DNA of 64,000 bases, from the NCBI GenBank assembly GCA_963579135.1, contig CAUZFB010000005.1, positions 14,020 through 78,019 on the forward strand, written 5' to 3'. The translations under genes were made by a program, and so were the position numbers. Positions 1 to 64,000 of the stretch are shown one piece after another. The notes beneath the pieces were generated by a model. The model was not told the DNA's origin. It did no database searches and worked only from the letters and a program-made list of their open reading frames with translations. The stretch is from Dehalococcoidia bacterium (GTDB lineage: Bacteria; Chloroflexota; Dehalococcoidia; Lucifugimonadales; Australimonadaceae). Positions within the stretch are counted from its first letter, which is position 1. Each line of letters begins with the position of its first letter.

Positions 1-1
1 C

Positions 2-1192
2 TCGCTGGCCACCGCGCTGCTGTTCCTAACCATCGCCGCGCCACTGCAACTCACTGGGGCCTGGATCACTGTCGCTTGGGCCGCTGAAGGAGCCATCCTC
101 GTTTGGATCGGCTTCACTGTGGTCAGCAACCGCGTTCGCATATTTGCGCTGGGTGTCTTCGCTATCGCCGTCTTCCGGCTCTTGGCATTCGACACCTTCT
201 GGCTGAACGCTCGCGAATTCGAACTCTTCGTCAACGACCGATTCCCAACCTTCGTTGTCAGCATCGCCGCACTCTATGTCGCCGCATTCCTCTACCGAAG
301 CCGGCGTGCATCCTCCTCGGAGTGGGAACGCGACGTCGAAAGCGTCCTGATCGTCGGTGCCAATCTGCTCACAGTCTGGGTGTTAACTGCTGAAGTCTTC
401 AGCTACTTCGAACGCCGCGCCCTCGAAGCTCTGGCTTCCGAATACCGGGACGACGCCCGCAACGCCCAGATCTCAGCCATCACGGTCACGTGCGCTCTGT
501 ACGCCATGGGCCTCGTGGCCATCGCCTTCGCGCGAGGCGTGCCCGTGTTACGTTGGTTGGGGCTCGGTTTGATCGGCGTGGTAGCCGCCAAGTTCGTCCT
601 CTACGACACCTTCCTCCTGGGCAGTCCACGATCCTCGCTCCTGCTCGTCGCCAACTTCTACTTCATCTCCGCCATCGCCGTTGTCGCCTTGGTCATGTTC
701 GCGGCATTCATGACCTCCCGGCATCGTGACCAACTGCTGCCCAGCAACCGGCAGCTATTCACGGGCCTCGTCATACTCGCCAACGTCATCGCCCTCTGGG
801 GGCTGTCGGTAGAGTCGTGGCGCTACCTCAGCGGCGTCGAGCGAGACGGTACCCAAAATCTCGAAAGCGCGAAGCACCTAACACTTACCGTCCTGTGGAC
901 GGTGTACGCCATCGGCCTCATCGCAGTCGGAGTCGTCAGGCGCTCAAGAACCCTACGGCTCGCCGGGATCGCTCTCATCCTATTGCCCATCGCAAAGCTG
1001 TTTGCGTTCGATGTCTTCCTCCTGGTGAGGGGATACCGCGCCGCGGCGTTCATATCTCTAGGCGTTATGCTGCTGGCGCTCGGCCTCGCCTACCAACGCT
1101 ACAGCGGAATCTTCAGAGGCTTCTTCATGGGTGAACAGAGCGGCCGCCAGCCCCAAGCAGAAACCGAGACCAAAGAAGAAGCGGATGAGTAG
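2..1192 (+). CDS. DUF2339-like polytopic membrane protein, 5' truncated by window edge
   Basis: Frame is open from base 2 (SLATALLFLTIAAPLQLTGAWITVAWAAEG...). Many TM helices with repeated 'KLxxxD' units; C-terminal 'YRAAAFISLGVMLL'. Confidence 0.75.
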   Translation, partial: SLATALLFLTIAAPLQLTGAWITVAWAAEGAILVWIGFTVVSNRVRIFALGVFAIAVFRLLAFDTFWLNAREFELFVNDRFPTFVVSIAALYVAAFLYRSRRASSSEWERDVESVLIVGANLLTVWVLTAEVFSYFERRALEALASEYRDDARNAQISAITVTCALYAMGLVAIAFARGVPVLRWLGLGLIGVVAAKFVLYDTFLLGSPRSSLLLVANFYFISAIAVVALVMFAAFMTSRHRDQLLPSNRQLFTGLVILANVIALWGLSVESWRYLSGVERDGTQNLESAKHLTLTVLWTVYAIGLIAVGVVRRSRTLRLAGIALILLPIAKLFAFDVFLLVRGYRAAAFISLGVMLLALGLAYQRYSGIFRGFFMGEQSGRQPQAETETKEEADE

Positions 1193-2501
1193 GCTCAGCA
1201 GAATAACCCTGCTCGTGACAGCCGTCGCTCTGGCGCTGATCGCCGCGCCGGTCGCGGCAGACTACGCCAAGTCCGACTGGCAGTATTTCAAGGCCATCGA
1301 GCTTCCCCTCGGAGCCGATCGCGACGGTCTCGTAGAAGTACCCATCGACGCCCAAACGTTCGAAGGCTCTTCGCGTGGACTGGCCGATGTCAGAATCGTA
1401 GCGTCAAGCTCTGGCGCTGGCGACGAAACACAGTACAAGCTCGTCATCGAACGCGCCGAGCGCCGGCGCAGCGCCGTCTCTCTCAACATGCGTGACTTGG
1501 GTTCCGTACAGCGCTCGCACACACAATTCGTGCTGACCCTCAGCCAACCCGGGAATCTCCACAACGAGGTCGAGATCCTCACCAGCTCGCGCAATTTCCA
1601 ACGTCGGGTCACGGTCGAATCCAGCACGGACGGCACCACCTGGGCGATGCTCAAAGACAACGCTGAGATCTACGACTTCACCATCGCCGACCGCAGCGTC
1701 ACCACCCGCGACAATCACGTCCGCTACCCCGTCTCCACCGCGCCACAGATCAGGATCACCATCATCGATGAGAACGAGCCGCCCCTTGACGTGCAGGGGG
1801 CAACAGGGTTCTTCATTGACGATATCGGCGTCCGCGAGATCGAATGGCCGGCCACAGTATCAAATCGCGCGCTGGACAGCGAACGGGGAATCTCGCATAC
1901 CGTGTTCGACCTGGGCGGCCACGGCCGTCCAGCCAATCGGCTCGACCTCCAGACCAATCAAATCAATTTCTACCGCGACGTCAACCTCGCAGGAAGCGAC
2001 GACGGCACCTGGTGGATCTCACTTCGCACGTCAGCCAACATTTACGCGTCCGATACTCCTCGTTTCCGAGGTAATGCGCTTTCTCTGGGCTTCGCAGACT
2101 CTGCGTTCCGGTTCTACCGGCTCTCTGTTTTCAACGCAGACAACCCACCGCTAGACCCACTGTTGGGAACGGTGTACGGACCCGCCCACAACCTCATCTT
2201 CCAACCGCACCCAGGCGCCCGCTATCGCCTCTACTACGGCAACCCCTTGGCACGGACACCCTCATACGAACTTGAGCATCTCCTGCCGTACCTCGTCACG
2301 GAAAACCTGCCTCGCGCGCAAATGGGCACCCAATCAGCCAATCCGTCGTATAGCCGCCCGCCTACCCCCACAAAACCGTTCACCGAGCGCTATCCCTGGC
2401 TGCTACCGCTGACCCTTACCGTGGGTGGCCTTATCATCGGATTCTTACTGACACGCCTATGGGTTGAAGTGAAACAGAAGCTGCCACCTCCCCCAGCTTA
2501 G
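1185..2501 (+). CDS. DUF3999-like exported protein with C-terminal membrane anchor
   Basis: ATG 1185 overlaps the upstream stop. Signal peptide (…APVAA|D), WQYFKAI start, two beta-rich repeats (VESSTDGTTW / LAGSDDGTWW), 'YRLYYGNP..PSYEL', C-terminal TM. Confidence 0.7.
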   Translation: MSRLSRITLLVTAVALALIAAPVAADYAKSDWQYFKAIELPLGADRDGLVEVPIDAQTFEGSSRGLADVRIVASSSGAGDETQYKLVIERAERRRSAVSLNMRDLGSVQRSHTQFVLTLSQPGNLHNEVEILTSSRNFQRRVTVESSTDGTTWAMLKDNAEIYDFTIADRSVTTRDNHVRYPVSTAPQIRITIIDENEPPLDVQGATGFFIDDIGVREIEWPATVSNRALDSERGISHTVFDLGGHGRPANRLDLQTNQINFYRDVNLAGSDDGTWWISLRTSANIYASDTPRFRGNALSLGFADSAFRFYRLSVFNADNPPLDPLLGTVYGPAHNLIFQPHPGARYRLYYGNPLARTPSYELEHLLPYLVTENLPRAQMGTQSANPSYSRPPTPTKPFTERYPWLLPLTLTVGGLIIGFLLTRLWVEVKQKLPPPPA

Positions 2502-2534
2502 GCAGCGCGCGCTGCGGGGAACACACCTCGCCGC

Positions 2535-2891
2535 TCACCGGGCTCGAGGATCCCTACGGTAGAACGCCACGCCCGCAAGCATGATCCCCACTCCGATACC
2601 AACCGGTATCGTCAGCAGAAAGATCACGGCGGCTTGGTCGCCCATTTCACTCCGACCGGCCAAGACAAACAGCCAACCCGCGAACAAGCCCAAAGCAGCT
2701 CCACCAGTTATCCCCACTATCGCCCACCACAAGAACGCTCGCCAGCGCCAGCCCACGAGCAACGCCACGGCGAACGCGGCCAGCACCGCGACAGCCAGCG
2801 CCCGACGCCCTGAGATCACCAGGAAAGCGGGCAAAAGCACACCCACGCTCCATGTGGCCGCTGACGTCAGAATCCCCTTGAGCTTGTCCAT
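2535..2891 (-). CDS. Small hypothetical membrane protein (~118 aa)
   Basis: MDKLKGILTSA... with about 4 hydrophobic segments. The longer ORF call extends antisense into prmA and was trimmed. Confidence 0.6.
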   Translation of the reverse strand: MDKLKGILTSAATWSVGVLLPAFLVISGRRALAVAVLAAFAVALLVGWRWRAFLWWAIVGITGGAALGLFAGWLFVLAGRSEMGDQAAVIFLLTIPVGIGVGIMLAGVAFYRRDPRAR

Positions 2892-2982
2892 GCCCGCAAT
2901 CATCCCACATCCGGTAATGCAAAACGCATCTCCCTCACGGGGCCCGCGCGCAACGAGGCACTCTCCGTGTAGCCTAGAAGGC

Positions 2983-3897
2983 ATGCCTTCTACAAAAAAC
3001 TGGATCGAATTCAAAGTCGAAGTCCCCTTCGAGTTCGTGGAGCCCGTTGCCGAACTGTTCCGCCGGTTCGGCAAAGGCGGCGTTGCCATTGAAGAAGCAG
3101 GCGGATGGAACCCCGACGAAGGCGAGGCTCGTCCTGAACGCCCGAATGCCATCCTCCGCACGTACATGCCCCAAACGCCAGCGTTCCGCTCGAACCGCGA
3201 GATGGTCCATATAGGGATCGAACTCATCTCCAAGCTCACCGACGTCTCGCCCCTGGAAGAGCGCGATATCGCAGAGCAGGAATGGGAGGACGCCTGGAAG
3301 GCCCACTTCACGCCCCTCCGCATCGGCAAACGACTCATCGTTCAGCCTCCCTGGCGACGCGGCGAAGAGCGTCCTGACGACGTCGTCATCGAGATCGACC
3401 CGGGCCTTGCATTCGGCACCGGACACCACCCCACCACCCATCGGGTCCTGGAAGCCATGGAGCGTCTACTGGAGCCGGGGCAGAACGTCCTGGACGTCGG
3501 CGCAGGCTCCGGCATCCTCACGGTCGGCGCCGCCAAACTCGGCGCAGGGAAGATCATCGGCGTCGAGATCGACAATATTGCCCTCAAAGCGGGTCGCGCC
3601 AACCTGCGCGCAAATGGCGTTTCCGGCGTCGCCCGCTTCTACGCCGGCACCCTGCCCAACGACCACGTCCCCGAAGGTTGGGCCGACTTGGTGCTCGCCA
3701 ACGTCAACTCCGTCGCCCTCGCCAAGCTCGCCCCAGAGCTCGCCCGTGCCAGCAAGCCCGGCGGCTGGGTCGTCGCCGCAGGCATCCTCACCGAGCGCCA
3801 GCAAGGTGTCGAAGACGCCTTCGCCGCTGCAGGCCTCGCCATCCCCGAACGCATCTACGACGACGATTGGGTCGCCCTCATCTGCACCAGCAGCTAG
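2983..3897 (+). CDS. prmA: Ribosomal protein L11 methyltransferase
   Basis: WEDAWKAHF, IDPGLAFGTGHHPTT, VLDVGAGSGIL motifs. Confidence 0.93.
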   Translation: MPSTKNWIEFKVEVPFEFVEPVAELFRRFGKGGVAIEEAGGWNPDEGEARPERPNAILRTYMPQTPAFRSNREMVHIGIELISKLTDVSPLEERDIAEQEWEDAWKAHFTPLRIGKRLIVQPPWRRGEERPDDVVIEIDPGLAFGTGHHPTTHRVLEAMERLLEPGQNVLDVGAGSGILTVGAAKLGAGKIIGVEIDNIALKAGRANLRANGVSGVARFYAGTLPNDHVPEGWADLVLANVNSVALAKLAPELARASKPGGWVVAAGILTERQQGVEDAFAAAGLAIPERIYDDDWVALICTSS

Positions 3898-4018
3898 GAC
3901 CAGTCGCGCGCGGCGCGGGACGGCTAGGAATCAAGAGTGCTCAATGCAAGAATGCGTTTCGCTTATCGCTAGGACGGGGGCGTAACATGCGCGGCACTAA
4001 CCATCGCGGAGGCATCTC

Positions 4019-5014
4019 ATGGCCAAGCTCCAGCTCAGTCTCGCGTTCAGCCCGAACCCTCGCAGCAAACCCATCCTCGACGGCATCGTCGAGCCGGAAG
4101 GCATCGACCTCTTCTGCTCGCGCGTACCACCGGGTGAACTCTTTCACCGACAACTGACGCACCAGGAATTCGACGTCTCAGAGATGTCCATTTCATCCCT
4201 CCTGATGATCACCGCCCAGGGCAATCGTGACTGGGTTGCGTTGCCCATCTTCACCACGCGTCACTTCTTTGGCACGCAGGCCATCGCACGCAACGCCGCG
4301 GGCATCGAGACCGGCGACCAGCTCAAGGGCAAACGTGTGGGGGTCAACGAGTACCAACAGACCGCGGCGCTGTGGTCTCGCGGCTTCTTTCACCATGAGT
4401 ACAACGTCGCTGCCCAAGACGTCGAATGGTGGATGGAGCGAACGCCCGAGTACTCGCACGCTGGCGCCGTCGGGTTCCAAGTACCCCCGGGCGTCACGCT
4501 CAAATTCATCCCCGAAAACAAGAGCATGGGCCAGATGATGATGGATGGTGAGCTCGACGCTATCCAGCACTACTTCTGGGGCGGGGGCGGCATCAACCGA
4601 AGCACCATCGATCTCGCCAAACAACCTGAGATGCACTACATCTTCGGCGACCCCCAGGCTGAGGCCACCAGGTACTACAACAAGACTGGTATCTTCCCCT
4701 TCAATCACACCGTCATTGTTCGCCGGTCTATCTACGAAGCCAACCCCTGGATCGGTCGCAACCTTCTTGAAGCGTTCGACAGCGCCAAGCAGCTCCACTA
4801 CGCCGAGCGGCGTGAAGCCACTCAGCCCTGGCTCGAAACCGGCGTCATGGCGTCGGAAAGCAGAAAGAGCCTGGACACTGACATTTTCCCGTACGGGCTC
4901 GCGGCCAACCGAATGGTCATTGAAAAAGCCATGGAGTACTCCACCGAGCAAGGTCTAACGCCACGAGTCCTCACCCCTGAAGAGGTCTACGCCCCGAACC
5001 TCCTCGACACCTAG
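4019..5014 (+). CDS. 4,5-dihydroxyphthalate decarboxylase-like protein (periplasmic-binding-protein fold, no signal peptide)
   Basis: EFDVSEMSISS, LPIF, LKGKRVGV.EYQQTAALW.RG, TGIFP.NH, PYGLAANR motifs; GGAGG RBS. Confidence 0.7.
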   Translation: MAKLQLSLAFSPNPRSKPILDGIVEPEGIDLFCSRVPPGELFHRQLTHQEFDVSEMSISSLLMITAQGNRDWVALPIFTTRHFFGTQAIARNAAGIETGDQLKGKRVGVNEYQQTAALWSRGFFHHEYNVAAQDVEWWMERTPEYSHAGAVGFQVPPGVTLKFIPENKSMGQMMMDGELDAIQHYFWGGGGINRSTIDLAKQPEMHYIFGDPQAEATRYYNKTGIFPFNHTVIVRRSIYEANPWIGRNLLEAFDSAKQLHYAERREATQPWLETGVMASESRKSLDTDIFPYGLAANRMVIEKAMEYSTEQGLTPRVLTPEEVYAPNLLDT

Positions 5015-5055
5015 CTGGCGGGGACCCAGCGCCACCTCGAACTGCAGTTCAACAA

Positions 5056-5100
5056 AAAGAAGGCGCACCACAGAACTGTGGTGCGCCTTCTTTCAGTTTT
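5056..5100 (+). terminator. Intrinsic terminator
   Basis: Perfect 18-bp inverted repeat aaagaaggcgcaccacag / ctgtggtgcgccttcttt followed by T-rich sequence. Confidence 0.8.
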
Positions 5101-5345
5101 GGCACGTTTGGCTCCGCTGGGTGCAGCCCGCGCGTCAAAGAGCAAGCCCGTACTGCGATAACATAGATTCATTTAAGAAAACGCGTGGAGCCTCTTGAAA
5201 CCACCGCTCAGGCCATTTACCAATTAAGGGAGGGCGTGCGGCAGCAGCGAAACAACGCTACCTGTCACCGATACAACCGCAACCATTACCGTTATCATTA
5301 CCGGCCTCGGCCGTATACTCAACCACATGTCAGGAACACCTCAAA

Positions 5346-5900
5346 ATGTTTGAAGCCATCGGAATCGGATTGACTACGTTCCTCCTGGGAATTGTTTACG
5401 CCAGCTTCGCAGAGTGGGTCATCCACAAATACATGATGCATCGGCCGATTTTCGGGTACAGCCACTTCTACGTGGCCCACGCCCAGGTTCACCACGCCAA
5501 GTACCAAGCAAACGCGGCCTACTGGCTCGGTGACCGTCCCGCGGTAGACCTCACATTCGCCCCGTGGGCTATGCCCTTCCCCGCCCTATTTCACGCCCCA
5601 TACCTGATTGCCATCGGAATCTGGATAAGCATCCCTGCTGCTATTGGCCCCTTTGTGGCCTTCATCGTGTATCAGGCCACCTATGAATACTTTCACTTCT
5701 GCATGCACGTGCCCAAGGGCCGCTGGTTTGAGCAGAACCGCATCTTCAAGTTCATGAACGAGCATCACTACCAGCACCACCAGAAGGCCAACACCAACCT
5801 CAACGTGGTACTACCGCTAGCGGACTGGATCTTGGGGACGCGTCGAAAGTTGGTGGAGCCGATGGCGGCCAAGACGTTGACGTTGGCAAAAGGAGCGTAG
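5346..5900 (+). CDS. Fatty acid hydroxylase / sterol desaturase superfamily di-iron membrane enzyme
   Basis: His boxes EWVIHKYMMH, HAQVHH, YEYFHFCMH, HHYQHH; ends DWILGT. Confidence 0.8.
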   Translation: MFEAIGIGLTTFLLGIVYASFAEWVIHKYMMHRPIFGYSHFYVAHAQVHHAKYQANAAYWLGDRPAVDLTFAPWAMPFPALFHAPYLIAIGIWISIPAAIGPFVAFIVYQATYEYFHFCMHVPKGRWFEQNRIFKFMNEHHYQHHQKANTNLNVVLPLADWILGTRRKLVEPMAAKTLTLAKGA

Positions 5901-5957
5901 GGGCGCGCGCAGCGTACGGGCTGAAGCGGGCCGTGGCTAGCGAATAGTTAAACCGCC

Positions 5958-6974
5958 CTACTCGGGCCTCGGCTCACGCACCATCAGCGCTGCCAGCGCG
6001 TCACGCGGCGACAGGCCGTCGAACAGCACGTGGCAGGTCAACTCCGTGATAGGCATCTCCACGCCGTAGGCTCGCGCCATCTGGAGGGCCGCGGCAGCTG
6101 TCGTCACGCCCTCCGCGACCTCGCCGCCAAGCGCATCGATCGCCTGCTCAAGCGTCTTACCCTCGGCCAGCGCGATCCCTATGCGATGGTTGCGCGACAA
6201 CCCACTGGCCGCAGTTGCCATCAGATCACCCAAGCCTGCGTTGCCCATGAACGTCATCGGCTGCGCTCCTGCAGCGACGCCAAGCCGTGTCATCTCGGCC
6301 AGCCCACGGGTCAGGAATCCCGCCTTCGCGTTGTCACCAAGACCCATTCCATCGACCACCCCCGCGCCTATCGCGATGATGTTCTTCAGCGCACCGCCGA
6401 GCTCCACACCGATGACATCCGTGTTCGTGTACACACGAAACGTCATCGAGTTCATCAGCGCCTGTGCCTCGCGGGCAACCCTCTCGTCTGCCGACGCAAC
6501 CACCGTCGAAGTCGGCAGATCGCGAACCACCTCGCGCGCCAGGTTCGGCCCTGAAAGCACCACCAAGCGTCCAGAAATCTCTGGCAGCTCTTCGACCAAC
6601 AACTGCATCATCGGCACGCCAGACCCCGTCTCTAACCCCTTCGTCGCGCAAATCACCAAGGGCCTGTGGCCTAGGTACGGCCTCGCGCGGCGAGCGTTCT
6701 CGCGCAACGTCCGGCTCGGCACTGCGAACAGCACCGCTGCGACGTCTTGGAGGCCATCACCCCAATCGTCCGTCACCGACAACGAGTCTGGAAACGTCAC
6801 GCCCGGCAAGCGCTCATGTTCCCGCGCCGCCGCCAACGTCCGCACCTCATCCGGCGTCCGCGCCAACAATCGGACCTCAATACCACGGCGCGCCATGATC
6901 ACTGCCAACGTGGTGCCCCACGTCGTCGTACCAACCACTGCCACCGGACCCTGCGGATGTGTCTCTCTAGCCAT
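5958..6974 (-). CDS. gpsA: NAD(P)H-dependent glycerol-3-phosphate dehydrogenase
   Basis: VGTTTWGT, ATKGLE, LSGPNLAREV, GGALKNIIA, GLGDL..T..SRN, VAEG. Confidence 0.95.
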   Translation of the reverse strand: MARETHPQGPVAVVGTTTWGTTLAVIMARRGIEVRLLARTPDEVRTLAAAREHERLPGVTFPDSLSVTDDWGDGLQDVAAVLFAVPSRTLRENARRARPYLGHRPLVICATKGLETGSGVPMMQLLVEELPEISGRLVVLSGPNLAREVVRDLPTSTVVASADERVAREAQALMNSMTFRVYTNTDVIGVELGGALKNIIAIGAGVVDGMGLGDNAKAGFLTRGLAEMTRLGVAAGAQPMTFMGNAGLGDLMATAASGLSRNHRIGIALAEGKTLEQAIDALGGEVAEGVTTAAAALQMARAYGVEMPITELTCHVLFDGLSPRDALAALMVREPRPE

Positions 6975-7043
6975 AGGCGCTCAGAATACCACCGGCGCGC
7001 CAGACGCTCACGCGCACGGCGTCCCTGGCTCACAAGCCTGGTC

Positions 7044-7052
7044 TGTTACAAT
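7044..7052 (+). promoter_or_regulatory. Putative extended -10 promoter for the RRM gene (5' UTR about 110 nt)
   Basis: TG-t-TACAAT at 7044-7052. Confidence 0.45.
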
Positions 7053-7168
7053 GGCTCCAGCCCTAATCGTCCCGGTCGTTTCCTCGTTTGTCGGTCAGAC
7101 ACCACGCATGCAGCGGTGCTTCCGTAAGATCTGGGTCCTAATACCACTCTTTATAGGAGCAACTACTT

Positions 7169-7423
7169 ATGCGTATCTTCGTTGGAAACCTGAACTACCA
7201 AACCGATGACAACGGCCTCCGCGCCGCGTTCGAGCCCTTTGGTGATGTCACCGAGGCGAACGTCGTCGTCGACCGCTACACGGATCGCTCCCGAGGCTTC
7301 GGCTTCGTGGACATGCCTGACAACGGCCAGGCAGTGGCTGCCATAAACGGCCTCAACGGCCAAGACCTCGACGACCGCAAGCTGACCGTCAACGAGTCCC
7401 AGCCCAAAGAACGCCGCAACTAA
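7169..7423 (+). CDS. RRM-domain RNA-binding protein
   Basis: RNP2 IFVGNL and RNP1 RGFGFVDM; AGGAG RBS. Confidence 0.93.
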   Translation: MRIFVGNLNYQTDDNGLRAAFEPFGDVTEANVVVDRYTDRSRGFGFVDMPDNGQAVAAINGLNGQDLDDRKLTVNESQPKERRN

Positions 7424-7462
7424 GCAGCATTCGGCTGGACTGATTCTGCCAGTAGAGAACCC

Positions 7463-7493
7463 AAGAGCCCTCCGGTGTCGGGAGGGCCTCTTT
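7463..7493 (+). terminator. Intrinsic terminator after RRM gene
   Basis: GC-rich stem gccctcc / ggagggc followed by ctcttt. Confidence 0.65.
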
Positions 7494-7667
7494 GTGTCAG
7501 TGAACAACAAAAGGCAACACCTAAACGCCCCAAAAAGTGTCTACCTCCCGCGCTCGGCAAGCACGCCTACCTGCCATAATATGAACCTGCGTGGCCAGGC
7601 AAGAAGGCATCTCCGGACACCCCACAACCACCCTGACCCAGGGTGACGTTAGGACGACACTCGACCG

Positions 7668-9485
7668 ATGCAGTTGCGCAGCCACCAGCAGGACATGCTC
7701 GACATCGTGCGGCGCATCAAAGCGGGCGCCCCCATCAGGGACATCTACGCGGCAGTCACTCCAGGCGCTGGCAAGAGTTGGCTGCCGGTCATCGCCGCTA
7801 GAGAGCTCATCCCCACAATCGCCGACAAGATCTGCTGGGTCGTGCCCCGCACGAACCTCGCTCGCCAGGCCGAGGATGTCTTCGCCAACAACAGCGCCAT
7901 TCAAGAACTCCTCGCCCATAACCACCTCATCCGGATGGCCCGTAACGAAGTCGACCCCACGCGGGGGCTCTCCGGCTATGTCAGCACCTACCAGGCCATC
8001 GGCATGGACGCCAACGGCCAGCACGCCCGGGAGTTCCAGCAGCACCGCTACATCCTCATCCTCGACGAGCCCCACCACATCGCCGATGAGGCCCAATGGC
8101 CGGAGCGACTTGCCCCGCTGATTGAAAACGCCACGCTCCGCATCTTCATGAGCGGCACCTTCGAGCGCCACGACCGGCGCCGCATCGCCTTCCTCCCCTA
8201 TAAAAAAACCTCCACGGGCGATTACCCCGACCTCGACAGCGACACCGCTGGCACCTCCGCCTACATCGAGTATGGCCGGGAGCGGGCCATCGCCGAGGGC
8301 TCCATCGCCAACCTCATCTTCCGGCGCCACGATGCAGGCGGGCTCGCCTGGGAGACCGCTGAGGGCGAGCAGAAATCGTTCGGATCCTTCACTGATACCG
8401 TCGGCAAAGACGCCAAAGCCGCTCTCTGGACCGCGCTGACTCAGAAGTACGCCTTCGACCTCCTTGCGCGCGGCCTCGATAGCTGGCTCGGCTTCCGGCA
8501 GCACAACAAATGGGCAAAGCTACTCGTGGTCGCCCACAGCCAGGCCCGTGCCGAAGAGCTCAACGCTCACCTCGTCGAGATGGGTGTCACGTCAGACATC
8601 GCCATCAGCAACGACTCGCCCGCCGCCACCAAAGCCATCGACCGATTCAAAGGCCTACGCAGGCCGCGACTCGACGCCCTCGTCACCGTTCAGATGGCTT
8701 ACGAAGGCATGGACGTACCCCAGATCAGCCACGTCGTCTGTCTCACCGGTATCCGCAGCAAACCCTGGCTTGAGCAATGCTTCGCCCGAGCAGCCCGCAT
8801 CTACGGCGGCAAGAGTCACGGCTACATCTGGGTACCCGACGATCCGCTGTTCCGCAACGTTTACGAGCAGATCGTCGATGAGCAGAACCGAGGCGCCTAC
8901 GTCCCCCCTGAGCCAGAGGAAGCCCCCATGCTCACTTGGGCCCTCCAACTGCCTGCGGAGATAACTGCCGTCCCCGCAGGCCTCGCCATAACCCCACTCG
9001 ACGCCAGCGTAGGCGCCGAAACCAACTCCGATCTCACTGGCGCCACGCTCACCGCTGAGGAGACCGACCGCTTCGCCAGCATCGCCTACGAAGCGGGCGT
9101 CTTCGGCCTCGCCCCCATCCAGATCCAGGCCCTCATCAGCGAGGGTCAACTACCTTACGCGACGGGCATTACCAGCGACCAACTCCGCAAGATGCAACAG
9201 CGCTACGCCAAGAATGCCACCACCAAGCCCACACCCACCGCACCGGCGGGGCTGCGACCGTCCGACAGCGAGCAGAAGTACCGAGATCGCATCTCACGCT
9301 GGATTAAGAAACATGCCTACAAGCGCTGGCCCGGCGAAACCCCGGACGTTCGTGTCAGGCGCACCGCCTACATCAAGACCGTAAACTCAACTCTCCTCCA
9401 GGCGTTCGGCCCTCGCGACCGCCTCCGCATGGAGGGTCTCGTCGCCCTCTGGAACCACGTCCAGCGCTACTTCCCCGCCAACTAG
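7668..9485 (+). CDS. Superfamily 2 (DExH) helicase with unassigned C-terminal extension
   Basis: Walker A TPGAGKS, VVP, TYQ, DEPHH, MSGT, EGMDVP, motif VI-like QCFARAAR. Confidence 0.8.
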   Translation: MQLRSHQQDMLDIVRRIKAGAPIRDIYAAVTPGAGKSWLPVIAARELIPTIADKICWVVPRTNLARQAEDVFANNSAIQELLAHNHLIRMARNEVDPTRGLSGYVSTYQAIGMDANGQHAREFQQHRYILILDEPHHIADEAQWPERLAPLIENATLRIFMSGTFERHDRRRIAFLPYKKTSTGDYPDLDSDTAGTSAYIEYGRERAIAEGSIANLIFRRHDAGGLAWETAEGEQKSFGSFTDTVGKDAKAALWTALTQKYAFDLLARGLDSWLGFRQHNKWAKLLVVAHSQARAEELNAHLVEMGVTSDIAISNDSPAATKAIDRFKGLRRPRLDALVTVQMAYEGMDVPQISHVVCLTGIRSKPWLEQCFARAARIYGGKSHGYIWVPDDPLFRNVYEQIVDEQNRGAYVPPEPEEAPMLTWALQLPAEITAVPAGLAITPLDASVGAETNSDLTGATLTAEETDRFASIAYEAGVFGLAPIQIQALISEGQLPYATGITSDQLRKMQQRYAKNATTKPTPTAPAGLRPSDSEQKYRDRISRWIKKHAYKRWPGETPDVRVRRTAYIKTVNSTLLQAFGPRDRLRMEGLVALWNHVQRYFPAN

Positions 9486-9568
9486 GCAGTGCCCCCGGGC
9501 CGACCTCACCGCCAAGAATGCACAAGCGGGCAAAGCGAAGGTGAGTGAGACGAGGGAACCACGAGCCC

Positions 9569-10474
9569 CTAAATCGCCAGCGCCACCACTCCGCCGACGA
9601 TCAACACCGTCGCAAATGCCTTCAGACCTAGCGTCTCGCGGTCTAACGGCTCGTGCAGCACATCCCACGCCTGCGTACTCAGCGCAACGCTAATCACCAG
9701 CACCAACAGCGGTCGTGACGCGGCGACGACGCTCACCAGCGACACCGAGCCCAGCGAGAAGGCCAGCATCAGTGTGAACACCGCTGCTGGCGCCAGCGCT
9801 CCCTCCGTCAGCAGCATCACCCCAGCCACATGCCGTTCGCGTAGCATCCTCGGCACCCTCGCCAAACGCTCTCGACTCGCCACAGTCACCAACACGAGTA
9901 CGCCCAGCGCCATCGTGCTCACCCCCTGCACCGCCCATACGCTCGCCACGCCCGTCGCCTGGTCCGTCACTACGAACGCTACGCCAAGGACCATCGCCGA
10001 CATCAACAACACACCGAATGCAGGCATGCGAGCTAACCGGAGTACCCCACCCTCACGGCGTAGCGACACCAGCACGGCGCCCGTCACCACCACCAACACA
10101 GCCGTTCCCTGGACCAGCGTCAGCGACTCGCCCAGCAGCGTCACGGCAATCAGCGTCGCGAATACCGGCGCCAGCGACTGCACCGGCGTCGCCCGGGAAA
10201 CCTCCTCCAAACTCAGCCCATAAAAGAACAGCATCAGCCCGCCAACAAACGCTACACCCGTCGCGATCGACCATGTGATGCCCTCCAGGCCACCGAAGCC
10301 GCCGGTCGCCCACGCGACCGCCATGAACGCCGGGCCGATAACGAGTTGCATCAATCCGAACACGAGATAGAAGTCTCTTACGTCGGCGAACAGGTCCGTC
10401 ACCAGCTTTTTATCGAGGACAGAAACCCAAGCGAAAAGCATCGTGCTCAAGAGCACAGCGACCAGCCATGTCAC
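9569..10474 (-). CDS. DMT/EamA family transporter
   Basis: About 10 TM in two repeats; 'LLGESLT', 'LHEPL'. Confidence 0.8.
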   Translation of the reverse strand: MTWLVAVLLSTMLFAWVSVLDKKLVTDLFADVRDFYLVFGLMQLVIGPAFMAVAWATGGFGGLEGITWSIATGVAFVGGLMLFFYGLSLEEVSRATPVQSLAPVFATLIAVTLLGESLTLVQGTAVLVVVTGAVLVSLRREGGVLRLARMPAFGVLLMSAMVLGVAFVVTDQATGVASVWAVQGVSTMALGVLVLVTVASRERLARVPRMLRERHVAGVMLLTEGALAPAAVFTLMLAFSLGSVSLVSVVAASRPLLVLVISVALSTQAWDVLHEPLDRETLGLKAFATVLIVGGVVALAI

Positions 10475-10499
10475 GAAAATTCACCCCCGTGCCACGCAA

Positions 10500-10528
10500 A
10501 TAGAAAGGGGCACCGACCCGGTGCCCCT
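10500..10528 (-). terminator. Intrinsic terminator after amidohydrolase
   Basis: 10-bp stem aggggcaccg / cggtgcccct with a U-rich tail on the minus strand. Confidence 0.6.
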
Positions 10529-10550
10529 CCCCTTCTCATCCTAACTCTGT

Positions 10551-11648
10551 TTACAAGCCGTAGAACGCCCTCGGATTGTCGTGGGTCATTTTGTGAGCCA
10601 CTGACGCAGGAACCTCTTCGCGATCCACGCGCTCCTCCAGCATCAGCCGAAATTCCAGCTCGTGCGACGTGTCCTGGTGCGTGTAGTCCGAACCCATCAG
10701 CAGGTTGTCCTCGCTGATGTAGTTGAGAATCATCGAGATATCCTCGTCCACCTGGCAAGCGACATACGTACGGTTGCTTTTGAATAGGTCATTCGTTACC
10801 TCGAAGCCCAGCTCCCGACCCGCTTCGTTGCTCGACATCGCGTGTCGGTCATGAAGTCTGCGGAGTTGGTAGTCGGCGAAGGGCACCCACGATGCGCCCG
10901 CCTCCACGCAGCCGATACGGAGGTTGGGAAATTGCGCAGGAACGTTGTTCTCAAGAAACGAGTAGATGCCGTTGATGGCAGGGACTTTCGAGCTCAACAG
11001 CCCGCCGCGCACCTCGTTAGTGCCGCCCCCGGTGTGGAAACAGATCGGCATATCGAGTCGCTCTGCTTCCTCGTATAGCGGGAAAAAATAGGGGTCATTG
11101 GGCTCGTGGCCCGCCTCCTGGTCGCCCTTCTTGAAAACGCCACAAGCCCCATGCTCCTTAGCTATCTGCAACTCTTTGATCGACGCGTCGATGTCCACCA
11201 ACGGGGGGATGCAGACCCAGCGTAATCGACCCTTTGAGACGGAACAGCGATCCGCAAGCCATCGGTTGTAGCTACGAGCAACCGCGATCTGTCCTTCGCG
11301 GCTCGACGCCGGGACGTGCAGGAAGAAAGTAGGGTAGATGATCTGTATCTCGGTCCCAAGCTCGTCCATGTGACGCAAGCGGGACTCGACATCGAGCAGC
11401 TCACGTGCGCCTACCTTGGTCCCGCTCTTCGAGTCGTTTCGGACCGGACGACGCGTTCGAACACCTTCAACGACCCACTCCCTCAACTCTGCGCGTGCGG
11501 TAGTCGCATTCGGGTTAGATCGAATCTCCGTCACTGGCTTAAACTGCTGCTCCCCGGGCCCCATGTACTCCCAGGTGGCATCTGTCTCGTCCACATGCGT
11601 ATCTGCGTCAATCAGCCCACTCAGATCCATGTTGAATACTCCTGGCAT
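10551..11648 (-). CDS. Amidohydrolase family protein (Amidohydro_2-like)
   Basis: IDADTHV, YNRWLAD, PICFHTG, EAGASW, GSDYTH, NPRAFYGL. Confidence 0.85.
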   Translation of the reverse strand: MPGVFNMDLSGLIDADTHVDETDATWEYMGPGEQQFKPVTEIRSNPNATTARAELREWVVEGVRTRRPVRNDSKSGTKVGARELLDVESRLRHMDELGTEIQIIYPTFFLHVPASSREGQIAVARSYNRWLADRCSVSKGRLRWVCIPPLVDIDASIKELQIAKEHGACGVFKKGDQEAGHEPNDPYFFPLYEEAERLDMPICFHTGGGTNEVRGGLLSSKVPAINGIYSFLENNVPAQFPNLRIGCVEAGASWVPFADYQLRRLHDRHAMSSNEAGRELGFEVTNDLFKSNRTYVACQVDEDISMILNYISEDNLLMGSDYTHQDTSHELEFRLMLEERVDREEVPASVAHKMTHDNPRAFYGL

Positions 11649-11869
11649 ATTCGATAGCGGGCAGCCGCCCTCGTGCGCCGATGCTATTCCGCCGTGGCAT
11701 TAGGCGCAAGGTAGCGGCTTGGCTCTAGGCGAACGGCACCGCCACGGGGCAGCGCCCAGATGCTGAGCTCCGCCTCATGGCGCATCGTATTGATCGGCCA
11801 CAACCTTCACTTGAGCGAACCGACGCAGAAAATCAGCCTCGCCCGACGCGTGCGCTTCGCCAGCTACCA

Positions 11870-13624
11870 CTAACTCCTAGCAGCCGCCTCTCGCAGCATC
11901 CTCTCAGCGATATCCCCCGTCGACACAATCCCCAGGTCCCCCCCTGACCGCAGGCGGACGGCAGCTCCATTGGCCTCCGCCTCCTTGTCGCCCACGACCA
12001 GCATGTACGGAACCTTTTGCATCTGCGCGTCGCGAATCTTGGCACCCATGCGCTCGTTGCGGGCGTCGACGTGGACGCGCAGGCCAGCAGCAGCCAGCTC
12101 GTCGCGGATCTGCTCCGCGTACTCGATGTGGCGATCGGCAATGGGGATCACCTCGGCCTGGATAGGGGCGAGCCAGAGGGGGAACGCACCGCCGTAGTGC
12201 TCCACCAGCACGCCGAAAAAGCGCTCCAACGAGCCGAACAGCGCCCGGTGCACCATGTAGGGCCGGTGCTCAGCGCCGTCCTGACCCACGAAGGTGAGGT
12301 CGAACCGCTCTGGCAGGTTGAAGTCAAACTGCACTGTCGTGCACTGCCACGACCGGCCGATAGCATCCTTCACCTTGATGTCTAGCTTCGGGCCGTAGAA
12401 CGCACCGCCACCGTCGTCGACCTCATAGTCGACGTTCATCCGATCCAGCGCGCGGCGTAACGACTCCGTCGCGTGGTCCCAGTCCTCGTCGCGTCCCACC
12501 GCCTTCTCGGGCTTGGTGCTCAGGAATACGTCGTAGTCCGTGAACCCGAACGTGCCCAGCAGGTCGAACGCGAAGTCCAGCACGCCCACGACCTCGTCCT
12601 CAACCTGGTCAGGCCGGCAAAAGATGTGCGCGTCATCCTGCGTGAAGCCCCGGACGCGGAGCAACCCCTGAAGCACGCCACTGCGCTCGTAGCGGTACAC
12701 CGTCCCCAGTTCCGTCAGCCGCATAGGCAACTCGCGGTACGAACGCTTCGATGACGTGAAGACCTGGATGTGGAATGGGCAGTTCATCGGCTTGGCGAAG
12801 TACTCGTTCCCATCCACATCCATCGAGTCATACATGTTCTCGCGGTAGAAACCCAAGTGACCGGACGTCTCCCACAGCGTCGACTTTCCAATGTGTGGCG
12901 AGTACACGAAGTCGTACCCACGTTTATCGTGCTGCTCGCGCCACTCCTGCTCCATGAGCGACCTGATCCGGCCGCCCTTGGGGTGCCAGATCACCAGCCC
13001 GGGCCCCACCTGTTCTGAGGTCGAAAACAAGTCAAGCTCCCGGCCCAGCTTCCGGTGATCGCGCAGCGCCGCCTGCTCCAAACGCTCCAAATGAGCGTCC
13101 AGCGACTCCTGCGACTCCCACGCCGTGCCGTAGATGCGCTGGAGCATCTCGTTGCGCTCGTCCCCACGCCAGTACGCACCGGCGACGTTCATCAACTTGA
13201 TCGCCTTGACATCGCCGGTCGACGGCACGTGCGGTCCACGGCACAGGTCCACGAAATCACGATGCCCATACGTGGTCAACATCTCGCCCTCGGGGATGCC
13301 ATCGATGATCTCCAGCTTGAACGGCTGCCCTGCGAATCGCGCCTTCGCGTCGTCCCGCGAGAACTCCGTTTGCACGAACGGCGCATCCGCCGCGATGGAC
13401 TCCTGCATCCGCGCCTCGATCTGCTCAAGGTCCTCCGGCGTGAACGGACGCTCCACGTGGAAGTCGTAGTAGAAGCCGTCCTCGATCGCAGGCCCCACCG
13501 CGAACTGCGCACCCGGGAACATGCTGAGGACTGCCTCCGCCATCACATGCGCCGCCGAATGCCTGATCCGGAACCGTAAATCGTCCAGATCCCGCTCAGC
13601 CTGCGATTGTTCTTTTACTGGCAT
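11870..13624 (-). CDS. thrS: Threonine--tRNA ligase (no N-terminal TGS domain)
   Basis: HSAAH, DLCRGPH, RDHRKLG, KPMNCPFH, RVRGFTQDDAH, AFYGPK, HRA..GS.ERF. Confidence 0.98.
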   Translation of the reverse strand: MPVKEQSQAERDLDDLRFRIRHSAAHVMAEAVLSMFPGAQFAVGPAIEDGFYYDFHVERPFTPEDLEQIEARMQESIAADAPFVQTEFSRDDAKARFAGQPFKLEIIDGIPEGEMLTTYGHRDFVDLCRGPHVPSTGDVKAIKLMNVAGAYWRGDERNEMLQRIYGTAWESQESLDAHLERLEQAALRDHRKLGRELDLFSTSEQVGPGLVIWHPKGGRIRSLMEQEWREQHDKRGYDFVYSPHIGKSTLWETSGHLGFYRENMYDSMDVDGNEYFAKPMNCPFHIQVFTSSKRSYRELPMRLTELGTVYRYERSGVLQGLLRVRGFTQDDAHIFCRPDQVEDEVVGVLDFAFDLLGTFGFTDYDVFLSTKPEKAVGRDEDWDHATESLRRALDRMNVDYEVDDGGGAFYGPKLDIKVKDAIGRSWQCTTVQFDFNLPERFDLTFVGQDGAEHRPYMVHRALFGSLERFFGVLVEHYGGAFPLWLAPIQAEVIPIADRHIEYAEQIRDELAAAGLRVHVDARNERMGAKIRDAQMQKVPYMLVVGDKEAEANGAAVRLRSGGDLGIVSTGDIAERMLREAAARS

Positions 13625-13684
13625 ATCTTCTTCCCTTGGTTCAGCGACTCAGGCACTCGCCCGTCGCCGTTAGTTTACGAACAG

Positions 13685-13709
13685 AAAAAGGGGCGCACCA
13701 GGCGCCCCT
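13685..13709 (-). terminator. Attenuator terminator in thrS leader
   Basis: Minus strand AGGGGCGC-cuggu-GCGCCCCU-UUUU, about 60 nt upstream of the thrS start. Confidence 0.85.
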
Positions 13710-13736
13710 CAGGTCTATCTCAGCGAAACGCGCGCC

Positions 13737-13811
13737 TTATTCAGTCGTGGCCCTCGTAGTGGCCCCTGTCGTCAAGAACGTGATCCTAGTCGTCCACAAA
13801 ACGCGCATCAC
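13737..13811 (-). CDS. Thr-rich leader peptide (V/M)MRVLWTTRITFLTTGATTRATTE
   Basis: Hand translation: 9 Thr in 23 codons from ATG 13808 (in-frame GTG at 13811), stop TAA at 13737-13739, directly before the terminator and thrS. Confidence 0.8.
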   Translation of the reverse strand: MMRVLWTTRITFLTTGATTRATTE

Positions 13812-13817
13812 TCCCAG

Positions 13818-13845
13818 ATTCTACCAGCGATCCCTCCCCGTTCAA
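13818..13845 (-). promoter_or_regulatory. Sigma70-type promoter of the thrS leader
   Basis: Minus strand TTGAAC, 16-nt spacer ending in TG-g, then TAGAAT; the GTG of the leader ORF lies 6 nt downstream. Confidence 0.65.
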
Positions 13846-14326
13846 CGCCCCACAACCGAGGCGCGACGCTCCGCGAAGCCATCCTCCCCCGACAGCCTTG
13901 CTTATAACAAATGTCCATAATGCAATCGTCGCACCCGGCGTTACGCTGTTCCCGGACAACCCCTATTCCCTAATTCCCTGAGCGTAGCGCAGCGCAAGCG
14001 GAGTCCAAGAGCCGGCCCTGAGTCACACGAAGGGCCCCCTCACCGTCCCCATTTCAGGAGCTAATGAGGCCACTTTTGACCCATTTGAGGCCACCGCCAG
14101 GAAAGGCTCGAGGCTGCCTGTAAGTCAACAGTCCACGTCCCAGAAGCAAAACGAGGCGAGCAAGCCGCCTCTATCCAACCCACCCACAGCCAGCGACTGA
14201 TCAAAAGTAATCAACGGAGAATCAAAACGGATCCCCCTGTTTCCTGAGCGCAGCAGCGGCGGGCAGCGCTCGTGGGGAAGCACAATCCCGACTTCGTCAC
14301 CCTCCTCGACGAGGGGGGAGTAGAAT

Positions 14327-15460
14327 ATGGTCATGAAAGCCGTATACAACGAAGCAGCCAACCTAGCCCGCCAGAACCGCGAGTTCGTCCTCGCCACCGT
14401 CGTCAACACCAAGGGCTCCACACCCCAGAAACCCGGCGCGGCCCTACTCGTGCGCTCCGACGGCTCCACCGTGGGAACCCTCGGCGGTGGCTGCGTCGAA
14501 GGCGACATTTGGTTCGCCGCTAAAGAAGCGCTACGGGAACACACCGGCCCCATCTTCAAGAACTACTACCTCAACGAAGACATCGCTGCGCGCGATGGCC
14601 TCGTCTGCGGCGGCTCGATGTTCTTTTACATCGAGCCCTTCGAGCACTCGACCGACGTCAGCCCGCTCTCGGATGAGATTGAGCAAGCCTTCGAAGGCGG
14701 CGACTCCCTCGCAATGGCCACGGTCGTCAACCCGACCACTCTCAAGACTGGCGCGCGCATCGTCGTCCACGAAGACGGCACCACCGTCGGCTCGCTGGGC
14801 ACCGCCGAAGCCGACGCTGTTGCCATCGCGACAGCCAACGCCGTCATGCCCATGGGCAAGGCCGAGCACGTCCGCACCGCAGAGGGCGACGAGATCTTCG
14901 TCGCAGGCTTCACCTCGCCGGCAACGCTTGTCCTAGTCGGAGGAGGCCACGTGAACCTCCAGGTCGCCAAGGTCGCGCAAATGCTTGGCTTCCGCGTCTT
15001 CGTCACCGACGACCGCCCCGAATTCGCCAACCGCGAGCGCTTCCCCATGGCGGAGGAAACCGGCGTCGCGCCCTACGACAAGGGCCTTGACGCCTTCCAT
15101 ATCACCAAGAACACCGCCATCGTCATTGGCTCTAGGGGCCACCACTACGACGACCTTGCTACCGAGGCCGCCGTCCGCACGCCCGCCACCTACGTTGGCC
15201 TTCTTGGTAGCAAGCGCAAGACCGTGATGATCTACGAAGCGCTCCTCAAGCGCGGCATCAGCCCCGAGCGCCTCAAGCAGGTCCACTCGCCCATCGGCCT
15301 CGACCTAGGTGGCCGCACCCCTGAGGAGATCGCCGTCAGCATCATGGCCGAGATCATCGCCTTCCGCCACAACCGCCCCGGTGGATCCATGAAGATCGAA
15401 GAGGCCCAGGTCAACCGTCTCCTCACCAAGCTTGGCAAAGCCAAGCAAGCCAAGGCCTAG
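14327..15460 (+). CDS. XdhC/CoxI family molybdenum-cofactor chaperone (two CoxI-type N domains)
   Basis: ATVV.TKGSTP, GTLGGGCVE, LVCGG, GGGHV, DDRPEFA, YVGLLGSKRK, PIGLDLGGRTPEEIAVSI. Confidence 0.9.
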   Translation: MVMKAVYNEAANLARQNREFVLATVVNTKGSTPQKPGAALLVRSDGSTVGTLGGGCVEGDIWFAAKEALREHTGPIFKNYYLNEDIAARDGLVCGGSMFFYIEPFEHSTDVSPLSDEIEQAFEGGDSLAMATVVNPTTLKTGARIVVHEDGTTVGSLGTAEADAVAIATANAVMPMGKAEHVRTAEGDEIFVAGFTSPATLVLVGGGHVNLQVAKVAQMLGFRVFVTDDRPEFANRERFPMAEETGVAPYDKGLDAFHITKNTAIVIGSRGHHYDDLATEAAVRTPATYVGLLGSKRKTVMIYEALLKRGISPERLKQVHSPIGLDLGGRTPEEIAVSIMAEIIAFRHNRPGGSMKIEEAQVNRLLTKLGKAKQAKA

Positions 15461-15581
15461 CCCCTTGGGCTGACTCGCCTCGTTCGGACACCACGCCCGA
15501 ATGCTCGCACCCGCAATCGGCTATCCTTCCCCCGCCACCGACAACGGTCGCCCATCAATGAGCCCGGGGGAGGGGAGACAA

Positions 15582-16379
15582 ATGAACTTTGACCTGACAG
15601 ACCGCGTAGCCATCGTCACAGGCGCATCACAAGGCCTCGGTAAAACCAGCGCGATGGAGCTCGCCAAAGCGGGCGCCAACATCGTAGCCGTCGCACGCGA
15701 ACCCGAGGACGTCACGTTCGGCCGCAGCCGTCCCCATGCCCCTGTCCAGGAAGTCGTCGGCGACATTAAAGCCCTCGGCCGCCAGGCAATCGGCATCACG
15801 GCCGATGTCCGCGACAACGCCCAGGTCGAAAGCATGGTGCAAGAGGTGCTAGCCGAATTCGGCCGCGTCGACGTTCTGGTCAACGTGGTCGGAGGCAGCT
15901 GGGGTGAGACCTTCAAGGCAGGCCCCATCATGGAACTTACCGCCCACGACCTCATCGAGGCCTACCGCGTCAACGTTGTCACCATGTTCCAGTGCAGCAC
16001 CGCCGTGGTCCCCATCATGAAGCGCCAGGGCAAAGGCGTGATCATCAACATCGCATCCGTCGCTGGACAATCACCCAGCATCGACTCCCCCGCCTACGGT
16101 GCCGCCAAGGCGGGCGTCATCAACATGACCATGAGCATGGCAGCGGCATGGGGCCCCGAGGTGCGTGTCAACGCCATCGCCGTTGGTGGGATCGAAACTC
16201 CCCATCGGCCACGGTGGAACGAGAACTCTACTGCCGCCTACGGCCCCGGCAGCTCTTCAGCTCTGGGCCGGCTCGGCAAGCAGGAGGAGCACGCGGGCAC
16301 GGTCGTCTGGCTAGCGTCCGACTACGCCGGCTACATCACCGGTACCACCATCGAGGCAAACGGAGGCGCACGACGATGA
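15582..16379 (+). CDS. Short-chain dehydrogenase/reductase
   Basis: TGASQGLG, YGAAK, VNAIA.G; start trimmed to the ATG after the RBS. Confidence 0.9.
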   Translation: MNFDLTDRVAIVTGASQGLGKTSAMELAKAGANIVAVAREPEDVTFGRSRPHAPVQEVVGDIKALGRQAIGITADVRDNAQVESMVQEVLAEFGRVDVLVNVVGGSWGETFKAGPIMELTAHDLIEAYRVNVVTMFQCSTAVVPIMKRQGKGVIINIASVAGQSPSIDSPAYGAAKAGVINMTMSMAAAWGPEVRVNAIAVGGIETPHRPRWNENSTAAYGPGSSSALGRLGKQEEHAGTVVWLASDYAGYITGTTIEANGGARR

Positions 16380-16924
16380 CACGACTACCCGAAGCCCAAC
16401 GCGAGGATTTCCCAGAAGATCTCCAGTCCGCCTTCGACGCCGTCCACGCCAATGGCAAGCCGATCGGACCTGGCTCAATCACTATCCACAGCCCTGAGCT
16501 CGCCCGCTTGAGGCTCCCGGTTAGCAGCTACGTCCGCTGGAACATGGACGTAGACCCCCAGTACACTGAGCTCGCCATCCTCATCGCCGCGCGCGCCCTC
16601 GACTGCGCCTACGTCTGGAACGCCCACGTCGTTGTCGCTGCCGAAGCTGGCGTCAGCCAGGCGCTCATCGATGCCCTGCGGGACGACCAGGCGCTGCCCG
16701 CTGAACCTGTTGCGCAAGCTGCGCTTACCAACTTCGGCCTGGAGCTCATCCGGGCCCACAAGGTCGGCGACGGAACCTATAAAGCAGCCCACGATGTCTT
16801 CGGCACCAAAGCTCTCGTTGAGCTGACGGCTCTCATGGGTCACTACGCCCAGAATGCCATGCTCGTCGCTGCCTTCGACGTCACACTCCCGGGCAAGCTC
16901 AACGCGCCGGTGCTCCCCGTCTGA
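16376..16924 (+). CDS. Carboxymuconolactone decarboxylase (AhpD/CMD-like) family protein
   Basis: HSPELA, ELAIL..AR, YVWNAH, VELTALMGHY; ATGA overlap with the SDR. Confidence 0.75.
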   Translation: MTRLPEAQREDFPEDLQSAFDAVHANGKPIGPGSITIHSPELARLRLPVSSYVRWNMDVDPQYTELAILIAARALDCAYVWNAHVVVAAEAGVSQALIDALRDDQALPAEPVAQAALTNFGLELIRAHKVGDGTYKAAHDVFGTKALVELTALMGHYAQNAMLVAAFDVTLPGKLNAPVLPV

Positions 16925-16926
16925 AC

Positions 16927-17559
16927 ATGGCCAGCGACGCACCTCATCAGTTCCGCGTCGCCGCAGTCCTCCTGGCAGGCGGCGAGTCCTCTCGCATGGG
17001 TGAGAGCAAGGCCCTGATGCCCTGGACCACCGGCGAACCCCTGATTGCCTACCACATCCGCGCATTACAGCAGGCTGGTTACTCGCCCATCGTCGTGGTG
17101 CTCGGCCATGCTCCCGAGGAGATCAGCCGCGCCATCCCCGCCGACGCCGAAGTCACGATCGTCGTCAACGAGCACTACCAGAACGGTCGCTCCTCCTCCA
17201 TCGTCGGCGGCGTCCTCCAGGTCGCCGCGTCAGACAGCGATGCGTTCGTCGTTGCCAGCGTAGATCAGCCCCGTTCGGTCGAGATGCTGCGCACGCTCCG
17301 CGAGGCCTGGGAGCGCGAGCAGCCGTCCATCGCAATGCCCTCCTATCAGCACCACAGTGGCCATCCGCCGCTGTTCGCCAGTGGTCTCATCGCGGAAGTC
17401 TTACGGGTCACGGAAGAGGAGCAGGGCTTGCGGCAAGTCATCCGTCACTTCGCCGACAACCGTCTGTTCGTGAATGTCGACGACCCTCTCACTCTGACGA
17501 ACCTAAACACGCGAGAAGACTACGAAACGGCACTCCGGATCGCCAAAGGCCAAGCATGA
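16927..17559 (+). CDS. MocA/MobA-like nucleotidyltransferase (probably Moco cytidylyltransferase)
   Basis: LLAGGESSRMGESKAL, VDQP, GHPPLF, NLNTREDY; clustered with XdhC. Confidence 0.8.
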   Translation: MASDAPHQFRVAAVLLAGGESSRMGESKALMPWTTGEPLIAYHIRALQQAGYSPIVVVLGHAPEEISRAIPADAEVTIVVNEHYQNGRSSSIVGGVLQVAASDSDAFVVASVDQPRSVEMLRTLREAWEREQPSIAMPSYQHHSGHPPLFASGLIAEVLRVTEEEQGLRQVIRHFADNRLFVNVDDPLTLTNLNTREDYETALRIAKGQA

Positions 17560-18077
17560 AGATCCCCGCAGGCCCCTACCTCATCCGCTCATGGAAGCCA
17601 GGCGACGAAGCGACGCTTGCCAGCAACATCAACAACCCGAACATCACCCGCACCCTGGCCGCACGCCAACCTCGCACGTACACCAAGGAGCACGCCAAGG
17701 CCTGGATCGACCTGTGCGCTTTGGAAGCCGACCCCGTCAATTTTGCCATTGCGGACGGCGATCAGGTCATGGGGAGCATCGGTCTCACTCTCCAGCGAGG
17801 CGCACGTCGACGATCTGCGGAGGTCGGCTTCTGGATCGCGGAGGACCACTGGGGCCGAGGCATCGCCACGCGAGTCTTACAAGCGTTCAGCGAATATGCG
17901 TTCGCCCAATTCGACCTGCTCCGGCTCCACGCCTACGTCTTCGATGGCAATGCCTCTTCGATCCGAGTACTGGAGAAGGCCGGCTACACCTACGAAGGCA
18001 CGCTCGTCGCGAGCATCACCAAAGACGATCGGATCATCGACGAACTCGTGTACGCCTTGGTCCGCCACGAAGCCTAG
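17556..18077 (+). CDS. GNAT acetyltransferase, RimJ/RimL family
   Basis: AEVGFWI...WGRGIAT, N.SSIRVLEKAGY..EG. Confidence 0.88.
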   Translation: MKIPAGPYLIRSWKPGDEATLASNINNPNITRTLAARQPRTYTKEHAKAWIDLCALEADPVNFAIADGDQVMGSIGLTLQRGARRRSAEVGFWIAEDHWGRGIATRVLQAFSEYAFAQFDLLRLHAYVFDGNASSIRVLEKAGYTYEGTLVASITKDDRIIDELVYALVRHEA

Positions 18078-19015
18078 GAGCCGAATACCGCGAGGATCAC
18101 CGCGCCGGTCACCGACAGCAGAATGCCTGCCACCACTCGCCGGTTGATAACCTCTAGGTGTCGATTCAGCGTCCAGGAAAAGATGAGAGTGAATACGGCC
18201 CCCGTGCGCATCAATGGAGTGACCACCGCGACGGGAGCAACCGCCAAAGCCATGAACCTGAACATCTGCGCCAGGAACACGAACGTTCCGGCGCTCAAGA
18301 ATAAACGTACCGTCGACGGGTGCATAGCCGAGATCAGCCCACGCCGCGCCGGGTGAACCAACGTGGCGACAAGGACAGCAGCAGCAGCCGAGTAGGCGAT
18401 CAGTCCGCCGAAGATGGCAACGCCATCGACGTTCCCCACGGCCGCCCTGATCAGGATGGGGCTCGTCCCGTACGCGCCAATCGTGGCGAATGCTGACAGA
18501 TAGCCTTCCACCTGCCGAAGCTGGAAGGCCGGAGCCTGCTCAGTAGCGGGGCCTCCACTTGGCGGGGGCGGAGTCCTGCCGGGAGACTTCGAAACCCGCT
18601 GGACCATGATCGTGGGCCCCACGATGATCAGCAGGATGCCGAACCCCATGATGGCCGATATAGTCTCGCCCAAGAATACGAATGCGATCAAGATCGCATA
18701 GGGCACTGTCAGCGCCTGCACTGACCCCGCTCGGGTAGCGCCGATGGCTGCGGCGGCCCGGTAGTTGAAGTAGCGACCTACGCCGAAATGCAGCAGCCCG
18801 GCGGCCGACAGCAGCAGGTAACCGCGTAGCGGGATATCGCCCGCATTGAACAGTTGACCACTGACCAGCGATGCGCCCAAGAACAGCGGAACGCCCAGTA
18901 GCACTGTCACGAAAGCGCCTGCGGAAGCTGTCGCGCGAGCCAGGCCACGGCGCGCCATCACCGAATTCAAGCTAAAGCTGATCGAGGAGATGATCGCAAG
19001 GGCGACGCCCAACAT
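18074..19015 (-). CDS. DMT/EamA family transporter
   Basis: About 10 TM in two repeats; FLGETIS, APVAVVTPL. Confidence 0.8.
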   Translation of the reverse strand: MLGVALAIISSISFSLNSVMARRGLARATASAGAFVTVLLGVPLFLGASLVSGQLFNAGDIPLRGYLLLSAAGLLHFGVGRYFNYRAAAAIGATRAGSVQALTVPYAILIAFVFLGETISAIMGFGILLIIVGPTIMVQRVSKSPGRTPPPPSGGPATEQAPAFQLRQVEGYLSAFATIGAYGTSPILIRAAVGNVDGVAIFGGLIAYSAAAAVLVATLVHPARRGLISAMHPSTVRLFLSAGTFVFLAQMFRFMALAVAPVAVVTPLMRTGAVFTLIFSWTLNRHLEVINRRVVAGILLSVTGAVILAVFGS

Positions 19016-20259
19016 TAAGACACAATCCCGTTGGCGATGAGCTCGTCGACCTGGGCGTCAGTCATGCCTAATTGCTGTGCCAGGACCTCGGCCGAATGCT
19101 CGCCCAGGTCTGGCGGGCTACTCGCACTCACAGTAGGTGTGCGCGAAAGCTTTATCGGGTTGCCCGCGAACCGTACCGAACCCAGCGCTGGGTGGTCGAT
19201 GTCCACGAACATGCCGCGCTCATTCACCTGCGGGTCGCGCGCCACCTCGGCGATGTTCTGCACCGGCCCAACGGGAATCCCCATGCCACTCAGCAACTCA
19301 ACCCACTCGTTCGTGGTCTTCTGGAGCATCGCTTCCTCGATGATCGGGATCAACTCATCATAGTGCTGCGTACGCCCCCACCCCGATTGGTAGCGCTCGT
19401 CGTCGATCAGCTCCGGGTGCTCGATGCCTGCGCAGAACAACGGCCATTGCTCGGTGGAACCGCCCATGATAGCCACGACGAGATGTCCGTCCGAAGCCTG
19501 AAATGCCTGGAACGGCGTGGAGCTCGGGTGCCGCGTACCGATCCGCTCAGGGATCTCACCGAGCGTGAAGTAGCGGGTGAAGGCGTTCTCCATAATCGCG
19601 ACCTGGCAATCAAGCATCGAGATATCTATGTACTGCCCCTCCTCAGACTTCTCACGCTCCAACAGAGCGCCCTGAATCGCCACCGTAGTGAACAGGGCCG
19701 CTGTGATGTCACCGATGCTCGCACCGGGCCGGACTGGGCCACGACCAGGCTCACCGGTAATGCTCAGCATCCCACCCATGCCCTGCACAATCACATCCAA
19801 CGCGGGCCGCGCCGCATAAGGACCTGACTGACCGAACCCGGAGATCGATGCCATAACCAATCGCGGATTACGGGCTTTCAGCGCGGCGTATCCCAGACCG
19901 AATTTCTCCATGGTCCCCGGCCGGAAGTTCTCCACCAGCACGTCCGCCTGCTCCACTAAGTCCAACAGCAGCGCTGCACCCTTCGGCTTTGTGAGGTCTA
20001 TGGCGATCGATCGCTTATTGCGGTTGATGCTCATGAAATAAGAACTAAACGCCCCGGGTCCCTGTGCCGTCGCAGACACCTGGTTTCCATCCGCATCCGT
20101 CGTCAGGAAAGGCCCATTGCCACGGGCTGGATCGCCCATCCCTGGCTGCTCAACCTTGATCACATCGGCGCCGAAATCGGCCAGAAGCATGGTGCAGAAA
20201 GGACCCGACAGAATCCGGGTCAGATCAAGGACAGTTAAACCGGCAAGCGGACCGGACAT
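19015..20259 (-). CDS. Family III CoA-transferase (CaiB/BaiF)
   Basis: PLAGLTVLDLTRILSGP, GADVIKVE, NRNKRSIAIDL, ENFRPG, SISGFGQSGP. Confidence 0.93.
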   Translation of the reverse strand: MSGPLAGLTVLDLTRILSGPFCTMLLADFGADVIKVEQPGMGDPARGNGPFLTTDADGNQVSATAQGPGAFSSYFMSINRNKRSIAIDLTKPKGAALLLDLVEQADVLVENFRPGTMEKFGLGYAALKARNPRLVMASISGFGQSGPYAARPALDVIVQGMGGMLSITGEPGRGPVRPGASIGDITAALFTTVAIQGALLEREKSEEGQYIDISMLDCQVAIMENAFTRYFTLGEIPERIGTRHPSSTPFQAFQASDGHLVVAIMGGSTEQWPLFCAGIEHPELIDDERYQSGWGRTQHYDELIPIIEEAMLQKTTNEWVELLSGMGIPVGPVQNIAEVARDPQVNERGMFVDIDHPALGSVRFAGNPIKLSRTPTVSASSPPDLGEHSAEVLAQQLGMTDAQVDELIANGIVS

Positions 20260-20359
20260 AGTGGGCACCTCACGTACAGCAGATCAAACGCCCGCATTCT
20301 AACTGGCCCGGCTGTGTCCCGGGTGAACGAGAGGCTACCGCTCTGCGGCGACGGCGCGC

Positions 20360-20539
20360 GCAATAGCGCACACCGCAACCTGAGGAACATCGAGCGCATT
20401 GTCCAGCGTGTGGGATAGCGACGACCTATCTCAGGGGCAGTCGTTCGACTTCACTTTCCTGGGGGCGGGAGTATTCCCCTACATCTGCACCATCCATCCG
20501 TCTGTGACGGGAACGGTAATCGTGACTGAAGCGTCGTAA
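20360..20539 (+). pseudogene. Cupredoxin (plastocyanin/amicyanin-type) gene remnant
   Basis: Hand translation AIAHTAT*GTSSALSSVWDSDDLSQGQSFDFTFLGAGVFPYICTIHPSVTGTVIV; in-frame TGA at 20381; no intact N-terminus. Confidence 0.7.
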
Positions 20540-20545
20540 GGGCAA

Positions 20546-20585
20546 CGTTCGTGGCTGCCGGGGATCACTCCGGCAGCCACGAACG
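20546..20585. repeat. 16-bp perfect inverted repeat (hairpin) between convergent units
   Basis: cgttcgtggctgccgg ... ccggcagccacgaacg. Confidence 0.75.
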
Positions 20586-20662
20586 CACCGCTTGGGTACT
20601 CGCCACATGAGCTCGTTGACGGTCGCACCAGCACCAGCGTGTCTACTCGCTCGTCTATAAGC

Positions 20663-21112
20663 CTAAAGACGCGGATCTAGCTTGTTGAACAGGGACCGTG
20701 GGTTGGGCAGCAGGCCACCGACGAAAGCGATCACGGCGATTGCGACGACGAGAAGAGCCACGTTGAAGGCGAAGTAACCGGGAAGGCCGACGGGCGTGAG
20801 GAATCCAGCTGCCAGCAGGGATCCGACCCTGCTCACGCCAACCATTCGTTGCCGTACCACCACCAGGCCTAGGAGCCCAGCCGCTAGCGGCGCCAAGCCG
20901 TAGGCCAGCAGCATTCCCTCTACCTCACCAGTCGCTACGAACCACACAACGAAGGCGTAATTCAGCGCCCCCAGACCCAAGACGAGAATCGACGCCCCTA
21001 GCACGCTCGCATCGCGATCCGCAACCATGCCGCCACGCAGGGAACCCATGGGCACGGCGAACGCGACTCCCATGACCGCCAGGACCACTCCGAAAAGGAT
21101 TGCTGCTTCCAT
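20663..21112 (-). CDS. Hypothetical membrane protein
   Basis: MEAAILFG... with 4-5 hydrophobic helices; start uncertain. Confidence 0.6.
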   Translation of the reverse strand: MEAAILFGVVLAVMGVAFAVPMGSLRGGMVADRDASVLGASILVLGLGALNYAFVVWFVATGEVEGMLLAYGLAPLAAGLLGLVVVRQRMVGVSRVGSLLAAGFLTPVGLPGYFAFNVALLVVAIAVIAFVGGLLPNPRSLFNKLDPRL

Positions 21113-21272
21113 AGATACCAAGGGTAGCAGGGCGCGAGGCCCACGCCGCTTGCGCCAGGGCACGCCCCGTACCCATAAGCGTTGTCTGGCGTTCTAGGGG
21201 GGATGGCACGCTCTGTTGCTTCGCGTTGGCGTTGGGCGAGGGCGAACGCGGGTCCAGAGCGTGCAGTGGTGG

Positions 21273-22931
21273 CTAGAGGAGGACTCCGTCGTCGTTGCGG
21301 AGCATGTGCTTGCGCAACAACGGCACCGGCGGCCCACCGTGGCTCAGCAGCTCATCGTGGAACGCCTTAAGCGAGTAAGTGGTCCCCTGCTCGGCCTGCC
21401 AATCTGCGCGCAGCTTGGTGATCAGCAACTTGCCGAGCGTGTAGTTCAGGTAGCCGGGATCAAACGTCCCACGAAGCGCCTCCTTCGTGGCGGGCAGCTC
21501 TTCCATGAACGCCTCCCTCTGGAAGAAACGCTCGGACTCAGCCAGCGTCTGCCCTTGCGTGTGCATGCGTAGCGAGCACAGCAAGCGACACGCCCGCACG
21601 AGCGCCTCCTGCGCCATCGCAAGCTGCAGCTTCGGGTCTCCGTCTCCGTAACCTGCCTCTAGGAACATTTCCTCGCAGTAGTGCGCCCAGCCCTCCCAGA
21701 ATGAATATGCACCGAAGACCTTCGACACCGCCGACGGTGCATGCGCATGGCGCAAAAAGTGCACGTAATGTCCGGGGTACGCTTCATGGACGGAGATGAT
21801 CTTGAGGGTGGCGTAGTTGAAGTTCGAAAGCCATTCCTCCGCCTGCTCAGCGGTCCAGTGCGTCTCCACGGGGGTTACGTAGTAGAACGACTCCGTTGCC
21901 ACTTGCTCGAACGGCCCAGGGCCGTCCATCGCAGCGAACGCCCACCGCATAAAGGCGGGCGTCTCGCGTACCTGCACGCGGACATCTGAAATCACCGACA
22001 CGATATTGTGGTCAATCGTGAAACTGCGGATCTCTTCTAGCATCTCGCGCGTCTCGTCAATAAGCCGGTCGGCGGCCGGATGGTCCTTGGTCACCACCGC
22101 GATCGCCTCGGCCAAAGGCTTGCCTGGGGCGATATGCTCCGCCGCCTCTCTAACCAACGCCTGGTGCCGACGTAGCTCGCGCTCGCCCGCAGCCTCGATC
22201 TGGGACAGCGGGAAGTCCACCATTTCCCCCAGGCTGAGCATCGTCGCGTAGCGCTCAGTGCCGATGGCGAAGTCGTCGTTGGCCGTCGTTTCGTGAGCGC
22301 GCAGGTAACCGACCATCGCGTCGATGGCGGCCGCTGCGCTCTCAGCCGCTTGCGTCGCCTCGCCGGAACCATCAGCGTCCAGGTTCGCTTTCGCGAACTC
22401 GGTCACGTCGCCGCGGTAAAAACCCGCCACGCCTAAGTACGCCTCGATTGTTTGGCCCAGCACCGGCTTGGCGAACGGCGGCTCCAGCAGGTCGCGCACC
22501 GAATCCAAATACGCAGGCACGGCCCGCAGGAGGTTGACCATCGAGGCCATCCTTTGCTCAACGGGCGCATAGCTCCGATCCATGTATGCTGTCGCCTCCA
22601 GTGGCCACATCAGGGCCATCGGATCGTGCGTGAAAGAGCGATTCTCCGTCAGCTCCCAAATCTCGCTACGCAGGCCCAGAAGCAGCAAGTCAAGGTCGAA
22701 GGACTCCATCGAGGCCAGCCCGCCGGGGACGATCGCCACGCCGTCGGCCAGCGCCGCACGCAATCCGGCGACGCGAGCCTCGATGGACGCAGACGTCACC
22801 GGCGGCAGCAGGCCGTCGTAATCGTGGATTCCGGAACCAGCCGCCTCAGGCGGCGACGCCTTCCAACGTTCGTCGAGCACCCGCTCAGCCAACGCTGCAA
22901 GTCGTGCAGAAGAATCGGCTTGTGTAGTCAT
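21273..22931 (-). CDS. DUF885 family protein (gluzincin-like)
   Basis: HEAYPGH, EGWAHYCE, PGYLNYTLGKL, FHDELL..G. Confidence 0.88.
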   Translation of the reverse strand: MTTQADSSARLAALAERVLDERWKASPPEAAGSGIHDYDGLLPPVTSASIEARVAGLRAALADGVAIVPGGLASMESFDLDLLLLGLRSEIWELTENRSFTHDPMALMWPLEATAYMDRSYAPVEQRMASMVNLLRAVPAYLDSVRDLLEPPFAKPVLGQTIEAYLGVAGFYRGDVTEFAKANLDADGSGEATQAAESAAAAIDAMVGYLRAHETTANDDFAIGTERYATMLSLGEMVDFPLSQIEAAGERELRRHQALVREAAEHIAPGKPLAEAIAVVTKDHPAADRLIDETREMLEEIRSFTIDHNIVSVISDVRVQVRETPAFMRWAFAAMDGPGPFEQVATESFYYVTPVETHWTAEQAEEWLSNFNYATLKIISVHEAYPGHYVHFLRHAHAPSAVSKVFGAYSFWEGWAHYCEEMFLEAGYGDGDPKLQLAMAQEALVRACRLLCSLRMHTQGQTLAESERFFQREAFMEELPATKEALRGTFDPGYLNYTLGKLLITKLRADWQAEQGTTYSLKAFHDELLSHGGPPVPLLRKHMLRNDDGVLL

Positions 22932-23093
22932 GCCGGGAGCTTAGCGGCCCCCGTACCCATCGTCTACGCAGCCACTACTCGAGGCACGTCCAGCGCTCCA
23001 GCCGGTAACATCGCTGGACGACGCTTCATCACGCCTGGGCCCTATACTATAGTCTCGAGTCGCAACGCTGGTGCACAGTGCGAGGAGGAACCA

Positions 23094-24188
23094 ATGACAA
23101 CGCAAGACTTGGAACGGCTTATCGATGGTGACGGTCACGTGATGGAGAACGTTCAGGCGATTGTGGACCGATTGCCTGAGCCCTACCGCAGCGGGAACGG
23201 GAGCGCTATCCGCGATCCATTCCCGCCCATCGACCACCTCCATTCGTCCAACAAGCACTCCGTGCCCGAAGGGGCGTTTGCCCCGGTTGGCGTGGACGGT
23301 TGGAAGGACTTCATGCAGGATCTGGCGATGGACTCAACCGTCCTGTATACGACCCGAGGCCTCGGGTTCGGCAAGATTGTCAGCAAGGACTGGGCCATTG
23401 TGTTGGCACGGGCCTACAACGACTTCATGTATGACACGTACATCAAGGGCCAGGGCGGACGCTTCCAGGTCATGGGATTGATCCCGCTGCAAGACACGCC
23501 GGCAGCTGTGGAAGAGTTGACACGCATCTCCCAGGACTACGGGTTTTGCGGCGCGATGCTTCCGTCGACGGGAGCCCAGGGGATGCAGTCGCATCTTGGG
23601 AACGAGCGCTACTGGCCCATCTACGAAGCGGCCCAGGACCTCAGCATGGCTATCGGCATCCACGGTGGAGCGCACGACAACATGCTGATGGACGACATGA
23701 GCCCCTATGCACCGGTGAACGCGCTGGGCCACCCGTGGGGTCAGATGGTCAACTTTGCGGGCATCATCTTCAACGGAGTGTTCGACAAGTACCCGGGAGT
23801 GAAGATCGGGTTCTTGGAGGCCGGTTGCGCGTGGCTGCTCGCCTGCATGGAACGCTTCTCGGGTTCGTGGGACAGCCATGTGCAGTACGATCCGAACGGC
23901 CGCTTCCTCCAGATGAAGAAGGGCGAGCGCGTCGTGGACTACGTCAATCGGCACATCGACGAGGGGCGCATCTACGTCGGCGTCGAGGGCGATGAGCTGA
24001 CCCTGCCGTCAGCTGTGCGGTTGACCGGCAACAAGCCCTACATCTTCTCGTCCGACTTCCCCCACGAGGTGAACAACGAGACGTGCAAGGAAGAGATCCA
24101 AGAGCTGCGGGACAATCCCGAGCTGAGCGATGCCGACAAGGCAGGGATCTTGCACGCGAATTCGCTCGCGTTCTACGGCCTGAATTAG
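23094..24188 (+). CDS. Amidohydrolase family protein
   Basis: IDGDGHV, AYNDF, IGIHGG, FLEAGCAW, SSDFPHE; GAGGAGG RBS before ATG 23094. Confidence 0.87.
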   Translation: MTTQDLERLIDGDGHVMENVQAIVDRLPEPYRSGNGSAIRDPFPPIDHLHSSNKHSVPEGAFAPVGVDGWKDFMQDLAMDSTVLYTTRGLGFGKIVSKDWAIVLARAYNDFMYDTYIKGQGGRFQVMGLIPLQDTPAAVEELTRISQDYGFCGAMLPSTGAQGMQSHLGNERYWPIYEAAQDLSMAIGIHGGAHDNMLMDDMSPYAPVNALGHPWGQMVNFAGIIFNGVFDKYPGVKIGFLEAGCAWLLACMERFSGSWDSHVQYDPNGRFLQMKKGERVVDYVNRHIDEGRIYVGVEGDELTLPSAVRLTGNKPYIFSSDFPHEVNNETCKEEIQELRDNPELSDADKAGILHANSLAFYGLN

Positions 24189-24210
24189 GCCGACTCGTCC
24201 GCAGTGGATT

Positions 24211-24280
24211 CGGCTTGATCGCCTTCTAGATAACAGGCCCGTCTTAGGACGGGCCTGTTATCTAGAAGGCGATCAAGCCG
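24211..24280. repeat. 33-bp perfect inverted repeat with 4-nt loop
   Basis: cggcttgatcgccttctagataacaggcccgtc-ttag-gacgggcctgttatctagaaggcgatcaagccg, checked base by base. Confidence 0.95.
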
Positions 24281-24346
24281 GGTGCTGTACCATGCCCCGC
24301 GACCCTGCAGCCCGGCCAAGGCAACACAGGCAAGAAGGAACCTGAC

Positions 24347-25144
24347 GTGGACCTAGAGATCTCAGGAAAGATAGCCATTGTCGGCGGATCAAGTAAGGGC
24401 ATTGGATTCGCCGCAGCCCAATCGATCGCACACGAAGGCGGCAACGTCACTATCGTGGCACGCCACGGCGACGAGCTCGAAGCCGCCGCCACGAAGCTCC
24501 GAACGCAGACCACCACCAACGCCATCCTCCCAGTCGTCGGTGATCTGGCCAACCCGGACGACATCCAGCGCGTGTACGACGAGACCATGGCTCGCTGGGG
24601 GCGCGTGGACATCGTGGTCAATAACCTCGGCGGCCCACCTCCCGGCCAAATCATGGAATTCACGGACGAACAATGGCAGTTGGCGTTCGACCTCAACTTC
24701 TCCAGCGCCATGCGCATGAATCGGCTCGTACTTCCCGGCATGATTGAACGCCGGCACGGCAGGATCATCGCCGTGCTCTCCAAGACCATCAAAGAACCCG
24801 AAGACCGCCTGGGCCTGTCCACGGTCGCGCGGTCGGCCCTCTCCTCCTACTCCAAGCTGTTGGCGCAGGATGTGGCAGCCGACGGCATCACCGTGAACAA
24901 CGTGCTCCCCGGCTCCGTCGCCACCGACCGACTCCAGTCGGTGATCGGCTTCCAGGCCAAAGCGAACAACCGCACTGTTGAGGCGCAAGAAGCATTCCGG
25001 CTCACCAGCGTCCCCGCTGGCCGCTTCGGCGACCCAGCCGAGCTCGGCGACGTCATCGCGTTCCTTGCGTCGGCACGAGCGGGGTTCATCACCGCTCAGA
25101 ACATCGCCGTCGACGGTGGTCAAATAAAGGGACTATCCGCCTAG
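24347..25144 (+). CDS. Short-chain dehydrogenase/reductase (atypical, S for catalytic Y)
   Basis: GGSSKGIG, NNLGGPPPG, LSTVAR, ITVNNVLPG, VDGG. Confidence 0.88.
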   Translation: MDLEISGKIAIVGGSSKGIGFAAAQSIAHEGGNVTIVARHGDELEAAATKLRTQTTTNAILPVVGDLANPDDIQRVYDETMARWGRVDIVVNNLGGPPPGQIMEFTDEQWQLAFDLNFSSAMRMNRLVLPGMIERRHGRIIAVLSKTIKEPEDRLGLSTVARSALSSYSKLLAQDVAADGITVNNVLPGSVATDRLQSVIGFQAKANNRTVEAQEAFRLTSVPAGRFGDPAELGDVIAFLASARAGFITAQNIAVDGGQIKGLSA

Positions 25145-25413
25145 ACCCTCACAGTTGTCCCCGGTCCTCGAACGTCAGTATGCCCACCCACACACGACAC
25201 TTATCGCTGCCTGCACACTGCATGCGTCCCCGGAACGTAGCCACCTTGGATTCCTGCTTACGCCGGGATGACGAGGAGCATCGCCACCGTGGTAGCATCC
25301 AGCCAATCTCACGCACGTTAGGTGCCGCGCAGCCTAGGAGCAACACCATGGTGCAGCCGGGACCCCGGAGCTACATGAGCCTACTGGACAGAGCGCGGGT
25401 ACCTCTAGGAGCG

Positions 25414-26601
25414 ATGTTGGCAGAACAATCCACCCCCATCCAGCAGGCGGAAGCGTTTCTCCTGTCGTCGGCCATCGACGCCTGGCTGGTTTACGATTAT
25501 CAAGGCATGAACCCTGCGCTCGCCGACCTGGTGCGGACGTCCGGATTCCTCACGCGGCCCGTCTTCCTACTCATCCACCCCGGCGACGAGCCTGTGATGC
25601 TAGTCAGCGCAGTCGACGCCGGCCAAGTCCACACCGCCGGCCTATCCGTCCAGCCATACGTCGGCCTCCAGGACGTCCATGCCAAACTTGGCACACTAGT
25701 AGCGCCGCTGCGCACTGTCGCGATGGAATACTCACCCCTGCGCCAGCTCCCACGCGCGTCGCGAGTGGACGCAGGCACTGTCGAACTGGTGCGATCGTTG
25801 GGCGTCGAGGTCGTGTCGTCAGCTGAGTTGTTGCAGTACTCCACCCAACGCTGGTCCGACGCAGGGCTCGCCTCCCACCGACGCGCTGTCAATCAGATCA
25901 GTGCCATCGTCCTCGACGCCTTTGCCGAAATCGGCAACCGCCTTACCACGGGTGTCACTGAGCACGACATCCACGAGTCCATCATGGCCCGCTTCGCCGA
26001 TGCTGGGCTGGAGACGGATCACGGGCCCGTCGTGGCCGCCAACGGCCACGCCTCCGACCCCCACTTCGCGCCCAGGCCCGAGGCCGGCGTCCGGTTCGCC
26101 CCCGGCGACTGGGTGCTCATCGACCTCTGGGCCAAGGAGCAAGGGCCCGACGCCATCTACGCCGACATCACGTGGACAGCGCACATCGGCGCGACAGTCC
26201 CCGACGAACGCCAGCGCGTGTTCGATGTGGTCACGGGTGCCCGTGACGCCGCCACCGATTTCCTACGAGAACGCTTAGCCCCTGGCCAAAACGCTAGAGG
26301 CGCGCAGGGCTGGGAAGCCGATCATGTCGCCCGCCGCTACATCACGGACGCAGGCTACGGCGACTACTTCGTCCATCGGCTGGGCCACAGCCTCGGCAAG
26401 CAGGTCCACGCGGGCGGAGTCAACCTCGACAGCATTGAGACGCACGACACGCGCACGTTCTTGCCTGGCCTGGGCTTCACCATCGAGCCTGGCGTCTACC
26501 TCCCCCAGTTCGGCGTTCGTTCCGAAATCGATCTCCACGTCGGCCCACGCGGCCTCGAGATCACCACTCCCGTTCAACGCGACGTCGTCCTCATCGGCTA
26601 G
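25414..26601 (+). CDS. M24 family (Xaa-Pro) metallopeptidase
   Basis: LIDLW, YADITW, HRLGHSLG..VH, FTIEPGVY, GVRSE. Confidence 0.88.
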   Translation: MLAEQSTPIQQAEAFLLSSAIDAWLVYDYQGMNPALADLVRTSGFLTRPVFLLIHPGDEPVMLVSAVDAGQVHTAGLSVQPYVGLQDVHAKLGTLVAPLRTVAMEYSPLRQLPRASRVDAGTVELVRSLGVEVVSSAELLQYSTQRWSDAGLASHRRAVNQISAIVLDAFAEIGNRLTTGVTEHDIHESIMARFADAGLETDHGPVVAANGHASDPHFAPRPEAGVRFAPGDWVLIDLWAKEQGPDAIYADITWTAHIGATVPDERQRVFDVVTGARDAATDFLRERLAPGQNARGAQGWEADHVARRYITDAGYGDYFVHRLGHSLGKQVHAGGVNLDSIETHDTRTFLPGLGFTIEPGVYLPQFGVRSEIDLHVGPRGLEITTPVQRDVVLIG

Positions 26602-26657
26602 CCACGTATACTCCCCGGAGCAACAGGCGCCCTGACGCCATCGCAAACGGAGTCTGG

Positions 26658-27950
26658 GTGCCGGTAAGACTTCCCTTCTATTACGGTTGGATCATCGCGC
26701 TCGGAGGCGGGATCAACGCCTCGTTCGTTCTCGGCAGCGCCCAGTTCGCACTGAGCACCTTCCTCGTTCCTATGGAGGAAGAGCTCGGCTGGAGCCGGAC
26801 AGTCTTCTTCGGTGCCCTGTCCGTTCGCTTCCTGTTGTCGGGCATGCTCGGGCCAATCCTCGGGCCTCTCTCCGACGGGGTCCGCGCACCTCGTTACCTG
26901 ATGCCCATCGGCGTCCTGCTCCTCGGAGGGTCCCTCTCCGCGATACGTTGGGTCGAGAGCCCTGTCCTCTTCTTTGCGCTCTACGGCTTCGTTGGTGCTA
27001 TAGCCTCGGCCATCCTTCACCTCACGATGTGGGAGGCCATCATCCTCAAGTGGTTCTCACGCAAACGCACGCGGGCCCTCGTCATCGGCGGCATTGGGGA
27101 AGGCTCTGGCCCGCTCTTCTTCCCTCTCCTCGTCACCGTCTTCATAGCCTGGTTCGGCTGGCGCGACGCCTGGCTCTGGTACGGCGTTGTCACGATCGCC
27201 ATTCTGATGCCCATCGCTCTGGCCGTCCGCACGCGCCCCGAACAGGTTGGCCAAATCCTCGACGGCGGCCTGCCACCAGCATCAGCTTCTGCAGGCGCCA
27301 GCGAGCAAGCCAGCGCACGACCATTAATCAGGGCGGAGGAAAGTTTCACCAGGCAAGAAGCCATGCGCACCCAGGGTTTCTGGATACTGCTCTTGATCTT
27401 CACGCTCAGCGGAATCGTCATCACCGGATTCCAATCCCAGTGGATCCCGCATTTCAGAGACATCGGCATCAGCGCAACGCTCGCCGCCACTGCCGTCTCC
27501 GTATACGGACTACTCAACATCACCAGCCGCGTCCTCTGGGGCATCCTGGTGCCGCGCTTTCCCATCCGGCGCCTCATGGTTGCCCACGCCTTCGCGGCAG
27601 GCGGTGGGGTCGCGTTCCTCGTGTTCGTCGTCAATGGTCCGATAACCCTTTTCATCTGGGCTGTGTACCAGGGCCTCATGCTGGGAGTGTTTTTCTCCCT
27701 GCACACCATCATCTCCGCCGAGTTCTTTGGCCGCTCCCATATCGGCGCCGTTCGTGGAGCGATGCTCCCTACGACCAGCCTCTCGAGAGCAGGCGGCCCC
27801 CTGTTGCTCAGCGCACTGCGCGACGCGCGAGGTTCCTACGACGCAGCATTCGTCCTGGTTCTAGGAGGGTGGGCGCTGATGGCATCGCTCACGTTCCTAT
27901 CGCGTAACCCAAGCCGCGCAAGCGCCTCTGAACAGGAACCCCAACCGTGA
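26658..27950 (+). CDS. MFS transporter
   Basis: 12-TM pattern; PFYYGW, EELGWSR, KWF.RKR, FFGR.HIGA. Confidence 0.88.
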   Translation: MPVRLPFYYGWIIALGGGINASFVLGSAQFALSTFLVPMEEELGWSRTVFFGALSVRFLLSGMLGPILGPLSDGVRAPRYLMPIGVLLLGGSLSAIRWVESPVLFFALYGFVGAIASAILHLTMWEAIILKWFSRKRTRALVIGGIGEGSGPLFFPLLVTVFIAWFGWRDAWLWYGVVTIAILMPIALAVRTRPEQVGQILDGGLPPASASAGASEQASARPLIRAEESFTRQEAMRTQGFWILLLIFTLSGIVITGFQSQWIPHFRDIGISATLAATAVSVYGLLNITSRVLWGILVPRFPIRRLMVAHAFAAGGGVAFLVFVVNGPITLFIWAVYQGLMLGVFFSLHTIISAEFFGRSHIGAVRGAMLPTTSLSRAGGPLLLSALRDARGSYDAAFVLVLGGWALMASLTFLSRNPSRASASEQEPQP

Positions 27951-29209
27951 CCCCACAACACGCCACGCTCGCCGCGCGCGTCCCTTTCTTCTACGGATGG
28001 GTCGTGGTGCTCGGCGCTGCCCTCAACGGTTCGTTCGTGCTCGGAAGCGCTCAATTCGCTCTCGGGGCCTTCCTCGTTCCCATGGAGGAAGACCTGGGCT
28101 GGAGTAATTCCGTACTTTTCGGTGCTCTCGCCATCCGTCAACTCGTCGGTGGTCTGCTGGGACCCGTGATCGGTCCTCTCGTCGACGGTCCGACCGCCCC
28201 GCGCATCGTCATGCCGTTGGGCGGCCTGCTCCTCGGCCTTTCGCTCATGACCGTCTATTGGGTGCACAGCCCCGTCTGGTTCTTCTTCACCTACGGGTTC
28301 GTTGGCGCCCTCGCCTTCGCCCTCATCAACACCACTATGTGGGACGCCGTCGTCCTGAAATGGTTCGTCCGGAAGCGCGCCAAAGCGCTGGTATGGACGA
28401 GCTTCGGCGCGGCGTCGGCCTCTATGATTTTCCCGCTGCTAGTGACGTTCCTCATCCTGAATGTCGGTTGGCGCGAGGCGTGGCTCTGGTACGGCATTCT
28501 CACCATCATCGTTCTCGTGCCCGTTGGGCTTCTCGTACGTGCGCGGCCCGAGCGCGAGGGCGTCATACCCGACGGAACTGAGCCATCTGCCGATGAGTCC
28601 GACCGCGCCAGGTCTGCATCCCCTACGGTCAGCATCACCCGTCCGGAGGCCATGCACACCTCCGCCTTCTGGCTGATTGGAGGCGCGTTCGCCCTTTCAG
28701 CGTTCGGGATAAACGCGTTCCAAGCACACTGGATCCCTTACTTCGTGGAGATCGGATTCAGTGCGGGAATCGCCGCGGCCGCCGTTAGCGTCTACGGGGC
28801 GGCCAACGTGGCCAGTCGTGTGCTCTGGGGATGGCTATCGACGCGCTACTCGATCCGTGCGCTGCTCGTCGCGCACACGCTCATGGCCGGGATCGGAGTG
28901 GGATTTGCGTTGATAATCCAGAATATGCCCATGCTCTTCGCCTGGGCCGTCTGGCACGGCATATTCCTGGGCTCATACAACTACCTGCACACGCTGCTGA
29001 GCGCCGAGTACTTCGGGCGCATGCACATCGGCGCAATCCGAGGCGCATGGCTCATGCCCGCGTCCTTCTTGCGCGCAGGGGGACCATTAGTCTTGGGCGT
29101 GATGCACAACATCCGAGGCACGTACGTGTTACCGTTCCTGTTTGCGTGGGCCATCTGGGGGGTCGTCACCGCTGCGATCGCGGCCGCTCGCCGCCCGACG
29201 AGCGTCTAG
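27947..29209 (+). CDS. MFS transporter (tandem paralog of the upstream gene)
   Basis: Shares SFVLGSAQFAL..FLVPMEE.LGWS and WIP.F with the previous ORF; GTGA overlap. Confidence 0.88.
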   Translation: MTPQHATLAARVPFFYGWVVVLGAALNGSFVLGSAQFALGAFLVPMEEDLGWSNSVLFGALAIRQLVGGLLGPVIGPLVDGPTAPRIVMPLGGLLLGLSLMTVYWVHSPVWFFFTYGFVGALAFALINTTMWDAVVLKWFVRKRAKALVWTSFGAASASMIFPLLVTFLILNVGWREAWLWYGILTIIVLVPVGLLVRARPEREGVIPDGTEPSADESDRARSASPTVSITRPEAMHTSAFWLIGGAFALSAFGINAFQAHWIPYFVEIGFSAGIAAAAVSVYGAANVASRVLWGWLSTRYSIRALLVAHTLMAGIGVGFALIIQNMPMLFAWAVWHGIFLGSYNYLHTLLSAEYFGRMHIGAIRGAWLMPASFLRAGGPLVLGVMHNIRGTYVLPFLFAWAIWGVVTAAIAAARRPTSV

Positions 29210-30361
29210 CATTCGGCGCGAAGCGGGCCCGGTGTCATCTCGCCAGTGACTTTCGGCTTCTTCCTGGGGGTCAGGACCAGCCGGTACATCTTGTCCAGCG
29301 AACGGGACTTCCATCCCCCACCGGGGCTCGACATCAGCCGCCGCCAACGATTGGTCGGGGTCGTTCGCGCTGGGATCTATGTCAGATGCCCAGGCCAGGA
29401 GCCCACGCTCACGACGTAATGCTGCGATCTGCGCAAGGGGCGCTTCCAGCTTCGTCGCACGAACGCCCACGAGCTGATCGTACGTACCGCGTGCCGTCGC
29501 CAACTGCCGTCCGAGGACAGCGAAGTTGTCAATAAATCGGCGCCACTCGCTCTCGAAGTGGTCCATCGCCACCAGAACCTCGTCGGAGGCCTGGTTGAAA
29601 GCGAAGCTCTCCGCCGCCTTCCGCACCACCGCCAGCACTCCGAACAGCGTCAGCGGAGAGCACGGAATCACGCGCTGCGACAACGCGGCGTCGACGAAGG
29701 TGGCATCCAGGCGATTGATCTCCGCGTAGACGCTTTCACTTGGGATGAACAGCAGCGCGTAATCCACCGTCCCGCTGGCGGGGTCTGCGTACGAACCATC
29801 CACTACTTCCTTGACGCGACTGCGCACGTCGCGGAGGAAGGCTTTTTCGAAGCGATCACGATCAGCGTCGACGGTGGCCTCCACCAACCGAGCGTAATTT
29901 TCGATGGGAAACTTCACGTCCATGTTGAGCGTGTAACCCTTGGGTAGAGGAAAGGTGAAATCGGGGCGGGTGCGACCGCCGTCTAGCGACTGCTGCTTGA
30001 AATAGCTCACGCCCTCGATGAAGCCGGCAGAGCGGAGGATATCCTCCGCCGCACGCTCGCCCCACTGACCGCGCACTCGACTGTTGCCCAGCGCGCTCGC
30101 CATCATGTTCGTGCGTGCGTCGACGTTGCGCAGGACGGTCGAGAGCTCGGCGAACCCCGCTTTACCCTCGCCGCCGTTGCGTTGCACCAGGTCGCCCAAG
30201 CGCCCCAGGCTCTCGCGTACGACCGCGAGATCGTTGCGAACCAACTCTGTGTGGAATCCAAAGTCCGCTGGCGCCCTCGGCCGCGCACGAACGCGCGCCA
30301 CCAGAAAGCCCCCGATCAGGCCCAAACCAAGACCGCCCAAACCCACGAGTAACGATTCCAT
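29129..30361 (-). CDS. rmuC: DNA recombination protein RmuC
   Basis: N-terminal TM, RGQWGE, RPD...LP, DVKFP, LFIPSE, SPLTL. Confidence 0.88.
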   Translation of the reverse strand: MESLLVGLGGLGLGLIGGFLVARVRARPRAPADFGFHTELVRNDLAVVRESLGRLGDLVQRNGGEGKAGFAELSTVLRNVDARTNMMASALGNSRVRGQWGERAAEDILRSAGFIEGVSYFKQQSLDGGRTRPDFTFPLPKGYTLNMDVKFPIENYARLVEATVDADRDRFEKAFLRDVRSRVKEVVDGSYADPASGTVDYALLFIPSESVYAEINRLDATFVDAALSQRVIPCSPLTLFGVLAVVRKAAESFAFNQASDEVLVAMDHFESEWRRFIDNFAVLGRQLATARGTYDQLVGVRATKLEAPLAQIAALRRERGLLAWASDIDPSANDPDQSLAAADVEPRWGMEVPFAGQDVPAGPDPQEEAESHWRDDTGPASRRMLDARRAASGRDRSGDDPPDGPRKQER

Positions 30362-30600
30362 AGCCGCACGACCCTACCGAGCAACGGCCCGACCGCGCTA
30401 GCCCCGCGTGTCGCGATTACCGAGGCACGGCGCTACTCCGTAGCGTCCGTCTTCGTCCCACGGATCTTGTTCACCACCCACACCAGGCCGGTCGCGACAG
30501 AAATCTTGAGCAACATACAGCCAGTCCTGGATGAAACGAACCCTAACTCCTGGTCCAAGCAATCACCACTCACGAGCCTCAACTGCCACCGGAGCTGCAG

Positions 30601-32301
30601 TTACCAGACGGAACCCGGGAGACCGGGGCTCGTGACGGCCCCCTCGCTCGCCGACGACACACTCTTAGCGTATTTCGCGAAAACACCCGTCGTATAGCGA
30701 GGAGCAGGCGGGATCCAGCCCTCTTTACGCTTCGCCAACTCATCCTCAGGAATGTCGAGGTCGAGCCTGCGTGCGACCACGTCCAGGATGATCGGATCGC
30801 CATCCTGGACGAACGCGATGTTGCCGCCAAGCGCCGCCTCGGGCGCCATGTGACCGACCATGAACCCATGTGTGGCGCCGGAAAATCGACCGTCCGTGAT
30901 GAGCACAACATCATCGCTGAGGCCCGCGCCGACGATGGCCGCTGTGACGCCCAGCATCTCGCGCATGCCCGGCCCACCGACGGGCCCCTCATAGCGGATC
31001 ACCACCACATCGTCAGGCTTGACCTGCCCTGACTGCACCGCAGCAAAACAGTCCTCCTCGCGCTCGAAGACCTTCGCCGGACCACGGTGATAGTTGCGGT
31101 CGTGGCCTGCCAGTTTCACCACGCAGCCGTCGGGGGCAAGGTTCCCGCGCAGGATCGCGATGCCACCGTTGTCCTTGATCGGCTTCTCGATATCTACCAC
31201 AACCTTCTGATCCGCGGTCGCCACGACGCCCGAGGCGATGCTCCCAAAGGTGCCACCGTCCACGTTCACCGCGTCCGCGTGGCCTCGCTCGCCTGCCAGG
31301 ATCTGCTTCGACACCAGCCCGTAGCCGCCGGCGTTATACAGGTCCTCAGCGAGGTACTGGCCACCCGGCTTCATGTCCGCCACGATGGGTGTGTTCCACG
31401 AGATGGTGTCGAAATCGTCGATCGTCAACTCGACGCCCGCCTCACGAGCAATCGCGATCATGTGGAGCACGGCGTTAGTCGAGCCAGCGGTGGCCGCGAC
31501 CCCTGCGATGGCGTTCTCGAACGCATCTCGAGTCATGATGTCGAGCGGCTTCACGTCCTGTTCCAGCAGCTCCATGACCAAGCGACCGGCCTTGCGGGCC
31601 TCCTCGGCCTTCGACTTGCCCAGCGCTGGTACGGCGTTCGCCCCGGCAGGGCTGATGCCCAGGAACTCTAGGGCCATCGCCATGGTGTTCGCGGTGAACT
31701 GTCCACCACACGCGCCCGCACCCGGGCAAGCGGCGTCCTCGATCGCCTTCAGCCGCGCATCGTCGATCTTGCCAGCGCCGTGCGCGCCGACGGCCTCGAA
31801 CACGTCGAGGACCGTCAGGTCCTTGCCGTCCAGGTGTCCGGGCCCGATGGATCCGTTATAGAACGCCAGGCCCGGCAGGTTGAGGCGAGCCAACGCCATC
31901 GCGCCAGCGGGTAGCGTCTTGTCGCAGCCGACCAACACGACCAGGCCATCGAAGGAATGTCCGCGCGCGACCACCTCGATCGAGTCCGCGATCACCTCGC
32001 GGCTGACCAGCGAACCGCGCATGCCCTCGGTCCCCATCGTCACGCCATCGGACACCGAGATGGTGTTGAACTCCATGGGCGTGCCACCCGCCTCGCGGAT
32101 GCCTTCCTTCACGTACTTCGCCAACTCGCGCTGGTTGTAGTTGCAGGGCATCGTCTCGATCCACGTGGTCGCTACGCCGATGATTGGCTTCGCCAGGTCC
32201 TCGTCAGTGAAACCGATAGCTTTCAGCATCGCGCGCGCGGGAGCGCGGGACGGGCCATCGGTCATCTCGGCAGAGTGCTTCTTTAGGGGATTCGTGGACA
32301 T
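30601..32301 (-). CDS. ilvD: Dihydroxy-acid dehydratase
   Basis: [52 protein letters not shown]. Confidence 0.96.
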
Positions 32302-32877
32302 CGGTCGCTCCTTGCAAGTCGGGATACGGGCAGCGGGACGGGATACGGGCCGCGATTATACGGACTATCGCCACGTATGCGTCTGCACGGCGACGCAGCA
32401 GGCGAGTCCATCACATCGAGAAGGCCGTTGGTGTGACAAGGCCAGTTGGGACGCAAAAAGAACAGCGACGCTAGCGCCGATACCAAGCGACGTACCCGCT
32501 AATCGTCCTCGTCCACCAACGAGAAGGAAAGAATCACGTATTCCGCGTTCGAGGGCGCGACGATGGCCATCAATTCAAAAGAATCAGGGTCTGCAAATTG
32601 CTCTTCGATACATTCGTTGATGGACTCTTGCATTTCTACGGTGGATTCCAACAGCGGTAGGACAACTACCTTGTCGCCTGCATATGTCACAACATCATCT
32701 CATTTCTGTCGCTATGAAGAATGGTCCGTCGCCGGAACCGGCAAACAAAGGGTATCGCCAAATGGGGGTAACACCATGACCACGATTGCTGTTCGACCCA
32801 ACGTAATCGACCCAGCGGCAGGTGAATCACGTTGGCCTCAATGGGGAGCTCCATACGCGAGGAGGCATCTCGCAACA

Positions 32878-33309
32878 TTACTGATGATTGCGTAGGTCCT
32901 CATGAGGAGTATCGTCGTCGGCTGCACCATTGTCGCCTGGGGCGGCAGCGGCAGGAGGCCCGGCAGAAGGAGGAGGGGTAGCAGAAGGCGGATCGCCTCC
33001 CGGCTCCTCCGTTGGGTGGTCCTCCTCTTGCATCAGCACCTGGAAGTCGGCGTCGATCGCATCGCTTTTCCCTTTATCGTAGAGCCCCACATACTGCCTG
33101 CCCTTATTGATAAAGATCCCCAACAGGATGCTCAGCACCACCATGTCATCCAGCACACCGAACGGTCGGAGATCGAGGATCAAATCACGCGGAAAGATCA
33201 GATAGATGAACGCGATAACGGGCAGTGCCTTCAGCCTAGTAGGCACCGCCGGGTGCTGCATCAGGTGGGCCACCGAGAATATCCGCCGTAGTAAGAAGAA
33301 AAACGCCAC
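32878..33309 (-). CDS. YkvA/DUF1232 family membrane protein
   Basis: YLIFPRDLI.D..PFGVLDD motif; acidic Pro-rich tail. Confidence 0.75.
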   Translation of the reverse strand: MAFFFLLRRIFSVAHLMQHPAVPTRLKALPVIAFIYLIFPRDLILDLRPFGVLDDMVVLSILLGIFINKGRQYVGLYDKGKSDAIDADFQVLMQEEDHPTEEPGGDPPSATPPPSAGPPAAAAPGDNGAADDDTPHEDLRNHQ

Positions 33310-33430
33310 GCTTGATCCCCCTGTGGCCGTCAGTATATCTCTGGCCTCTCTGGGCGCCCGCTATCGCCAACGCCACAACCCTGCTATACCACCTCGTATA
33401 ACGACAGTCCGAGCACGCCGAGGCACCCAT

Positions 33431-34468
33431 TTGATCTACCTGTTTTACGGAGAAGACGACTTCTCCTCCGCAGAGGCCATAAAACCTTTGATAGAGGCCG
33501 TAGGGCCGGAGGACATGCGTGACACCAACGTGAGCGTCATTGACGGCGTGCGGTTCTCCATCGACAGCTTCGGCGCTGCGGCCATGGTCGTGCCGTTCCT
33601 CGCCGACCGGCGCCTCGTGATAGTTCGAGGCCTCCTCGGCACCGCTGAGGGGCAGCGCGGCGGCAGGCGCGGTCGCCGAGCCAAAGCCGACGACGAAGGG
33701 CCCACAGCGGGCCTCACCAAGCTCCTGCCCGACCTCCTGCCATCCACAGACGTCATTTTCGTCGACGGCAAGGTCAGCGCCGCCAACCCCATCCTCGCAG
33801 CCATGAAGGCCCTCGGCTCTGATCTGGTGAAGCCCCGTGAATATCCCCTGATGCGCCGTGACTCTCTCGGTGGCTGGATCCGCGACCGCGCCGCCATGAA
33901 GGGAGCGACGGTCGAACCGCAAGGCATGGCGGAGCTTGCCGAGATCGTTGGCCCGAATCTCTGGGCGTTGGACGGCGAGATCGAGAAACTCGCGATCTAC
34001 GTCGGGGACCGCCCCATCACCCTGGCCGATGTCCAAGCGCTCGTCACGGGGAACCGGGAATCGAACATTTTCGAGCTCGTGGACGCCATCATGGACAAAC
34101 GTCCCAACACCGCCCTCGAAGTCACTGAACGTCTCCTGAATTCCGGCGCTGCCGGTCCCTACCTAGTCTCCATGATCGCCAGGCAAGCCCGCATGGTCGC
34201 CATCGCTCAGGACCTCGCGGCCCGCAAGGTACCGCAGAACGAATGGGCCCAACGCATCGGAACCTCGTCCGACTTCGTCGTCCGCAAGACATCCGAGCAA
34301 GCCCGTCGGTTCTCCGCAGAGGCCGTCAGGGGTCTGTACCGGCTACTCCTCGAAGCAGACATGGCCATGAAGACCAGCGACACCACCGACGAGTTGGCGC
34401 TCATCCAGCTCCTCGCCCAGGCTGGCGCGCTCCCCGTCGCACCGCGGCCCGCCGCTCGGCCACGCTGA
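33431..34468 (+). CDS. holA: DNA polymerase III subunit delta
   Basis: IYLFYGED, PFLADRRLVIV, EIEKL, IFELVDAI; TTG start. Confidence 0.9.
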   Translation: MIYLFYGEDDFSSAEAIKPLIEAVGPEDMRDTNVSVIDGVRFSIDSFGAAAMVVPFLADRRLVIVRGLLGTAEGQRGGRRGRRAKADDEGPTAGLTKLLPDLLPSTDVIFVDGKVSAANPILAAMKALGSDLVKPREYPLMRRDSLGGWIRDRAAMKGATVEPQGMAELAEIVGPNLWALDGEIEKLAIYVGDRPITLADVQALVTGNRESNIFELVDAIMDKRPNTALEVTERLLNSGAAGPYLVSMIARQARMVAIAQDLAARKVPQNEWAQRIGTSSDFVVRKTSEQARRFSAEAVRGLYRLLLEADMAMKTSDTTDELALIQLLAQAGALPVAPRPAARPR

Positions 34469-34554
34469 CCCCCCCCGAAGCCCCCCGTGCTAGCAAGCGC
34501 ACCGTGGTAGAATTTACGCGTTAGATGGCTAGTGACCAGAGAAGGGTGGAAGCG

Positions 34555-34749
34555 ATGTTTGGACTGAATCCTTGGGAACTGGGCCTGATTCTCATGGCCA
34601 TCCTGTTACTCTTTGGCGCCAAGCGCGTCCCTGAGATTGGACGCTCGCTCGGTAAGGGCATCCGCGAGTTCAAGTCCTCGGTCGAGGGCAAGTACGAGGA
34701 AGCCGCCAAGACGGAAGAAGAGAAGACCGAGACGACCACCAAGCCCTAG
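34555..34749 (+). CDS. tatA: Twin-arginine translocase TatA
   Basis: MFGLNPWEL...LLFGAKRVPEIGRSLGKGIREFK. Confidence 0.93.
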   Translation: MFGLNPWELGLILMAILLLFGAKRVPEIGRSLGKGIREFKSSVEGKYEEAAKTEEEKTETTTKP

Positions 34750-34778
34750 GCGCTCCTCTCGCAATTCACGCGAACGGC

Positions 34779-34813
34779 AAGCCGCCCTTCCCGTGGAGAG
34801 CGGCTTTTTCTTT
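34779..34813 (+). terminator. Intrinsic terminator after tatA
   Basis: aagccgc...gcggctt followed by tttcttt. Confidence 0.7.
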
Positions 34814-34841
34814 AAACTCTTGTCCCACCAGGGTGACTGCG

Positions 34842-35243
34842 ATGATTCAATTCAGCTCTGGGAAAGACATCCCGGAGGACAACCTCAGTACCTCTACAAA
34901 ACCAACTAGTGGTTCTCAGTCGCGGATTCGACAGCCCTACGCCAAGCTCTAGCCAACTCCCACTCGGTCATCACGGCCTAGGGGTGGAGAGATCATCGTT
35001 GGACGGGGCTCCACGCTGTCTGACGCTCACCTGGTCGTCTACTACTCCCACCTGCTGGCCCACCCCGACTACCAGCGAGCGGGCACCGGCGCCACCATCG
35101 CCGAATTTCTTCAGGACGAGTACGCCGACTATCACCAGCAGATCCTCATCGCCGAAGGCAACACCATCGAGTTCTGCCACCAGTTGGGTTTCGAACAAGC
35201 CTGTAACCAACAACCCATGTGGCAGGCGCGGTTCAAGCCATAG
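34842..35243 (+). pseudogene. GNAT N-acetyltransferase pseudogene
   Basis: Joined across frames: MIQFSSGKDIPED / LYKTN*WFS...ALANSHSVITA* / IVG.G..LSDAHLVVYYSHLLAHPDYQRAGTG...HQQILIA...EFCHQLGFE; TAG at 34907 and 34979 plus two frameshifts. Confidence 0.8.
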
Positions 35244-35246
35244 GCC

Positions 35247-36548
35247 TTAGCCCACGGCCTCTGCCGGACTCAACCGCCTAACCGGCCGCCGCGCGAACAG
35301 CATCATAACGAACGCAACCGCGCATAGCACCGCGAAGGTCATGAACGCCCGCGCGTACCCGCCCGTGAAGTCGTAGATGAGCGCCGCGACCACGGGACCC
35401 GACCCCAGCGACACGCCACGCGTCATCTGCAGGATGCCGGAGATGGCCCCCAGATTCCCACGACCGAAGTAGTTGGCGCACAAGAGCGTTGGCAGCGACA
35501 ACGCTCCACCCACCAACAGGCCGGACGCGAACGAGATAGCGAACGCCTCAGGCGGCGTGTCGGCGCCAAGCAACGCCAACATCAACCCCGTCGCAAGTGC
35601 GTACCCCAGCGTGATCAACGCTCGAACGGAAACCCGGTCCGCCAACATCCCCCACGTGATACCACCGGTTGTTAATCCGATGGCGAACGTGCTCACGACC
35701 GCAGCCGCAGTCCCCCTCGAGATTCCCTGCTCTACGTAGTACGCAAGTTGATGAAATCCCACTCCCGTGGAGGATAACGAGTACAGACCGCCCGAGATTG
35801 CCACCCACCACAGCGTTGGGGTGCGCACCGCTTCCGAAAGCGTCCAGTCATCCGGCTCCACGCCCCCAGGAGCCTGACCGTTCGCATCCTCTGGTGGAGC
35901 CTCGTCGCCATCTGGCAATAAGCCGAGGTCTTCGGGACGGCGCGCGCCCAGCACCAAGGTCGGCACCACTCCCAACACGATTGCGAGCACTCCAAGCGCT
36001 ACCCACGCTTCCCCCATCCCGTACCGCCCAATGATCGCCGTGACGGCCACCGGCGCAGTGATCAGCCCTGTCGCCCCCAGACCAACCAGCAATGCCGACG
36101 CCCGGCCTCGCCGCCGGCTGAACCACTTGGCCACCGTCACCTGATTGGGGAATTGCACGAACGCCTGCCCCGAAAGGCGCACGAAGGCGTAAACAACGAT
36201 GAACATCGGCGCGACCGTGACGCCTGCCAGCACGAAGCAACCGAGGCCCGTCAACGTCGCGCCTATGGGCACCACGGCGCGGGAGCCATAGCGGTCCAGG
36301 ATGCGTCCCACGAACGGCCCCGCCAGCATCACACCGATCCCACCAATGGTCGTACCGCTCGCAATCACCGTCTTGCTCCAGCCGTACTCCTCGGTGAGCG
36401 CGGGCACAAAGACGCTGGAGACCTCAACTGCCGACGACACTCGCGACGCATTTGCCAATCCCGCAATGACGACGATGACCCAGCCGTAGTAGAAAGGTGT
36501 TACCCGTGATAGGCGTTGGGCTATCGCACCGATAGCGCTAGCCTCCAC
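35247..36548 (-). CDS. MFS transporter
   Basis: PFYYGWVIV, GRILDRYG, KWFSRRRG, YFGR.NLGAI. Confidence 0.88.
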   Translation of the reverse strand: MEASAIGAIAQRLSRVTPFYYGWVIVVIAGLANASRVSSAVEVSSVFVPALTEEYGWSKTVIASGTTIGGIGVMLAGPFVGRILDRYGSRAVVPIGATLTGLGCFVLAGVTVAPMFIVVYAFVRLSGQAFVQFPNQVTVAKWFSRRRGRASALLVGLGATGLITAPVAVTAIIGRYGMGEAWVALGVLAIVLGVVPTLVLGARRPEDLGLLPDGDEAPPEDANGQAPGGVEPDDWTLSEAVRTPTLWWVAISGGLYSLSSTGVGFHQLAYYVEQGISRGTAAAVVSTFAIGLTTGGITWGMLADRVSVRALITLGYALATGLMLALLGADTPPEAFAISFASGLLVGGALSLPTLLCANYFGRGNLGAISGILQMTRGVSLGSGPVVAALIYDFTGGYARAFMTFAVLCAVAFVMMLFARRPVRRLSPAEAVG

Positions 36549-37368
36549 GATTCCAGAAGCGAGATCGCCAAAGCTTCAAGAAGCGGAACGGCCTACAGAG
36601 ACGCCCTATCCTGCCCACCCGGTGCTCACGGGTGTCTGACTCTGCCGCGCCGCGCCGCAACCGTTGGCCGAGACGCGCCAAGATGATGCCCATCTCGTAC
36701 AGGATGATGATCGGCACGGCCACCAACACCTGATTCACCGGATCGAAGGTGGGCGTGATGATCGCTGCGGCGACGAAGGCCAACACGATGGCAAACCTAC
36801 GGAATCGCGACAGCGAACGCGGAGTGACGATCCCGAAGCGGGCCAGCGCGAATAGCACCAGCGGGATCTGGAAAACCACGCCCATCCAGAACATCAGTGA
36901 AACGATTACGCTCACGTAACTCGAAATCCGAATCTCCGGGTCAACGTGCTCGATACCGAACTCGGAAAGGAACCGAAAAGCAGGTGGGAACAGCACGAAG
37001 TAGGCAAATGCCGCCCCACCGGCAAAGGCAATGAGCACACTGGGCAACAGCACGTATAGGTATGCTTTCTCGCGGCCGGTCAGGCCTGGCGAGATGAACA
37101 TGATGACCTGGTAGAGGATGACCGGCAGCGCCGCCACGAAGGCCGCCATGAGCGTGACTTTGAAGACGACACCCACGGTCTCGAGAACCTCGGTGGCAAT
37201 CGGCCTGTCCTCGCCGTTGCCGTAGCCAGGTTCCAGTAGGAAGTCCAGGAGCAGATCGCGGAAGACGAACGCTACAATCACCGCTAGCACCAGGAATACG
37301 ACGGTGAACATAAGCCGCTTGCGCAACTCGTCCAAGTGGTCCCGGAGCGTCAGTGCCTCGCTTGCCAT
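36538..37368 (-). CDS. tatC: Twin-arginine translocase TatC
   Basis: HLDELRKRL, FISPGL...EK, FQIP, AAIITPT.DP, LYE. Confidence 0.95.
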   Translation of the reverse strand: MASEALTLRDHLDELRKRLMFTVVFLVLAVIVAFVFRDLLLDFLLEPGYGNGEDRPIATEVLETVGVVFKVTLMAAFVAALPVILYQVIMFISPGLTGREKAYLYVLLPSVLIAFAGGAAFAYFVLFPPAFRFLSEFGIEHVDPEIRISSYVSVIVSLMFWMGVVFQIPLVLFALARFGIVTPRSLSRFRRFAIVLAFVAAAIITPTFDPVNQVLVAVPIIILYEMGIILARLGQRLRRGAAESDTREHRVGRIGRLCRPFRFLKLWRSRFWNRGG

Positions 37369-37698
37369 CTAGCGATCAGCGGACGGACCGTCCGCTGCCT
37401 CCGCGTTTTCGTCCGCGTGCTTTTGCGCAACGTCCTCTGCGTCAGATGCGACGGAGGAACCTCGCGCCACCGCGTCCTCGGGCTCGGCAATCGGGTCGCG
37501 AGGTGGCGTGCTCGGAGACGGCTGCTCGTCAAGCTTCACAGTCGCCGCGTCAGCCATGGTCCGCAGGAACCGCTGGGACTCTCGCCACCAATGCCCGGCC
37601 TCGCGGGCCAGATCGACCATCCTTGCCGGTCCTAGCACGATGAGCATCACCACAAGGATGGCGAACAACTCTAGATTCCCTATGCCGAAGAGGTTCAT
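37369..37698 (-). CDS. tatB: Twin-arginine translocase TatB-like subunit
   Basis: MNLFGIGNLEL...LIVLGP; lies directly upstream of tatC. Confidence 0.8.
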   Translation of the reverse strand: MNLFGIGNLELFAILVVMLIVLGPARMVDLAREAGHWWRESQRFLRTMADAATVKLDEQPSPSTPPRDPIAEPEDAVARGSSVASDAEDVAQKHADENAEAADGPSADR

Positions 37699-39599
37699 CC
37701 GCCCCGCTTCCGCTTGTTGGGCACGGCCGCCCCTGATCGCTTCGCGCATTCTGGGCAATGTGAAAGCTCCGCCCACGGCAGATGTGGTGCGGGCTTGATC
37801 CGCAGGCCGAATCGCTCTGCCTCCTTAAGCAGGGTACACACGGGCAGGCCAACCACGTTCAAGTAGCAGCCTCGCACCTCAGCCGCGGGTGAGAAACCAT
37901 CGTGCTGCACAGCATAGGCACCCGCCTTATCAAACGGGTCCCCTGACGCGATGTAAGACTCGATCTCGTCGTCGCTGTAATCGCGCATGAGCACACGTGA
38001 AGCTCGATACGCCGTCCGCTCATCACCGGTCGCCGCATCGATGAGCGCCACGCCGGTGATGACTCGATGCTCGCGATCCCTTAGCCCTCTCAGCATCCGC
38101 CAAGCGTCATCCACATCCACCGGCTTGCCCAACACTTCGCCATCAATCTCCACGACCGTGTCCGCGCCCACAATCGTCCCTGAGTCCCGCAACGCTGCCG
38201 AGGCGCGAGCCTTGATCAGTGCGCGTTCGACCGCGACATCCTGCGGTTCCTGATCGGGGCGTTCACGCGGCTCCACCACATCATTAGGGGCCGCATTGAA
38301 ATCCAAGCCCAGTCTGCTCAGAATATCATGCCGCCGTGGCGACGCCGATGCGAGCACGATCATCGCACGTGCCTGAAGCTGCGAATAACGCTCGGAGTCG
38401 AACGTCAGGATGCTTACACTCTCGATATGGTGCGTCTGTGGAAACATGTCGACTGGCGTCACAGAATCGAGCGTGAACGGGCCTGCGGTGAGCAGCGCGA
38501 GGTCCCGCGCAAGCGTCTCCGGATTGCACGACACGTAGACGATACGACGCGGGGGGGTGTCGAGCAGCGCCTCGATGGTGCCCGGCATACAGCCAGCGCG
38601 CGGCGGGTCGAGGATAACCGCATCTACGCCCTCTTCCACGAGCTCCGCCAGCACGTCCTCCGTGCGCGCCTGCCACAACTCGACGTTGGCGATGCCCGCG
38701 ACGTTCACACGAGCGTCAGTGAGAGCCGACGCCGACTCCTCGACCGCGATTGCGCGCTTCACGTGGTCCGCGAGCAAAACAGCGAACGTCGCAACGCCCG
38801 CGTAGGCATCGACGATGGTCTCGTCGCCGTTCAGCTCCAGCGCATCGATCACCTTCGTTATCATCCGTTCAGCCTGGCGCGTATTCACCTGGAAGAACGA
38901 CGGAGACGAGACCTGGAACGTGTGCCCCAGCAGCTCTTCCTTATAGTGCTTCTGCCCAGACTCCATCGGCACGCCGATCTCGCTGAAGCGAGGCTGCAGC
39001 AACCAATCTCCCGTGTTCACCCCATAACGTAGCGAAAGCTGGGTGGTCTCGGCGACGTTACCCTGAAGCTTGCCAACCGCTTCGTTGATCCAATCGGCCA
39101 TCAGCAGGCAGCGGTCGATCTCGACGTGCCGACGTTTCTCTCGATGCACGTAGCCCAGCCGGCCGGGGCGCGGTTCCAGTTTGCTCACGGTGAAGCGCGC
39201 GTGATTGCGATAGCCCAACGGCTGGGGACTAGGCAACGTTTCGCCGACAATCCCTCCATCGAGCTCGCCAATGCGAACCAACGCGTCGGCAATGGCCTCG
39301 CGCTTCATCTGAAGCTGTCGTTCGTACGAGATGTGCTGGAACTGACACCCCGTGCACGCACCGAAGTACGGACACGGCGGCTCCACACGATGGGGCGAGG
39401 CTTCGAGCACCTCGACCACCTGAGCCGCGAAATATCCGCGCCGCTCACGAATAACTTCAGCCACGACGGTCTCGCCGGGGATGCCACCGAAGACATACAC
39501 GGCCTTGCCATCGATCTCCGCCAACGCTTCGCCCAATCGGCCTAGACCGGTGAGCTTGAGCGTGAGGAGCCATTGATCTTGCGTAGGGGTACCAACCAT
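37695..39599 (-). CDS. rlmD: Fusion of RlmD-type RNA (uracil-C5) methyltransferase and Maf nucleotide pyrophosphatase
   Basis: TRAM domain, CPYFGACTGC, FFQVN, LDPPRAG, YVSCNPETLARD, DMFPQTHHIE; then in frame IVLASASPRR, GADTVV, LGKP, DKAGAY, NVVGLP. Confidence 0.88.
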   Translation of the reverse strand: MVGTPTQDQWLLTLKLTGLGRLGEALAEIDGKAVYVFGGIPGETVVAEVIRERRGYFAAQVVEVLEASPHRVEPPCPYFGACTGCQFQHISYERQLQMKREAIADALVRIGELDGGIVGETLPSPQPLGYRNHARFTVSKLEPRPGRLGYVHREKRRHVEIDRCLLMADWINEAVGKLQGNVAETTQLSLRYGVNTGDWLLQPRFSEIGVPMESGQKHYKEELLGHTFQVSSPSFFQVNTRQAERMITKVIDALELNGDETIVDAYAGVATFAVLLADHVKRAIAVEESASALTDARVNVAGIANVELWQARTEDVLAELVEEGVDAVILDPPRAGCMPGTIEALLDTPPRRIVYVSCNPETLARDLALLTAGPFTLDSVTPVDMFPQTHHIESVSILTFDSERYSQLQARAMIVLASASPRRHDILSRLGLDFNAAPNDVVEPRERPDQEPQDVAVERALIKARASAALRDSGTIVGADTVVEIDGEVLGKPVDVDDAWRMLRGLRDREHRVITGVALIDAATGDERTAYRASRVLMRDYSDDEIESYIASGDPFDKAGAYAVQHDGFSPAAEVRGCYLNVVGLPVCTLLKEAERFGLRIKPAPHLPWAELSHCPECAKRSGAAVPNKRKRGG

Positions 39600-39709
39600 C
39601 GCAAGAATCTTAGCAGGGCGCGCGGCGCATCAACGCGCCTGCGAGCTATGACTCAGATTAACGAGGGTCGCTGATGCATTTCCACGGGACCCGAAGTTAC
39701 AATCGATAT

Positions 39710-40453
39710 ATGACCACAACGTATACGCGCCACCTACCCATCGAGGGTACGCACAACTTCCGTGATTCGGGGGGCTACCCCACTCGTGACGGCAGTTCGG
39801 TTCGATGGCGAACCCTCTTTCGTAGCGATAGTCATCACGAGCTGACCGAGTCAGGCAAGCAGGCCATCTATGATCTCGGCATCCGAACGTCCATCGATCT
39901 GAGGGCCGAGCATGAAAGCCAGTCCTCGCCGAGCGTGTTCGCGTCGAGCGAGACCATCGCGTACCGGCAGCTGCCCCTCAAGGCCACCGGCTCCGATACG
40001 CGAGCGCCCCGCGCCAACGACTTGTCCGAGCTCAACCGCATGTTCCTAGACTCTGGCCATGACAGCTTCTCCACGATCCTCCACTCGATGGCCGAGGACC
40101 GAACGTTCCCCGTCGTTATCTCCTGCGCTGTCGGCAAGGACCGCACCGGCCTTATGGTGGCGCTCCTGCTGGAGTTGGCTGGAGTCCACCGCGACGATGT
40201 GATCGAGGACTACGCCCTGACCGCCAAGCACGCGGGCAAGCGCATCGAGCAGATCGCTGCAATGGCGCTCGCCGATGGTCGAGACCCTGCGCAGTTCGCC
40301 AGGCTCATGGAATGTCGACCCGAGACCATGGCACAATCACTGGCGTACCTTGATAACCAACACGGCGGCGCCGAACGGTACGTTAGCAAAATCGGGCTCA
40401 GCCACGCGACCATCGCCACGCTGCGTGAGGCGCTTGTGGGGCACTCGCCATGA
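39710..40453 (+). CDS. Tyrosine/dual-specificity phosphatase (PtpB/IphP-like)
   Basis: NFRD.GGY, LFRSD, IDLR, SCAVGKDRTG, DYALT. Confidence 0.87.
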   Translation: MTTTYTRHLPIEGTHNFRDSGGYPTRDGSSVRWRTLFRSDSHHELTESGKQAIYDLGIRTSIDLRAEHESQSSPSVFASSETIAYRQLPLKATGSDTRAPRANDLSELNRMFLDSGHDSFSTILHSMAEDRTFPVVISCAVGKDRTGLMVALLLELAGVHRDDVIEDYALTAKHAGKRIEQIAAMALADGRDPAQFARLMECRPETMAQSLAYLDNQHGGAERYVSKIGLSHATIATLREALVGHSP

Positions 40454-40611
40454 ACGCATTGCACGTCCTCGGAGCAGGCCACTCCTGGAGCAATGTGCCG
40501 ATGTTCGTCGTGCTAGGTCTGTTCCTAATCCCTTGCCGCAATAGCTCTACGCTCCAGATCGCAACCCAACGCCGACCCCAAGCCCAAGCCTAACCCCAAG
40601 CAGGAGCCGCA

Positions 40612-41400
40612 ATGAGCCTCGATCACGACCGTCTCCACCACTTCGCGCACTCCCTGATGGACGCAGGTCACGCCCTCGCCCCTATCCCACCGTTCACCGA
40701 CGAGGCACCCGACATCGAGGTGGCCGACGCCTATGAAATCGCGTCCGACATCATTGGCCACAAGATCAGCGACGGGCGCAAAGTCGCAGGCATGAAGGTA
40801 GGGGTGACCACGGCGGGCGCGATGAAGGCGTTTGGCATGGACGGGCCCGCATACGGCATCATCCTCGACAACATGACCGTGCGCGACGGCGGCCGCGTGA
40901 AGATGTCGACCCTGATACAACCAAAAATCGAGGCCGAGATCGCGTTTCGATTCAAGGCGGCTCTCCAAGGCCCGGGTGTGGACGCCGCGCAGGTCATAGC
41001 GGCAACTGATTACGTGTTCCCTGCCCTTGAAATCATCGACTCCCGCTTCGAGGGTTGGCGAGCCAAGGAACAGGACCTGATCGCCGACAACACAGCATCC
41101 GCGCTAGTAGTCCTGGGTAGCACTCACCTGTCACCGGCCAATCTCGACCTCGCAGCCGAGGAGGCTGTGATGGAGGTCGACGGCGTAGAGACCGGGCGCG
41201 GCACGGGCGCCGAGGTGCTCGGGAATCCCGCGAACGCCATCGCCTGGCTCGCGAACAAGCTGGGAGAACAGGGCCGAGGGATCGCCGCCGGGCAATTCGT
41301 CATCCCTGGATCGCTGGTCGCTCCTCCCCTCGTGAAAGCCGGAAACAGTGTCGCAGCTGCATACACTAACCTCGGGGTTGTCACCGTCAATTTCGTCTAG
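40612..41400 (+). CDS. 2-keto-4-pentenoate hydratase / 4-oxalocrotonate decarboxylase family (FAH superfamily)
   Basis: GMKVG.T, PKIEAEIAF, ALEIIDSR, IADN, VLGNP..A.AWLAN. Confidence 0.88.
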   Translation: MSLDHDRLHHFAHSLMDAGHALAPIPPFTDEAPDIEVADAYEIASDIIGHKISDGRKVAGMKVGVTTAGAMKAFGMDGPAYGIILDNMTVRDGGRVKMSTLIQPKIEAEIAFRFKAALQGPGVDAAQVIAATDYVFPALEIIDSRFEGWRAKEQDLIADNTASALVVLGSTHLSPANLDLAAEEAVMEVDGVETGRGTGAEVLGNPANAIAWLANKLGEQGRGIAAGQFVIPGSLVAPPLVKAGNSVAAAYTNLGVVTVNFV

Positions 41401-41442
41401 CCACTGGGCAACCAAAATACCCCTGATACCATAGAACGCCGT

Positions 41443-42150
41443 ATGCACGACGAAATTGACCCCCAGCTGGCAGAAGCCATCGAGAAGACCTCGGTGGTTC
41501 GCTCCCCTCGACAAACCCTCGCGACGTTTGGCACTACTTCAGTGCGCTACTACCTCGTGACCGAACCCGCGTTCCGCGACTTTCCTGGCGCAGGCGTTGA
41601 CCCGGAATCCGTCGTCCGCGAAGGCGTCGTACGGGCCGAGCGACCCCAGGTTGTTACTCCCTACTTCCTCTCCCGGCACGAAGGTTTCGGCGACCACACG
41701 CAGGAGTACCTCGACTACCTGATGGAGACCTACGGCCGTGACTCTCCTGGCCTCCTGTACACCTACAAGAACGAAGCGATGGAGACCAGCATCGTCACGG
41801 GCACGCCCGACGAGGTCTCAACCCGCATCGGTGAACGACTCGACCGCGAGGAACGGGCGCTGGAGGCCGTGGTTCGCGGCGTCGACGAAATGTGGGACGT
41901 CTCACTCATGAAGTTCATCTACGAGCTCACCCACCGGTCGGCGCGCTCGAACTTCGACGACCTTCGCGGCAATGGTCTACTGGGCGTCGAGAACGGCGTA
42001 CCCCGCGAAGCGCGCCACCGCATCGAGCGCCTCATGGACATGGCGCGCTCGGGTCAGGCCGAGCCTGCAGATGTGCACCGTGAGCTCGAGCGTTGGGGAC
42101 TTTTCGACGAGTACCAAGACCGCTTCCTCAGCTTGTTCCGAGGGCGATGA
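41443..42150 (+). CDS. Hypothetical soluble protein
   Basis: 235-aa ORF with host-like codon usage, coupled (ATGA) to the HPP gene; no function recognised. Confidence 0.75.
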   Translation: MHDEIDPQLAEAIEKTSVVRSPRQTLATFGTTSVRYYLVTEPAFRDFPGAGVDPESVVREGVVRAERPQVVTPYFLSRHEGFGDHTQEYLDYLMETYGRDSPGLLYTYKNEAMETSIVTGTPDEVSTRIGERLDREERALEAVVRGVDEMWDVSLMKFIYELTHRSARSNFDDLRGNGLLGVENGVPREARHRIERLMDMARSGQAEPADVHRELERWGLFDEYQDRFLSLFRGR

Positions 42151-42677
42151 GTACGCGCCAACCGCTCTTCGACGCCAAGATCCACCGCAACCTCAAGCGC
42201 TACCTACTGCAAGTGTCCATCGCGACGCTCGCTTTGTTCGCGGCGCTGTTGGCTGAGGAGATCATGGCTGGCGGAGCGGCAGCTCGTGCGGTGGTCGTTG
42301 CGGCCATCGCATCGACCGCATTCGTCCTGTTCATTTCGCCCTTCAGCGACTCCGCTGACCCACGACACGCCATCGGCGGACATCTCATCGCCGTTTTGGT
42401 GACGGGCCCGCTAGCCGTCATGGCTGAAACTAGCGTCGGTGTTAATTGGATCGCTGGTATACCCGCAATCTTCGCGCTCTACGCAGCGTTGGGCGTGGGA
42501 GTCACGATGTTTCTGATGGCGGCCACCAATACCGAGCATCCACCTGCAGCGGGTACTGCCCTGGCTATCGTTGCCCACGGATTCAGTTGGGATCTGGTCC
42601 TGTTTATCGGGACGGCCGTCCTCATTCTCGTCGCGATCCAGCGGGCCTCCCGATCCAGACTGATCGACCTCTACTGA
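42147..42677 (+). CDS. HPP family membrane protein
   Basis: ASTAF, GGH, TNTEHPPAAGTAL. Confidence 0.85.
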   Translation: MSTRQPLFDAKIHRNLKRYLLQVSIATLALFAALLAEEIMAGGAAARAVVVAAIASTAFVLFISPFSDSADPRHAIGGHLIAVLVTGPLAVMAETSVGVNWIAGIPAIFALYAALGVGVTMFLMAATNTEHPPAAGTALAIVAHGFSWDLVLFIGTAVLILVAIQRASRSRLIDLY

Positions 42678-42683
42678 GGCTCG

Positions 42684-43211
42684 CTACTCGAAAAATGGGT
42701 CTACGAAATAACGCGTGGGGTGCTCCAACCGGCTTATCGCTCCGGACCAATCGGGCTCTCCACCAGCCTCCCACTCGACGTAACACGAGCCTGGCGCGGC
42801 GAATTCGCGCACCCGATTCACCGCCTGCGCGTGCTCCCCACTCTTGGTGAATCGCTCCATGTCCTCCCGGGATTCCCAGATGGTGTAGGTCCAGAAACGC
42901 TTTTTCCACCACTGCCCACGGATCCCACCACCCACGAATCCAGGACGCGACCTCGCGTCCTGGTAGATTCGCATGTGCAAGCCCATGAACCGGAACATCT
43001 GCTTGTACGACTTGACCTTCAGGTACTCCGCCACATGGATGTAGACCCGGTTCCCCTCGTCCGCAAGCATCCGGTCGTACTCCTCCCGGTACAGCTGACG
43101 CAACTCTTCCGGCGGCACAACCAGTGGCTCCGGCGGGTCTGTCGGCCGCAGCCCCTCGCCCTCTTCAGGCGGCGTGCCGACACTACGTAGGTCTTCCTGA
43201 GACTCTTCCAC
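42684..43211 (-). CDS. DUF3291/ABM-like ferredoxin-fold protein
   Basis: PGFVGG, FWTYTIWES.EDM.RF...GEHAQA; GGAGG RBS. Confidence 0.6.
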   Translation of the reverse strand: MEESQEDLRSVGTPPEEGEGLRPTDPPEPLVVPPEELRQLYREEYDRMLADEGNRVYIHVAEYLKVKSYKQMFRFMGLHMRIYQDARSRPGFVGGGIRGQWWKKRFWTYTIWESREDMERFTKSGEHAQAVNRVREFAAPGSCYVEWEAGGEPDWSGAISRLEHPTRYFVDPFFE

Positions 43212-43227
43212 TCGTAAAATCCTCCGC

Positions 43228-44046
43228 CTAAGAGATGTGGGACGCGCCGTTGATCTCCAGCAAAGCGCCCGAAACGTAGTTGGATTGGTCAGAGCATAGG
43301 AAGATGACAGGTCCAGCGGCCTCCTCGACCGTCCCCACTCGCTTCATCGGCAGATCCCCGACCATCTCATCCCGGCGAATCTTCGGGATGCCCAGCACTG
43401 CTTGACCCAGTCGCTCTTCCTGCGACTCGCGAGCGCGCGTCAGCCGAGTGTCAATCGCCCCGTATGCCACCGAGTTGGCGACGATGTTAAACATCGCGCC
43501 TTCCAACGCAATCGTCCGCGTCAGCCCCACGATACCCGCCTTGGCCGCAGCGTAGTTCGCCTGTCCAAGGTTCCCGAACCCCGACTGCGACGATACCGTG
43601 ACGATGTGGCGTGCAACAGGCGTCTCATTGCGGTCCATAGCCGCCTTCGCATTTTCGCGCATCACGTTGAACGCGTCGCGAACGACCCGGAAAGTTCCAG
43701 TAAGATGGATATCGATAATCGCCTGCCACTGATCATCGGTCATGCGATGAACCATGCCGTCCCAGGTGAAACCCGCAGCTGTGAACACGAGATGGACGTC
43801 ACCGAAATTTTCAACCGCAAGATCGGCCAAGTGTTTGCCAATATCCGCATCGCCCACCGACGCCGCCAGGCCAATGCCCTTGCCACCCATCGCCTTAATC
43901 TGGCCCAGCGTATCGTCCAAGGGCTCCTGATCGAGGTCATTCGCTACGATCAGCGCTCCTTCTTCTGCGAGACCAAGCGCCACTGCCTGCCCGATGCCCC
44001 TTCCGGCGCCGGTGACAATTGCGACCTTACCTTCAATGCCGTTCAC
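43228..44046 (-). CDS. Short-chain dehydrogenase/reductase (FabG-like)
   Basis: TGAGRGIG, GNLGQANYAAAKAG; GTG start after AAGGAG. Confidence 0.9.
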   Translation of the reverse strand: MNGIEGKVAIVTGAGRGIGQAVALGLAEEGALIVANDLDQEPLDDTLGQIKAMGGKGIGLAASVGDADIGKHLADLAVENFGDVHLVFTAAGFTWDGMVHRMTDDQWQAIIDIHLTGTFRVVRDAFNVMRENAKAAMDRNETPVARHIVTVSSQSGFGNLGQANYAAAKAGIVGLTRTIALEGAMFNIVANSVAYGAIDTRLTRARESQEERLGQAVLGIPKIRRDEMVGDLPMKRVGTVEEAAGPVIFLCSDQSNYVSGALLEINGASHIS

Positions 44047-44419
44047 TATTGCTCCTTGGGTAACCCCAACGGGACCTGAGAATCTGTGATGGAACCGGGA
44101 CATTCTACGTAGTTTCTGTGGCGAGGGGGGGGGGGCGGCTCCATACGCTGTCCCACCCACAGCCCTCACGCAGACCCACCGTCTTGCTCAACGGCCGCTC
44201 GTCTGCGGTATGCCTGAACTAAAGGCGCGGCCTTATAGCAGGCGGTGAGTCATAGAATATTTCTATGTTTGTATTTCGGTCCGCGTCTGATCAAGCAGCA
44301 GCCAAAACCCGTTTGCCGGGGTACATCGCATCCTCTATACTCGCGAGCCAGCCGTGAATCCGCATGGCGTAGTGGGGCAGCAGTCGCTGGCGCGGCGTGG
44401 GCTACCAAAGGTTTCGTCT

Positions 44420-45799
44420 ATGGCAAATTACGACCTAGCCATCATCGGTGGTGGCCCTGGCGGCTATGTAGCCGGGATCAGGGCCGCGCAATTGGGCATG
44501 AAAACTGTCTGCATTGAACGCGAGGCGCTCGGAGGCGTGTGCCTCAACTGGGGTTGTATCCCCAGCAAGTCGCTAATCCACAACGCCGACGTCCTCAACA
44601 CCGTTAACGGCGCGGCGGATTACGGAATTGTCACCGGCCGCGTGACGGCAGACTACGCGGTTGCTCTCCAGCGGAGCCGCAAGATCGTCGAACGCCTCAC
44701 CAAAGGGGTCGCGTCCTTGTTCAAGAAGTACGGAGTCGAGCACGTGGAAGGACAGGCGAAACTGGTAGGGCCGCGCACCATCGCCGTAGGCGATGAACGC
44801 ATCGAGGCCACGAACATCATCGTTGCCACCGGCGCGAGGCCCCGCCCGGTCCCTGGAATCGAGATTGATGGCGAAACCGTGGTGACTTACCGCGAGGCCA
44901 TCCTGCAGGACACCGCCCCAACCAATGCGGTCATCATCGGCGGTGGTGCCATCGGCGTAGAGTTCGGATTCGTCTACAACGCGTACGGGGCCAACGTCAC
45001 CATCGTGGAAGCCCTCCCCCGCATCGTTCCCAAGGAAGATGACGAGGTATCCAGCGTCCTCGAACGCTCCCTCCGCAAGCGCGGGATCAACATACTCACG
45101 GCGTCTAAGGTCAAGCAGGTCGAGAAAACGGACAGCGGCGTCGTCGTGCACGTCAAAACCCCGGACGATGACGACGTCCGCATACCGGCGGACCGAGTGC
45201 TCGTCAGCATCGGAATCATGGCAAACACGGAAGAGCTCGGGCTTGAGGCCGCGGGTGTGGAACTCGAAAACGGGTTCATCAAAGTTGACGACCAACTCAA
45301 GGCAAACGGCGATGGCATATACGCAATCGGCGACGTAACAGGTAAGATGCCTCTGGCGCACGTCGCACAGGCCCAGGGTGTATTCGTTGTAGAGACGCTC
45401 GCGGGTGAAGAAACTTACCCCATCGACTACATGGCGGTACCCCGAGCAACCTACTCGAGTCCCCAGGTCGCAAGCATGGGCCTGTCCGAACGGGAAGCAG
45501 CGGAGCAAGGCCGTAATGTGAAGGTGGGCAAGTTCTCATTCCTCGCCAACGGCAAGGCCCTCACGCAGGACGCCTATGAAGGGTTCGCGAAAGTCATTGT
45601 AGATGAGAGCACCGGCGAGTTGCTTGGTGCTCATCTTGTAGGACATGAAGTGACAGAATTGCTGGGTGAACTAAGTCTCACTCGGTTGATGGAAGGAACA
45701 AGCGCGGAGGTGGGGGCGGTGATAAACGCTCACCCCACGCTATCGGAAGCAGTCAAGGAAGCTGCGCTCGCGGCTCATGGAAAAGCGATCCACGGATAG
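44420..45799 (+). CDS. lpdA: Dihydrolipoyl dehydrogenase (E3)
   Basis: GGGPGGY, GGVCLNWGCIPSK, GGGAIGVE, AIGDV, LAHVA, HPTLSE. Confidence 0.96.
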   Translation: MANYDLAIIGGGPGGYVAGIRAAQLGMKTVCIEREALGGVCLNWGCIPSKSLIHNADVLNTVNGAADYGIVTGRVTADYAVALQRSRKIVERLTKGVASLFKKYGVEHVEGQAKLVGPRTIAVGDERIEATNIIVATGARPRPVPGIEIDGETVVTYREAILQDTAPTNAVIIGGGAIGVEFGFVYNAYGANVTIVEALPRIVPKEDDEVSSVLERSLRKRGINILTASKVKQVEKTDSGVVVHVKTPDDDDVRIPADRVLVSIGIMANTEELGLEAAGVELENGFIKVDDQLKANGDGIYAIGDVTGKMPLAHVAQAQGVFVVETLAGEETYPIDYMAVPRATYSSPQVASMGLSEREAAEQGRNVKVGKFSFLANGKALTQDAYEGFAKVIVDESTGELLGAHLVGHEVTELLGELSLTRLMEGTSAEVGAVINAHPTLSEAVKEAALAAHGKAIHG

Positions 45800-45836
45800 A
45801 CCGCTGTAAGCCGAGCGGTAGCTCAAGGAGGAATGA

Positions 45837-47615
45837 ATGAGTGGCTACGACATAGCCATCGCTATCGGCGGTGAAGCTGGGCAAGGAATCGCCACACCTG
45901 GCGACATCCTTTCACGACTATTTGTACGGAGAGGTCTGTACTTCAATTCATACAATGCGTTTCAGTCAATCGTTCGAGGAGGTCACATCTTCCTTACGAT
46001 GCGTGCAACAGAGGAGGTGAAGTACTCTCACGGAGACAAGATTGACCTTCTGCTGTGCCTTAACCAAGACACTATGGACAAGCACTTGCACTTCATGAAG
46101 GCTGGGAGCAAAGTTCTATACAACAGTGACAACATCACCCCAGGCACAGCAGCTGATGGTGTCCAGTTGTGTGGGCTTCCCATCGGTGAACTGACAGGCA
46201 ACCCTCGTGCCGGACTGAACCAGAACACAGTCGCGGTGGGCGCAATTCTCTTCATTCTCGGCTTGGAATTTCAGGTTCTCAAAGACAGCCTCACTCAACA
46301 ATTCCAACGTAAAGGCGAGGCTGTCGTCGTTGAAAACGTAAAGGTCGCACAAGCCGGTTACGACCACGCAATTCAATACTTCGAACAGTTACCTGATGAG
46401 ATTCCCATGCTTAACACACCACGTGGTGTGTGGTCCGGCAACGAAGCACTTGCGATGGGTGGCGCAGCCGCTGGCGTGAAGTTCTATGCTGCCTACCCCA
46501 TGAGCCCCTCTACCGGCGTTTTGCACTGGTTCGCTGCCAACGGACGTAACATCGGTGCGATGGTTCGCCAGATTGAAGATGAAATCGGCGTCTCAAACAT
46601 CGTCATTGGCGCCGCCCACACCGGGGCACGCACCATGAGTGCAACTTCCGGTGGCGGTTTCGCTCTCATGAGCGAAGCTGTCGGTGCGTCTGCGATGATG
46701 GAAATTCCCACCGTCTACATTAACGTGATGCGCGCGGGGCCCTCGACCGGAGTACCGACCAAGACGGAACAGGGCGACCTCTGGCAGGCTCTTGGCGCAA
46801 GCCAAGGGGACTTCCAGCGCTTCATAGCCGCTCCGCTCCACGCTCAAGATGCTTTCGATCTAATACCGGAAATATTCAACCTTACCGATAGGTTCCAGGT
46901 TCCAGGCATTGTCTTGTCAGATTTGTTGATTTCAGAAGGTCGCTACTCGGTCGACCCCGAAGAACTCGATTTTTTCCCTGTCATTGAACGAGGTGAAACC
47001 ATCACCGAACCGTCAATCGGAGGTTCGGGGTACCACCGGTACAAATTCACCGAAAGCGGAGTGTCACCTCGCGCAGTCGCCGGTCTGGAAGGCTACATAC
47101 ACGTGGTCGCGACCGACGAGCATGAAGAAAATTCCGGGCTCATCTCGGACGAGTTCACCAACCCGCACAAACGTCGGGCTATGGTGGAAAAACGGTCGCG
47201 CAAATTCGAGAATGTTGTAGCTCAGATCGCACCGCCCGAATTGATCGGCGATCCAGATGCAGACATAACATTGGTAGGCTGGGGCTCAACCTTCGCCGCG
47301 ATGCACGATGCTGTACCGTTGCTCGCCGAGCAAGGCATCAGGGCCAATTACCTACCGATCAAATGGATTGTGCCCTTACACACCGACAAGATTGCTGAAG
47401 TTTTTGCCAATGCCAAACGCACGATTATTGTCGAGAACAACCAATCAGGCCAGTTTGCTCGCTACCTACGAAGCGAAACCAGCCTGACCCCCGACGGGCA
47501 CATCCGCAAGTACGACGGCGAACCCTTCATGCCCCATCACATCGCCGACGGCGTGATGGACCACATAAAGAACGCCAACGAGCAATACATCCCTTACCAG
47601 GAAATCGTGGTCTAA
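45837..47615 (+). CDS. 2-oxoacid:ferredoxin oxidoreductase alpha subunit (gamma-alpha fused, KorA-like)
   Basis: GGEAGQGI, RGGH, GNEA, YPMSP, EDEI, TSGGGF.LM.E, R.GPSTG.PT..EQ.D, GWGST. Confidence 0.92.
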   Translation: MSGYDIAIAIGGEAGQGIATPGDILSRLFVRRGLYFNSYNAFQSIVRGGHIFLTMRATEEVKYSHGDKIDLLLCLNQDTMDKHLHFMKAGSKVLYNSDNITPGTAADGVQLCGLPIGELTGNPRAGLNQNTVAVGAILFILGLEFQVLKDSLTQQFQRKGEAVVVENVKVAQAGYDHAIQYFEQLPDEIPMLNTPRGVWSGNEALAMGGAAAGVKFYAAYPMSPSTGVLHWFAANGRNIGAMVRQIEDEIGVSNIVIGAAHTGARTMSATSGGGFALMSEAVGASAMMEIPTVYINVMRAGPSTGVPTKTEQGDLWQALGASQGDFQRFIAAPLHAQDAFDLIPEIFNLTDRFQVPGIVLSDLLISEGRYSVDPEELDFFPVIERGETITEPSIGGSGYHRYKFTESGVSPRAVAGLEGYIHVVATDEHEENSGLISDEFTNPHKRRAMVEKRSRKFENVVAQIAPPELIGDPDADITLVGWGSTFAAMHDAVPLLAEQGIRANYLPIKWIVPLHTDKIAEVFANAKRTIIVENNQSGQFARYLRSETSLTPDGHIRKYDGEPFMPHHIADGVMDHIKNANEQYIPYQEIVV

Positions 47616-47626
47616 GGAGTAACGAA

Positions 47627-48505
47627 ATGACGACGACCATTGAACTAACAGCAAAAGATTTCAAGGCTATAGACCCCGACTGGTGCCCTGGCTGTGGCCA
47701 CTTCGGTGTTCTCAATTCCATCCAACGAGCCTATGCAGACGTCGGTCTCCAGCCTCACGAAGTGGTCACAGTGAGTGGCATTGGCTGCTCTTCAAACGCC
47801 CCCGGCTACATCAACACCTATGGTATGCACACCCTCCATGGTCGCGCATTGCCCTTTGCCACGGGTGTAAAAATGGCGAATCACGAGCTTACCGTCATCG
47901 CCACCGGCGGCGATGGTGACGGCTACGGCATCGGACAGGGCCATCTCGTTCACGCTGCCCGGCGTAACGTCGACCTTACTTATGTGGTTATGAACAATCA
48001 GATCTACGGCCTGACCACCGGTCAAATGTCACCAACTAGCCGTCCCGGCCTTACCACAAAAAGTACTCCATACGGCAACATTGAATATCCTTATAACCCA
48101 ATCACATCAGCCATCATGAATGGTGCAACCTATGTTGCGCGGGGTTACAGTGGGGACATTCGTGGAACCACCAAGCTCATCGCTGACGGTATCCGCCACA
48201 AGGGGTTCTCTCTGATTGACATCAATAGCCCCTGCGTCACTTTCAATCTGGAAAACACGCACGATTTCTTCAAAGCGAGAAACAAGAAGCTCGAAGATGT
48301 TGACCATGATCCATCCAACTGGAAAACTGCTTGCGAGTATGCGATGGAATGGGGCGACATGATTTACACAGGCCTTTTCTTTGAGGCCCAGTCAGAATCC
48401 CTTTCCCAACTAGATCCTATCTTGAAAGAAGGGGGACCCATCGCGAAGCGACCCCTGCAGCTCACCCGTGAACAAGCGGACCGTATCAAGAGCAGATTAA
48501 TGTGA
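47627..48505 (+). CDS. 2-oxoacid:ferredoxin oxidoreductase beta subunit
   Basis: WCPGCG, SGIGCS, HGR, GGDGD, NNQIYGLT.GQ.SPT, PCVTFN. Confidence 0.93.
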   Translation: MTTTIELTAKDFKAIDPDWCPGCGHFGVLNSIQRAYADVGLQPHEVVTVSGIGCSSNAPGYINTYGMHTLHGRALPFATGVKMANHELTVIATGGDGDGYGIGQGHLVHAARRNVDLTYVVMNNQIYGLTTGQMSPTSRPGLTTKSTPYGNIEYPYNPITSAIMNGATYVARGYSGDIRGTTKLIADGIRHKGFSLIDINSPCVTFNLENTHDFFKARNKKLEDVDHDPSNWKTACEYAMEWGDMIYTGLFFEAQSESLSQLDPILKEGGPIAKRPLQLTREQADRIKSRLM

Positions 48506-48524
48506 CCGGTGTCGCCACTAAACC

Positions 48525-48558
48525 GAGACGGGCGCTCATAGAGCGCCCGTCTCTTTTT
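48525..48558 (+). terminator. Intrinsic terminator after OFOR beta
   Basis: 13-bp perfect stem gagacgggcgctc / gagcgcccgtctc followed by ttttt. Confidence 0.85.
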
Positions 48559-48587
48559 CAGCAGGATTCTAACCTGTGGAGCGTTCC

Positions 48588-49730
48588 ATGGCCCAACCCG
48601 TAACAATGCCCAAAATGGGCTTCGACATGCTCGAAGGGACCATCGTCCGCTGGCTCAAACGTGAGGGGGACTCTGTCGCTGTCGGCGAAGTCATCGCCGA
48701 AGTAGAGACTGACAAAGCTATCGTAGAGCTTGAAGCCCCCGCCGAGGGCGTCTTGCTTGTCATCGTGGCCCCAGAGGGCACTCTCGTACCCGTGGACGGT
48801 CTCCTTGCTCACCTCGGTGAGCCTGGCGAGCGTCCACCTCCCTCGCTCTCCTTGCCGACCTCGACGCAAGCTCCACTCGTTTCGCCGGTCACCCAGCGTA
48901 TTGCCAGCGAACGCGGCATCGACACCGCAACGCTCACCGGCACCGGGGCGCAAGGGCATATAACCAAGCAAGACGTCCTGGCTGCAACAGACGGAACGGA
49001 ACCACCCGCAGGCGGCCTCCGCATTGGGTTTCCTCCGCGCTTGCCCAACGCAGATGGCAACATCATCCTAGGCCCCATGGGCGAAGCGATCGCCCGGCGC
49101 ACCGAAGCAACCATCCGAACCGTACCCCACTTCTACGTCAACATCACCGTGGACATGACCGCCGCATTGGAGTACCGCCGCCAGGTCAACCGAACGCACG
49201 TTGGTCCTGCTCGGGTGAGCGTCAACGACATCATCATCAGGGCCGCAACGCTCACGCTGCTCAAGTACCCCGTATTCAACTCAACGTTCAGGGGAGACCA
49301 CCTCAGCGTGCACCCCCACGTGAACATTGGGATAGCCGTCGCGCTGCCACAAGGCCTCATCGTGCCCGCCATCCTCGCATGCGAGGAGCGATCGCTTGGT
49401 GAGATTGCTCAGGGGGCCAAAGACGTTGCTCAGCGGGCCAAGGATGGCACCCTTCGACAGGCGGAATACTCGGGCACGTTCAGCATCAGCAACCTGGGCA
49501 TGTTCGGCGTCGACTCGTTCCACGCCCTCATCGTCGCGCCACAGGTCGCGGTGCTCAGCGTCTCCACCGTGAAGCCAACCCCGATCGTAGTCAGCAACGA
49601 GGTCGTGGTACGCCAGATGATGACGGCCGCTCTCGGGGTCGACCACCGTGCGGCCCACGGCGCAGAAGGCGCGCAATTCCTCGCTGAGATCAAGCGCCTA
49701 CTGGAAAATCCCACCCTGCTCGGCGACTAG
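48588..49730 (+). CDS. Dihydrolipoamide acyltransferase (E2)
   Basis: Lipoyl domain ETDKA, subunit-binding domain (SP...A...GID....GTG..G.ITK.DV), catalytic GTFSISNLG, DHRAAHG. Confidence 0.9.
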   Translation: MAQPVTMPKMGFDMLEGTIVRWLKREGDSVAVGEVIAEVETDKAIVELEAPAEGVLLVIVAPEGTLVPVDGLLAHLGEPGERPPPSLSLPTSTQAPLVSPVTQRIASERGIDTATLTGTGAQGHITKQDVLAATDGTEPPAGGLRIGFPPRLPNADGNIILGPMGEAIARRTEATIRTVPHFYVNITVDMTAALEYRRQVNRTHVGPARVSVNDIIIRAATLTLLKYPVFNSTFRGDHLSVHPHVNIGIAVALPQGLIVPAILACEERSLGEIAQGAKDVAQRAKDGTLRQAEYSGTFSISNLGMFGVDSFHALIVAPQVAVLSVSTVKPTPIVVSNEVVVRQMMTAALGVDHRAAHGAEGAQFLAEIKRLLENPTLLGD

Positions 49731-49815
49731 TGCATAGCCATCGACCCTAATCCGCATTTCGAGCGCCAACTTGCGCATGCGACCCCACGGATCGCCTGGT
49801 AGGATTGGAGGCGAT

Positions 49816-50754
49816 ATGGCACTTACCCCCGAGCAACAAGCCGAGGTCAACGCCCTGCGCGGCGAGACCTTCCAGACACACCGAACCACCGTTCCAGCAC
49901 TGGAAGAGGTCCTCTATCAGGCCCTCCCCGTGCTGGATCACGGCTTCATTAGAGTCATCGATTACATGGGTGATGACGCAGCCATCGTACAGGCGGCGCG
50001 GGTGTCCTACGGCAAGGGCACCAAGCGCACTCGCGACGATGCGGGGCTCATCAACTACCTCATGCGTAACGCGCACACATCACCCTTCGAGATGTGCGAA
50101 CTCAAAGTTCACGTCAAGCTCCCCATCTTCATCGCGCGCCAATGGATACGCCACCGCACCGCATCCGTGAACGAATACTCCGCACGCTACTCCGTTCTCG
50201 ATACTGAGTTCTATGTCCCGGCGCCCGAACAGCTTGCCGCGCAATCTGCCGCCAATCGCCAGGGCCGAGATGAGGTACTCGGTCCTGAAGAAGCACAAGC
50301 GGTACTCGGCCTGCTAAGAGCCGACGCACAGCAAGCCTTCGACCACTACCACGAGATGCTCAACCGCGATGACGATGACAATGAGTTGGTTCCCGGTCGC
50401 AGCGGCCTTGCTCGAGAACTGGCTCGGATGAATCTGCCCCTCAGCGCCTATACTCAGTGGTACTGGAAAGTGAACCTCCACAACCTGCTGCACTTTCTTC
50501 GGCTACGGGCGGATGCCCACGCTCAGTGGGAAATTCGTGCGTACGCTCAGGTACTCATGGATATCGTCGAGAAGTGGGCGCCACTCACCTATCACGCGTT
50601 CATGACCTACAGCATCGGTGGCGCGCACCTCACCGACGAAGGCCTCGCCGTTGTCCGCAAGCTCATCGCAGGCGAAACCATCGACCCATCGTCCCTCAGC
50701 ATGTCGCCTCGCGAATGGCGCGAGCTCAAAGCGATCCTCAATATCAAAGACTAA
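49816..50754 (+). CDS. thyX: FAD-dependent thymidylate synthase
   Basis: [46 protein letters not shown]. Confidence 0.96.
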
Positions 50755-50815
50755 CGATAGGTCGGATATGCCTGATTCGCGGTTCCAATGACACTGTCCA
50801 ACCGAGCTGGACGAC

Positions 50816-50847
50816 AAAAGGCCCCGCTCTCTCAAGCGGGGCCTTTT
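50816..50847. terminator. Bidirectional terminator
   Basis: aaaaggccccgct / agcggggcctttt between convergent genes. Confidence 0.85.
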
Positions 50848-50875
50848 CATCGTCTCTGTGAAGGAGCAGCCGTTG

Positions 50876-51922
50876 TTAGGCGGCGTCCCGTCGGCGGCGG
50901 AACATTGCCAACCCACCGCCCGTGAAGATCACACCAGCCGCAAGAGCCAGCAGAGCAATCATCGGAACGAGCTCGTCACCAGCTGACGGGGGAATCGGAA
51001 CTACGCCAGAGGCAGGGACGAATGCGCCCATATCCTGTGCAGCAGCATAAAGGTCTGAGGCAGCCGAGGCGACCTGGCCTGACATGCTGCTCACGTTGGC
51101 CGCCGCAACATCCGCCAGGATGCCGGTCGACGACGCGGCGATCACCGCCTGCGCGTTCGTCCTTGCAATGCCTGCGCGGTCAATCACGCGATCCGCAGCA
51201 GCGGTCACCGCATCCGCACCCGCAGCCACCGTGGCGTTACCGGCGTCGCTCGCCTTCGCAGCGGCGGCCTGAACCTTTGCCTCGTTAGCGTAAGCCAGGA
51301 TGCCAACGGTGTCCCCAGGAGCGCCCAATCCGTCGATCGCGTTGAGCACGTGCTGAGCGTGGCCCTGCATACTTGCGAGGGTGTCTGAGCTCTGCGAGAA
51401 GCCCGCGTGAGCCACTGCGACGCTTGCCTGACCGTAGAGCGCCACCGCAACGCCACTACCCGTGCCCGTCGCGGTGGAAGCAGTCAGCAAGCTGCGGAAC
51501 GACCCCAGGACACCTGCGGTAATCGTAGCGCTGAACGCAGCGTCACCTGAGGTCGCGGGGTCAGGGTCAGGGGAGGGCTCTTTCGTCAACACAAGCTGCC
51601 CGTATGTGGCCGCAAGGTTTTCGTTAGTGGGTGATACCCATGTCCCGTTGATGTCAGGTCCGTTGAACGTGCCAACGCTAATCTTGGCGCCGGTTGAGCT
51701 AACGAGCCAGCCTTCATACCGGAGACCTACCCCTGCCACCGGAACGGCAGCCAAGGCGAGCACCAAGCTGTTGCTCGCGCCAAGCGCGGAGCCTGCTGCG
51801 TCGCGGATGGTGGCTGTACCACCCAACGTCACGGCTTGGGCATTGGCCGCCGTCGCCGACATGAGCATGGCAAACAACAACGTGAGTGCCATCGTGATTT
51901 GGAGCTTTCGGCGCGTAAACAT
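50876..51922 (-). CDS. Exported Ala-rich protein with RskA-like N-terminal motif and C-terminal sortase-like sorting signal
   Basis: Signal peptide (…ANA|Q); 'YEGWLV...VGTF...LTKEP..DP.P'; ends PPSAGD + TM + RRRR. Confidence 0.65.
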   Translation of the reverse strand: MFTRRKLQITMALTLLFAMLMSATAANAQAVTLGGTATIRDAAGSALGASNSLVLALAAVPVAGVGLRYEGWLVSSTGAKISVGTFNGPDINGTWVSPTNENLAATYGQLVLTKEPSPDPDPATSGDAAFSATITAGVLGSFRSLLTASTATGTGSGVAVALYGQASVAVAHAGFSQSSDTLASMQGHAQHVLNAIDGLGAPGDTVGILAYANEAKVQAAAAKASDAGNATVAAGADAVTAAADRVIDRAGIARTNAQAVIAASSTGILADVAAANVSSMSGQVASAASDLYAAAQDMGAFVPASGVVPIPPSAGDELVPMIALLALAAGVIFTGGGLAMFRRRRDAA

Positions 51923-52263
51923 CCCGCCTCCTGTATCCGCCATTCTATAGAGCAAAACCGCACATCTGGGAGCCTGCCACTCCCCGGAACGCGCTGGTAC
52001 AGCTTCGTCAACCCTACCGGCCCGCTTGGTGTAGACACGAGATTCACAGCAAGCAGGAGGCGCGCAGTATAGTACATGCAGCGTGCCTTACATAGCCATG
52101 AAAGCCTACATTTGACTCGACTTTAACCGCAACGGCCTTGTCTAGCCCTGCCCAAAGCTTCCTAATGCCACGATTCCCCCTACTTGAAGACGCTCCGTCC
52201 GCTTTCCTGCGAGTGCTCCGCTCCCACGGTACAACTGGATAGCTGCCTGCGCCGGTGCTTGAC

Positions 52264-53337
52264 CTACCGCAGCAGGCGGACGGCGTTTGGTGGGAGGATC
52301 ACGGTAACGTCGTCTCCAGGCGCCACGTCGGCGCCCGCGTCGCGCTGTGCGACCGCGCAAACGAGTTCGCCAGCACCCACGCGAACGCAAAGTTCGGACT
52401 CGCCACCGCGAAACGCACGCGTAGCCACGACCCCCGCCAGCGCACCGACTGGTACTGGACCGTCCTGCGCGGGCACCACCGTCAGCGCCCTTTCGTCGAT
52501 TAGGACGAGAACGTCTCCTCCGAGCAGCACCCCTGCCGGGATTGGCTCACCTACCGCCAACGTCCCGATCGCGCACCGGACGCGTGCTATTCCCTCTGCC
52601 TGTTCAAGTCTCCCGGCGAGGATGTTCCGCATGCCCAACGTACGGGCAACCAACTCCGTGGCAGGCGCCCTGAACAACGCTTCCGGGGCTCCAGCCTGCA
52701 CCACCGAGCCACGGTCCATGAAGACGATCTCATCCGCGATGGCGAACGCCTCGTCTTTGTCATGTGTCACGTAAATCGCAGTGACGCCCACCTCTTTGAT
52801 AATCGATCGCACCTGGCCCTGCAACGACTCGCGCAGAACCCTATCGAGCGACCCCAGGGGCTCGTCCAGCATCAGCAGCTTTGGCGATGGCGCCAGCGAC
52901 CGTGCCAGCGCGACTCGCTGGCGCTCACCGCCTGAGAGCTCATACACCTTCCGCGTTCCGTACCCTTCCAGTCCCACCAGCTCCAGCAAGCCTTCGACGC
53001 GCTTCTGTACGGCATCGTTGGATTGCCGCTGCATCCGCAAGCCGAAGCTCACGTTCCCGAAAACGTCCATGTGTGGAAATAGCGCCAGGTCCTGGAACAT
53101 CAGACCGAAGCCCCGCATGTGGGGAGCAACGATCTCCTGTCTCATCCCGTCGAACCGCACCGATCCTGCGTCCAGCTTTTCCAAGCCAGCAACCAGCCTG
53201 AGCAGGGTGCTTTTCCCACAGCCGCTTGGACCCAGCAGGCACACCAGATCGCCGTGCTCTGCCATCAGTGACACTTCCCGCACGGCCGGCACAGCACCAA
53301 ACCATTTCGAAACCCCCACAACTTCAAGCGCGGGCAT
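52264..53337 (-). CDS. Thiamine ABC transporter ATP-binding subunit (with TOBE-like tail)
   Basis: GPSGCGKS, LSGGERQR, LDEP; in operon with thiB/thiP. Confidence 0.88.
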   Translation of the reverse strand: MPALEVVGVSKWFGAVPAVREVSLMAEHGDLVCLLGPSGCGKSTLLRLVAGLEKLDAGSVRFDGMRQEIVAPHMRGFGLMFQDLALFPHMDVFGNVSFGLRMQRQSNDAVQKRVEGLLELVGLEGYGTRKVYELSGGERQRVALARSLAPSPKLLMLDEPLGSLDRVLRESLQGQVRSIIKEVGVTAIYVTHDKDEAFAIADEIVFMDRGSVVQAGAPEALFRAPATELVARTLGMRNILAGRLEQAEGIARVRCAIGTLAVGEPIPAGVLLGGDVLVLIDERALTVVPAQDGPVPVGALAGVVATRAFRGGESELCVRVGAGELVCAVAQRDAGADVAPGDDVTVILPPNAVRLLR

Positions 53338-54989
53338 CAGAAACCACCCACGTTCCGGTAACGGAACCGTTCTATCGCCACGAATCCCATGGCCACTACG
53401 ACCATCAACAGCGTGCTCATCGCTAACGCCTGCCCGAGGTTCGACTCCCCCGGCTGCGACAGCAACCGAAAGATCGCCACAGGGATCGTCGTGAACTCAG
53501 GCCGGACCAGCAATAGCGATGCACCAAACTCACCCATCGACACTGCGAACGCAAACATCGCACCCACCAGTAAAGCGCGTCCGATAATCGGCAGCTCGAT
53601 GTGTATGAAAATGCTCAACGGCGCCGCGCCCAGCAGGGCCGCAGACTCCTTCAGGTGCGGCGGCATTCCCCGCAGCACCGGCAGTACGCTCCGGATAACG
53701 AACGGGTATGCCACCAAAGAGTGAGCAATCACGAGGATCAACCACGACCCGCGCAGGTCGATTGGTGCACGGTTGAACGCCACCAGGAACCCGAACCCGA
53801 GCGTCACAGCCGATACGCCCAGCGGCGCCATGAACAACGCGTCGACCACGCCTGAACGACCACGCCCCCGCCGTGCGATAACGTACGCCGCCGCCGTGCC
53901 GACCACGAGCGCGATCGCCATCGACGCCAACGCGAACCGTAGCGAGTTCCAGATCACCGCCTGGGGCGACAGCCGAAAGTACGACCCGCTATCGTCGGAG
54001 AACAGACCCGTGAAATGCACCAGCGAGTACCCACCACCCGATGAGAGCGCTCGCTCGACCAGCGCCAGCAATGGCGACAGAACGACCAGCAGTACCCCAG
54101 TGATCGCCACTATCACCACTACGTCCCGGAAGCCACGCTTGCCACGCTTACTCTCCTCCTCCGGGACGAACGTGATCGGCACGGCGCTCTGCGCCTGCAG
54201 CCTCGTGTACACCAACAGGAACACGTAGGTGAATACCAATTGCACCAGCGCGAGCGCTCCAGCGACCTCCAACCGGAACAACTTCACCGTCAGCTCATAG
54301 ATCCCGACCTCGAGTGTCGCGAATCGCGGTCCACCTAGGATCAGCACGACCCCGAACGAAGTGAACGAGAAGACGAACACGAGCACTGCCGACGACCACA
54401 AAGACGGCAGCAGCAGTGGCAGCGTTACATGAGTGAACGTCCGGATCCGCCCCGCCCCCAACATGGCCGCGCTCTCGCCGAATAGCGGGCTAAGATTGGA
54501 CCAGAACGCCGACACGATGCGCACCACGATCGAATAGTTGTAAAACGCGTGTGCCATGAAAATGATGGTCAACGTATTCGTGACTCGCACCTGCGGGGCC
54601 TCAGCACCAAAGAGACCCGTAAGCGCCGTGTTGATCAGCCCTTGAGGACCGAGCAACGCCACGAAGCCCATCGCCACGACAATCGTCGGCATGATGAACG
54701 GTAGTGTGGTTAGCGCCATCAACACCGTCTTGCCGGGGAAATCATGCCTGGCGAACAGGTACGCGGCAGGCAGGCCAACCACCAGCGTCAACACCGTGGA
54801 AACGGCCGCCTGCCACATAGTGAACCAAATGCGGCCAAGGTAATAAGAATCGCCTAGCACCACCCCGAACGGGTCGAGGCTCAGCACCTCACCACCGAAA
54901 CTCCTCCCCAGGATTGCCCCTAGGGGATATAGGAAGAACGCGGCGAGGAACGTCACCGGTCCAATGACCAAAAGCCTACTAGCGATCAC
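53337..54989 (-). CDS. thiP: Thiamine ABC transporter permease
   Basis: Two EAA-type motifs (ESAAMLGA, ESAALLGA), FTSFG, MGEFGA; follows thiB. Confidence 0.85.
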   Translation of the reverse strand: MIASRLLVIGPVTFLAAFFLYPLGAILGRSFGGEVLSLDPFGVVLGDSYYLGRIWFTMWQAAVSTVLTLVVGLPAAYLFARHDFPGKTVLMALTTLPFIMPTIVVAMGFVALLGPQGLINTALTGLFGAEAPQVRVTNTLTIIFMAHAFYNYSIVVRIVSAFWSNLSPLFGESAAMLGAGRIRTFTHVTLPLLLPSLWSSAVLVFVFSFTSFGVVLILGGPRFATLEVGIYELTVKLFRLEVAGALALVQLVFTYVFLLVYTRLQAQSAVPITFVPEEESKRGKRGFRDVVVIVAITGVLLVVLSPLLALVERALSSGGGYSLVHFTGLFSDDSGSYFRLSPQAVIWNSLRFALASMAIALVVGTAAAYVIARRGRGRSGVVDALFMAPLGVSAVTLGFGFLVAFNRAPIDLRGSWLILVIAHSLVAYPFVIRSVLPVLRGMPPHLKESAALLGAAPLSIFIHIELPIIGRALLVGAMFAFAVSMGEFGASLLLVRPEFTTIPVAIFRLLSQPGESNLGQALAMSTLLMVVVAMGFVAIERFRYRNVGGF

Positions 54990-56029
54990 CGAAGGACGAC
55001 CTCGGTCCAGTCCTGGATCCACTTCTCCCGCTTCTCGCCAATCTCCAACGCGCCAATGTCGGACGGTTGCGACGGAACCTCAGCGAACCTGAACGAATCA
55101 GGGATGCTGGCGTTCCGGTTCACCGGATATACGAACATTTTCTCAGGGAAATCTTCCTGGAAGCTCCTCCCCAGCGCGAAGTCTATGAACTTCTTTGCCA
55201 AGTCCTTGCTGTTGGCTCCCTTCAATACCCCCATACCCTCGATCTGCAGGAACGAAGCCTTATCGATGAGGATGTTGCCCGTCGGCGGCACCTCCACCGG
55301 TGTCTCGGAGAACAGGAATTCCGCAGCGGGGCTCGTCGCGTAGCTCACCACCAAAGGCCGGTCCCCACCGTACTGCGAGAAGTCGGTGTAGTACGCCGCC
55401 GTCCATCCATCCTTCACCAGCACATCATTCGCGCGCAGGTCTCGCCAGAAGTCCAGGTAGTCATAGTCATCGTCTTCACCGAAGTAGGACACTGTCGAAA
55501 TCAGAAACGCTAAACCCGGCGATGACGATGCAGGATCCTCCACCACTAGACGTCCCTTCCAGTCGGCCTCCGTCAGCTCTTCCAACGTGCTGGGGGGCGT
55601 CAGGCCGTGATCCATCAGGTACTGTTTGTCGTAGTTCAGGTTCACGTAACCGTAGGCAATCGACGTCACATGCCCGCTGTCGTCAAGGACGAATTGTGCC
55701 GGAACTTCATCCAGCAGATCAGGGCGGTACTCGTCGAAGATCTCCTCGTCCAGCGCCCGGCCGAGGTACGTGTTATCTATCCCGTACAGTAGGTCTGCAG
55801 AAGGATTCCCCTTCTCCAGGATCGCCCTTACCAGCGCCTCACCAGCGTCGCCGGCCGACTGGAGCACCACCGTGGCGTCGTGCTCGGCCTCGAACTGAGA
55901 GATGAGTTCCGCACCGATGTTGAAACTGTCGTGGGTCATGATTACCAACTCACTGTCCTCATCGCCCCCACATGACACGGCGAACGCGGTCATGAGCATC
56001 ATCAAAACAATCGCTGCTAATTGCCTCAT
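54986..56029 (-). CDS. thiB: Thiamine ABC transporter substrate-binding lipoprotein
   Basis: Lipobox AVSC, THDSF, GDAG, GIDNT, DPASSSPG, VVSYATSP, QIE; downstream of a TPP riboswitch. Confidence 0.92.
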   Translation of the reverse strand: MRQLAAIVLMMLMTAFAVSCGGDEDSELVIMTHDSFNIGAELISQFEAEHDATVVLQSAGDAGEALVRAILEKGNPSADLLYGIDNTYLGRALDEEIFDEYRPDLLDEVPAQFVLDDSGHVTSIAYGYVNLNYDKQYLMDHGLTPPSTLEELTEADWKGRLVVEDPASSSPGLAFLISTVSYFGEDDDYDYLDFWRDLRANDVLVKDGWTAAYYTDFSQYGGDRPLVVSYATSPAAEFLFSETPVEVPPTGNILIDKASFLQIEGMGVLKGANSKDLAKKFIDFALGRSFQEDFPEKMFVYPVNRNASIPDSFRFAEVPSQPSDIGALEIGEKREKWIQDWTEVVLR

Positions 56030-56075
56030 ACCCAGCCTCCCATCTATTACTTCGCCACGGTGCCACATGGGCAAC

Positions 56076-56100
56076 AAAAAAACCGCCTGATCTAGGCGGC
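56076..56100 (-). terminator. Riboswitch expression-platform terminator
   Basis: Minus strand CCGCCU-agauc-AGGCGG followed by a U tract; CUAGAUCAGG can alternatively pair with aptamer CCUGAUCUGG. Confidence 0.85.
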
Positions 56101-56117
56101 CAACGAAGCATGGAAAA

Positions 56118-56210
56118 CCACTCTCCCTCCGCTGGCATTATCCAGATCAGGTTAGGGGTCAACAGCGTTTGCGCTGTCCTCTCAGCCTGGCTACCCAAGC
56201 TCCCCCGCAT
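56118..56210 (-). ncRNA. TPP riboswitch (THI element)
   Basis: Minus strand GGGGGAGC...GCUGAGA...ACCUGAUCUGGAUAAUGCCAGCGGAGGGA upstream of thiB. Confidence 0.96.
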
Positions 56211-56506
56211 CATATTCGATTGGCGTAAGGCTAGTGATACGGCGACGGTCGTGTCAATAGAGCCGCCTGCCCCAGCCGTCACCATACCCATCCTCCGCGA
56301 CTCAGCCCAGACTCGCCATCCAACGCTCGAACCCCAGGTGAACGGCATACATTGAGCGCATGATGCGATCACTCCAACCGGATCTGCGCTCGCCGTAGAT
56401 TTGGTATCGACGGCTTCATTTCCATTGAAACGCAAAAATTCGCTGTGCTACACTCCCGGCCGCATGCCCGTGGTACTCCCTCTAAAGCATGGTAGGAGGT
56501 GTTGAT

Positions 56507-56812
56507 TTGGCGACTCTACGAAAAGGTGACCTGGCCTCAAGGATTGCCTTCAAGCTCGGCGGTGCTCGATCCCAGGGTGACGCTGCTCTCAATGCGGTTC
56601 TTGACGCCGTTCACGACGCGTTAAAAGCGGGCGACCGCGTGGTCCTCACCGGATTCGGTGCATTCGAAGCCCGTCAAGTGAAGGAGCGCGAGGTCCGCGC
56701 CATCCGCGGCCCACAGGCAGGCCAGCGAGTGAAGGTACCATCGCACCGCCGCGTGGGATTCACCCCAGGGTCGTATCTGGCAGCCGCAGTGCGCAACCGC
56801 CGGCCACAGTAA
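56507..56812 (+). CDS. hup: HU family DNA-binding protein
   Basis: ALKAGDRVVLTGFGAFE...F.PG..L; TTG start after AGGAGGT. Confidence 0.88.
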   Translation: MATLRKGDLASRIAFKLGGARSQGDAALNAVLDAVHDALKAGDRVVLTGFGAFEARQVKEREVRAIRGPQAGQRVKVPSHRRVGFTPGSYLAAAVRNRRPQ

Positions 56813-56966
56813 TCAGTTAGGGGCTGGCAGTCTGCCAGCGGCGCTGGCCAACCCGGCGCAGAACCATGAGCGACATACACAGCCACCCTGAGGGTGGCTG
56901 TTCGCTTGAGGCGCCTCGCTGCCAGGCGCCTCTGGAATACCGGCGCTCTTCGTTTAACATGGTCTT

Positions 56967-58043
56967 ATGGATGCCGATGAGAAACGGTTCGTCGCGTTGG
57001 TCGACCTCGACGCTTTCTACGCATCCGTAGAAACACTGGAAGACCCTAGCCTCGCAGGCAAGCCGCTGCTCATCGGCGGCTCGCCCGCAGCGCGTGGCGT
57101 TGTCGCCGCAGCCTCCTACGAAGCCCGCAAGTACGGATGCCACTCCGCGATGCCGATGGCTCGCGCGGTCAAATTATGCCCTATCGCTGTCATCCTCAGG
57201 CCCCGGTTCTCCCTCTACCGTCAGTACTCTCAGCAAGTCATGGACGTCCTGCGGCGCGAGTCATCGCTCGTCGAGCAGGTGTCCATCGACGAAGCGTACG
57301 TCGACCTAACCCCCGTGGCTGAAACCATGGAGGACGCCGAAGGCCTCGCCCACCGTATGCAGGGCCGCATCCGCCTCGACCTCGGCTTGCCTGCGTCCGT
57401 GGGCCTCGCGCCCAGCAAGCTCGTCGCAAAGGTCGCCTGCGAGACCGGCAAACCCCAGGGATTCGTCGTCATCAGGCACGGCGAAGAATCCGCGTTCCTG
57501 GCAGGGCTTGAGGTACAAGCGCTCCCCGGCATCGGCCCGCGATCCACCCAGAAGCTCCGCAACAGCGGTTTCGAGACTCTCGGGCAGATCGCGGACACCC
57601 CCCTGCAGACCATCACGACCGTCCTCGGCCCGTACGGCGCCGTGATTCAGCATAGGGCGCGTGGTGAAGACCAATCGCCCGTCACCAATGACCGCGAAAC
57701 CCAATCCGTGAGCGCGGAAGAGACCTTCGCAGAGGACATTAGCGACGCTCAGACCCTCACCGATGAGGTCAAACGTTTATCCGGACGTATCGCCGAATCG
57801 CTATCTAACCACGGCCTTGTTGCCCGAACGGTGACTCTCAAGCTACGCAACGCCGACTTCCTCACCATCACACGGTCGACCTCCCGTGACCGTTCGACCG
57901 CCGACGCCGAAGCCATCGTCGCCGACGCCCTTCGCCTCCTCAGCGCAAACTGGACCAACGGCGACCCCGTGAGGCTCATCGGCGTGGGCGCGAGCAACCT
58001 CCGTCTGGTTCGCGCCCCCGGCCAGTTAGCCATGGACATGTGA
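56967..58043 (+). CDS. dinB: DNA polymerase IV
   Basis: VDLDAFYASVE, RGVV.AASYEAR.YG..SAMP, SIDEAY, K..AK.A...KP.G. Confidence 0.95.
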   Translation: MDADEKRFVALVDLDAFYASVETLEDPSLAGKPLLIGGSPAARGVVAAASYEARKYGCHSAMPMARAVKLCPIAVILRPRFSLYRQYSQQVMDVLRRESSLVEQVSIDEAYVDLTPVAETMEDAEGLAHRMQGRIRLDLGLPASVGLAPSKLVAKVACETGKPQGFVVIRHGEESAFLAGLEVQALPGIGPRSTQKLRNSGFETLGQIADTPLQTITTVLGPYGAVIQHRARGEDQSPVTNDRETQSVSAEETFAEDISDAQTLTDEVKRLSGRIAESLSNHGLVARTVTLKLRNADFLTITRSTSRDRSTADAEAIVADALRLLSANWTNGDPVRLIGVGASNLRLVRAPGQLAMDM

Positions 58044-58167
58044 GACCCCGAACTGCCAATCCCTGGTCAGCCAAGGCATTTCAGTCCGGAAACCTGGCCT
58101 GTGCATATAACTTCAGCGCATGGCCTCGCTGATAACCTACGTCGACAAGACCAAGAGGTGTTCCCCC

Positions 58168-59121
58168 GTGTTGATGCTGAACGAAGAGGAAGTCCGTGAA
58201 CTGCTCCCCATGAACGAGTGCGTAGACGTGCTTGATGACCTGTTCAAGGAGATGGCAGCTAGCGCCGTCTCCAACATGAACCGCTACCGCCTCCCCCTGC
58301 CACGAGGCTCGATGCAAGTCATGGCTGGTATGTCCTCGGCCAACGGGGCGACGGGTCTGAAGACCTACGTTACCGGAGCAGGTGCTCCGTCCCAGATGGT
58401 CGTCCTGCTGTTTGACATCGCCACCGCCGCACCCATCGCCTTTATCGCCGCCAACGCCCTCGGCGCAATCCGCACCGGTGCCGCCAGCGGCGTGGCCACG
58501 CGTTACATGGCACGCGAAGACACCAAGACCGCCGCCATCATCGGCACTGGCTCTCAGGCACGCACGCAACTAGCAGCAGTGGCCACAGCCCGCACGCTGG
58601 ACCGCGCCTTCGTCTTCAGCCGCACGCAAGAGAAGCGCGAGCGTTTCGCCGCCGAGATGGCCACCGAACTAAGCATTCCGGTCGAAGCCGTCGCCACCGC
58701 AGAGGACGCCATCGCCGAAGCCGATGTCGTATGTGCCATCACCAACTCTCGCGAGCCCGTATTCGACGGCACAAAGCTCAGGCCTGGAACGCACATCAAC
58801 GCCGCTGGCTCCAACGGCTGGATCCGTCGTGAGATTGACGACGCGACCATCACACAGAGCGCGCTCATCGTCTGCGACGATGTCTCCGACGCCAAGATCG
58901 AGTGCGGCGAACTGATCTGGGCCGCCGAACACCGCATCTTCCGCTGGGAAACTGCCGTCGAGCTACGCGACGTTGCAGGCGGTCGTGTGGCAGGCCGCCC
59001 CTCCACAGACGCCATAACCCTATTCGAATCCCAAGGCCTCGCGGTCGAAGACGTCGCCGCAGGTATGCACGTCTACCGCAAAGCCCTGGAGCGCGGCATT
59101 GGCCGTCAGGTCGACGTTTAG
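58168..59121 (+). CDS. Ornithine cyclodeaminase / mu-crystallin family protein
   Basis: GLK, RTGAASGVA, IGTGSQA, G.HINA.G, FESQGLAVED; start could also be 58120. Confidence 0.88.
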   Translation: MLMLNEEEVRELLPMNECVDVLDDLFKEMAASAVSNMNRYRLPLPRGSMQVMAGMSSANGATGLKTYVTGAGAPSQMVVLLFDIATAAPIAFIAANALGAIRTGAASGVATRYMAREDTKTAAIIGTGSQARTQLAAVATARTLDRAFVFSRTQEKRERFAAEMATELSIPVEAVATAEDAIAEADVVCAITNSREPVFDGTKLRPGTHINAAGSNGWIRREIDDATITQSALIVCDDVSDAKIECGELIWAAEHRIFRWETAVELRDVAGGRVAGRPSTDAITLFESQGLAVEDVAAGMHVYRKALERGIGRQVDV

Positions 59122-59180
59122 CCCCCACCCACCAGCAAATGCTACCAACGGTAAGACCAACCAGAAGAGAGGACTCCATC

Positions 59181-59504
59181 GTGCAAGAAGCCGACCAACG
59201 GCCATCCAAGCTAGAGATACTGCCCGACGGCCTACACATCGTGTGGCCCGACGGTTTCGAGACCCTCATGCCCCACCGCTACGTGCGCGGCAACTGCTCG
59301 TGCGCCGAGTGCGTCGACGAGCTCAGCCACGTCCGGCGCACGAGCGTCGATGACGTTCCGTCGGACGTCGAGATTGTCGAGTACATGGATGTGGGACGTT
59401 ACGCAGTCGGACTGCTGTTCAGCGACCTCCACGACAGCGGCATTTTCCCCTTCAAACGCCTGCGTGCCCTGGCCGACGGTCGCGACCCAGACGCCCAGTT
59501 GTAG
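59181..59504 (+). CDS. DUF971 (GBBH-N-like) protein
   Basis: W.DG, CSCAEC, VGRYAV...FSD.H.SGIF. Confidence 0.85.
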   Translation: MQEADQRPSKLEILPDGLHIVWPDGFETLMPHRYVRGNCSCAECVDELSHVRRTSVDDVPSDVEIVEYMDVGRYAVGLLFSDLHDSGIFPFKRLRALADGRDPDAQL

Positions 59505-59526
59505 TGCCCCCCGGAAACCCTCTCAA

Positions 59527-59569
59527 AAGCAAAGAGCCCGAGCGCTGATAGCGCCCGGGCTCTTTGCTT
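59527..59569. terminator. Bidirectional terminator
   Basis: 20-bp inverted repeat with one mismatch between convergent genes. Confidence 0.8.
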
Positions 59570-59591
59570 CGCCTACCCGACCCCGCCGCGA

Positions 59592-59936
59592 CTAGCTAGC
59601 GGCCGCTACGGTCGTTTCCTCCGCAGGCACTTCTTCATCGTGCATGTTCATGCGCTCTTTGAGACTCTTGATGGCGTCGTGGGCTCCGTACACCGTCGTC
59701 AGCTTTCCATTGACCCGGACCCGCATCTTGCCGATGTGGTTGGTCTTGGACAGCAGCCACAGTGACCAGTTCAAAGCCGACCGCTTCAGTCTTGGAAAGA
59801 CTCGCAGCAACTCTTCCCCTTGATACTCGAAAACTTCATCGGGGCGCCGCATGAGTTCTTCGTAGATCATCGCCTGCAGCGGTGGAAGTCCTCCCTCGGC
59901 CGGCAGACTATACTCAGATATCTGAGTGATCTTCAT
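59592..59936 (-). CDS. Hypothetical protein, possibly winged-helix
   Basis: 114-aa ORF with strong RBS (GAGAGGAG) and its own terminator. Confidence 0.7.
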   Translation of the reverse strand: MKITQISEYSLPAEGGLPPLQAMIYEELMRRPDEVFEYQGEELLRVFPRLKRSALNWSLWLLSKTNHIGKMRVRVNGKLTTVYGAHDAIKSLKERMNMHDEEVPAEETTVAAAS

Positions 59937-60355
59937 ATTCCCACTCCTCTCGTATCTTGGTCACAAACCTAGGTGAGAGTCTAGGAAAAGTCTTAGCTTC
60001 TGTATAGTGTTTCCAAGTGTCGAACAGCACTTCTTAGGTGCACACCCCAGCGCACGACATGCAGCAAGCCCCCATCACGTCATTATCAGCAGGCGCGGAG
60101 CGGCGCCCACCTCCCTCGGACGGAATCGCCTCCCGTCCCGGCCGCGCCATGAACAGGGGCACACCCTAAGGGCGTAGCACAGCGCGGTCGAAGGACCTCT
60201 CACCTTCCCCGTTCTCGCCTCGGCCAGAATCAGCGCGTACGAGACCTATCCACACCAAGCCATCGCCATCGGAGCGCTCTACGACCTTCAGCGCAACTCC
60301 CTAAGCCCACCGAGTCAAGCGAGAAGCCCACGCCTGAGATAAACTGCCAAACACG

Positions 60356-60673
60356 ATGACTGACCAACCACCGCGCCTAACTGAAGACGAAGTCCGCCGC
60401 GTCGCAACCCTCTGCCGCATCGGACTATCCGACGACGAAGTCGAGCGCCTCCGCGATGAAATGGCGGGTTTGATCGCCGAGGTCAGCATCCTCCAGGGCA
60501 TCGATACCTCCGGCGTCGAGCCTACCGCCCACGCCGTCGAAGAGGTACACACCGTGATGCGCGACGATACGCCACGACCTGCCTTGACCGTCGCCGACGT
60601 GCTATCGAACGCTCCGAGACGCGAAGGCGACTACTTCCGCGTGCCGGCAGTCATGGATGATGGGGAGGGCTGA
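60356..60673 (+). CDS. gatC: Asp-tRNA(Asn)/Glu-tRNA(Gln) amidotransferase subunit C
   Basis: V..VA.L.RI, DTSGVEPT.H, MRDD, NAP....YFRVP.V. Confidence 0.93.
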   Translation: MTDQPPRLTEDEVRRVATLCRIGLSDDEVERLRDEMAGLIAEVSILQGIDTSGVEPTAHAVEEVHTVMRDDTPRPALTVADVLSNAPRREGDYFRVPAVMDDGEG

Positions 60674-60684
60674 GGACCAAATGC

Positions 60685-62145
60685 ATGGCTGACCAACAGT
60701 TCCACTACCAAAGCGTTCGACAAATGTCGGACGCATTGCTTGCCAAAGAGATTTCCGCCATCGAGCTCGCCGACGCGCACCTGAAGCGCATCGAAGATCT
60801 CGACGGGCGCGTCGGCTCCTACCTAGCCGTCACGCCAGAACGCGCTCACGAGCAAGCTACGGCGGCGCAAGCGACGATCGACAGCGGTAACGCAAGCCCG
60901 CTCACCGGCGTGCCCATGCAACTGAAGGACAATCTCGCGACCCGCGGCGTCGCCACCACATGCTCGTCGCTCATGCTCGAAAACTTCGTCCCGCCGTATG
61001 ACGCAACCGTCACCACCGCACTGGCGGATGCGGGCGCAGTCCTGCTTGGCAAAGGCAACATGGACGAGTTCGCCATGGGCTCGTCCACCGAAACCTCGGC
61101 CTACAAACTCACCCGGAATCCCTGGGGTCTCGACCGCGTTCCGGGAGGGTCATCGGGCGGCCCTGCCGCCGCAGTCGCGGGCGGGCTCGCACCCTACTCG
61201 CTGGGCTCCGACACCGGCGGTTCTATCCGCCAACCCGCTTCGTTCTGTGGAATCGTCGGCCTCAAGCCGACCTATGGTCTCGTCAGCCGCTTCGGCCTCA
61301 TCGCCTTCGCATCCTCGCTGGATCAAATCGGCCCGTTGACGCGCACCGTTGAGGACGCCGCGCTCGTGATGAACGCCATTGCCGGGCCTGATGTCAACGA
61401 CTCCACCAGCATCCCCAGGTCGGCGGTCGATTACACCGTTGGCCTCAGGGACGGAGTGAAAGGCCTGCGCATTGGCGTGGTGCCCGAGTACTTCGGCGAC
61501 GGCATCGACCCCGAAGTCGCTCGACTCACCCGCGAGGCCATCCAACAGCTCGAAGCCCTCGGCGCTAAGATTTCCGAAGTGGCGCTGCCCAACTCCAAAG
61601 CAGCCCTTGCTGTCTACTACATCCTGGCCCCGTCCGAGTGCTCGGCAAACCTCGCCCGCTACGACGGTGTGAAGTTCGGCTTCTCGGTGACCGACGCTCC
61701 CAACATGATGACCGCGCTCGAAGCCACCCGCGAGGGCGGCTTCGGTACCGAAGTCAAGCGCCGGATGATTATGGGCACCTACGCCCTGTCGGCGGGTTAC
61801 TACGACGCCTATTACAAGAAGGCCCAGCAGGTACGGACCCTGATACGCCGCGAGTTCGACTCTGCGTTTGAGAAGGTCGACGTGCTCATCACGCCAACCA
61901 CACCGACCACGGCGTTCAAACTCGGCGAGATACAGGACCCTGTGGTTATGCACGCCAACGATGTCTGCACCGTGCCTGCCAACATCGCGGGCATCCCTGG
62001 CATCTCCGTCCCCTGCGGCACCATCGACGGCCTCCCAGTCGGGCTCCAGATCCTTGGCGCCCACCTCAGCGAGTCCACCCTCCTCCGCACCGCCTACGCC
62101 TACGAGCAGGCCACGCCCTGGCACACCAAACACCCCGCGATCTAG
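60685..62145 (+). CDS. gatA: Asp-tRNA(Asn)/Glu-tRNA(Gln) amidotransferase subunit A
   Basis: KDN, NMDEFAMGSS, PGGSSGG, GSDTGGSIRQPA, NLARYDG, EVKRR, LSAGYYDAYY.KAQ. Confidence 0.97.
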   Translation: MADQQFHYQSVRQMSDALLAKEISAIELADAHLKRIEDLDGRVGSYLAVTPERAHEQATAAQATIDSGNASPLTGVPMQLKDNLATRGVATTCSSLMLENFVPPYDATVTTALADAGAVLLGKGNMDEFAMGSSTETSAYKLTRNPWGLDRVPGGSSGGPAAAVAGGLAPYSLGSDTGGSIRQPASFCGIVGLKPTYGLVSRFGLIAFASSLDQIGPLTRTVEDAALVMNAIAGPDVNDSTSIPRSAVDYTVGLRDGVKGLRIGVVPEYFGDGIDPEVARLTREAIQQLEALGAKISEVALPNSKAALAVYYILAPSECSANLARYDGVKFGFSVTDAPNMMTALEATREGGFGTEVKRRMIMGTYALSAGYYDAYYKKAQQVRTLIRREFDSAFEKVDVLITPTTPTTAFKLGEIQDPVVMHANDVCTVPANIAGIPGISVPCGTIDGLPVGLQILGAHLSESTLLRTAYAYEQATPWHTKHPAI

Positions 62146-62345
62146 GCCACCGCGCCCATTTCCCTTGCCATCGCAAGGCGTAAATCGTGGAACGAGCGTT
62201 CCATCTGGGTGCGCAAGATCAAGATTGCGGGTCCAGGACGCGGCGGAGTAGCAGATCGAACGTGACCATCAGCTAATATGAAACGCATGGCTGGGACGCC
62301 GTCGCCCTCAAGTATGGCAACAGTTTCAAGCTGACCTAACCCAAC

Positions 62346-63669
62346 CTAGCGCGTTATCTCGCGTCGCTGGAACACCACGAACGCCGCTGCCGTGCCAACC
62401 GATCCCACCCCAAGCAGCACCAGCACATCCCACACGGGCAATGCATCAGCACCCGACACGCTCAATGGGTCCTAGTAGTGGAACACTGCCAGCGGGCCCA
62501 GCGACTCCGCCGGTGCCCACAGCAGCGAAAGGAAGTCGATAAAGAACATCGCGACCACGATGGCGGTCGTGACGCCCATCCCCTGCCCACCGTCGCTGCT
62601 CAATGACGACACCAGCAATCCGATGCCGCCGATGGAAAACGCGAATGCGAACGTCGTTACCTGGATCAGCATGAATGTTGCGAGGCTCACGCCCTCGACG
62701 CCATTCAGCGTGACGCCTAGCCAGGTCCCCGCCAGTGCAGATGCTGCAATGGCGAAGATGCCCACCAACAATGCGCCAACCTCCGCCACCAGGAACCGCC
62801 AACGTGCGATTGGCGCCGCCAGCAACACCAGCACCGTGCCGCGCTCGATCTCTCGAGCCACGGCACCAGCCGTGGACGCAATCACGAACGCGGAAATAGG
62901 GACCAAGTACGGCGGGATCCGGTAGTCGGCGGCCAGATACCCTTCAGCGTCAGTCGCAAACCCTCCCTGCGCGTGGAGGATGACCTTGATACCTTCGGGT
63001 AACAGTTCGAAAAAGTCCTCGATCACTGCCGTCCCACCCAGCGCCTTGAACGTGTAAACGATGATGACGCTGATCCCGAACAGGCCCCACGACACGGCGC
63101 ACAAGCCGATGCGCTGCCCGATCAACGTACGCCGAAATAGATCCGAACAACTGCTGGCGCATGCGCGGGTCCAACGACTCCGTAGGCTCATCCAAGATCA
63201 GCAATTCGGGATCGTGCTGCATCGCCTGAACCAACGCCAGCTTCTTGCCCATCCCCGTCGAGTAGCCCTTCACTCCCCGTTTCAATGCAGAAGCGGACAG
63301 TTCGAGTCTGTCCAGCAGCTCTCGCTGCATCGGCGGGACCCCACGGATACCATGGCGCCTCCCGATATGGGCCAGGAACGTCTCTCCCGTAAGCCCCCGG
63401 CCGAAACTTATGGTGTCCGGTAGGAATCCCAGGTGCCGCTTGATCTCGACGGACTCTCGGCCTACATCGAACCCCAACACCCTAGCAATGCCAGCGTCCG
63501 CGCTTATGAACCCCATCAGAACGCGGATGGCACTTGTTTTCCCGGCGCTGTTGGGCCCGAGGAACCCGAACATCTCACCACGCGGCACGTCGGAATCGAC
63601 CCCGCGCAGCGCCTGAACGCTACCGAAATGCTTCGTCACTCCATCGAGGAGGATTGCCGAATCGTTCAT
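62346..63669 (-). pseudogene. Disrupted ABC-2 exporter (truncated ATPase joined to interrupted permease)
   Basis: ATPase homology stops just after Walker B (LILDEP...) near 63145. The permease starts there in another frame, has TAG at 62472 within FHY*DP, and continues in frame to FQRREITR* at 62346. Confidence 0.8.
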
Positions 63670-64000
63670 GCTGCCTCGTAAGCCACGGCCCCACCCTCAA
63701 CGCGCAACCGATGGGCGCCTTCCAGAAAGCTCGACGGCACCTGCGCCAGGTCCGCCGTCGTCACGATCGTTTGATGGTTGCGCACGGCCTCCTCGAGCAC
63801 GAGCGCACGACGGCGATCGTCAAGCTCCGACAGCACGTCGTCGAGGAGCACTATGGGGGGATCATTACGGCGCTCTTCCATCAACCTTGCCTCAGCCACG
63901 CGCAAGCCCAGCGCGGCAAGCCTCGCCTGCCCCCGTGAGGCGTGCTTGGCCATCTCCACGCCATTCATCGTGATTTTCAGATCGTCCCGATGCGGACCAA
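63666..64000 (-). CDS. recF: DNA replication/repair protein RecF, 3' part (5' outside window)
   Basis: GPHRDDL, ASRGQAR, P.VLLDDVLSELD. Confidence 0.93.
   Translation of the reverse strand, partial: GPHRDDLKITMNGVEMAKHASRGQARLAALGLRVAEARLMEERRNDPPIVLLDDVLSELDDRRRALVLEEAVRNHQTIVTTADLAQVPSSFLEGAHRLRVEGGAVAYEAA

Follow-up and report, generated by a model that had tools for sequence, protein, structure and literature searches.

A threonine-rich leader reading frame and terminator upstream of thrS in a family of Dehalococcoidia, a probable leader-peptide attenuator

In the Dehalococcoidia bacterium considered here (Chloroflexota; Australimonadaceae), the gene for threonine--tRNA ligase, thrS, is preceded by a short open reading frame (ORF) rich in threonine codons and by an intrinsic terminator, and together these very likely represent a ribosome-mediated transcription attenuator in which a leader peptide senses charged tRNA-Thr. 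On comparative sequence evidence, the probability of this reading is put at roughly 0.8. The anatomy of the leader, the conservation of a Thr-run ORF with its terminator specifically at thrS, and a coding signature within the ORF are observed directly. The kind of control is already known, from pheST and from the leuS, trpS and thrS leaders of Streptomyces; its occurrence in Chloroflexota is new. To our knowledge the phylum is largely uncultivated and almost no cis-regulatory RNA has been described from it, and leader-peptide attenuation of thrS is, as far as we know, only thinly documented. Positions below are those of the window, the whole 64,000-nucleotide stretch of DNA that was analysed, in which the locus is laid out as follows.

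11870..13624, minus strand: thrS, threonine--tRNA ligase, 584 aa, with its start at 13624
13685..13710, minus strand: intrinsic terminator, with a stem at 13710-13688 of 9 pairs (7 of them G-C) and a loop of 5
13737..13811, minus strand: leader ORF, with GTG at 13811, ATG at 13808 and TAA at 13739-13737; 24 aa from the GTG in the ORF list
13818..13826, minus strand: TG-extended -10 box TGgTAGAAT, TAGAAT itself at 13823-13818
13840..13845, minus strand: -35 hexamer TTGAAC, with a 16-nt spacer to the -10 box and 9/12 consensus matches over the two
14327, divergent to thrS: start of an XdhC-family gene, the neighbour on the other side of the leader

A first-pass annotation, made from the letters of the window, had named the gene behind the leader as thrS, and the assignment holds: its product scores 728 bits against NCBIfam TIGR00418 (cutoff 383.65) and carries the Pfam domains tRNA_SAD, tRNA-synt_2b and HGTP_anticodon, with no N-terminal TGS domain detected in it. 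The gene is single-copy in the 2.73-Mb assembly, where two other matches, considered as a possible second copy, turned out to be weak paralogous class II or editing domains. Its nearest named relatives, at 60-65% identity, come from metagenome bins of Dehalococcoidia and other Chloroflexota. Given that the XdhC-family neighbour is divergent, the hairpin in front of thrS does not mark the end of an upstream gene read in the same direction.

The promoter had been read as TTGAAC..TGgTAGAAT on the minus strand with GTG-ATG after 6 nt, and this is what stands there. In a consensus scan of both strands between 13000 and 14600 it is the one sigma-70-like site, against a shuffle mean of 0.3. The -10 box is followed by CTGGGA, then by GTG (13811-13809) and ATG (13808-13806), leaving 6 nt to the former and 9 nt to the latter. 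This spacing recurs among relatives: a box of the TGnTAnAAT type lies 6-10 nt 5' of the ATG of the short ORF in 27 of 30 tabulated leader loci, 9 nt in most, and of the other three loci two (L008 and L144) had no -10 box at 6-10 nt and one (L001) had an internal start picked by the script. Such a conserved gap would fit a leaderless or near-leaderless transcript, with a leader of 0-3 nt.

Read from the ATG, the leader peptide of the window is MRVLWTTRITFLTTGATTRATTE, in which 9 of 23 residues are threonine, arranged as four TT pairs and one single Thr at codons 6, 7, 10, 13, 14, 17, 18, 21 and 22. As had been noticed at the outset, and as both the sequence and the ORF list confirm, these are ACG (5), ACT (3) and ACA (1) with ACC absent; ACC makes up 39.5% of Thr codons in long ORFs of the same genome. 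A strict scan of the whole 2.73-Mb genome, requiring a -10 box 5-10 nt before ATG or GTG, an ORF of 8-45 aa, a terminator and then an ORF of at least 150 aa, returned 10 rows representing 8 distinct candidates, of which the sole Thr-rich one precedes thrS; no other Thr-rich leader, for example before threonine biosynthesis genes, emerged from it. A looser scan found 8 terminator-adjacent short ORFs out of 289 with at least 4 Thr in 10 residues, a rate at which the single instance alone is only moderately significant, and the weight of the argument therefore rests on the comparative data. The seven others among these eight were not retained under the strict criteria and seem to be longer sequence read out of frame.

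The window's family comprises 57 species-level genomes, in 53 of which thrS was found; with one left out because its thrS lies at a contig edge (G011) and one rescued from a second contig (G049), 52 were evaluable. To count as a leader, the stretch before thrS had to contain an ORF of 8-60 aa in which some 10 successive residues held at least 4 Thr, and a GC hairpin and T-tract no more than 110 nt beyond it. The first-pass annotation had called for an alignment of relatives' thrS upstream regions as a check on whether the Thr-rich short ORF is conserved, and it is: a Thr-run ORF with terminator precedes thrS in 31 of the 52 family genomes, spread over 8 of 17 genera, and in 0 of 93 loci outside the family (one genome from each of 14 other families of the order, plus 79 loci from farther afield). 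Since kin are not independent, these figures show how the leader is distributed and should not be taken as a statistical test. The genera with positive genomes are these, given as positive over evaluable.

g1 (the genus of the window): 2/3
g3: 3/3
g5: 2/2
g6: 17/21
g7: 1/1
g9: 1/1
g13: 4/7
g17: 1/1

The remaining nine family genera, of one or two genomes each, gave no positive. For the distant loci, gene starts were set by ORF extension and may overshoot; L101 (too short) and G031 and G039 (contig edges) were left out. One outgroup locus, L033, has an ITTTTM ORF and a long hairpin, its ATG overlapping its own -10 box, and was left as ambiguous.

Across 30 related leaders each peptide has 7-11 Thr, with runs of up to 9 in succession, and the first Thr codon falls at codons 3-8 in all 30. 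Runs reach 6-9 consecutive Thr, as in the g3 leader MQRLTTTTTTTTTAPMG; further examples are MRALTTTTATIE... (g5), MQRTAATTTTTTRTTRAAAARVRETAAVA (g6) and MNTVIGATTTTTTGPTTKATAGRALETAAVAASA (g13). Pooled over the leaders, the 275 Thr codons divide into ACG 149, ACC 58, ACT 41 and ACA 27.

Leaders are missing from 21 of the 52 family genomes. In G001, of the same genus as the window, the promoter, terminator and conserved spacer are kept, the ORF has only 3 Thr, and the antiterminator arm is degraded and matches only 4 bases. In three g6 genomes (G051, G054 and G058) TGnTAGAAT stands 7-8 nt before the ATG of thrS itself and there is no leader, and G060 and G068 keep terminator-like remnants. These natural variants indicate that genomes can do without the leader and that it has been lost several times. 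When leader presence is mapped on a ThrRS tree of 29 loci, it needs 5 changes, against a mean of 8.6 for label shuffles, only 2 of 500 of which were as low; given the shared sequence, a single origin followed by several losses would be the simplest reading.

A covariance model, R1, built from the alignment of g6, g13, g17 and g7 only and searched against all 57 family genomes, recovers the element in genera that had no part in building it. No genome has more than one strong match (E 1e-20 to 1e-41), and every such match lies upstream of thrS; among the genera outside the build the thrS-upstream leader is the best match in g1 (the window and G002), g3, g5 (one of two) and g9. In the window the match is the following.

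13683..13811, minus strand: R1 match, G000:C5:27702-27830, E = 2.3e-4, the sole match in the window genome

Weak extra R1 matches in G050, G011, G045 and G069 proved on inspection to be ordinary gene-end terminators. The claim that no T-box is present likewise stands up to an Rfam search of the window and of relatives' loci: between 13300 and 14300 the search, run with E as high as 10, turned up no T-box and nothing else apart from a chance sraA match on the opposite strand; the thrS loci of 20 relatives (92 kb) gave 0 gathering-level matches to Rfam, T-box included; and the Rfam threonine operon leader, the enterobacterial thrL, had no match in the window at E up to 10. Conservation, coding signature, recovery by R1 and the absence of a match to Rfam or T-box models thus all support the original proposal of a Thr-codon leader-peptide attenuator of thrS.

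The GC terminator with a U tract that had been described is a 9-pair hairpin and T run at 13710-13685, with a predicted energy of -17.1 kcal/mol. Its 5' arm, GAGGGGCGC, occupies 13710-13702, the loop 13701-13697, the 3' arm 13696-13688 and the T run 13689-13685. A GC hairpin and T-tract lie between the short ORF and thrS in all 31 positive genomes, and in the alignment of relatives (A1, 22 leader sequences from g6, g13, g17 and g7) 99% of the cells of the terminator helix are paired.

The first-pass annotation had also pointed to AGGCGC at the stop codon, complementary to GCGCCU in the terminator, as a candidate antiterminator that a ribosome at the stop would mask. The complementarity is present: AGGCGC, whose first base is also the last of the stop codon, complements GCGCCT at 13705-13700, in the 5' arm and loop of the terminator. 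Two segments of the leader are concerned in the alternative pairings.

13728..13745, minus strand: candidate region 2, AGGCGC (13737-13732) plus GUUUC, pairing with 13710-13700
13791..13808, minus strand: candidate region 1, the 5' end of the transcript, pairing with 13745-13728 in the ribosome-free fold

A candidate antiterminator helix can be found in every leader, at -12.5 to -19.4 kcal/mol. Measured from the end of the stop codon, its 5' arm begins at -5 to 0 nt in g1, g3, g5, g7, g9, g13 and g17, that is, in 7 of the 8 genera, and at +4 to +8 nt in most g6 leaders. Further, in the same-genus G002 the window's AGGCGC:GCGCCU has become GUGCGC:GCGCAC, a compensatory change at two positions. 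Position and compensation thus speak for the proposed masking; energy and covariation in the larger alignment do so far less. The window antiterminator, at -15.6 kcal/mol, is reached by 10% of shuffled upstream segments in this GC-rich setting, 19-75% of shuffles reach the observed energies in g6 and g13, and only G002 (0.3%), g3 (about 2%) and G006 (5%) stand out. Pairs with the leader's own terminator average -16.1 kcal/mol, as against -15.1 for pairs mismatched across genera. The covarying stems that the first-pass annotation had proposed to look for are compatible helices that mostly do not vary: in A1 covariation is weak, the antiterminator is 94% paired with 0 pairs changed on both sides, the internal hairpin is 93% paired and the pairing of the 5' end about 80%. 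Over its full length the window leader shows no exceptional degree of structure (z = -1.5), with 13 of 200 shuffles equalling or bettering its fold. Similarly, the duplex of regions 1 and 2 comes to -17.8 kcal/mol in the window, a value that 6% of shuffles reach, and this pairing is not conserved across genera, being no better than shuffles in G002, g7, g9, g13 and g17. An antiterminator, placed at the stop codon in most genera, is a plausible candidate.

Alternative folds, which the first-pass annotation had suggested computing, bear out part of its scheme. Constrained folds of the window leader predict the terminator both in the ribosome-free RNA, where nucleotides 1-18 pair with 64-81 (the stretch containing AGGCGC), and in RNA whose stop codon is occupied by a ribosome. 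With a stall at T6-T7, where the ribosome covers the 5' end, the AGGCGC segment of the nascent transcript is predicted to pair with the 5' arm of the terminator, as the scheme would have it, whereas stalls at T14, T18 or T22 give no antiterminator in the minimum-energy fold, and one at T21-T22 would itself cover part of AGGCGC. The same fold logic is predicted for g3, where the part of region 1 is played by the Thr run, which pairs with the region that otherwise builds the antiterminator; as modelled, this is the textbook 1:2 / 2:3 / 3:4 layout.

Taken together, these elements suggest a sequence of events of which the start of transcription, translation of the ORF, stalling and the choice of operating helices are what we infer. 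The RNA would start a few bases past the TGgTAGAAT box, as the spacing suggests, leaving the short ORF leaderless or nearly so, and a ribosome would translate its 23 codons while RNA polymerase transcribes the leader. With Thr-tRNA plentiful, the ribosome would arrive at the stop codon and cover the adjacent AGGCGC, the terminator would form and transcription would stop before thrS. The same outcome would be expected where no ribosome has loaded, the AGGCGC segment then pairing with the 5' end of the RNA. With Thr-tRNA scarce, the ribosome would stall on early Thr codons near the 5' end and leave the stop-proximal segment exposed; that segment could then bind the terminator's 5' arm and loop, so that no terminator forms and thrS is transcribed; readthrough into thrS would in turn provide more capacity for charging tRNA-Thr.

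The weaker parts of the folding evidence are where a different account finds its footing. The hairpin might be a constitutive partial terminator or an RNA-stabilising element, the ORF being translated but responding to general translation capacity, through the rate of initiation or elongation or through the access of Rho, and not to Thr-tRNA in particular. Antiterminator and region 1 pairings that in most leaders do not exceed shuffles would be expected on this account, as would G001, G060 and G068, which keep a terminator-like hairpin with no Thr-rich ORF. What it leaves unexplained is the enrichment of threonine, with runs to 9 and synonymous variation, at thrS in particular and with the distribution described above, and we consider it unlikely. 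Attenuation by the leader peptide accounts for that enrichment, and the manner in which the ORF has evolved points the same way. In A1 the Thr codons differ synonymously between close species, and the gaps inside the ORF fall into four distinct runs (9, 6, 3 and 9 columns), all multiples of 3, as against 2 of 13 gap runs 3' of the earliest stop. Outside the Thr runs the peptide is poorly conserved between genera; the window's 'ACT ACG AGG GCC ACG' aligns with 'ACT ACG AGG GCC GCG' in g6. By its in-frame gaps and synonymous Thr codons, the short ORF behaves as coding and would appear to evolve as a translated frame.

That evolutionary pattern bears equally on autoregulation, in which the synthetase would bind the leader RNA and the ACN-rich stretch would serve as an RNA motif instead of as codons. 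The thrS gene of E. coli is known for control of this sort, and ACG is over-represented in the leaders (54% of Thr codons, against 38% genome-wide), as a selected motif might be. However, the indels of the stretch are all in frame and its Thr positions synonymously variable, it is in frame with a start 6-10 nt past the -10 box at 27 of the 30 loci, the element is closed by a terminator 64 nt short of the thrS start and does not reach the ribosome-binding site, and the sole hairpin predicted between terminator and thrS start has a loop of 4 nt, which would hardly be anticodon-like; the idea is accordingly very improbable. Least credible of all is a reading in which the short ORF encodes a small protein in its own right, the terminator belongs to it alone and thrS is served by a separate promoter: the ORF does have a promoter and terminator of its own, but the consensus scan found no second promoter-like site between terminator and thrS, the peptides share little between genera apart from their Thr runs, and the linkage to thrS is invariant, the R1 model finding its target once per genome and always there.

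Leader-peptide attenuation at thrS would differ from the better known ways in which this gene is controlled. In Firmicutes thrS is regulated by a T-box riboswitch, and in E. coli by a translational operator, a mimic of the tRNA-Thr anticodon arm beside the ribosome-binding site, to which ThrRS binds; both act on the same gene and respond to the same signal, the charging of tRNA-Thr or the level of ThrRS, yet the one is an RNA that binds tRNA directly and the other an RNA that binds protein, and neither has a sensing ORF. The leader of thrABC in E. coli, thrL, does encode a leader peptide rich in Thr and works through a terminator and an antiterminator; unlike the window leader, it controls biosynthesis genes, also senses Ile, and has an ORF with a leader and ribosome-binding site. 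Lopatovskaya et al. 2010 is reportedly a comparative study of attenuation in operons for amino acids and aminoacyl-tRNAs across bacteria. In the literature searched no description of an attenuating thrS leader in Chloroflexi was found, and that study may hold a related prediction. The earlier statement that the element is not described in this lineage has thus held up, with the qualification that a leaderless thrL-thrS arrangement has already been proposed in Streptomyces lividans (PMC8079986, in excerpt).

As excerpted, that report proposes for S. lividans TK24 a leaderless thrL before thrS as a Thr-dependent attenuator, beside leuL-leuS, trpL-trpS and alaL-alaS (PMC8079986). The likeness is close, being a short ORF, described as leaderless, with Thr codons and directly upstream of the threonine-tRNA ligase gene. 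The S. lividans peptide, MKRVRPFLETTPGFVPAR, has only two Thr in the excerpted account, which gives one hairpin and no U-rich stretch (PMC8079986), whereas the leaders of the window's family have 7-11 Thr, runs of up to 9 and a canonical terminator, and extend over 8 genera of another phylum. The classical attenuators of synthetase genes, pheST in gamma-proteobacteria and trpS and leuS in Streptomyces, share with the present element a leader peptide of cognate codons, a terminator and feedback on tRNA charging, on the excerpted account of PMC1262725; they differ from it, to the extent of that account, in amino acid, gene and phylum, and the ORF of the present element is apparently leaderless, its first regulatory codons lying within 3-8 codons of the 5' end.

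A second leader of comparable build occurs in the same genome. The strict scan also returned (V)MSFALSQNCVCCCGP, which opens with GTGATG as the thrS leader does, here 3' of a TATCAT box, and has a hairpin that runs into T7; this Cys-rich ORF and its terminator precede a gene for a sulfite/nitrite reductase of the NirA/Sir type (Pfam NIR_SIR, 1e-43). By a criterion of at least 3 Cys in 8 residues, Cys-rich ORFs stand upstream of the orthologous reductase gene at 22 of 30 loci, the window genome included, drawn from the family and from other families of the order. In mycobacteria, leaderless polycysteine short ORFs act as attenuators of downstream genes, as excerpted from bioRxiv 10.1101/834739. 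The Cys-rich ORF before the reductase looks like a direct parallel of these, insofar as the excerpt describes them; they differ from the thrS element in amino acid and target. Leader peptides that sense amino acids would thus appear to be a habit of this lineage, and the Cys-rich leaders raise the prior for the thrS element.

A broader interpretation is tentative, and we hold it to be rather doubtful: leaderless or near-leaderless leader-peptide sensing of amino acids may be general in this order of Chloroflexota and replace T-boxes there, with the 5' terminus of the RNA as the first pairing element. The 5' terminus would then be held by an initiating or early-stalled 70S ribosome, and the role that the T-box has in Firmicutes would fall to runs of Thr ahead of thrS and of Cys ahead of sulfite reductase. 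If this were so, the switch would integrate the initiation of leaderless mRNA with elongation at codons 3-12.

For the regulation of thrS, a textbook case with two quite unlike solutions in the T-box and protein autoregulation, attenuation by a leader peptide would represent a third, and one backed by many genomes. The leader has no Rfam entry and could be added as a family, and it marks an unannotated, putatively translated ORF that gene callers have missed. This leader and the Cys-rich ones suggest between them that Actinobacteria are not alone in having leaderless sensor ORFs. Finally, the presence, absence and decay of the leader within single genera provide ready-made comparisons for understanding the mechanism.

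Among loci without an intact Thr leader before thrS, that of G001, a genome of the window's own genus (locus L005), retains both promoter and terminator, together with the conserved spacer CGTTTCGCTGAGATAGACC. Its short ORF encodes the peptide MIHILLVMITRMGWPLTGPPKAGPTFR, with three Thr only, and the antiterminator arm, the stop-proximal segment complementary to the terminator 5' arm/loop (AGGCGC in the window), is degraded; the locus looks like a decayed attenuator with a terminator that is still intact. The leader is absent altogether from three genomes of genus g6 (G051, G054 and G058; loci L117, L129 and L132), where, since a TGnTAGAAT box stands only 7-8 nt 5' of the thrS ATG, the thrS mRNA itself looks leaderless. 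In a tree of 29 ThrRS loci, the proteins of g6, g16 and g17 share a long branch (0.65), separate from the remaining family and order.

The 22-sequence alignment of leaders from genera g6, g13, g17 and g7 contains a further element:

Alignment columns 53-65 with 82-94: 12-13 bp hairpin, GGCCGCGGCUGC...GCAGCCGUGGCC, within the short ORF, in its 3' half.

Paired cells amount to 93%, and one pair varies among U-A, U-G and G-U. This hairpin, which the window's shorter leader does not have, could be a polymerase pause hairpin. Across the leaders ACG is favoured (54% vs 38% genome-wide), and ACC, the commonest Thr codon, is avoided in the window's leader. The tRNA-Thr genes of the window's genome are as follows:

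Contigs C17, C39 and C75: four tRNA-Thr genes, UGU (two), GGU (one) and CGU (one).

In the window, roughly 480 nt (13847-14326) separate the leader promoter from the divergent XdhC-family gene, and neither a convincing ORF nor an Rfam match occurs in this interval; in genus g3 only some tens of bases lie between the start of that divergent gene and the leader -10 box. A search of the window ThrRS (11870-13624, minus strand; 584 aa) for an N-terminal TGS domain detected none. In genome G010 (C9:245619-247366) the thrS match is split in two, one part covering residues 1-294 and the other, which overlaps it, residues 291-583; the split may reflect a frameshift or an assembly error. The leader upstream is intact.

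Beyond the family, one Dehalococcoidia MAG offers an ambiguous case:

Contig DAOUHG010000269.1 (locus L033), about -227 to -60 before thrS: ORF with C-terminal ...FITTTTM.

A long GC hairpin and then a U-rich tail follow this ORF, whose status as a leader is ambiguous because there is an overlap between its ATG and the TAGAAT box that belongs to it.

A comparable arrangement, with Cys in place of Thr, is present in the window's genome, outside the window:

G000:C9:26581-26692 (L151:282-393): Cys-rich leaderless-type short ORF, peptide (V)MSFALSQNCVCCCGP.

Here a TATCAT box, the Cys-rich ORF and a hairpin with T7 precede, in that order, a NirA/Sir-type sulfite/nitrite reductase gene. A Cys-rich ORF lies upstream at 22 of 30 reductase loci, the window's genome supplying one of the 22, with the motifs CCCC, CACCC and CCC. 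Together these ORFs, the hairpin and T7 being described for the G000 locus, constitute a candidate family of Cys-sensing attenuators.
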